DNA from: an uncultured Candidatus Bathyarchaeia archaeon | GTDB lineage: Archaea; Thermoproteota; Bathyarchaeia; Bathyarchaeales; Bathycorpusculaceae | NCBI GenBank assembly: GCA_964450845.1 | Contig: CAYVGZ010000015.1 | Location: forward strand, 1 to 23,225 | Direction of reading: 5' to 3' | Length of the DNA stretch: 23,225 nucleotides | In this document: piece after piece, positions 1 through 23,225 of the stretch | How positions within the stretch are numbered: the stretch's first letter is position 1 | Layout: every line of letters begins with the position of its first letter | Program-made: the position numbers and the translations under genes | Notes under the pieces: model-generated | Database searches by the model: none | What the model was told of the DNA's origin: nothing | What the model saw: the letters and a program-made list of their open reading frames with translations, nothing else

Positions 1-2
1 CA

Positions 3-1160
3 TTGTCTTCATTCATCAGCTACTACGGTATCAGCACGTCAGGGTCTTGGGTCTATGACTTGGTAATCACTGGACTTGACAAAACGCATCCTATCTTCAA
101 CGGCGTGCAAAACTTCACATTGTACGATGGACCATTATTGACGGTTGAGCCTTCAGAAGACGCTGATTCAGTTACTTCAGGCATTGCCACAGGGACAGAT
201 GACTGGGGTGTTGGATGGGCAAGCGGCTTCACAGTGGCTGTAAACGAGATGCACGCAACTCCGCATTTAACCTCTAGAATGGTAACTATGTCTGACAGCA
301 ACACGTTCGAATGTTTAGAATACGCAGATTTCATGGTCTGGTATTACACATGGGCATATACTGGAAAAGGAGAAGTAGTGTCAAGAGTTGACACATACAA
401 GGTTGCAGTCAACATGCTTGAATGGATAGATCCACAATTCGCCAACGAACCGCCGACAATCGACTACTTTGACGTCACGCCCACAACAACAAAGCTTGGA
501 GACACAGTAAACGTTGACATAGTTGCCCACGATCCAGAAGACGACAGCTTCAATGTAACGATCGCTGTTCAAAAGCCTGACGACACATGGAACAATGCAA
601 CGGTGCCTTCAGTGGGCGGTCATTGGCTCAGAAGCTTCACGACGGATGTAGAAGGCGAATACGACGTTTATGTAATTGCAGCAGACTACTATGAAGCCAC
701 AACAACAATGCTTATTGGAACAGTCAACGCTGTCAACATGCCGCCAGAAATTGTGTCAGCTACCATCTCGCCGAGCAAAGTTGTTGCAGGTGAAGTCGTA
801 TTCATAACAGTAAACGGCAAAGATGCTGAAGATATTACTCCAGCCAAAATCACGTTGCGCATAATTGATCCAGAGGGCTCAAGTCAGAGCTACAACTTCA
901 CCAATGTCGCCGTTGCCAATGCCGTATTCAACAGCACAGATAAACCCGAAGGCATTTATCAAGTAGAGGTAACGATAGAAGACGCCGAAGGCGCATCGAC
1001 AACTGCTGACATAGGCTTCTTCGAAGTTAAACCCGAATCTGCACCATTCCCAGCAGAAATGGCAACACTTGGCGTAGGCATCATAGGACTTGTGGTCTTG
1101 ATCATAATACTGCTGCTTATCTTTCTGCGATTCCCAGGAAAGCCAAAAACTCCGCCTTAA
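3..1160 (+). CDS. Membrane-anchored surface protein, C-terminal part only; two Ig-like/PKD-type repeats and a C-terminal TM anchor
   Basis: Frame is open from the window edge, so probably 5'-truncated. Two related modules (NEPPTIDYFDVTP...V.I.AHDPE and NMPPEIVSATISP...ITVNGKDAE); acidic Thr/Asn-rich composition; hydrophobic LGVGIIGLVVLIIILLLIFL followed by a basic tail. Confidence 0.75.
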   Translation: MSSFISYYGISTSGSWVYDLVITGLDKTHPIFNGVQNFTLYDGPLLTVEPSEDADSVTSGIATGTDDWGVGWASGFTVAVNEMHATPHLTSRMVTMSDSNTFECLEYADFMVWYYTWAYTGKGEVVSRVDTYKVAVNMLEWIDPQFANEPPTIDYFDVTPTTTKLGDTVNVDIVAHDPEDDSFNVTIAVQKPDDTWNNATVPSVGGHWLRSFTTDVEGEYDVYVIAADYYEATTTMLIGTVNAVNMPPEIVSATISPSKVVAGEVVFITVNGKDAEDITPAKITLRIIDPEGSSQSYNFTNVAVANAVFNSTDKPEGIYQVEVTIEDAEGASTTADIGFFEVKPESAPFPAEMATLGVGIIGLVVLIIILLLIFLRFPGKPKTPP

Positions 1161-1180
1161 AATGCTGGCAAGAACAACCC

Positions 1181-1203
1181 TTTTTTTCTTTATTTTTTTA
1201 TTT
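1181..1203 (+). terminator. Oligo-T archaeal terminator between convergent genes
   Basis: TTTTTTTCTTTATTTTTTTATTT starts 20 nt after the stop at 1160. Confidence 0.45.
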
Positions 1204-1234
1204 ATGCAAAAACATTAAAAAATGAGGTTACGAG

Positions 1235-1786
1235 CTATTCGACAACGTATCGGTAGGCTATGTGTATTCCAGCAGTGGGGCTTTTTCTAATAACCCGCAG
1301 TACGTCTCCAGGGTTGGCGTCTATCGCTTTAACGGATGGGTCTGAAGCCTTAATTTGGGGCAACTGGTAGGGCTGAACCCTATACTCCGCCAGTAGCTGT
1401 TCTACTTCTTTCTGGGTTAATATTTCATGTTTTGGAACGAGCTTATGTTCAAAAAGGTCAAAAACCGGAAAAGTTCTGGGTAAAAGCTCTATGCCCTTCT
1501 TTTTGGCACTCTGTTTAACTGCGTGCGTGTATCTTCCACTTGTGACTATTATTGCCCTTTTCATGTTTGCTTCTGTCATGACTTTCTGCAGGCGGTTAAT
1601 GGATGCTATGCCCACGGTGCTTTCATCTGGTATGCACCATATAAGTGCCTTTTGTTTCTCTTTTGGAACGTTAACAACATAACTGATGGCGTCTTTATGT
1701 TTCTCTTTCTTGATAAGCTTGTATTCTCTCAGTTTGATCAAAACTTCGGCTTTCCGTTCTTCCAAAGTTTCCTCTTTTTTGCTCAA
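1235..1786 (-). CDS. rpoH: RNA polymerase subunit Rpo5/RpoH with an extra N-terminal Rpb5-like (restriction-endonuclease-fold) domain
   Basis: C-terminal ~75 aa match the Rpo5 signature (HKLVPKHEIL...QLPQIKASDP...PGDVLRVIRKSPTAG...YRYVV). Start placed at TTG 1786 behind GAGGT; the ORF track extends it to ATG 1813. Confidence 0.92.
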   Translation of the reverse strand: MSKKEETLEERKAEVLIKLREYKLIKKEKHKDAISYVVNVPKEKQKALIWCIPDESTVGIASINRLQKVMTEANMKRAIIVTSGRYTHAVKQSAKKKGIELLPRTFPVFDLFEHKLVPKHEILTQKEVEQLLAEYRVQPYQLPQIKASDPSVKAIDANPGDVLRVIRKSPTAGIHIAYRYVVE

Positions 1787-1900
1787 ACCATAAACCTCTA
1801 ATTCCGAGAACATTCGAAACCTAAACGAAACATTAGCCCTTTAAACTTTACGCTTTATATTTAAATGTTCAGTGATAGTTTGATTAAACGGTGGCAAAAT

Positions 1901-2488
1901 ATGGTACAAGTGGATGATTCAGATTTAGAGTTTTATCCGTTGACCCCAGAGCGATGGGCAGATTTCGAAAAGTTGTTTGGCAAACATGGAGCTTGTGGAG
2001 GTTGCTGGTGTATGTGGTGGAGACTGAAACGCTCCGAATTTGAGCGTCAGAAAGGTGAGGGCAACAGAAGGGCTATGAAAAGAATAGTTGATTCTGGCGA
2101 AATCCCTGGAATTCTTGCTTATGCTAAGGATCAACCAATAGGATGGTGTTCAGTTGCTCCAAGAGAAGCCTATTCAGGTTTGGGGCGATCTCGAACGCTG
2201 AAACGGGTTGATGACAAACCTGTTTGGTCGATTGTTTGCTTCTTTGTTGCCAAACCGTTTAGGGGCAAAGGGGTGGCAGGGAAATTGTTAAGCGCTGCCA
2301 TTGGGTATGTTGAAAAACAAGGCGGCAAAATAGTTGAAGGATATCCTGTGGAACCTAAAAAAGGTCGAATTCCCGACGCTTTTGCCTATACGGGCTTAGC
2401 TTCTGCATTTCGGAAGGCTGGATTTGTGGAAGTTGCTCGTCGTTCAGAGACACGACCAATTATGAGGCACATTATTGAAGAGAAATAA
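1901..2488 (+). CDS. GNAT family N-acetyltransferase
   Basis: Acetyl-CoA motif CFFVAKPFRGKGVAGKLL; N-terminal GGCWCMWWR and C-terminal YTG...F.KAGF.EV. ATG 1901 preferred over 1865, which sits in the TATA-rich region. Confidence 0.88.
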   Translation: MVQVDDSDLEFYPLTPERWADFEKLFGKHGACGGCWCMWWRLKRSEFERQKGEGNRRAMKRIVDSGEIPGILAYAKDQPIGWCSVAPREAYSGLGRSRTLKRVDDKPVWSIVCFFVAKPFRGKGVAGKLLSAAIGYVEKQGGKIVEGYPVEPKKGRIPDAFAYTGLASAFRKAGFVEVARRSETRPIMRHIIEEK

Positions 2489-2608
2489 GACAGAGCGCCA
2501 TGGCTTTGATTCGGCACTTCAACATATCCTCTTTCAAAACGTTCAAACTTTAGACCCTTCCAATAGGCGAACTCCAGGCAATAGCGATAAGAATTACTTT
2601 CAGAATCT

Positions 2609-3289
2609 TCAAATGTGCAGTACTATTGTTTCAGCGTATTTTTTCATGGTATCAGCGAATTGAGCAATGGTTTCCGGAGAATAGGGTTTAACCGTTCTAA
2701 AGCCTTTATCTAACGTGTCTTCTGGAATGAATTGTTGAAAAGCAAAAGAAGTTTTTGAGCCTTTCACAAGTTCGCCTATTTGGGGTATGTCTTCAGCGTC
2801 AACAAAGCCTGGAACAACCGTCGCTCTAAACTCATAATCCACTTTTCCAGTCTTTAAAATTTCAATGGTGCGCAGAAGTGGAGTTGTGTCTTTTGCTCCT
2901 AATCGAGCATACTTTTCTAAAGAAGTTTTCACGTCTAAAGCGACATAATCCACGTATTGTAGGCATTCTTCCAGCACTTGAGGATAAAAACCGTTCGTGT
3001 CAAGCTTAACGTGGAAGCCTTTTTCCTGCAGTTTCCTCAAAAAAAATGGAATTTCCTTGTGCATCGTTGGCTCTCCTCCTGTTATAGCAACAGAATCAAC
3101 ATATTTCTTGCGACTTTCAAGAATCCTAAGCGCAGCTTCCTCTTGTAGAAACGGCTGTTTCGGATCGACAACTATCCGCCAATTATGACAGAATGGACAA
3201 CGCAAATTGCATCCAGGCGTGAAGAGCACTGAGGCTATTCTGTTTGGGAAATCTATCAGGCTTGTTTTTTGGATGCCGCTGAACTTCAT
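2609..3289 (-). CDS. nrdG: Anaerobic ribonucleoside-triphosphate reductase activating protein (radical SAM)
   Basis: GCNLRCPFCHN (CxxxCxxC), ITGGEPT, LDTNG; typical N-terminus MKFSGIQKTSLIDFP (ATG 3289); 11 nt downstream of nrdD. Confidence 0.95.
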   Translation of the reverse strand: MKFSGIQKTSLIDFPNRIASVLFTPGCNLRCPFCHNWRIVVDPKQPFLQEEAALRILESRKKYVDSVAITGGEPTMHKEIPFFLRKLQEKGFHVKLDTNGFYPQVLEECLQYVDYVALDVKTSLEKYARLGAKDTTPLLRTIEILKTGKVDYEFRATVVPGFVDAEDIPQIGELVKGSKTSFAFQQFIPEDTLDKGFRTVKPYSPETIAQFADTMKKYAETIVLHI

Positions 3290-3300
3290 TGACTTTTCAC

Positions 3301-5427
3301 TTAAGCTGGTATTGGCGTAGATGAAGACATAACTACCGACTTGTCGAAGGTTCTGCGCATAGCGAATTCCGACTGTTTCCCATCGTTCCACTGATCAACT
3401 GGCCTCAAGTAGCCAACAACTCGCGAATAAACTTCGCACTGTGCTCCGCAAGTTGGACATTGTTTGTGTTCGCCGTTTATGTAGCCGTGGGTTTGACATA
3501 TGCTGAACGTAGGTGTAAGCGTAAAATAGGGTAGCCGCGAGTTCCAAGCCACTTTCTTAATGATTTCGGCTGCAGATTCCCATGAATAAAGTCTTTCGCC
3601 CAAGTAAATGTGGAAGACTGTTCCGCCTGTGTAGAGGGTTTGAAGGCTCTCTTGATGCTCTAATGCTTCAAACAAGTCTCCATCATGGTCTACAGGCAAC
3701 TGCGAAGAATTTGTATAGAAAGGTTCAGCATTTTTTTGGACGTTTTTCTGATTAGCCACAATTATGTCCGGATATCTTGCTTTGTCAAGGCGAGCAAGCC
3801 TGTAAGACGTTCCCTCAGCTGGTGTTGCCTCTAGGTTGTAAATGTTTCCCGTTTCTTCTTGGAAGTCTGCAAGCTTCTCTCGCATAAAGCTAAGTGCTTT
3901 TACGGCGAAATCTTTTCCATCGGGCGAGGCTATGTTGCATCCTAACAGGTTCAATATCGCCTCATTCATGCCTATCAAGCCTATTGTTGAAAAGTGATTC
4001 TTCCAATATTTTCCAAAACCCTCTTTGACATTGCGGAGATAACGCCTAGAGTATGGATATAACCCGTTCTCTGTAAAGCTTTCAAGTCCTTTCCGCTTTA
4101 TTTCCAAACTATCTTTAGCGATTTCCATAAGCGTTTCTAAACGTTCGAAAAATTCAGCTTCATCCTTCGCCAAATAGCCAATTCTAGGCATGTTTAATGT
4201 TGCGACACCTATGGAGCCCGTTAACGGGTTTGCTCCAAAGAGTCCTCCGCCACGTTTACGTAGTTCTCTGTTGTCTATTCTTAGGCGGCAACACATGCTT
4301 CTAACGTCTTCAGGTTTCATGTCTGTGTTTACGAAGTTGGAGAAGTAGGGAACGCCGTATTTTGCTGTCACGTCGAAGATTTTTTGAGCTATTGGTGAGT
4401 CCCAGTTAAAATCTTTTGTTATGTTGTATGTTGGTATTGGAAAAGTGAAAACTCTTCCTTTTGAGTCGCCTTGACTCATTACGTCTGCAAAAGCTATGTT
4501 GAACATTTCCATTTCAGCTTGCATATCGCAATAAGTGGCATCAGTCATTTTTCCGCCGAAAACAATCGGCTCATTTTTCATAAATTCTGGAACCGTCAAG
4601 TCCAAAGTCACATTTGTGAAAGGGGTCTGAAAGCCTACACGCGTGGGCACATTCATGTTGAAGAAGAATTCTTGAAGTGCCTGTTCCACTTCTTTCTGGT
4701 TTAATCCATCATAGCGTATGAATGGCGCTAAGTAGCTGTCAAAGTTGCTGAAGGCTTGAGCTCCAGCGGCTTCGCCTTGAAGGGTGTAGAAAAAGTTGAC
4801 TATTTGTCCCAGTGCTGTTCTGAAGTGTTTTGCGGGTTTGCTTTCGATTTTTCCCGAGACGCCGCCGAATCCTGAAAATAATAAATCCCTCAAGTCCCAG
4901 CCAACACAGTAAGGTCCCAAAACACCCAAGTTGTGGATGTGTATGTCTCCAGAAAAGTGCGCTTCAGCGATGTTAGACGGATAAATCCTTGTAATCCAAT
5001 ACTTTGCTATCACAGTAGATGAAAGGTAATTGTTTAAGCCCTGCAGCGAATAGCTCATGTTCGAATTCTCGCGAACACGCCAGTCCTCAATGTCCAAGTA
5101 TTGGTCCACCAAGTCTGCTGAGCTTAGAAGTGCAGCTAACTCTCTTAGGTCTTGATGTTGCTTCCTGTAAAGAATGTATGCCTTTGCTGTTCTCGCATGC
5201 CCGTTTTCTATAAGCATTTTTTCAACAATGTCTTGAATTTCCTCAACTGTTGGAACGCCGTCTTCTCCGAAACGCTTCTTAAGCTCAGCCACAATCTGGT
5301 CGCTCAGTTTTTTTGCCTGTTCACGGTCTTTTCCGCCCACAGCCTTAGCGGCTTTCCAAATGGCTTTTGTTATACGTTCCTGATCGAACGGTTCTAATCT
5401 TCCATCACGCTTTCTAACAATTTTCAT
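3301..5427 (-). CDS. nrdD: Class III (anaerobic) ribonucleoside-triphosphate reductase with N-terminal ATP cone
   Basis: ATP cone (MKIVRKRDGRLEPFDQERI), YCVGW, finger loop SMCCRL, EATPAE, C-terminal metal site C..HG...CPTCG..C and glycyl-radical motif RVVGYLRP. Confidence 0.97.
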   Translation of the reverse strand: MKIVRKRDGRLEPFDQERITKAIWKAAKAVGGKDREQAKKLSDQIVAELKKRFGEDGVPTVEEIQDIVEKMLIENGHARTAKAYILYRKQHQDLRELAALLSSADLVDQYLDIEDWRVRENSNMSYSLQGLNNYLSSTVIAKYWITRIYPSNIAEAHFSGDIHIHNLGVLGPYCVGWDLRDLLFSGFGGVSGKIESKPAKHFRTALGQIVNFFYTLQGEAAGAQAFSNFDSYLAPFIRYDGLNQKEVEQALQEFFFNMNVPTRVGFQTPFTNVTLDLTVPEFMKNEPIVFGGKMTDATYCDMQAEMEMFNIAFADVMSQGDSKGRVFTFPIPTYNITKDFNWDSPIAQKIFDVTAKYGVPYFSNFVNTDMKPEDVRSMCCRLRIDNRELRKRGGGLFGANPLTGSIGVATLNMPRIGYLAKDEAEFFERLETLMEIAKDSLEIKRKGLESFTENGLYPYSRRYLRNVKEGFGKYWKNHFSTIGLIGMNEAILNLLGCNIASPDGKDFAVKALSFMREKLADFQEETGNIYNLEATPAEGTSYRLARLDKARYPDIIVANQKNVQKNAEPFYTNSSQLPVDHDGDLFEALEHQESLQTLYTGGTVFHIYLGERLYSWESAAEIIKKVAWNSRLPYFTLTPTFSICQTHGYINGEHKQCPTCGAQCEVYSRVVGYLRPVDQWNDGKQSEFAMRRTFDKSVVMSSSTPIPA

Positions 5428-5870
5428 TTTTTCACCTCTAAAAGTACACGCTTAAAATCTTCCGGTTCCTCAAACCGTCGATAAACCGAGGCAAAACGGA
5501 TATACGCGATACGATCAAGCTTTTTCAAATACTTCATGACCAAGTCTCCAATCTCTTGGGACAAAACTTCATCTTTGCCGCCAAGCATCAAGTCTTGTCT
5601 TACATGTTCCGCTAATCCGTGAATTTGCTCCATTGTTATGGGTCTTTTTTCGCATGCTTTCTGAAGACCTCTTATAATCTTGTTGAGGTCGAAGCGTTCA
5701 GGTCTACCATCTTTTTTCTTAACCATAAGCTCTACAGTTTCAATGTACTCGTAAGTTGTGAAGCGTTTTCCACAGTCAACACATTCCTTACGCCTTCGAA
5801 CAGTGTTATCTGGCGAATCCCTAGTTTCAAGGGTTTTAAGATTTTCAGACCCGCAATATGGACAATTCAT
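5424..5870 (-). CDS. nrdR: Transcriptional repressor NrdR (Zn ribbon + ATP cone)
   Basis: MNCPYCG...RRRKECVDCGKRFTTYE, ATP cone VKKKDGRPERFD, C-terminal YIRFASVYRRF; ATGA overlap with nrdD. ATG 5870 preferred over 5891. Confidence 0.96.
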   Translation of the reverse strand: MNCPYCGSENLKTLETRDSPDNTVRRRKECVDCGKRFTTYEYIETVELMVKKKDGRPERFDLNKIIRGLQKACEKRPITMEQIHGLAEHVRQDLMLGGKDEVLSQEIGDLVMKYLKKLDRIAYIRFASVYRRFEEPEDFKRVLLEVKK

Positions 5871-5887
5871 GAAATCACTATCACGTT

Positions 5888-5935
5888 TCACAATCCTTAG
5901 TGTTTTATAACCAAAGTAGACGCTAAATGTAGAGT
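5888..5935. promoter_or_regulatory. Tandem NrdR boxes (5888-5903 and 5920-5935)
   Basis: TCACAATCCTTAGTGT and ACGCTAAATGTAGAGT each match 12/16 of the bacterial consensus acaCwAtATaTwGtgt. Starts are 32 bp apart, directly upstream of nrdR. Confidence 0.75.
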
Positions 5936-5940
5936 TTAGT

Positions 5941-5956
5941 TATTTAAATTCTTTCC
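5941..5956 (-). promoter_or_regulatory. BRE + TATA box for the nrdRDG operon
   Basis: Minus strand GGAAAGAA-TTTAAATA just upstream of the distal NrdR box. An alternative TTATAAAA (5903-5910) lies between the boxes. Confidence 0.5.
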
Positions 5957-6172
5957 ACAACAATGATGAAATACTTAGCTAAACATCTTGAGAAAATATG
6001 TGCAACATACACATAATCACGGAAAACAAATAAAGCGAAATAAGCGTTTTTGGAGGAAAGCGCTTCAATTTACAGCCACGTAAAAAATGCTTAAAATTTT
6101 CTCTGTCAAAATCGCATTGTACTGATCAAATCTTTTTCTAAAATGAATGCCAATCGCTAAAGAAGATGAAGA

Positions 6173-7393
6173 TCACTGATTAGTTTTGGCTTTTTCTTTA
6201 GGACTGAGAACAAGGTAAACTGTGCAAGCAATTAATAGTACGAGTGTAAGTGAAGGAAAGACTCCGTAGTATTGGAGATTTGTTGCGAGGATAAATCCGC
6301 TAATTATGGGTCCAAGTGTTTGTCCAACATCCATTATTGTGTCGAGAAAACTCATGGATGTGCCAACCAATTCTTTTGGCGTAAGCTCGCTTATTAATGC
6401 TGGAGTGGAAGCCGTTACTGTTGCAAAACCAAACCCGTAAACCATAACAAGAAGAAGGATGATCCAAAAGTCAGCAACAAATGGGATCGCCAGCAACGGA
6501 AGACCAGAAACTATGCACCCCAAGACTATTGGAATTCGCCTTCCAATCTTGTCTGACACTCTGCCCATATAGGGTCTAGCGAAAATTGCAACGCCTATTA
6601 TGCTTGTAATAATGATGCCTGTCAAGAACTTGTCCAAGTGAGCGACTTCGGGCAGATAACCCGCGAGGAAGAATTCCACAGCACCATAAGCATAGTATTG
6701 GCAGGCTTGGACAAAACTCACCACTAAAACTCCATGACTCCAAGCGACCGTTCGCCACCCACGAAACACTCTTTTAACTGTTTCTTTCATATCTATTTGT
6801 TGAGTAATTTTGGGCTGTTTTCTTTCCATCAAGAAGGGCAAAGCCATAATCAGCGCTGTAATGCCCGCCACAGCTACAGCTAAGTAAAGCGTGTGAAAAT
6901 TGTCGTTTGTAGCGAACAATATGTATCCGCCTAAAGTGGGCGCAATAACTCTTCCAACATATGTTACTGAAGAGAAAAGCGATATGCGTTCTCCCCGCTT
7001 GGATGGAAACAATTCTGCTATTGAGGCTTCGGCGACTGGGACAAAAATTGCCGTTGCAAATCCATGGTAAAACCTGACTAGGATTAGTTGCCACCAAACG
7101 GTTATTAGAAGATACAGGAAAGGGGCAGAAGCAAATACAAATCCCGCTATTAACAAGAATTTCTTTCTTCCAAAAATGTCTGAAAGCGAAGCAGCAGGCA
7201 AACTAATCAAGATTCCTGGAATGGTTGAGGCTGCAGCAACAAAACCTGACCAATCCGTGGGAGTTCCGAGACTCAACGAGAAGGGTTTCAGAACTGGGCT
7301 CTTAGACATTGTTGAGCTTAGAATTGCGAAAAATCCCATAATACAAAGTGTCAAAAATACACTGTTTCCAACATTTCTTGACTGCGAGGGCAT
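6173..7393 (-). CDS. Major facilitator superfamily transporter
   Basis: About 12 hydrophobic segments; motif A in both halves (SLSDIFGRKK, GRVSDKIGRR); GGTGA RBS before ATG 7393. Confidence 0.93.
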   Translation of the reverse strand: MPSQSRNVGNSVFLTLCIMGFFAILSSTMSKSPVLKPFSLSLGTPTDWSGFVAAASTIPGILISLPAASLSDIFGRKKFLLIAGFVFASAPFLYLLITVWWQLILVRFYHGFATAIFVPVAEASIAELFPSKRGERISLFSSVTYVGRVIAPTLGGYILFATNDNFHTLYLAVAVAGITALIMALPFLMERKQPKITQQIDMKETVKRVFRGWRTVAWSHGVLVVSFVQACQYYAYGAVEFFLAGYLPEVAHLDKFLTGIIITSIIGVAIFARPYMGRVSDKIGRRIPIVLGCIVSGLPLLAIPFVADFWIILLLVMVYGFGFATVTASTPALISELTPKELVGTSMSFLDTIMDVGQTLGPIISGFILATNLQYYGVFPSLTLVLLIACTVYLVLSPKEKAKTNQ

Positions 7394-7411
7394 CAAAAAT
7401 CACCTTAAAGT

Positions 7412-8584
7412 TTATTGAATATCATCATCTTCGTCTCCGACATGTTTCTTCTTGTCCCTTATTTTTATGATGAGGATTATAATGAGGATGATTAACGCAA
7501 TTATTAAGGTTGCAATAATTACAATGGCTATAAGAACAGGAATTGAGTTGCAGATTTCCTTTAGACAGTTATAGTGAAAGCCTACGCAAACCAGCATTTC
7601 CGAGTCGTTTATCGTAACATTGTAAATGTTAGGTGTTCCCTCAAGCTTGGTCTTTTTACCTAACATTAATTCCGCAGACTGTTCTGAATATCCAATACCT
7701 GTAAGCAAAGATTGTAAATTGGGATAGTAGTGGAATTTCAGGTGTCTTTCATTTGGAAGATGTTCCTCGAATGCAACAATATATGCACCGTTCGGAGCTT
7801 CGGCAATCGTAGGTTGAGAAGCTGAGTTCTCGATTGTTCTAGTGAACATCCAATTAAGCATATCTGTGGAAGTTGCAAGTCTGACTTGGAAATCTTGGTT
7901 GACAAGAGAGTGATATACACCTAAGTAGCCTCCTTCAGGGTTGTCTATTATCTTTATTGTATCTAATCTGCAGTTCTGATCGTCTTCGGAATTGTAACGG
8001 TAAGCCGATGCGTTAGTTACGTTCTCAAAAACCTCTATTAGTTCCCGTGTTGTCAAATTTTCGCCTTCGATTTCTTTGTAAAAAATCAATTCTCCTGCCT
8101 CATCAATTCCGGCTCCTTGACTAAACAAGAAGTAGGTGACTACTATGCATTTTTTGGCGTTCGGAGAAGTTAAGACTGTAAAGGTTGGATTACCAAATGA
8201 AACCGAGTCTTTATGAGTTTTAATGTTTAACATAGTAAAATTATTTGTTGAGTAATCGTAAAGGAATATTCTCCATGCACTCCAGTTAATTGATGGGCTT
8301 GGTTCAACAAGATTTGCCTCCTGTAAGGCATAATCCTTCCAAAAGATTTCACCGTAATCTCTATCACCTATATGCCCCCTCACGTCCATGGATATTAACT
8401 TCTGATTATAACTCGACTGTTCTGAGGTATTTCCCCAAGCCATGTTTTCCGGGTGGTCTAACGGAATAGTTAGCCAACCTACAGCACTCATATCTTTACG
8501 CATAGTCTCGACGGCGCACAAATTGGTAATTGTAGCGCTTATTGCAAGCAGACAAATCATAACCACCATCAGAAACTTTTTCAT
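7412..8584 (-). CDS. Secreted, C-terminally anchored hypothetical protein, probably a beta-propeller
   Basis: Signal peptide MKKFLMVVMICLLAISA; beta-rich body (LATSTDMLNW, SQPTIA); C-terminal TM followed by KIRDKKK. Confidence 0.75.
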   Translation of the reverse strand: MKKFLMVVMICLLAISATITNLCAVETMRKDMSAVGWLTIPLDHPENMAWGNTSEQSSYNQKLISMDVRGHIGDRDYGEIFWKDYALQEANLVEPSPSINWSAWRIFLYDYSTNNFTMLNIKTHKDSVSFGNPTFTVLTSPNAKKCIVVTYFLFSQGAGIDEAGELIFYKEIEGENLTTRELIEVFENVTNASAYRYNSEDDQNCRLDTIKIIDNPEGGYLGVYHSLVNQDFQVRLATSTDMLNWMFTRTIENSASQPTIAEAPNGAYIVAFEEHLPNERHLKFHYYPNLQSLLTGIGYSEQSAELMLGKKTKLEGTPNIYNVTINDSEMLVCVGFHYNCLKEICNSIPVLIAIVIIATLIIALIILIIILIIKIRDKKKHVGDEDDDIQ

Positions 8585-8722
8585 GTTTACCCATTTCAGT
8601 ATTCATGGTTTGCTAATCTAAAATTATTGGTTAAATGCGAATTAAAAAGTAGGGAAATAGAGGGCTTTTAGAATATTGTCTTCTCTTTCATTTTCTTTCG
8701 CAAGAACTCGTTCTGTTGTTTT

Positions 8723-9178
8723 CTATTCATTTTCGTATTTTTCTCGGAGCAGTTTAAATTTGCAATAACTGTAAAGCGCATCGTAAACGTATTTTGCCTT
8801 CTCTACAGCTTCAAAATCGTCTTTTGCATTAAACCTTGCACCCGTCATTATTGCATCTAACCCTATTCCTTCAGGCGCTAGCCCTCTGTCACTTGTGTCT
8901 GCAGAATGCACTATTTTGGCGAGTTCAGTAAGCACGGGGTCTTTGAGGTGATATTCTTCTATTATGCTTTCGAAGCTGCATTTTCCATCTCTGTGTCCGA
9001 ACTTAACTTCTGGCGCGTCGAAAGGTATTGCTTTCTGCGTTTTTTCAACTTCTTCAATCTTCTCCGTGGACACGAAGATGAATTCTGCTTTTGGGTCTAT
9101 GAACTTTTTGATAAGCCACGGACATGCTGTCCTATCCACATGCACATATCCACGAGTAACCCATTTCACATCATTCAC
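8723..9178 (-). CDS. Stand-alone ChrB C-terminal-domain protein (chromate-resistance family)
   Basis: KWVTR..VHVDRTACPWLIKKFIDP.AEF.FV, PFD, H...CSFE.II..Y.L.DP.L..LAKIVH.AD, YDALY are family hallmarks. Confidence 0.85.
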   Translation of the reverse strand: MNDVKWVTRGYVHVDRTACPWLIKKFIDPKAEFIFVSTEKIEEVEKTQKAIPFDAPEVKFGHRDGKCSFESIIEEYHLKDPVLTELAKIVHSADTSDRGLAPEGIGLDAIMTGARFNAKDDFEAVEKAKYVYDALYSYCKFKLLREKYENE

Positions 9179-9461
9179 CCGCCATCATTGATTGTTGTAG
9201 CTAGGAATAAACACTTTTTGATTGCTTTACCGCCATACATTTTTTCATTCATTAAACATGCTGAGTTATGCACCGCTTAAACATTCATTGCTTCTTTAAC
9301 TCTTTTACGAAAACTCGGTTTTAAAGCTGGGCATCACTGGAAATTCATGCGCAAAAACCTAGCTCAAAAGTGCTAACCCAATTATCATGTAAAGTTCGAA
9401 ATCTTCATAATCTAGAAGATAATTATGGAGAAAAGTTTGAAAATGTTGATAACAAAAGTGT

Positions 9462-9935
9462 TTAAAGTTTCTTTTTGTTAGCCACCTCCTTCTCTATGTC
9501 TAGTTCTCTCACTCTTGTTTCGATGAATTCTGCAACTTTCTCTTGGCTGTATTTCTTCTCTTCATATTGTTTTTTCAGCTGTTCTTTTATTTCTGCGAGA
9601 ACCTTTTCCATGTCGAATGGCTTCAATATGTAAGCATCTGCACCTCGGTTTACGGCTTCTACTGCGTTTTGGAGTGTTGGGTAGCCTGTAATGATTATTT
9701 TTCTTATTTTTGGTGTTGTGTTTTTCATTCTTGTTAGAAGCTCTATTCCTTCCATGTCCGGTAGGCGAATATCAATTAGGGCTAGGTTGTAGAATTTTCT
9801 TCTTGTTCTTTCTATTGCTTTTTTGGCAGTGTCTACTGACTCAATATTGTATCCTTCGTCTTCAAGGATTGTTGTCAATACTTTCCTTATGTTTTCATCA
9901 TCGTCAACAATGAGGATTCTAGCGGTTTCACCCAT
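9462..9935 (-). CDS. Response regulator: receiver domain plus short C-terminal tail, no recognisable DNA-binding domain
   Basis: ILIVDDD, phosphoacceptor LIDIRLPD, ITGY, KPF; GGAGGTG RBS inside the kinase 3' end. Confidence 0.93.
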   Translation of the reverse strand: MGETARILIVDDDENIRKVLTTILEDEGYNIESVDTAKKAIERTRRKFYNLALIDIRLPDMEGIELLTRMKNTTPKIRKIIITGYPTLQNAVEAVNRGADAYILKPFDMEKVLAEIKEQLKKQYEEKKYSQEKVAEFIETRVRELDIEKEVANKKKL

Positions 9936-12900
9936 ACTTTTTCACCTCCTTTTTCTATTTTCGGTTCGATTGGAAGCGTAACCCTAAAGGTTGTGCCCTT
10001 TCTGTGGGCGCTTTCTGCAGAAATAGTGCCTCCATGGACTTCTATGAAGCGTTTGCAGATTGGTAAGCCAAATCCCATTCCCTTTGCTTTTGTTGTAAAA
10101 AGCGGCGTCCAAAGCTTCTCTAATGTTGCTTTTGACATGCCACTTCCCGTGTCTGAGAAAACTATTTCCAAGTTGCCATCTAGTCTTTTGCTTTTTATTG
10201 TCAATGTGCCACCTTTAGGCATGGCTTCAACTGCGTTTTTGATGATGTTCACGAAGACCCTCTTTATTTTTCCAACGTCAACATTTATCTTTAGTTTATT
10301 CTCGGTTAGGTCTACTATCCTTACGTTTTTAGGAATCTCCACGAGAGACATAGCTTCTTTTACTATTAATTTGAAATTGCTTTCCGTCAGTTCAAGCTCT
10401 ATCTCCTTTGAGTAATCCAAAAGGTCGTTTATGATTTTGTTTGAGTAAGCTATGTTTCCTTCTATCAGCGCCAACATCTCCTTTATTTTACTGTCAACCT
10501 CTGGACTCAACCGTTTTTTCAGGTAGTATTCAGCGCCTGAAATGCTTGTTAAAGGATTACGTAAGTCATGCCCAACCATACCTGCCAGTTCGCCTATAAC
10601 TGCAAGTCTTTGAGCTTTAAGTAACTGTTCTTGGGATTTCTTCAGCTCGCGGGTTCTCTCTTCCACTTTTTGTTCAAGTTGCCCGGCATACTCTTCAAGT
10701 TGCTTCCTCGCTTCTCTCAAGCTTTCGATGAGCTGTGCATTTTCAATAGTTATGGCAGCTTGGTGCAAGAATAGTTCCAAAGGAGTAAGGGAGTCTTTTG
10801 TTGGCTTTCGACCGTCTACTGGATCGTCCATGCTTAAGATGCCCACGATTCTTCCTTCGAGTGTGCGTAGGGGAGCATAAAGCATGTCCTGTGGGTGCCA
10901 ATCAACCATTTCTTTCAAAGAAAGTTTACTTGGAACTCCTGCATAAGTTGTTGCTTCATCAAGCGGTGTTCCAGGTGGGGCACCATGAACCTTTTCTCGA
11001 ATCCATGGGTCACTCCACGGGAGATAGTAGAACCCGTTTATCTTGAATCGTTCAAATTTCGGGCCTAATCGTTCCCGCCAGACATGTCCCGTTGCTTTTC
11101 TTCGTAGCAAAAGTCTTGTTTCTTCTTTTGTAAGACCCGCTGTGACCAGTTCTATTCCTTCCAAATTTTCGTCTCTGAGGGAGATTACAACCCTTCTCCA
11201 TCCAAATTTCAAGATGGCTTTCGCGATTACTTTTAGCCTTTTACGCATGTCTTTGGCATTCATAATTCCTGTCGAGCTTTTCATAAGATTTGTTAGTTTT
11301 TTGGAGATTATTCTCAGCTTCTCTTGCCTTTTTAGATCTCCAATCGCAGTGGCAGCGTGAGAGGCCAATATTTCGAGAAGTTTTTTATCTTCTTTGTCGA
11401 AGGCTGAAAGTCTTTTGCTTTCCACGTTTAAAACGCCTAAGACTTTGTTTCCTATTTTGATTGGCACTGCAAGTTCAGAGAGCATGCCTCTTACGCCAGC
11501 CCTAACGTAGGCTTTCTCCTTTCTAATGTCTGGAACATAAACGGGCTTGCCTGTTTTTGCTGCTCTAACAGTTACACCTTTCGCTTCGTCTAATGGCAAG
11601 TCAACTTTTAGTTTCTTTGGATATTTACGGTGGGCTGTTAAGTGGAGTATTTTCCCTTCTATCATGAAGAAAGAGGCATATTCGAATCCTAATGTTTTTT
11701 CCATGGCGTCTAATGTCAGTTTATAAACTTCTTCCATGTTCTCCGCCATGTTTAATTTCTTGCCATATTCATTTAGCGCAGAAAGTCTTTCTTGTCTCTT
11801 TAGGTTGGTTATGGCAATTGCGGCATGTGAAGCCAATGTTTCTAGTAGTCCCCTATCATTTTCATCAAAGGCTGAAAGTCTTTTGCTTTCCACGTTTAAA
11901 ACGCCTAAGACTTTGTTTCCTATTTTGATTGGCACTGCAAGTTCAGAGAGCATGCCTCTTACGCCAGCCCTAACGTAGGCTTTCTCCTTTCTAATGTCTG
12001 GAACATAAACGGGCTTGCCTGTTTTTGCTGCTCTAACAGTTACACCTTTCGCTTCGTCTAATGGCAAGTCAACTTTTAGTTTCTTTGGATATTTACGGTG
12101 GGCTGTTAAGTGGAGTATTTTCCCTTCTATCATGAAGAAAGAGGCATATTCGAATCCTAATGTTTTTTCCATGGCGTCTAATGTCAGTTTATAAACTTCT
12201 TCCATGTTCTTTGCTCTATTCAAGCTTTGGCCATACATGTTCAGTGCAGAGAGCTGCTCTTCGAAACGTTTCCTTTCGTCTTCTATTCTTTTGTTTTCGC
12301 TTATGTCAAGTAACTGAGCTATAGTGCATGTTTTACCGTGTCTGTCTCGTATGGTTGTGGATTTGATCTCAACATCTCTTTTCTCGCCGTCCTTTCGGAC
12401 TATTTTGAACTTGTATTGAGAAGGTACACTTTCTCTCCTCTGTCTGCGGATGTATCTATCTTCAACCATAGCTTTGCTGTTTTCATCGAGAAACTTTCTG
12501 AAGTCATGCCCAACCATTTTCTCTTTCGAACATCCACTCAAACGTACTGCTTCATCATTAGCATAAACAATTCGGAAGTTGTCATCTATGATTAAGATGC
12601 AATCGTGGGAGTTGTCCACAACGGAGCGGAAAAGCTGTTCGCTCTCACGTAATGCCTCTTCCATTTCCTTTTGTTCGGTAACGTCGATGGCTATTCCAAA
12701 TTGGACATATTTGCCTCCAGGCTGTTTTATGGCTTTGTCTATGCATTTGTACCAGCGTTTGTTCTTTTGATTTTGAAGTCCTCTGATGCGAGTTTTTTCT
12801 TTTTCTCTTAAGAGGTGTTTGTTGGTGCAGAAGGGGCATGGTCGATTTAAGCTGTGAAATACTTCGTAGCATTTCTTGCCTAGGATTTTTTTGCCGAAGA

Positions 12901-13054
12901 GCTCCTTGGCTTTCTTGTTGGCAAAGAGTATTTCATAACTGTCTGGGTCTATAACGTAAATTATTTCATCTATTCCGTCAGTGAGAACACGTAGTCTCTC
13001 CAACTCTTTTTTTAACTGTTCTCCGATTATACTGTAACTTTTCACTTTCTTCAT
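9887..13054 (-). CDS. Soluble sensor histidine kinase (PAS-PAS-GAF-GAF-GAF-HisKA-HATPase)
   Basis: H box GHDLRNPL, N box NIIKNAVEAM, G1 SDTGSGM, F box LFTTK, G2 GMGFGL; two PAS-like and three GAF-like segments; no TM helix. Confidence 0.93.
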   Translation of the reverse strand: MKKVKSYSIIGEQLKKELERLRVLTDGIDEIIYVIDPDSYEILFANKKAKELFGKKILGKKCYEVFHSLNRPCPFCTNKHLLREKEKTRIRGLQNQKNKRWYKCIDKAIKQPGGKYVQFGIAIDVTEQKEMEEALRESEQLFRSVVDNSHDCILIIDDNFRIVYANDEAVRLSGCSKEKMVGHDFRKFLDENSKAMVEDRYIRRQRRESVPSQYKFKIVRKDGEKRDVEIKSTTIRDRHGKTCTIAQLLDISENKRIEDERKRFEEQLSALNMYGQSLNRAKNMEEVYKLTLDAMEKTLGFEYASFFMIEGKILHLTAHRKYPKKLKVDLPLDEAKGVTVRAAKTGKPVYVPDIRKEKAYVRAGVRGMLSELAVPIKIGNKVLGVLNVESKRLSAFDENDRGLLETLASHAAIAITNLKRQERLSALNEYGKKLNMAENMEEVYKLTLDAMEKTLGFEYASFFMIEGKILHLTAHRKYPKKLKVDLPLDEAKGVTVRAAKTGKPVYVPDIRKEKAYVRAGVRGMLSELAVPIKIGNKVLGVLNVESKRLSAFDKEDKKLLEILASHAATAIGDLKRQEKLRIISKKLTNLMKSSTGIMNAKDMRKRLKVIAKAILKFGWRRVVISLRDENLEGIELVTAGLTKEETRLLLRRKATGHVWRERLGPKFERFKINGFYYLPWSDPWIREKVHGAPPGTPLDEATTYAGVPSKLSLKEMVDWHPQDMLYAPLRTLEGRIVGILSMDDPVDGRKPTKDSLTPLELFLHQAAITIENAQLIESLREARKQLEEYAGQLEQKVEERTRELKKSQEQLLKAQRLAVIGELAGMVGHDLRNPLTSISGAEYYLKKRLSPEVDSKIKEMLALIEGNIAYSNKIINDLLDYSKEIELELTESNFKLIVKEAMSLVEIPKNVRIVDLTENKLKINVDVGKIKRVFVNIIKNAVEAMPKGGTLTIKSKRLDGNLEIVFSDTGSGMSKATLEKLWTPLFTTKAKGMGFGLPICKRFIEVHGGTISAESAHRKGTTFRVTLPIEPKIEKGGEKVWVKPLESSLLTMMKT
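11400..12210. repeat. 343-bp perfect direct repeat (11400-11742 and 11868-12210; period 468 bp = 156 codons) in the kinase GAF domains
   Basis: Base-by-base comparison found no mismatch; protein block NMEEVYKLTL...SKRLSAF occurs twice. Confidence 0.97.
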
Positions 13055-13383
13055 ACTGTCACATATCCCCCTTTAGGCGGCAAGCGTTTCTTCACGCTAT
13101 CCACACACTCTAAAAAGCCTCTACTTTCTACATCTTCAAACTCCAAGCCCAGCTTTTCATAAAGACATTTCACAATGAGCTTTTCAAGGTATAAAGCCCC
13201 AGGTCCAAAAATTTTTTCCAAAGCCTTTGCAAATTCTGTTATGTTTTCTGGAATGCGCTCTTTCTTTAGCTTAAAGGAGGCTTCTAAATGGAAGAGTATA
13301 GCCTGTTTGGGTGAATCCCCTAGAGACGATAAGCTTTCTTCAACTGCTGCTAAAAGAATTTGGCTAAAGTCATTTTGAGGCAA
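13051..13383 (-). CDS. Stand-alone NitrOD5/DUF3227-like protein
   Basis: LL.AVEE.LSSLG.S.KQAI.FHLE..F....IP.....F...LEKIFG.GA..LE.LI.K.LYEKLG pattern recalled for this family; TTG start; ATGA overlap with the kinase. Confidence 0.72.
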   Translation of the reverse strand: MPQNDFSQILLAAVEESLSSLGDSPKQAILFHLEASFKLKKERIPENITEFAKALEKIFGPGALYLEKLIVKCLYEKLGLEFEDVESRGFLECVDSVKKRLPPKGGYVTV

Positions 13384-13502
13384 ACGTAACCCTCGAGGAT
13401 TGAATCAAGTTTTAGAATGAAACTCTATGGAGCCTTGATAAATCCTTTGTGAACTTCAAATATTGATTGTTAAGCTCAGCACTTTAGGGAAGTGCAAAGG
13501 GC

Positions 13503-13856
13503 TTAGATTTCTATTGCTTTAGCTTCCTTCTCTCTCTTCAAGAAACTTCGTTTGGCTGCTGCCACATATTCAACAAAAACAAGTCTTTTGTTTTGATTCC
13601 ATTCAAGAGGCTGCCCAATCTTTTCGAATAAACTTTTCATTATTAAAATCTCTATAAAATGGGCTCCTAAACCAAAAATCTTTTCAAGTCCGTCTGTAAA
13701 GTCCTCAAGATGGTAGGGAATGTCGTTTTTTGCTATTTTAAATTTGTCTTCGAGGTGAAAGTAGATTGCTTGCTTAGCTGATTCTCCAAGTGAAGCCAAA
13801 CCTTCATCCACGGCTTCAATTAAAAGGTTCTCGAAGACTTTTCTTTTTCTTGTCAA
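13503..13856 (-). CDS. Second NitrOD5/DUF3227-like paralogue
   Basis: Clearly homologous to 13051-13383 (AVDEGLASLGESAKQAIYFHLE...LEKIFGLGA). Confidence 0.72.
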   Translation of the reverse strand: MTRKRKVFENLLIEAVDEGLASLGESAKQAIYFHLEDKFKIAKNDIPYHLEDFTDGLEKIFGLGAHFIEILIMKSLFEKIGQPLEWNQNKRLVFVEYVAAAKRSFLKREKEAKAIEI

Positions 13857-14332
13857 TCTTTGGATTCCTTCATGAGGAGCTGTTCTGGAGTCTAGCTAAT
13901 GGTTCTATAAATAACTTGCTTGTGAATTTTTAAATTTTATCCTTAATCACGCTGGTTTTGAGCCGAAATTCGAATCGGAGCCCATTTAAAAACAGTACAG
14001 TGAGAAACTTTTATCCTTTAACCTCAAAAGATTGATTGCTTGTGTTGTGCATCCTTTCCCTTATTAGGCTTAGCTCTTTCGCATATAATCACTTTGTGAC
14101 ATGATTCAACATTCTTGTTCATAAACAAAAGATAGTTACGTCGCATTAAAAAGTTTTTAAGAATAGTTGAAAGAAAAAATTTTTTACGGACGTCAAAAAT
14201 GAGTAATAAAAGACACGGAATAAAAATTTAGAATTTGAATTCCTTTTTGATTTTTCCTTTCTCCTCTCGTCAAAAGCTATATGCACTTTCCTTGGAGGCG
14301 GGAAATGCGCTGGTAGGAGGTGAAAATGAGAA

Positions 14333-14572
14333 ATGGATTTGTTGAATGTTGGTTTGGGAGTTTGTGCGGCTTTGGTTTATGCTTTCTTGGGCTATGCAGC
14401 GCAAGATAAAGCTTTCAGTTGGAAAAAGTTTCTGCGTACAGTGGCTATTGGCGCTTTCTCAGCGTTGGGGTTGGATATGGCGGGTATGACTTTTGATGTT
14501 TATACGGCGCTTGTGGGTCCGACGGCGATAACTGTTTGGCTTACGAAACTGGTTGACACAGCGAAGCCATAA
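14333..14572 (+). CDS. Small 2-3 TM membrane protein, holin-like (weak)
   Basis: 79 aa, hydrophobic segments around FSWKKFLRTV; GGAGGTG upstream; oligo-T tract after the stop. Confidence 0.65.
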   Translation: MDLLNVGLGVCAALVYAFLGYAAQDKAFSWKKFLRTVAIGAFSALGLDMAGMTFDVYTALVGPTAITVWLTKLVDTAKP

Positions 14573-14665
14573 CAAAGCTCTTTTTTCTTCTCTTTTTTTT
14601 CAGAATCAGAAGGATGTTCCACAAGTTATAAAAACTGAAACAGAAGAAATAATGGGCGATGTACT

Positions 14666-16330
14666 ATGAAAAGAAAATTTGTGTTAATTCTAAGCATATT
14701 TGCATTGCTGTCTACTATGCTATCTGTTAGGTTCAATACTGTTGAAGTGAAAGCCTCGGGTGATATAGACCCGTCAAAAATTTATGGAATAGAGATGCTG
14801 TGGAACAATTCCATGAGCGTGTATGATGTGGCAGTGTCGAAAGACAGTAACTACATAGCCGCTGTGAATTACACGGGCGTATTCTATTTTGCATCAGACA
14901 ATTCGACTCCAAAATGGTGGTGTCTGTGGCAAACTACGTTTCTTTCTGTTGCAATTTCGGCTGATGGAGAATACGTAGTTGCAGGCGACAACGACGGACA
15001 CATATACTACTTCAATGATTCACAGGCAACAACTGGTGAGCGCGATTATCCAACGTGGATGACTATAGATCTTTGGGGACCAGTTGAAAGAGGTACATTA
15101 GACATGTCTGATGATGGAGAATACGTTGTTGTAGGTGGAACAGGCGTGGGTTTGTATTACTTTGCTGGATGCACATCAAGATCAAGTTTTGATGAAAGTC
15201 CCACTTGGCAGAAAATTTTCGGCATAAGCGACTTTCTCGCAGTACACATATCATCAGACGGCAAATATGTGGCTGCAGGAGGAACTAATTCTTCCTATAC
15301 AGGTTTCGTTATTTTCTACAATAACGCAAGTGGAGCCACAGACCCATACGAACCAAGTTGGGTTTCTTGGAGTTCAATAAACAGTCGCATAATAGATTTG
15401 GCGTTGTCTGATGATGGTTATTCTGTTGTTGCAATAGACGAGGGTCCCATCCCCTCCACTCTTTACTATTGGGCAAATGCCACTGCTCTTTCAGGAGACC
15501 CCAACGCTACATGGACTAATAGTTGGATATTCAATTGCGTGGACATGAGTGCTGATGGCGACGAAGTTATAGCTGGCACCGCCCCTCTGTTTCCATGCGG
15601 CTTGCACTTCTGGGCTGATGCTAGGGAACGTTCTGGTCCCGAGCAAGTTGAAAACTGGAACAGAACTGAAGGCGAAACTATATGGGACGTGGCAATGAGC
15701 GATAACGGCGGAATAATAGCTGCATCTGCTCAAACAATAGATCAGAACTACACAGCTTACTTCTTCAAATCTGACGGCAACATGATAGCCAGCTTTGACT
15801 TGCCTCAATACAACCCATTGGTTTCGATTTCTGGAAACGGTCTCATAACCGCTGTTGCAGGTCCAGGTTGGGACAGCCTTTACGTGTTCAAAACGATAAC
15901 AGATACAATGCCGCCTTTAATAAAGGACGTATATCAGCAACCGACCAACACCACTGTTCAGCCAGAAGACGACGTGATGGTTTTTGCCAACGTCACCGAC
16001 GGCCTGAGCGGAGTGAAACAAGTCATTCTGAACTACACTTGGACTAATAGCACAGGAACATGGCACGGAACCCTTGTCATGGATCCTCTTGAACTGGACA
16101 TCTACAACGGCACAATCCCAAGATTACCATACTGCACAAACGTAACATACGTAATCATAGCGGAAGACAACTTCAACAACACCATCACAACCGCAGAAAT
16201 GGGACACCTATACAAATATCATGTAATCCCAGAATTTTCACCACAAATCGTTCTTCCACTACTTGCCACAGTTACACTACTAGCGATGCTGCTTCGCAAA
16301 AGAAAATTAATTTACCAAGCAAAAACTTGA
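14666..16330 (+). CDS. Cell-surface beta-propeller protein with Ig-like domain and PEF-CTERM sorting signal
   Basis: Signal peptide; eight blade repeats of type (D/S)V(A/D)(I/M)S.DG.Y(V/I).AG; DTMPPLI...NVTD..SGV..V.L.Y Ig-like module; IPEF + TM + RKRK tail. Confidence 0.85.
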   Translation: MKRKFVLILSIFALLSTMLSVRFNTVEVKASGDIDPSKIYGIEMLWNNSMSVYDVAVSKDSNYIAAVNYTGVFYFASDNSTPKWWCLWQTTFLSVAISADGEYVVAGDNDGHIYYFNDSQATTGERDYPTWMTIDLWGPVERGTLDMSDDGEYVVVGGTGVGLYYFAGCTSRSSFDESPTWQKIFGISDFLAVHISSDGKYVAAGGTNSSYTGFVIFYNNASGATDPYEPSWVSWSSINSRIIDLALSDDGYSVVAIDEGPIPSTLYYWANATALSGDPNATWTNSWIFNCVDMSADGDEVIAGTAPLFPCGLHFWADARERSGPEQVENWNRTEGETIWDVAMSDNGGIIAASAQTIDQNYTAYFFKSDGNMIASFDLPQYNPLVSISGNGLITAVAGPGWDSLYVFKTITDTMPPLIKDVYQQPTNTTVQPEDDVMVFANVTDGLSGVKQVILNYTWTNSTGTWHGTLVMDPLELDIYNGTIPRLPYCTNVTYVIIAEDNFNNTITTAEMGHLYKYHVIPEFSPQIVLPLLATVTLLAMLLRKRKLIYQAKT

Positions 16331-16474
16331 CAACAACTCCCAAAAACAGCGGCACGCCTTTTTTCTGTAAGCCGCGACTGCTTATAGTGCTACTTTAATG
16401 GATAATGGCATAAAAAAGCGATGATGTAAAAACCTTTTTTCCCATGCATTTTCAGCGTTTATGCCTTGATTGTA

Positions 16475-16666
16475 TTATTGTTGTTTTGGTTCTTGCCATT
16501 TCTCAATGAGCAGTTTGTTGTCTCCAAGTTTGAAGCTCACTTTCACAAGTATCGAGTCTGAGCCTTTAAATGGGAACATGCTGTCTTCAGCCAAGTCCAA
16601 TGGTAGATAAATCAGGTATTTGCCGTCTTTTCTTCTGAAAATTCGTCCTCTTCCTTCGTTAACCAT
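16475..16666 (-). CDS. Small AbrB/SpoVT-like (swapped-hairpin) protein
   Basis: 63 aa, beta-rich GRIFRRKDGKYLIYLPLD...VKVSF...KLLIEK; GGAGTG RBS. Confidence 0.6.
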   Translation of the reverse strand: MVNEGRGRIFRRKDGKYLIYLPLDLAEDSMFPFKGSDSILVKVSFKLGDNKLLIEKWQEPKQQ

Positions 16667-16946
16667 GCATCTTCACTCCAATTAAATCCAAGATTTAAGA
16701 ACTACGTTAATAGCGTATACATTATTTAAGCCTTATTGTGATTCTATCTGCATCTTAGAATGTTAAGTCCTTGAATTCTTTGCTTTTACAATAATGACAA
16801 ATTTCAAGTTTATAGCCAATAACAATAGTGTAAAGGTGAGTTGGCTTGTTCTTTTTTTGAGGAGAGTGTTGGAAGGGTTGGCAAGTTTTATTAGGAGGGG
16901 CAATGTTTTTGTTGGTTTTGACTGCTGCTTGGGTTGTGTTTGAGGC

Positions 16947-17549
16947 TTGCCTGTTAAATCTAGATCGAAGAGGAGGAAGTCTGGTTTTTTCAGTGGTAAG
17001 GTCGTGGCTTTTATTGTGGTTGTTTTGGTTGTTGTCGTTGTTGTGGCTGCTTATATGGTGGTTGGTAGGGGTGGTTCAGGTGGGAATAGCGGTGTGACGA
17101 GGGTTCTTTTGGTTACGAGTATGGGTAACTTTACTATTGAGTTGTATGGTGACATGCCAATTACGAGTGGGAATTTTGAGAATTTGGTGAGTGTTGGCGC
17201 TTATGATGGGACGATTTTTCACAGGGTTGTTGCTGGTTTTGTGGTTCAGGGTGGGGACGTTAGTGCGAAGGGGATTGATGTTGCTACGATTGAGAATGAG
17301 TTGCCGAATAAGCATAGTAATGTTCGTGGTTCGGTGGCGATGGCGAAGACGAGTGAGCCGGATTCTGCGACGAGTCAGTTTTACATTAATTTGGTGGATA
17401 ACAGTGCGGGTTTGGATAGTAATTATGTTGTTTTTGGAAGGGTTGTTGCGGGGATGGATGTTGTTGATGCCATTGGCGATGTGGCTGTGGATGCGGATGA
17501 TAAGCCTTTGGAAGATGTTACGTTGATTAGTGCGTCGATTGTTGGATGA
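16947..17549 (+). CDS. Cyclophilin-type peptidyl-prolyl cis-trans isomerase with N-terminal membrane anchor
   Basis: FHRVVAGFVVQGGD, RGSVAMAKT, ATSQFYINL, YVVFGRVV.GMDVVDAI; basic N-terminus followed by a Val-rich TM. Confidence 0.93.
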   Translation: MPVKSRSKRRKSGFFSGKVVAFIVVVLVVVVVVAAYMVVGRGGSGGNSGVTRVLLVTSMGNFTIELYGDMPITSGNFENLVSVGAYDGTIFHRVVAGFVVQGGDVSAKGIDVATIENELPNKHSNVRGSVAMAKTSEPDSATSQFYINLVDNSAGLDSNYVVFGRVVAGMDVVDAIGDVAVDADDKPLEDVTLISASIVG

Positions 17550-17584
17550 AGAGATTTTTGGTAGAGGGAAATGTTTAAGTGTTT

Positions 17585-17604
17585 TGTAAACAGTACTGTT
17601 TACA
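17585..17604. promoter_or_regulatory. Perfect 20-bp palindrome, likely operator of the RHH-RelE operon
   Basis: TGTAAACAGT-ACTGTTTACA between a TATA-like TTTAAG (17574-17579) and the antitoxin start. Confidence 0.75.
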
Positions 17605-17613
17605 GTGAGTTTG

Positions 17614-17832
17614 ATGGCTCAAGTTCAGCTTAGGTTGCCTGAGAAGGTGCTTGAGGAGATAGATAGGTGGGTAGCGGAGGGGCGGTTTAAGAGTCGAAGC
17701 GACGCTGTAAGGAGTATTATTAGTTTTTATGAGGAGAGGGAGAGGACGCGCGAGTTTTTTAGGATGCTGATGAGGCGGAGTGAAGAGGCGAGGAAGCATC
17801 CCGAGGCTCTTGTTTCTTTAGAGGAGTTTTAG
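17614..17832 (+). CDS. Ribbon-helix-helix antitoxin (CopG/RelB-like)
   Basis: QVQLRLPEKVLEEIDRWV..G.FKSRSDAVR RHH pattern; tail ending LVSLEEF; stop 1 nt before the toxin start. Confidence 0.85.
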   Translation: MAQVQLRLPEKVLEEIDRWVAEGRFKSRSDAVRSIISFYEERERTREFFRMLMRRSEEARKHPEALVSLEEF

Positions 17833-17833
17833 T

Positions 17834-18103
17834 TTGGTTTTTAGCGTGGTTTTGCATTCGAAGGCGGCTAAGGCTTTGGAGAGGATTGAAGAGCCTGTCA
17901 GGTTGAGGATTGTTGAAAGGTTGAGGGAGCTGAGAGTTGGTCCTGAGAGGGTTGGGAAGCGTTTGAGGTTTTCTGATTTTTGGAGTTTGAGGGTGGGTGA
18001 TTATCGGGCTATTTATGAGATTTACAGAGACGAAAGTAGGGTGGTTGTATTGTTTGTTGGGCATAGACGGAAAGTGTATGATGACTTCTCGAAAACGTTC
18101 TAA
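17834..18103 (+). CDS. relE: RelE/ParE family toxin (mRNA interferase)
   Basis: FSVVLHSKAAKAL...WSLRVGDYRAIYEI...VVVLFVGHRRKVY; GAGGAG RBS within the antitoxin gene. Confidence 0.9.
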   Translation: MVFSVVLHSKAAKALERIEEPVRLRIVERLRELRVGPERVGKRLRFSDFWSLRVGDYRAIYEIYRDESRVVVLFVGHRRKVYDDFSKTF

Positions 18104-18107
18104 ATGG

Positions 18108-18212
18108 TTATTTTTTCTGTTTTTTGGATCCGCTGTTTAGTTCGCCGAAAACTTGATCGTGTTTCCTAAGGACTTCGTTGAATACTTTCATTTGGATCTT
18201 TTTGTTTGCCAT
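18108..18212 (-). CDS. Possible 34-aa basic small ORF
   Basis: Hand-translated MANKKIQMKVFNEVLRKHDQVFGELNSGSKKQKK*; fills the gap and converges on relE; TATA-like sequences upstream; no clear RBS. Confidence 0.3.
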   Translation of the reverse strand: MANKKIQMKVFNEVLRKHDQVFGELNSGSKKQKK

Positions 18213-18330
18213 GTTTTAGCCACGTTTCGATTTTGTCAATGTTATAGTATAAGACGTTTTTAATAAACCTAAAATTTTGGGGGAATGTTTCTTAAGGCTC
18301 TGCTGTGCATATCGTATTGTTTAGTGGTGC

Positions 18331-18549
18331 GTGTTTGGCGTGGAGTTAGATGAGGTGCGTTGGTTGCGGTTGGGGCGGCTTAAGCCAGAGGAGAAAGTGA
18401 ACATGGCGTTGGACATGTCAGATGCTGTTGTTCGCATATGTGCGGAGGGCATTAAGGCGCAGAACCCAGGCATAACGGAAAAAGAGCTAATTGAGAAGTT
18501 GAGGGAAAGGATAGAATGGAGCAAAAGATGGCGAAAGCGTGGTGTTTAG
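18331..18549 (+). CDS. Small helical protein, MenA1-like antitoxin candidate
   Basis: EEKVNMALDMSDAV...AQNPGITEKEL resembles M. tuberculosis MenA1 (QKLRLALDM...RERPNAD, recalled); abuts the nucleotidyltransferase gene. Start could be GTG 18340. Confidence 0.7.
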   Translation: MFGVELDEVRWLRLGRLKPEEKVNMALDMSDAVVRICAEGIKAQNPGITEKELIEKLRERIEWSKRWRKRGV

Positions 18550-18550
18550 G

Positions 18551-19105
18551 GTGTTGGAAGTTTTTTATGATGTTGTTAAGCGTATTGTGAAGAGTTTTGA
18601 AAAGATGGAAATTGATTATGTGTTTACTGGTGCTTTGGCTGTGAGTTTTTATGGTGTTCCGCGGACTACAGTGGATGTTGATGTTGTTGTTGCGGTTGCT
18701 GAAGTGAAGCAGAGGGTTAGGCTTGTTGAGGCTTTGAAGCTTGCCGGGCTGGTTGTGAGTGAGAGGGAGGTTGATAGGGCGCTGGAGTCTGGTTATAGGA
18801 TAGCTACGTTTAGGGACGGCAAAACGGCGTATAGCGTTGATGTGATATTTTCGGATGGGAAGCTTGTGAAGAGGGCTGGAACGGTTGCGGGATTGCCCTG
18901 CTTTTATCAGACGCCTGAAGAACTGATTTTGGCGAAGCTACGGATGATTAAGGCGACTGTGCCGCGTGAAAGAGGGTTAAAGGATGAGGAGGATGTAAAA
19001 GCGATTTTGAAATTCACAAGGGTTAACATTAGAGCTGTTAAAGAAAAAGCAAGGAAGGACGGCACGCTTGCTATTTTTGAGGAAATAATGAAGAAGAAAG
19101 AATGA
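18551..19105 (+). CDS. Nucleotidyltransferase, MenT1/DUF1814-DUF6036-like toxin candidate
   Basis: GALAVSFYGVPRTTVDVD (DxD), VDVIF, LILAKL (Lys), KDEED (Asp). The ORF track starts at 18539; GTG 18551 just after the upstream stop is more plausible. Confidence 0.8.
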   Translation: MLEVFYDVVKRIVKSFEKMEIDYVFTGALAVSFYGVPRTTVDVDVVVAVAEVKQRVRLVEALKLAGLVVSEREVDRALESGYRIATFRDGKTAYSVDVIFSDGKLVKRAGTVAGLPCFYQTPEELILAKLRMIKATVPRERGLKDEEDVKAILKFTRVNIRAVKEKARKDGTLAIFEEIMKKKE

Positions 19106-19260
19106 AGAATGGAGAGTCTATTGATTTGCAATTAAAACTGAGTGACACTCAAGCGCTGGGGGCTTCCTTAGCTGTGGGCACTCTCACTGATATTGCTGTG
19201 CGAATGAAAATTCTGAATGATAGATGGATAAGTGCAATTAATAATCGTCTACTGAAATGA
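19102..19260 (+). CDS. Possible 52-aa ORF coupled to the nucleotidyltransferase gene
   Basis: ATGA overlap at 19102-19105; MKNGESIDLQLKLSDTQALGASLAVGTLTDIAVRMKILNDRWISAINNRLLK*; no recognised motif. Confidence 0.25.
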   Translation: MKNGESIDLQLKLSDTQALGASLAVGTLTDIAVRMKILNDRWISAINNRLLK

Positions 19261-19553
19261 GCGCACGCGATTTTCCAGAAGCTTGCTTATTGAATTAGAA
19301 GATGTAAGCGACTGCTACAAGCTCTCTTGAAAATGTGTGAACTTGAGGGGTAGTATCGAAAGTGTCAAACCTTACTATTCTTAGTTTCCATGTTTGTTTT
19401 TCGTTTCGTAGTATTGAGCTGGTAATGTTGCTTCTTCGTTAATCCATGTTCCAACGGCTATTCTCTTTCCATATGTCCATCTGGTTCATCGTTTGCTAAG
19501 CTTACACACCGACGAAACAACAAGGCACTTCTTCTTTTTTGTTGTTATGGGCA

Positions 19554-20375
19554 TTAGGTTTGGTGGAGCACTTTTTCAACGTAGTATTTTGATATAAGCT
19601 CTGTTGTTAATCCTGTCTCCTCCCTAATTTTAGGCAACAATCCACACCACAATTCTCTCACAGCCCCAAGCCTTCGTTTAAAATCTTTCACTGAAAAACT
19701 CTTAACAAGCAACGCTTCACCTACAAGCCTCTTGTAGCCTACTGGCAGCCACTTTAACCCATAAGAATAAAAGATTCTCCATTTCGGCGCAGGCAAAAAC
19801 TCCCTATTCAAAGTATATATCACCCTAACTAACAATTCAATAGCATAATTCAGACAGTAATGTGCAGAAACTAAATCGCCCCTCTCAACCCAACACTCAG
19901 CAACAGTACCCACATCCTTCTTCGGCGGACAGCAATACCATTTAAGATACTCACCACAAATCACAATACGCTTAACCCAAAAACCCTTGCTAACCCTAAA
20001 CTTCTCCCAAAACACCTTCTTTACCTCGCCTTTCGGGTCAAAAACAATCTCCGCCCTAGAAAACTCCCACTTATCCACCTCATCCCACTTCCACCGCCTA
20101 AAATCCGCCAGAAAATGAACCTCCAAATCTACGTCAACGCCAAGACGTCTTTGCTCATCTAACCCTAAACCACGAATTCTCCTTCTAAGCCGCTCATCCC
20201 TTCTACTCAGGAAAACTATGATGTCAACGTCTGAAAACTTGTCCGCAAAACCCCTCACCAAACCGCCAATAAACACAATCCCAGCAACACCTTCAAATGA
20301 AGAAATCTTTGAAACAAGCCCATCAGCAACCCGCCTAAACTTCCTAATCTGATTTTCTCCCTTCAACTCAACCAT
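19554..20375 (-). CDS. Pol-beta-superfamily nucleotidyltransferase with helical C-terminal domain (KNTase/DUF4037-like)
   Basis: GGLVRGFADKFSDVDI (GS-like x10 DxD); C-terminal LN.EFLP..KW motif; ATG 20375 preferred over 20453. Confidence 0.82.
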   Translation of the reverse strand: MVELKGENQIRKFRRVADGLVSKISSFEGVAGIVFIGGLVRGFADKFSDVDIIVFLSRRDERLRRRIRGLGLDEQRRLGVDVDLEVHFLADFRRWKWDEVDKWEFSRAEIVFDPKGEVKKVFWEKFRVSKGFWVKRIVICGEYLKWYCCPPKKDVGTVAECWVERGDLVSAHYCLNYAIELLVRVIYTLNREFLPAPKWRIFYSYGLKWLPVGYKRLVGEALLVKSFSVKDFKRRLGAVRELWCGLLPKIREETGLTTELISKYYVEKVLHQT

Positions 20376-20526
20376 CCTTTTCACGCAACCTTCCAATCCC
20401 ATACCAAATAACCGACTATGACATGCATAACGTGAACTATCGAGCAATTTCACAATTTATGTTTTCTGGCAAAAACAAAATCGTTATATGCTAAAAGCAA
20501 ATATGCAATTAAAAAGGTGAATCAAA

Positions 20527-20769
20527 ATGGTAGAAGCTTTTCTCCTCATCCGAGTAGGCTCAAGCGAAAGCCTAAACTTCATGAAAACAGTCAAAGAAGA
20601 AATCCGCAAAATAAAAGGCGTCAAAGAAATCTACGGAGTCTTCGGACGCCACGACCTAATCGTCAAAGTAGAAACCAAAACACTTGAAGATTTAGGCAAT
20701 CTTGTAACAGACAAAATCAGAGGCGTCAGCGGAATACAAACAACAGAAACACTAGTGATAGGCTTCTAA
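20527..20769 (+). CDS. Stand-alone Lrp/AsnC ligand-binding (RAM) domain protein
   Basis: AFLLI...GVKEIYGVFGRHDLIVKVE...L..LVTDKIR.V.GI.TTETL; no HTH; AAGGTG RBS. Confidence 0.88.
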   Translation: MVEAFLLIRVGSSESLNFMKTVKEEIRKIKGVKEIYGVFGRHDLIVKVETKTLEDLGNLVTDKIRGVSGIQTTETLVIGF

Positions 20770-20779
20770 ACACAATTTT

Positions 20780-20890
20780 TCACTCTTGTCTTCTCCAAAT
20801 GTTATATGGACATTGATTCCAACAGTAGCTTCCACCCTTAAAAATGCAGTTTTTACATTCAATCCTATCAAAAAGCCTACGCCTACTCAC
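20780..20890 (-). CDS. Unannotated 36-aa Cys-rich micro-protein (CxxC-x7-CxxxCP)
   Basis: Hand-translated from GTG 20890: MSRRRLFDRIECKNCIFKGGSYCWNQCPYNIWRRQE*; GGATGTGA (one mismatch from GGAGGTGA) 7 nt upstream; stop converges on the Lrp gene stop. Confidence 0.6.
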   Translation of the reverse strand: MSRRRLFDRIECKNCIFKGGSYCWNQCPYNIWRRQE

Positions 20891-21005
20891 AACAAGTTCA
20901 CATCCAACATTATAGAGAAACTTACACTTTTAGTTTACGCCCACAAAAATTTAGGCTCACTAAGAATTGTAAATTCATAAAGTCTTTCTACACTGAAATC
21001 CGAAT

Positions 21006-21287
21006 TTGAATCTTGAATTCAACACTGCAGGCGTGTTCCATTTGAAAGTAGAATCAATAACAGCCGTCATCCTCGCAATCTGCATATTCCTATCCTTCTA
21101 TTTCACATTCCTATCACTCCAAACACTGGACGACACCCTAAAAAAACAACTCGTAGCCCTCGCCATATACACCCTCATAACAGGAGTAATAATGCTTACT
21201 TGCCTAACAATTTCTTCAGTAATCAAAAAGGCATTTCTCAAAATGGGGGCTCAGCTAAGAAGTAAAAGAGAACCACCAGAACACTAA
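21006..21287 (+). CDS. Small two-TM membrane protein of unknown function
   Basis: Two hydrophobic stretches and a basic tail; start may be TTG 21042. Confidence 0.6.
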   Translation: MNLEFNTAGVFHLKVESITAVILAICIFLSFYFTFLSLQTLDDTLKKQLVALAIYTLITGVIMLTCLTISSVIKKAFLKMGAQLRSKREPPEH

Positions 21288-21344
21288 GAATAAACTCATT
21301 CAGCAACCAGAACAAAAAAAAGAGGGGAATTTCAGCAAAAGGAA

Positions 21345-21635
21345 TCAGCGTTTCTTTACAGAGGCAATGAACTCATCTATCGGAATCGCAGCCATGCTCA
21401 CCATTTTAATTGTTCCTCTAGCGCCAAGCTCGATAGAAACTCTAGCAATTGTTTCGTTGTCAGCAGCCTCCACAATGTTCACAAAGTCGTAAGGTCCCAA
21501 AACAGCATATTGACTTATCACCCGAACGCCGAAAGCCTGAAGCTCCTTATTGACCTCCCTTATCCTCTCAGGCTTTTCTCTGACAGTCTTCCATCCTTCA
21601 TCCGTCAAACTAGACAACAGAATATAGTAGGGCAT
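21345..21635 (-). CDS. GYD domain protein
   Basis: MPYYILLSSLTDEG...GV.VISQYAVLGPYDFVNIVEA.D family pattern; ATG 21635 preferred over 21662. Confidence 0.88.
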   Translation of the reverse strand: MPYYILLSSLTDEGWKTVREKPERIREVNKELQAFGVRVISQYAVLGPYDFVNIVEAADNETIARVSIELGARGTIKMVSMAAIPIDEFIASVKKR

Positions 21636-21719
21636 ACAAATCACTAAACACAGGTTATGCACACATTAGAATTTCAGTTTTTCGGCTAAAAACACAACAC
21701 ACACAGCTTTTTGTTGCAT

Positions 21720-22160
21720 TCACCTTTTTCGGCTTCTTTTATCGTATTCTTCCTTTTGCCTTGTCCATTCAACATGCTTTTCTAATAAGCTTTTTATTTG
21801 CTGTTCTATGAATTCATCTACGCTTAGGAATGGCATCTCCATCTCTTTTATTGCCTGTTGCAGTTTCTCATACTCTTCTTTTGGAATTTCTAAATATTCA
21901 TATCTCTCTTTCAGAAAGCGAAGCCTCCACCTGACAGCGTCCCGAATAAACTCCTCTCTTGTTGTAAAGCCCAAATGCCTATTCTCTTCTATGAAACTTT
22001 CAATTTGAACAAGAAACTCAGATGGCAATATCACAGATTGTGAAAGAAGGTTTTCTATGGCGTCCGTGTAGGTTTGCATCTTCATTGTTTGAGCTGTCAA
22101 CTCGCCAAGCAAAGCTGTGAGTCTCTGGTGGGCGTCATCAGATATTCTTAAAGTCTTCAT
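21720..22160 (-). CDS. Protein with three tandem ribbon-helix-helix-like units
   Basis: KTLRISDDAHQRL...TYTDAIENLL; SVILPSEFLVQIESFI...FTTREEFIRDAVR; YLEIPKEEYEKLQQAI...FLSVDEFIEQQI. Confidence 0.7.
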   Translation of the reverse strand: MKTLRISDDAHQRLTALLGELTAQTMKMQTYTDAIENLLSQSVILPSEFLVQIESFIEENRHLGFTTREEFIRDAVRWRLRFLKERYEYLEIPKEEYEKLQQAIKEMEMPFLSVDEFIEQQIKSLLEKHVEWTRQKEEYDKRSRKR

Positions 22161-22189
22161 TTATTCTACCCTACCTCTCCCAAGACAGG

Positions 22190-22204
22190 ACAAGTGTAAC
22201 TTGT
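22190..22204. promoter_or_regulatory. Inverted repeat ACAAGT-N3-ACTTGT, candidate operator between the divergent RHH genes
   Basis: Lies just downstream of a minus-strand CAGAAAGC-TTTATTAG BRE/TATA-like element, where the transcription start of the triple-RHH gene would be. Confidence 0.4.
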
Positions 22205-22265
22205 TGCATAAGACTAATAAAGCTTTCTGGTATACTAAATATACAAGATACACAGAGGCACCGAC

Positions 22266-22445
22266 ATGAAACACCACATAGGCTTAACAATAGACGCAAA
22301 ACTTTTCAGAGAAATCGAAGAACTACGCAAAAGAGAAAAACGCAGCACCTTCATTGAACATCTAATCCGACTCGGACTTAAAACCTACAAAATTGAAACC
22401 CAACCAGTCACGGTTAAAACATCAAATCCCCTATCTAATCGATAA
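22266..22445 (+). CDS. 59-aa ribbon-helix-helix protein (missed by the ORF track)
   Basis: Hand-translated MKHHIGLTIDAKLFREIEELRKREKRSTFIEHLIRLGLKTYK...NR*: alternating beta-strand, helix A, RS..IE.LI..GL helix B; GAGG RBS. Confidence 0.8.
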   Translation: MKHHIGLTIDAKLFREIEELRKREKRSTFIEHLIRLGLKTYKIETQPVTVKTSNPLSNR

Positions 22446-22511
22446 TACTTCTTACCCAGCCTCAGACAATCTTGGTTTTCAGTTTCACATTTTACTTGCA
22501 AACTGAAATTG

Positions 22512-22952
22512 CTATTCTATGCCCCATTTTATGGTTATTTTCACGATGAGGAAGACTACGAAGGCGACGATAATGAATGTTATCAATGCTGCCATGAAAT
22601 CTCCTACGCCGAATACTTGCCCAGCATAGTCTGCAGGCGGGTTTCCAGAGGCATCAAAGGTCGTGGGTGGAATTCCGAACTTGAGCGTTGCTAGGTTTCC
22701 TATTCCTGCACCTGAAAGTGCGAGGCCAATTATCGGCATTATGAAAACTTTGACAAGCGCCTGCACTAATGCGCCTAAGTAAACACCCATGATGAACGCC
22801 ACTGCCAAGCCCATAACCTTGTATTTTGAAATGAAATCAATAAACTCTTTCCACAACCCTTTCGGCGGAGGCGGAGCCGGTGGAGCAGGCTTAGGCTCTA
22901 ACAATGTTCGAATGCGCTTCAACTCTTCTAACATCTCATCATCTTTAGCCAA
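22512..22952 (-). CDS. mscL: Large-conductance mechanosensitive channel MscL with atypical N-terminal extension
   Basis: S1-TM1 GLWKEFIDFI.KYKVMGLAVAFIMG...LV..FIMPII; TM2 FGVGDFMAALITFIIVAFVVFLIVK; TTG 22952 behind GGGTG. Confidence 0.9.
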   Translation of the reverse strand: MAKDDEMLEELKRIRTLLEPKPAPPAPPPPKGLWKEFIDFISKYKVMGLAVAFIMGVYLGALVQALVKVFIMPIIGLALSGAGIGNLATLKFGIPPTTFDASGNPPADYAGQVFGVGDFMAALITFIIVAFVVFLIVKITIKWGIE

Positions 22953-23004
22953 TACAAACACCCAAAACAACTTTCCCTATTTCAGCTTATAAGATTTAAG
23001 ATAG

Positions 23005-23090
23005 TGGGCCGAGCCGGATTTGAACCGGCGACCTTTCGGTTTCTGCGCTTTTATCAGCCGAACGCTCCAGCCAAGCTGAGCTACCGGCCC
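23005..23090 (-). tRNA. tRNA-Ile(GAT) with 11-nt intron at 37/38 (23041-23051)
   Basis: Cloverleaf: acceptor GGGCCGG/TCGGCCC, D stem GCTC/GAGC, anticodon stem TTCGG/CCGAA, loop CT-GAT-A[AAAGCGCAGAA]A, T arm GCCGG-TTCAAAT-CCGGC; CCA not encoded. Confidence 0.95.
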
Positions 23091-23176
23091 GCCACAACAT
23101 CAACTACTATAAACCTTTTAACTATTTTTAAGGATTTTCGGAACACTTTTAATTGTTTCTTAGCTATTCTTCTTTT

Positions 23177-23225
23177 GGGCCCGTAGCCTAGTACGGATCA
23201 AGGCGCCGGCCTTCGGAGCCGGAGA
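23177..23225 (+). tRNA. tRNA-Arg(TCG), 5' part only (truncated by window end)
   Basis: GGGCCCG-TA-GCCT...AGGC-G-CCGGC-CT-TCG-GA-GCCGG; anticodon at 23213-23215; no intron at 37/38. Confidence 0.88.

Follow-up and report, generated by a model that had tools for sequence, protein, structure and literature searches.

A candidate MenAT1-type toxin-antitoxin gene pair in a hot-spring Bathyarchaeia archaeon

We conclude that two adjacent genes in a hot-spring Bathyarchaeia archaeon, probably coupled in translation, make up a likely MenAT1-type toxin-antitoxin module. The pair lies in a window of 23,225 nucleotides, which is the whole stretch of DNA that was analysed (contig CAYVGZ010000015.1), and it is present in a single copy, without a paralogue in its own genome. 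The upstream member is a helical open reading frame (ORF) of 72 amino acids as listed (18331..18549, plus strand) and the downstream member is a nucleotidyltransferase (NTase) ORF of 188 amino acids (18539..19105, plus strand). Both begin with GTG, and they overlap by 11 nt. The two ORFs lie where an earlier reading of the bare sequence, hereafter the original prediction, had placed them, and all window strings that it quoted are present in the translations. By homology with Mycobacterium tuberculosis MenT1, the downstream gene would encode a compact NTase of the DUF1814/AbiEii superfamily. We infer that this protein would be toxic, that coexpression of the small protein would rescue its host, and that its activity would be the extension of tRNA, with a tRNA substrate and a nucleotide preference that are likewise predicted by analogy with MenT1.

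Where the small ORF truly begins is uncertain, as in-frame GTG or TTG codons occur at 18331, 18340, 18355 and 18364. Most of its relatives start about six residues ahead of a conserved RLGRLKPEE segment, and the starts of the NTase relatives mostly fall at residue 6 of the window toxin. An A/T-rich element that reads like a TATA box, TTTTTAATAAA (18257..18267, plus strand), precedes the possible start codons of the small ORF by about 65-100 nt and could be an archaeal promoter for both genes; a near-palindrome (18268-18281) follows it directly. A scan for sigma-70 promoters and terminators gave background level only, with a model that is not applicable to archaea. At the other end of the pair, a 52-aa ORF (19102-19260) that overlaps the toxin stop matched no family, had no counterpart in 11 related loci, and is probably not a gene. 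The neighbours of the pair include other toxin-antitoxin-like genes: one RHH-ParE pair, and an NTase of 299 aa that is weakly matched by PADLOC PDC-S09.

Identification of the toxin candidate is based on homology, fold and conserved catalytic residues. MenT1 (8an4/8an5/8rr5) was the best PDB sequence match both for the single toxin protein as query (E 1.3e-3) and for a profile of its close relatives (E 2.9e-6), and with a broad family profile it was matched at E 3e-14 (56 bits) over profile positions 4-155, with all four motifs aligned. Below E 1e-5, MenT1 was the sole PDB sequence match to the toxin profiles. In the PDB search with the broad profile, AbiGII scored no better than E 1e-3, and neither MenT3 nor MenT4 was matched. 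The C-terminal half of the toxin, searched alone against the PDB, did not match MenT1, and the C-terminal motifs were aligned with the broader profile only. In Pfam, the top match was PF08843 (AbiEii), which covered only residues 24-83 and scored 20.4 bits against a gathering cut-off of 22.5, a value that represents a database threshold rather than a biological feature; the same family was matched by 32 of the 42 toxin relatives with E values no higher than 0.01 (8.8e-6 for the best). A weak Pfam match to Aminoglyc_resit (E 0.18) was also observed. Searches with PADLOC and NCBIfam gave no meaningful match to the toxin or the small protein.

The original prediction had reported a catalytic DxD, a lysine and an aspartate, together with several MenT1 strings. 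Comparison with the PDB sequence of MenT1 confirmed these strings (the G-loop with TRDVD, VDLLFA, LIAMKL and QDRSDLRAL), and the catalytic DxD, lysine and DxxD proved to be aligned with those of MenT1 and conserved. Motif I (18626..18688, plus strand; residues 30-50) contains a glycine loop, a phospho-acceptor threonine and two metal-binding aspartates, identified from alignments with MenT1, in which the roles of these residues have been described (PMC10435456, PMC11375011). T44, D46 and D48 of the window protein align with T39, D41 and D43 of MenT1. Motif II (18833..18847, plus strand) is an SVDVI strand aligned with the VDLLF strand of MenT1 and provides a third acidic residue, D101, equivalent to MenT1 D98. 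Motif III (18914..18943, plus strand), PEELILAKLR, aligns with LIAMKL and contains K133, the equivalent of MenT1 K137. Motif IV (18980..19006, plus strand), KDEEDVKAI, aligns with QDRSDLRAL, so that D149 and D152 correspond to MenT1 D149 and D152. All seven residues are invariant in the 42 close relatives, and T44, D46, D48, D101, K133 and D152 also show conservation of 90% or more in the broad alignment. Mutation of D41, K137 or D152 abolishes the toxicity of MenT1 (PMC10435456).

Structural comparison, which the original prediction had proposed as a check, likewise placed MenT1 ahead of other NTase classes by both methods used. With an AF2 model of the toxin (pLDDT 80.7, with low confidence in loop 32-41), the top four Foldseek matches were MenT1 chains, at E about 1e-4 and TM 0.54-0.62. 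In VIA-align, MenT1 was first with Z 15.2 (rmsd 3.0, 172 residues aligned), followed by ANT(2'')-Ia (Z 13.1 to 11.7), MenT3 (10.3), LnuA (9.2) and MenT4 (8.6). The gap of about 2 Z units between MenT1 and ANT(2'')-Ia is small, so that the fold alone leaves the substrate unfixed.

The assignment of the small protein as an antitoxin of the MenA1 kind is less direct. The original prediction held that both partners match their mycobacterial counterparts; this was upheld for the toxin, for which MenT1 is the best match in sequence and fold, and was weaker for the antitoxin, whose only Pfam match was to PF18993 (Rv0078B/MenA1) at E 0.002 and 18.5 bits, below the cut-off of 27.1, over residues 19-61. 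PF18993 was matched by 22 of the 34 small-protein relatives (best E 2.6e-6), precomputed PF18993.7 labels are attached to the window's own small protein and to most relatives, and in the nearest Atlas clusters 59-86% of members carry this family. Neither the single small protein nor either of two profiles retrieved the solved MenA1 chain (8AN5), even with matches admitted to E 10, and Foldseek with the stand-alone model, which is all-helical with four helices (mean pLDDT 69.7), found no match in the PDB at E up to 0.001. The tie of the small protein to MenA1 is therefore an indirect one, since the family profile misses the solved chain and the protein modelled on its own resembles no PDB entry significantly. 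Sequence and fold searches of this sort perform poorly with short helical proteins that acquire their fold on binding.

Two other readings of the small protein were rejected. The only PDB match of the profiles, a designed TPR-like repeat protein (4y6w/4y6c), arose from the summing of four weak repeats (4-11 bits each) and is read here as a generic likeness between helical hairpins rather than homology. A HEPN-MNT arrangement, in which the NTase would be the antitoxin, was rejected because the small protein has no histidine and thus no Rx4-6H motif. No DNA-binding family was matched by the small protein in Pfam or NCBIfam. Beyond the region aligned by Pfam, the C terminus of the protein is a conserved basic tail, EWSKRWRKR, in which W63, K65 and R66 are invariant. 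More speculatively, this tail (EW.KRWRKR) may add a function that is absent from MenA1; it could, for instance, plug the acidic active site or contact nucleic acid.

Complex prediction, also proposed originally as a check, supports an interaction between the small protein and the NTase. A 1:1 model scored 0.85 compared to 0.19 for the best of three controls, on a scale whose mark was attained by 58 of 80 complexes of solved structure and by 2 of 110 pairs that do not belong together; a similar complex, 8AN5, has already been solved, so the score may stem from the predictor having learned that structure and not from binding by this copy. Contact agreement between runs was at least 86%, and partner pLDDT was at least 79. 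The predicted contacts on the toxin are residues 7-10, 13, 96-98 and 114-118, which map in the broad-profile alignment to A3/V4, L8, A93/V95 and L120 of MenT1; MenT1 L123 aligns with window L119, just past the listed contacts. In MenT1, A3/V4, L8, A93/V95, L120 and L123 form the pockets that receive MenA1 (PMC10435456). In the model, the first long helix of the small protein covers the N-terminal helix of the toxin, the flexible glycine loop beside the catalytic aspartate pair, and loops linking the strands, a position in which it would be predicted to shield the active site. A second layer of control is plausible, namely antitoxin-induced auto-phosphorylation at T44, because this residue, the equivalent of the threonine that MenT1 auto-phosphorylates under the control of MenA1, is invariant. 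An invariant T44 would be necessary for such auto-phosphorylation and insufficient to establish it. By analogy with MenAT1, in which a single antitoxin bridges two toxin protomers as an asymmetric heterotrimer, a 1:2 assembly would be expected here, and a preference for cytidine, as in MenT1, may likewise apply.

Comparison with characterised systems places the pair closest to MenA1-MenT1 (Rv0078B-Rv0078A of M. tuberculosis; 8AN4, 8AN5, 8RR5). The toxins share a size class (188 versus about 197 aa), the four motifs and the phospho-acceptor threonine, and in both systems a helical partner of roughly 60-70 aa, without a DNA-binding domain, is encoded immediately upstream; the agreement between predicted contact surfaces and published MenA1 pockets is a further likeness. 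The differences are a toxin identity of only about 20%, a host that is a hot-spring archaeon rather than an actinobacterium, and an antitoxin that is linked to MenA1 by a sub-threshold PF18993 match only and that has an invariant basic C-terminal tail. AbiE (AbiEi-AbiEii), MenAT3 and MenAT4 belong to the same NTase superfamily, with DUF1814 toxins and COG5340 antitoxins. However, their toxins are about 290 aa long with extra C-terminal elements, and their antitoxins are two-domain winged helix-turn-helix (wHTH) proteins that autoregulate transcription, in contrast to the small helical partner found here.

The original prediction also knew of no characterised MenAT1-type module in an archaeon. 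This stood insofar as our literature search found no description of an archaeal MenAT1-type pair, and must be qualified insofar as archaeal DUF1814 pairs are known and Pfam already tags the relatives as Rv0078B-related. The known example is PygAT of Pyrococcus yayanosii, cited in PMC11375011, which is an experimentally functional archaeal pair of the same NTase superfamily; as described there, it is set apart as another branch, with a DUF2253 toxin and a COG-type regulator as antitoxin. Because PygAT functions in an archaeon, the archaeal setting of the pair described here has a precedent. Compact NTases of the DUF6036 (PF19502) and DUF2204 families, found in archaea and candidate-phyla bacteria, are uncharacterised. 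PF19502 was matched by 20 of the 42 close toxin relatives, and DUF6036 is the annotation of more distant profile relatives. At least one of these, a 26%-identical relative from an Asgard archaeon, also has a homologous small upstream partner (hhalign 94%). A relative in Uhrbacteria lies among housekeeping genes and has no recognisable partner; a 60-aa ORF upstream of it was considered as an antitoxin homologue and rejected (hhalign 0.7%).

One alternative keeps the logic of a toxin with a small inhibitor but changes the target. The NTase could modify a protein, a pool of nucleotides or some RNA other than tRNA CCA ends, and it might serve mainly in abortive infection triggered by viruses rather than in addiction or stress. 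We regard this as unlikely. The superfamily is functionally mixed and includes the abortive-infection proteins AbiEii and AbiGII, the latter being the family reached at E 1e-3 above; nucleotide and tRNA preferences vary among MenT members (PMC10435456); and the pair adjoins the RHH-ParE pair and the 299-aa NTase with its PDC-S09 matches. However, tRNA 3' ends are the target of every characterised MenT toxin that has been tested to date (PMC10435456, PMC7450476), the window protein is far closer to MenT1 than to any other relative, and no hallmark of a virus or defence island was found within the window. MenT1 is itself non-toxic in Escherichia coli (PMC10435456), suggesting that toxicity depends on the host.

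A homologous small ORF is located immediately upstream of the toxin gene, on the same strand, in 12 of 12 related loci. Among further loci an upstream partner is present in 78 of 80, and the remaining two are cut by contig ends (78 of 78 assessable loci). The pairing is far beyond chance. Relatives of the module occur in 56 of 201 Bathyarchaeia genomes; within the same family the count is 10 of 27, and among the high-quality genomes it is 39 of 121. Broken copies with stops or frameshifts are present in three genomes (G072, G146 and G042), and the flanking genes vary among loci. A cyclophilin gene adjoins the module in one genome (G202), and the module is absent from this place in two others (G217 and G214). 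Strict two-gene linkage, patchy accessory spread and decaying copies are traits of toxin-antitoxin systems, and this module and its relatives show all three.

An alternative interpretation of the pairing is that the NTase is a non-toxic housekeeping or regulatory enzyme and the small protein its regulatory subunit, so that the two genes would be kept together for a cellular function rather than as a selfish or defence element. The cyclophilin-adjacent position that the pair shares in G202 indicates some vertical inheritance. The patchy occurrence, the broken copies and the differing flanks argue against it, as does the divergence between G000 and G202, which is faster in the pair (57% identity for the toxin, 53% for the antitoxin) than in the neighbouring cyclophilin (74%), and we consider a housekeeping role quite improbable. 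It is very improbable that the protein is a small-molecule NTase of the ANT(2'')-Ia or LnuA kind, modifying an antibiotic or metabolite, with the small ORF upstream by chance: ANT(2'')-Ia is about the same size and gives the second-best fold, LnuA follows in the same ranking and Aminoglyc_resit is weakly matched in Pfam, but identity to ANT(2'') is only 14-15% without a significant sequence match, the same structural likeness has been reported for MenT1 itself (PMC10435456), and the strict coupling to an upstream partner, the modelled binding and the conserved phospho-acceptor threonine are foreign to resistance enzymes, ANT(2'')-Ia having a small-molecule substrate and neither an antitoxin partner nor conserved pairing.

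The preferred reading, a MenAT1-type toxin-antitoxin module, opens no new kind of biology and instead extends the range of a known one. MenT toxins have been studied almost only in M. tuberculosis, and the relatives described here constitute a large, strictly paired family in uncultured archaea. Clustering at 90% identity gives 897 clusters for the toxin and more than 1,300 for the antitoxin, and 109 species genomes contain such loci; two loci (L049 and L093) are in metagenome-assembled genomes labelled bacterial. Nearly all of these genes are annotated as "hypothetical protein", and they are missed by PADLOC and NCBIfam, which represents a gap in annotation. We speculate that MenAT1-type modules are mainly archaeal, with their centre in Bathyarchaeia and an extension into Brockarchaeota and Asgard archaea, that mycobacterial MenAT1 is a rare, laterally acquired offshoot, and that the antitoxin tail adds a function in archaea; this scenario as a whole is doubtful. 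Mycobacterial MenAT1 is located in an "atypical genomic region", and a survey in 2023 listed 21 bacterial MenA1 homologues (PMC10435456). Coming from a hot spring, the pair described here could supply thermostable proteins with which to study antitoxin-induced auto-phosphorylation structurally. The logic of tRNA tailing, together with the phospho-acceptor threonine, may operate in archaea too, which make the CCA ends of their tRNAs with a CCA-adding enzyme of another class.

Two overlapping forward-strand ORFs, a small ORF at 18331..18549 (GTG start, 72 aa) and a nucleotidyltransferase ORF at 18539..19105 (GTG start, 188 aa), share 11 nt and are present as originally predicted, with all of the quoted window strings found in their translations. 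Homology and architecture support reading the pair as a MenAT1-type toxin-antitoxin module in an archaeon, with MenT1 as the best match of the toxin candidate and strict pairing of the two genes, while the link of the small partner to MenA1 is indirect.

The toxin candidate is a homologue of MenT1 with intact catalytic residues. Its matches in Pfam are all sub-threshold, the best being PF08843 AbiEii (E 5e-4, 20.4 bits, compared to a cut-off of 22.5 bits). In searches of solved-structure sequences, Mycobacterium tuberculosis MenT1 was the best match for the single protein (E 1.3e-3) and again for a profile built from 42 close relatives (E 2.9e-6). A broad profile, composed of the close relatives and 25-45%-identical relatives from an exhaustive search, matched MenT1 with an E of 3e-14 in an alignment that spans all four family motifs and agrees with the MenT1 strings quoted in the original prediction. 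T44, D46 and D48 of the toxin correspond to MenT1 T39, D41 and D43, and K133 corresponds to K137; D101 is aligned to the VDLLF strand, while D149 and D152 match the MenT1 residues of the same number. These residues, including the predicted catalytic DxD, Lys and Asp, are invariant across the 42 close relatives and, D149 excepted, conserved to 90% or more in the broad alignment. In MenT1, T39 undergoes antitoxin-induced auto-phosphorylation, and the substitutions D41A, K137A and D152A abolish toxicity (PMC10435456, PMC11375011). The modeled fold is also closest to that of MenT1. MenT1 chains were the first Foldseek matches of the AlphaFold model (pLDDT 80.7, with low confidence in loop 32-41), and VIA-align likewise placed MenT1 first (Z 15.2, rmsd 3.0, 172 residues), followed by ANT(2'')-Ia (Z 13.1), MenT3 (10.3) and MenT4 (8.6). 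ANT(2'')-Ia is expected in second place because the nucleotide-binding model of MenT1 was itself built by superposition on ANT(2'') (PMC10435456).

The prediction that both partners match thus stands for the toxin by sequence and fold, but for the small partner it stands through a sub-threshold Pfam match, and neither the small protein nor two family profiles reached the solved MenA1 chain in solved-structure sequence searches. The sole Pfam match is PF18993, "Rv0078B-related antitoxin" (E 0.002, 18.5 bits, cut-off 27.1); Rv0078B is MenA1. PF18993 is matched over a common region by 22 of 34 antitoxin relatives (best E 2.6e-6), and precomputed PF18993.7 labels in a protein collection are carried by the window's own small protein and most relatives. 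In the ESM Atlas, the nearest clusters bear the automatic name Rv0078B-related, and their commonest taxon is Bathyarchaeota. Modeled alone, the small partner forms four helices (pLDDT 69.7), for which Foldseek found no significant match in the PDB. W63, K65 and R66 in its basic tail are invariant. Based on these comparisons, assignment as a MenA1-type antitoxin is reasonable but indirect. Antitoxin profiles A2 and A4 also match a designed Podospora kinesin-light-chain protein (4y6w/4y6c), with residues ~10-43 aligning to each of its TPR-like repeats and ending in a shared "hP" turn. Because this match sums four weak repeats, we read it as a generic helical hairpin rather than homology; the resemblance is probably convergent helical-hairpin packing, and the alignment hints at how the antitoxin's first two helices fold.

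Complex prediction, proposed earlier as a check, supports binding of the antitoxin to the toxin. The model scored 0.85, compared to 0.19 for the best of three controls, and passed a mark that was attained by 58 of 80 solved complexes and, among mismatched pairs, by 2 of 110, although a like complex (8AN5) is already solved, so the pass may reflect likeness to it and not binding by this copy. Contacts agreed by at least 86% among three runs, with partner pLDDT of at least 79. The predicted interface comprises antitoxin residues 11-34 and 54-61 and toxin residues 7-10, 13, 32-45, 92, 96-98, 114-118 and 155-159. In the broad-profile alignment, toxin contacts 8-9, 13, 96/98 and 117 correspond to MenT1 A3/V4, L8, A93/V95 and L120, and L123, just beyond the contact list, aligns with L119; these MenT1 residues form the hydrophobic pockets in which, according to the crystal structure, helix 1 of MenA1 is seated (PMC10435456). 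The contacted loop 32-45 bears R42, T43 and T44 directly before the catalytic Asp pair, a placement compatible with active-site shielding, and the antitoxin would sit where the phospho-acceptor Thr could be repositioned. By analogy with the family, the free enzyme would add nucleotides to tRNA 3' CCA ends and block charging. The small protein, predicted to bind directly over the toxin's N-terminal helix, active-site loop and linker loops, would neutralize it by occlusion, possibly with a second layer in which it induces auto-phosphorylation of T44.

Both start codons may lie downstream of those given above. The small ORF has alternative in-frame starts at 18340, 18355 and 18364, and in most antitoxin relatives the conserved RLGRLKPEE segment begins ~6 residues after the start, so its real length is probably 61-69 aa. 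Most toxin relatives start at residue 6 of the window toxin, which would place the toxin start just past the antitoxin stop, without overlap. Upstream of the pair, as read from the DNA sequence, is an A/T-rich TATA-like element (18257-18267), with the near-palindrome CCTAAAATTTTGGG (18268-18281; 12 of 14 positions self-complementary) directly 3' of it; this may be an operator or merely A/T-rich promoter DNA. The ATG of a 52-aa ORF at 19102-19260 (+) overlaps the toxin stop (ATGA). This ORF is probably not a gene, as it matches no family and lacks a counterpart at 11 related loci.

A homologous small gene lies directly 5' of the toxin on the same strand in 12 of 12 loci and in 78 of 80 further loci, the remaining two being truncated at contig ends. 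Pairing extends to an Asgard relative (26% identical, annotated DUF6036): an 85-aa gene overlaps it on the upstream side and encodes a homologue of the antitoxin (hhalign 94%, E 9e-8). At L083:1279-2040 (contig CAWGAW010000013.1 of a Bathyarchaeota MAG), the antitoxin gene is apparently frameshifted: its N-terminal half reads through into the toxin without a break, giving a single 254-aa ORF, and its C-terminal half is readable in another frame (1382-1495). This is either natural, by fusion or decay, or an error of assembly. A second antitoxin-like ORF (L063:450-602; antitoxin profile E 1e-23), directly 3' of a toxin gene truncated by the contig end, suggests tandem modules in that genome.

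The window DNA comes from a hot-spring metagenome, and all named relatives are from Bathyarchaeia MAGs, which places the source organism in this class. Clustering at 90% identity gave 897 toxin clusters and, by profile, 1,309 antitoxin clusters. The exhaustive toxin search returned 3,088 representatives with an E of 1e-3 or lower but only 28 with an E of 1e-30 or lower; by sequence, the toxin is a compact subfamily within a wide penumbra of DUF6036/DUF2204/AbiEii-like compact nucleotidyltransferases. One 24%-identical relative with intact motifs, from Candidatus Uhrbacteria (L095:1501-2061), lies between YchF-type GTPase and UPF0020 methylase genes, a context seen in 14 of 24 contigs read, and has no recognizable antitoxin at its locus; it may represent a domesticated, non-toxin branch of the family. 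The 109 loci in species genomes are nearly all from Bathyarchaeia, with a few from Brockarchaeota, one from Hodarchaeota and two in bacterial-labeled MAGs. These two close copies, in MAGs labeled Limnocylindrales bacterium (L049, 57% identity) and Sulfotelmatobacter sp. (L093, 46%), either were transferred into bacteria or sit on archaeal contigs that were mis-binned.

An archaeal MenAT1-type pair is not described in the literature searched, and the 21 MenA1 homologues of a 2023 survey are bacterial (PMC10435456). Archaeal DUF1814 nucleotidyltransferases and their toxin-antitoxin pairs are already known (PygAT and Makarova et al. 2013, both cited in PMC11375011) and the small archaeal proteins are already labeled by Pfam, so the window pair is a further member of a known toxin-antitoxin type.

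Distribution of the toxin is accessory. Among 201 sampled Bathyarchaeia genomes, 56 contain relatives (~30 of the 56 with a close full-length copy), as do 39 of 121 high-quality genomes and 10 of 27 genomes of the same family; a single copy is present in the window's genome. Copies with stop codons or split across frames in other Bathyarchaeia genomes (G072:C48:1767-2310, G146:C48:610-1133 and G042:C125:1097-1627) are consistent with the decay expected for an accessory toxin gene. Flanking genes vary among loci. In G202, which belongs to the same family but to another genus, the pair directly follows a cyclophilin gene, as in the window; in two others (G217, G214) no such pair neighbors the cyclophilin gene within the stretch fetched. 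A second toxin-antitoxin pair immediately 5' in the window, composed of an RHH/ParD-like protein (17605-17832, +; PF01402, E 4e-7) and ParE (17834-18103, +; PF05016, E 3e-12), separates the cyclophilin gene from the MenAT1-like pair. G202 (L099) lacks this second pair at the corresponding position, and it lies on the opposite side of the MenAT1-like pair in G121 (L009), so the two modules shuffle independently. On the 3' side, a convergent 299-aa protein (19554-20453, -; NTP_transf_2 E 1.7e-7, DUF4037-like C-terminus), which has weak PADLOC PDC-S09 matches (E 2e-4) but lacks an obvious partner gene, could be a further accessory nucleotidyltransferase of the same islet. Between the window's genome and G202, identity is 57% for the toxin, 53% for the antitoxin and 74% for cyclophilin. 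This divergence, the pairing, the patchiness, the broken copies and the varied context speak against reading the MenAT1-like pair as a near-universal housekeeping unit and are consistent with a toxin-antitoxin cassette that is accessory, evolves fast and has been inherited partly by vertical descent.

What the first reader, a model, noticed from the sequence alone, without database searches (positions are those of the whole stretch)
22512..22952. MscL with the cytoplasmic bundle helix moved from the C-terminus to the N-terminus
Seen: the protein starts DDEMLEELKRIRTLLE-PKPAPPAPPPPKG before the S1 helix and ends nine residues after TM2 (KITIKWGIE). Known: bacterial MscL ends TM2-linker-helix (E. 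coli, recalled: ...PAAAPAPTKEEVLLTEIRDLLKE) and that helix forms the pentameric cytoplasmic bundle; some archaeal MscLs simply lack it. Inference: LKRIRTLL corresponds to LTEIRDLL, with the Pro-rich linker kept, so this is a circularly permuted channel whose bundle is tethered to S1, the gating element. That could change gating or solute filtering.
Basis: partly seen in the sequence, partly recalled or inferred. Interest (0 to 1): 0.78.

Follow-up and report, generated by a model that had tools for sequence, protein, structure and literature searches.

The report
Archaeal MscL with N-terminal cytoplasmic helix
This Bathyarchaeia gene encodes a pressure-release channel (MscL) that lacks the usual cytoplasmic tail helix and instead has a strongly conserved look-alike helix on a proline-rich tether at its front end, a layout shared by many archaea and described in no paper I could find.

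Summary
The minus-strand ORF 22512-22952 is an MscL-family protein. Pfam PF01741 scores 71 bits but matches only profile positions 1-94 of 123, so the C-terminal helix part is missing. The protein ends 4-9 residues after TM2.

Ahead of S1 there is a 17-residue amphipathic helix (DDEMLEELKRIRTLLE) and a 14-residue Pro-rich linker. This extension is translated. It is under purifying selection, with 16 synonymous versus 4 non-synonymous codon changes against the in-genome paralogue. It is present in 79 of 79 species-level loci across Bathyarchaeia, Methanomethylicia, Nitrososphaeria, Asgard archaea and others. Ile14 is one of only four invariant residues.

The "relocated helix" reading is partly supported. 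Profile-profile comparison places the N-helix on the bacterial C-terminal helix in one register (P about 1e-4; 0 of 300 column shuffles reach the score). However, a PDB profile search does not recover MscL. The order is helix-linker-S1, a mirror image and not a permutation. No intermediate forms were seen.

A functional analogue of the bundle is likely. Common descent is unproven, and the pentamer could not be modelled here.

The scan found the same layout before on other DNA (three follow-ups with the same verdicts). I rate it a new variant of a known kind.

The parts
22512..22952 (-). mscL-family CDS, 146 aa plus TAG stop, from TTG 22952. Alternative starts GTG 22961 (149 aa), TTG 22970 (152 aa) and ATG 22934 (140 aa) all include the helix.
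   Evidence: ORF and sequence; Pfam PF01741, 1.2e-19, 71.3 bits against a cut-off of 27.4; homologues' starts aligned with 22961 or 22952.
22899..22949 (-). N-terminal acidic amphipathic helix, residues 2-18 (AKDDEMLEELKRIRTLL). The hydrophobic stripe is M7, L8, L11, I14, L17, L18. Net charge is -3.
   Evidence: AF2 places a helix at 2-18 with pLDDT about 85. I14 is invariant and L11 is at least 90% conserved in 93 sequences. hhalign matches it to the bacterial C-terminal helix. Hydrophobic moment.
22857..22898 (-). Pro-rich linker, residues 19-32 (EPKPAPPAPPPPKG).
   Evidence: AF2 predicts non-helical structure at 19-32. In 78 species the linker is 12-24 aa (median 15) and 40% Pro. P22 and P24 are at least 90% conserved.
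22821..22856 (-). S1 amphipathic interfacial helix, residues 33-44 (LWKEFIDFISKY). Pfam profile position 1 starts here.
   Evidence: alignments to M. acetivorans and E. coli MscL; helix 33-44.
22707..22817 (-). TM1, the pore-lining helix, residues 46-82. Includes GLAVAFIMG, the constriction region.
   Evidence: helix 46-82; alignment with solved MscLs; G48, A50, A52, F53 conserved.
22608..22706 (-). Outer loop, residues 83-115, with a predicted beta hairpin.
   Evidence: strands 91-94 and 112-115. Its length varies among homologues.
22527..22607 (-). TM2, residues 116-142.
   Evidence: helix 116-142; F119, T125, F126, I128-A130, F134, K138 conserved.
22512..22526 (-). Four-residue C-terminal tail (WGIE) and TAG stop. 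No linker and no C-terminal helix.
   Evidence: In 77 of 78 species exactly 8 residues follow the conserved K/R at the end of TM2. No MscL match in 151 genomes of the phylum goes beyond Pfam profile position 107/123.
22987..22992 (-). A/T-rich TATA-like hexamer TTATAA, 26-31 nt upstream of GTG 22961. GGGTG (22963-22959) is a Shine-Dalgarno-like element 6 nt upstream of TTG 22952.
   Evidence: Read directly from the sequence. Its role as a promoter or ribosome-binding site is inference only.

Best explanation
The gene encodes a functional MscL-family mechanosensitive channel of an archaeal subfamily with a distinctive architecture: acidic amphipathic helix, then a 12-16 residue Pro-rich tether, then S1-TM1-loop-TM2, with the protein ending right after TM2.

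Both termini of MscL are cytoplasmic. I therefore infer that the five N-terminal helices of the pentamer meet under the pore as a parallel coiled-coil bundle, held by five extended polyproline struts that run from the channel periphery (where S1 begins) to the axis. This would be a functional counterpart of the bacterial C-terminal bundle, which acts as a stabiliser of the oligomer and a pre-filter, except that here it is tethered to S1, the tension-coupling element, and not to TM2.

Shown:
- MscL membership.
- Translation and strong conservation of the helix and linker.
- Absence of a C-terminal helix.
- Order-specific sequence resemblance between this helix and the bacterial C-terminal helix.

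Inferred:
- Bundle formation.
- The cage geometry.
- Any effect on gating threshold or sieving.
For: - Family membership: Pfam PF01741 at 71.3 bits, covering profile 1-94/123. Closest solved relatives by sequence and by fold are 4Y7K/4Y7J, 2OAR and 3HZQ.
- Structure prediction: AF2 monomer with pLDDT 86.8 gives helix 2-18, coil 19-32, S1 33-44, TM1 46-82 and TM2 116-142.
- Purifying selection on the extension.
- Distribution: the N-helix is present in 79/79 species-level loci from Bathyarchaeia, Methanomethylicia, Nitrososphaeria, Asgard phyla and a Thermoplasmatales MAG. It is present in 29 of 40 MscL genes fetched from a phylum-wide sample.
- Conservation: I14 is invariant and L11 is at least 90% conserved, on a par with core residues.
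- Specificity: within this genome the module occurs only in the two MscL paralogues (PSSM scores 46 and 45, next best 8.4). All 120 listed database hits to residues 1-40 are PF01741 proteins.
- Resemblance to the bacterial C-helix: hhalign P 2.9e-4. Locally the score is 22.7, against a shuffled mean of 9.3, SD 2.2 and maximum 18.0 in 300 shuffles, and 11.6 for reversed columns. The PSSM rank is 17/1.43 M. The C-helix is the top-scoring window in 94/131 bacterial MscLs for the archaeal N-helix PSSM.
- Hydrophobic positions 7, 8, 11, 14, 17 and 18 give a 4-3-4 spacing with flanking hydrophobic residues, as in wide-interface coiled coils. The helix has net charge -3, which is not what a membrane-binding helix would carry.
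- The linker (median 15 aa, 40% Pro) is similar in length to the E. coli TM2-to-bundle linker.
- The known role of the bacterial bundle as sieve and oligomer stabiliser comes from PMC5722894. S1 as the force-coupling element comes from PMC4917966.
Against: - No multimer prediction or experiment was possible, so the bundle is inferred from sequence pattern only.
- The PDB profile search with the N-helix finds no MscL. Its top hits are PAK1 at E 0.47, which is noise.
- HMMER local search with a C-helix HMM does not rank the MscL N-helix in the top 25.
- The helix would hang with the opposite chain direction relative to the membrane compared with the bacterial bundle.
- Some family members put two DUF1508 domains in front of the helix. 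That fits a cytoplasmic appendage but would crowd an axial bundle.
- Eight genomes in the same phylum have a short MscL with neither helix, so the helix is dispensable for an MscL as such.
Confidence: 0.6

Rival explanations
1. True homologous relocation. The N-terminal helix descends from the same ancestral segment as the bacterial C-terminal bundle helix and was moved by gene duplication, fusion and truncation near the archaeal/bacterial split. This concerns origin and is compatible with the functional reading above.
For: - There is order-specific similarity in one register (L..IR.LL): hhalign P 2.9e-4 and 0/300 shuffles reaching the real score, z about 6.
- PSSM ranks in both directions point the same way.
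- The two helices are mutually exclusive. No N-helix protein has a C-helix, and no MscL in 151 genomes of the phylum reaches Pfam profile positions beyond 107.
- The module is found only on MscL.
- On the core tree, N-helix forms fall on both sides of the main split, so an old origin is possible.
Against: - The segment is only about 14 aligned residues, and hhalign probability is 41-60%, below the level normally accepted for homology.
- The PDB profile search is negative.
- The order is helix-linker-S1, whereas a tandem-duplication permutant would be linker-helix-S1. The Pro-rich linker must therefore have arisen separately, which shows that convergence operates in this same region.
- No tandem or double-helix intermediates were seen among about 490 proteins and 120 loci.
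- The nearest relatives without the helix lack both helices (P0206-type forms and the short Pro-stub type).
- The 97-column tree is poorly resolved (38 of 65 forks open).
Confidence: 0.27
2. Independent acquisition with a different job. The N-terminal helix is not a bundle under the pore. It would be a docking or regulatory element (binding a cytoplasmic partner, or an assembly or insertion aid) presented on a proline-rich arm, and its likeness to the bacterial helix would be convergent amphipathic-helix chemistry.
For: - Relatives exist with a Pro-rich N-terminal stub but no helix (P0217, P0237, P0242, P0269 and the f8 genomes). This is compatible with stepwise growth of an N-terminal appendage.
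- Fusions with DUF1508 domains show the N-terminus can accept other soluble modules.
- The PDB search is negative.
- Invariant short helices on proline arms exist in other archaeal proteins as presumed docking peptides (earlier scan notes; not checked here).
Against: - The module is restricted to MscL.
- I saw no conserved neighbouring partner gene in the window. The flanks are a tRNA and RHH genes.
- The column-shuffle and reversal controls show the likeness to the C-helix is not just composition or amphipathicity.
- The hydrophobic stripe and heptad spacing fit self-association.
Confidence: 0.2
3. The extension is not part of the protein. Translation would start at TTG 22856 (MWKEFIDF), giving a canonical short MscL, and the upstream ORF extension would be 5' UTR.
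For: TTG 22856 would give a textbook MscL N-terminus. Pfam sees nothing upstream of it.
Against: - Codon differences in the extension are overwhelmingly synonymous: 16 vs 4 and 14 vs 2.
- The amino-acid sequence is conserved in 79/79 species down to about 45% overall identity.
- ATG starts lie upstream of the helix, and stop codons lie just before them.
- I14 is invariant.
Confidence: 0.02

Closest known systems
Methanosarcina acetivorans MscL (MaMscL; PDB 4Y7K closed, 4Y7J expanded)
   Same: It is the closest solved relative by sequence (E 6e-10) and by fold (Foldseek E 8.6e-4). It has the same S1-TM1-loop-TM2 core, including Tyr at the S1-TM1 hinge and the LA[VI]AFIMG pore segment. It has no bacterial-type C-terminal bundle helix.
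   Different: MaMscL starts directly at the S1 helix (MGLFSEFKEF). It has no N-terminal helix and no Pro-rich linker.
Canonical bacterial MscL (E. coli EcMscL; M. tuberculosis 2OAR; Pfam PF01741, TIGR00220)
   Same: The channel core is the same (Pfam 71 bits). It also has a cytoplasmic amphipathic helix with an L..IR.LL motif joined to the membrane domain by a Pro/Ala-rich linker of about 14 residues. The helix profiles match at P about 1e-4.
   Different: In bacteria the order is TM2-linker-helix at the C-terminus. Here the order is helix-linker-S1 at the N-terminus, and the C-terminus stops after TM2. NCBIfam equivalog cut-offs are not reached (65 vs 159 bits; 47.5 vs 71). The E. coli hinge residue Gly14 is Tyr here.
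EcMscL C-terminal domain five-helix coiled coil (COMP-like; described by Walton and Rees 2013, from my own knowledge; role reviewed in PMC5722894)
   Same: It is a short helix with hydrophobic residues at the positions equivalent to L122, I125, L128 and L129, a conserved Arg after the Ile, and acidic flanks.
   Different: Pentamer formation by the archaeal helix is untested. The archaeal helix is about one turn longer on its N-terminal side (M7, L8). Its chain direction relative to the membrane tether is reversed.

Membership tests
MscL family (Pfam PF01741, TC 1.A.22) | Sequence match to the family profile above the curated cut-off | tested here: met
   71.3 bits against a cut-off of 27.4, E 1.2e-19, profile positions 1-94. 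Whole-genome scan gives 75.4 bits.
MscL family (Pfam PF01741, TC 1.A.22) | S1 amphipathic helix followed by two transmembrane helices with an outer loop; fold like solved MscLs | tested here: met
   AF2 gives S1 33-44, TM1 46-82 and TM2 116-142 at pLDDT 86.8. Foldseek top hits are 4Y7K, 2OAR and 3HZQ.
MscL family (Pfam PF01741, TC 1.A.22) | Homopentameric, tension-gated, large-conductance pore | not testable with these tools
   This needs multimer modelling or structure determination, and patch clamp.
Canonical bacterial-type MscL (NCBIfam equivalogs TIGR00220, PRK13952 and others) | Score above the equivalog cut-off | tested here: not met
   Best scores are 65 bits against a cut-off of 159 (NF010557) and 47.5 against 71 (TIGR00220).
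Canonical bacterial-type MscL (NCBIfam equivalogs TIGR00220, PRK13952 and others) | C-terminal linker plus cytoplasmic bundle helix (Pfam profile positions about 97-123) | tested here: not met
   The protein ends 4 residues after predicted TM2, and profile positions 95-123 are unmatched. The same holds for all MscL matches in 151 genomes of the phylum.
   For: hhalign P 2.9e-4, probability 41-60%, 0/300 shuffles reaching the score; PSSM ranks. Against: the PDB profile search finds no MscL; only about 14 residues align.
   The observed order is helix-linker-S1 in all 79 species. The linker is on the opposite side of the helix from the bacterial arrangement.
   None were found among about 490 retrieved proteins and 120 loci. 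Proteins longer than 256 aa were not searched systematically, so absence is not shown.
   Only single-chain prediction is available here.

The most novel reading that the evidence does not exclude
The N-terminal helix is the true evolutionary counterpart of the bacterial C-terminal bundle helix, relocated once early in archaeal (TACK/Asgard) or bacterial evolution. It forms a pentameric bundle tethered through stiff polyproline struts to S1, the tension-coupling element. The bundle would then directly restrain or tune gating, and not merely filter solutes. That would make this a natural domain-swap experiment on what the MscL bundle does.
Probability: 0.22. Interest if true: 0.75.

Novelty: new variant of a known kind. 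Interest (0 to 1): 0.58.

Why it matters
MscL is the textbook model for force-from-lipid gating, and the role of its cytoplasmic helical bundle is still debated: sieve, oligomer stabiliser or gating participant (PMC5722894).

A large natural subfamily has a look-alike helix attached to S1, the element that transmits membrane tension to the pore (PMC4917966), and not to TM2. It spans Bathyarchaeia, Methanomethylicia, Nitrososphaeria and several Asgard phyla. This offers a ready-made comparative experiment:
- Does a bundle tethered to S1 change the threshold, substates or sieving?
- Is the bundle needed for pentamer assembly in archaeal lipids?

The finding also bears on annotation. Gene callers and profile models see only the core, so starts are inconsistently called (lengths range from 140 to 184 aa).

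I found no description of the layout in the searchable literature. The scan itself has met it several times on other genomes.

Tried and rejected
1. Pfam scan of the extension alone (32 and 43 aa) at E up to 10 gave no hit. This is uninformative for so short a piece.
2. hmmsearch in local mode with a 17-column C-helix HMM against the six-frame genome did not put the MscL N-helix in the top 25. The model was over-sharp (59 near-identical bacterial helices) and local fragments dominate. I replaced it with a full-window PSSM scan.
3. A PDB profile search with the 20-column N-helix alignment gave only noise, with PAK1 at E 0.47 on top and no MscL. I kept this as evidence against.
4. I considered that the N-helix is a duplicate of S1. 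hhalign's only hit is the C-helix, not S1, so I rejected this.
5. I considered that the module is a general archaeal N-terminal tag. It occurs only on the two MscLs in this genome and only on PF01741 proteins among the 120 listed hits, so I rejected this.
6. I considered translation starting after the extension. Synonymous/non-synonymous counts and conservation reject it.
7. The core-only tree (97 columns) is too poorly resolved to decide between one or several origins or the direction of change. I drew no conclusion on gain versus loss.
8. The literature search was badly specified (min_terms 2) and returned irrelevant papers.

Full report
**What is there.** The minus strand carries an ORF whose TAG stop is at 22514-22512. 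A further TTG at 22856 would give MWKEFIDF, a textbook MscL start. Pfam PF01741 (MscL) matches at 71.3 bits (cut-off 27.4) over residues 39-145 of the longest ORF. That match covers profile positions 1-94 of 123, so the C-terminal helix part of the profile has no counterpart. NCBIfam's bacterial MscL equivalogs match the same core but stay below their cut-offs (65 vs 159 bits; 47.5 vs 71). The closest solved relatives are M. acetivorans MscL (4Y7J/4Y7K, E 6e-10) and then E. coli, S. aureus and M. tuberculosis MscL. The printed alignments show that M. acetivorans MscL starts directly at S1.

**The extension is real protein.** Close homologues keep the extension as amino-acid sequence with conservative changes (for example MSKDEEMLKVLKEIKTLLEPKP and ILSTDEKILAELKKIREAVEPKP). 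Many have an ATG aligned with our GTG 22961 or TTG 22952, sometimes with a stop codon just upstream. The codon counts over the 31 extension codons are:
- Window vs the second MscL paralogue of the same genome (G000 contig 2, L081): 16 synonymous-only and 4 non-synonymous differences, with differences by codon position of 5/3/17.
- Window vs L068: 14 synonymous-only and 2 non-synonymous.

In a 93-sequence alignment only four columns are invariant, and one of them is I14 in the N-helix. L11, P22 and P24 are at least 90% conserved. Translation starting after the extension is therefore excluded for practical purposes. Which of 22961, 22952 or 22934 is used remains open. A TTATAA hexamer lies 26-31 nt upstream of 22961, and a GGGTG lies 6 nt upstream of 22952 (read; inference).

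**Anatomy.** AlphaFold2 on the 93-sequence alignment gives mean pLDDT 86.8, with these elements:
- helix 2-18
- non-helical 19-32
- S1 33-44
- TM1 46-82
- a loop with a hairpin
- TM2 116-142
- four tail residues

Foldseek returns MscL structures only (4Y7K, 2OAR, 3HZQ). The N-helix has hydrophobic residues at 7, 8, 11, 14, 17 and 18 and net charge -3. The linker across 78 species is 12-24 residues (median 15) and 40% proline. In 77 of 78 species exactly eight residues follow the conserved K/R at the end of TM2.

**Distribution.** A scan of one genome per species, using patterns drawn from the TM core and not from the extension, returned 80 loci. All 79 with a complete 5' end have the helix-linker module, and none has a C-terminal helix. 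The loci come from Bathyarchaeia (most), Methanomethylicia, Nitrososphaeria, Nitrososphaerales, Nitrosopumilales, other Thermoproteota, Hod-, Thor-, Heimdall-, Hermod- and Promethearchaeota, and a Thermoplasmatales MAG. One MAG is labelled Acidiferrales bacterium; it is probably mis-binned, and I did not check it.

I also took an even sample of 151 genomes of the phylum. In it, 45 genomes have an MscL, and no match extends beyond profile position 107 of 123. Of 40 genes fetched from that sample, 29 have the N-helix, 8 (one family) are a short type with a Pro stub (MSDAPPPKQSF...) but no helix, and 3 are broken.

The 50%-identity representative library shows the same subfamily down to about 40% identity. 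Some members have long acidic linkers, and some have two DUF1508 domains in front of the helix. Within this genome the module occurs only in the two MscL paralogues (PSSM 46 and 45 bits, next best 8.4). All 120 listed database hits to residues 1-40 are PF01741 proteins.

**Is the N-helix the bacterial C-helix?** Evidence for:
- The 20-column N-helix profile (80 species) was compared with a full-length bacterial MscL profile. It gives a single hit on the C-terminal helix, with IR aligned to IR. The result is P 2.9e-4 and probability 41%.
- Re-run locally, the score is 22.7 (E 8.7e-5). Reversing the columns gives 11.6. Three hundred column shuffles give mean 9.3, SD 2.2 and maximum 18.0. The likeness therefore depends on residue order and is not just composition.
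- A PSSM from 59 non-redundant bacterial C-helices ranks the two MscL N-helices 17th and 21st among 1.43 million six-frame windows of this genome.
- The reverse PSSM picks the C-helix as the best window in 94 of 131 bacterial MscLs.

Evidence against:
- The aligned stretch is only about 14 residues.
- The N-helix profile retrieves no MscL from the PDB.
- A local HMM search did not rank it highly.
- The arrangement is a mirror image, not a permutation. Bacteria have TM2-linker-helix and these archaea have helix-linker-S1, whereas duplication and truncation would yield linker-helix-S1. The proline-rich linker must therefore have arisen independently on the other side of the helix, which shows that convergence is at work in this very region.
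- No protein with both helices and no tandem intermediate was seen.
- The nearest relatives without the module lack both helices.
- The core tree (97 columns) puts 34 of 38 N-helix rows in one well-supported clade and four elsewhere. It neither excludes a single origin nor gives a direction of change.

**Most likely mechanism.** This section is inference, built on the established MscL topology. Both termini are cytoplasmic. S1 lies at the membrane interface and couples tension to TM1 (PMC4917966). The bacterial C-terminal helices form a stable five-helix bundle that acts as a sieve and oligomer stabiliser (PMC5722894).

Here, five acidic amphipathic N-helices with a coiled-coil-like stripe probably associate on the pore axis. 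Five polyproline struts of about 40 Å would connect them to the outer ends of S1, making a cage like the bacterial one but tethered to the force-coupling element. This may stabilise the pentamer, pre-filter solutes, and possibly limit or tune expansion. My confidence in this functional reading is 0.6. My confidence in true common descent or relocation is about 0.25.

**Prior knowledge.** Searches of the paper library for MscL with circular permutation, N-terminal extension, archaeal, or the lineages concerned found no description of this layout. Earlier notes of this scan report the same layout in other archaeal genomes, with three follow-ups reaching the same verdicts. My tests agree with them. 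They add the shuffle and reversal controls, the genome-wide PSSM ranks, the codon-level selection test, the in-genome paralogue and the phylum sample.

**Verdict.** This is a new variant of a known kind: an archaeal N-helix subfamily of MscL. It is of moderate to good interest for channel biophysics, and it is testable by multimer modelling and patch clamp.

Noticed in passing
window 23005-23090 (-): An 86-nt tRNA gene (Rfam RF00005, 54.7 bits) lies directly upstream of mscL. ARAGORN cannot name its anticodon, which suggests an intron-containing archaeal tRNA.
   Followed up: partly
window 23181-23225 (+): By eye, the sequence looks like the 5' half of another tRNA (GGGCCCGTAGCCTAG...), cut off by the window end. 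Rfam did not report it.
   Followed up: no
L081 (G000 contig 2, about 57739-58200, +): This is a second MscL paralogue in the same genome with the same N-terminal helix and Pro linker (EKDDEMLEELKQIRTLLTPKPAPPTPPPPKG). Most codon differences from the window copy are synonymous.
   Followed up: partly
P0134, P0136; L060:802-1863: Some N-helix MscLs carry two DUF1508 (YegP-like) domains and a long spacer in front of the helix (Pfam 2e-33). This fusion architecture is not discussed in the papers searched.
   Followed up: partly
P0219 (284 aa, from the representative library): This MscL has a core that groups with bacterial forms. It also has a helix-like NLMENLEAL segment and PTPPP before S1, and a C-terminal CxxC...CPCC segment. 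It may be eukaryotic, and its origin is unknown.
   Followed up: no
L083, L085, L089, L090, L093, L094, L096, L097: One family in the same phylum has a short MscL with an N-terminal Pro stub (MSDAPPPKQSF...) but no N-helix and no C-helix. It could be a precursor or a derived loss form of the N-helix type.
   Followed up: partly
window 22821-22823 (-), residue Y44: The S1-TM1 hinge residue, Gly14 in E. coli (where bulky substitutions abolish function, PMC4917966), is a Tyr conserved in at least 90% of this subfamily. It is also Tyr in M. acetivorans MscL.
   Followed up: no
L016 (DASPPK010000006.1): An N-helix MscL lies on an 18-kb contig of a MAG labelled Candidatus Acidiferrales bacterium. 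On the tree it groups inside Bathyarchaeia sequences, so the contig is probably mis-binned or the gene was transferred.
   Followed up: no
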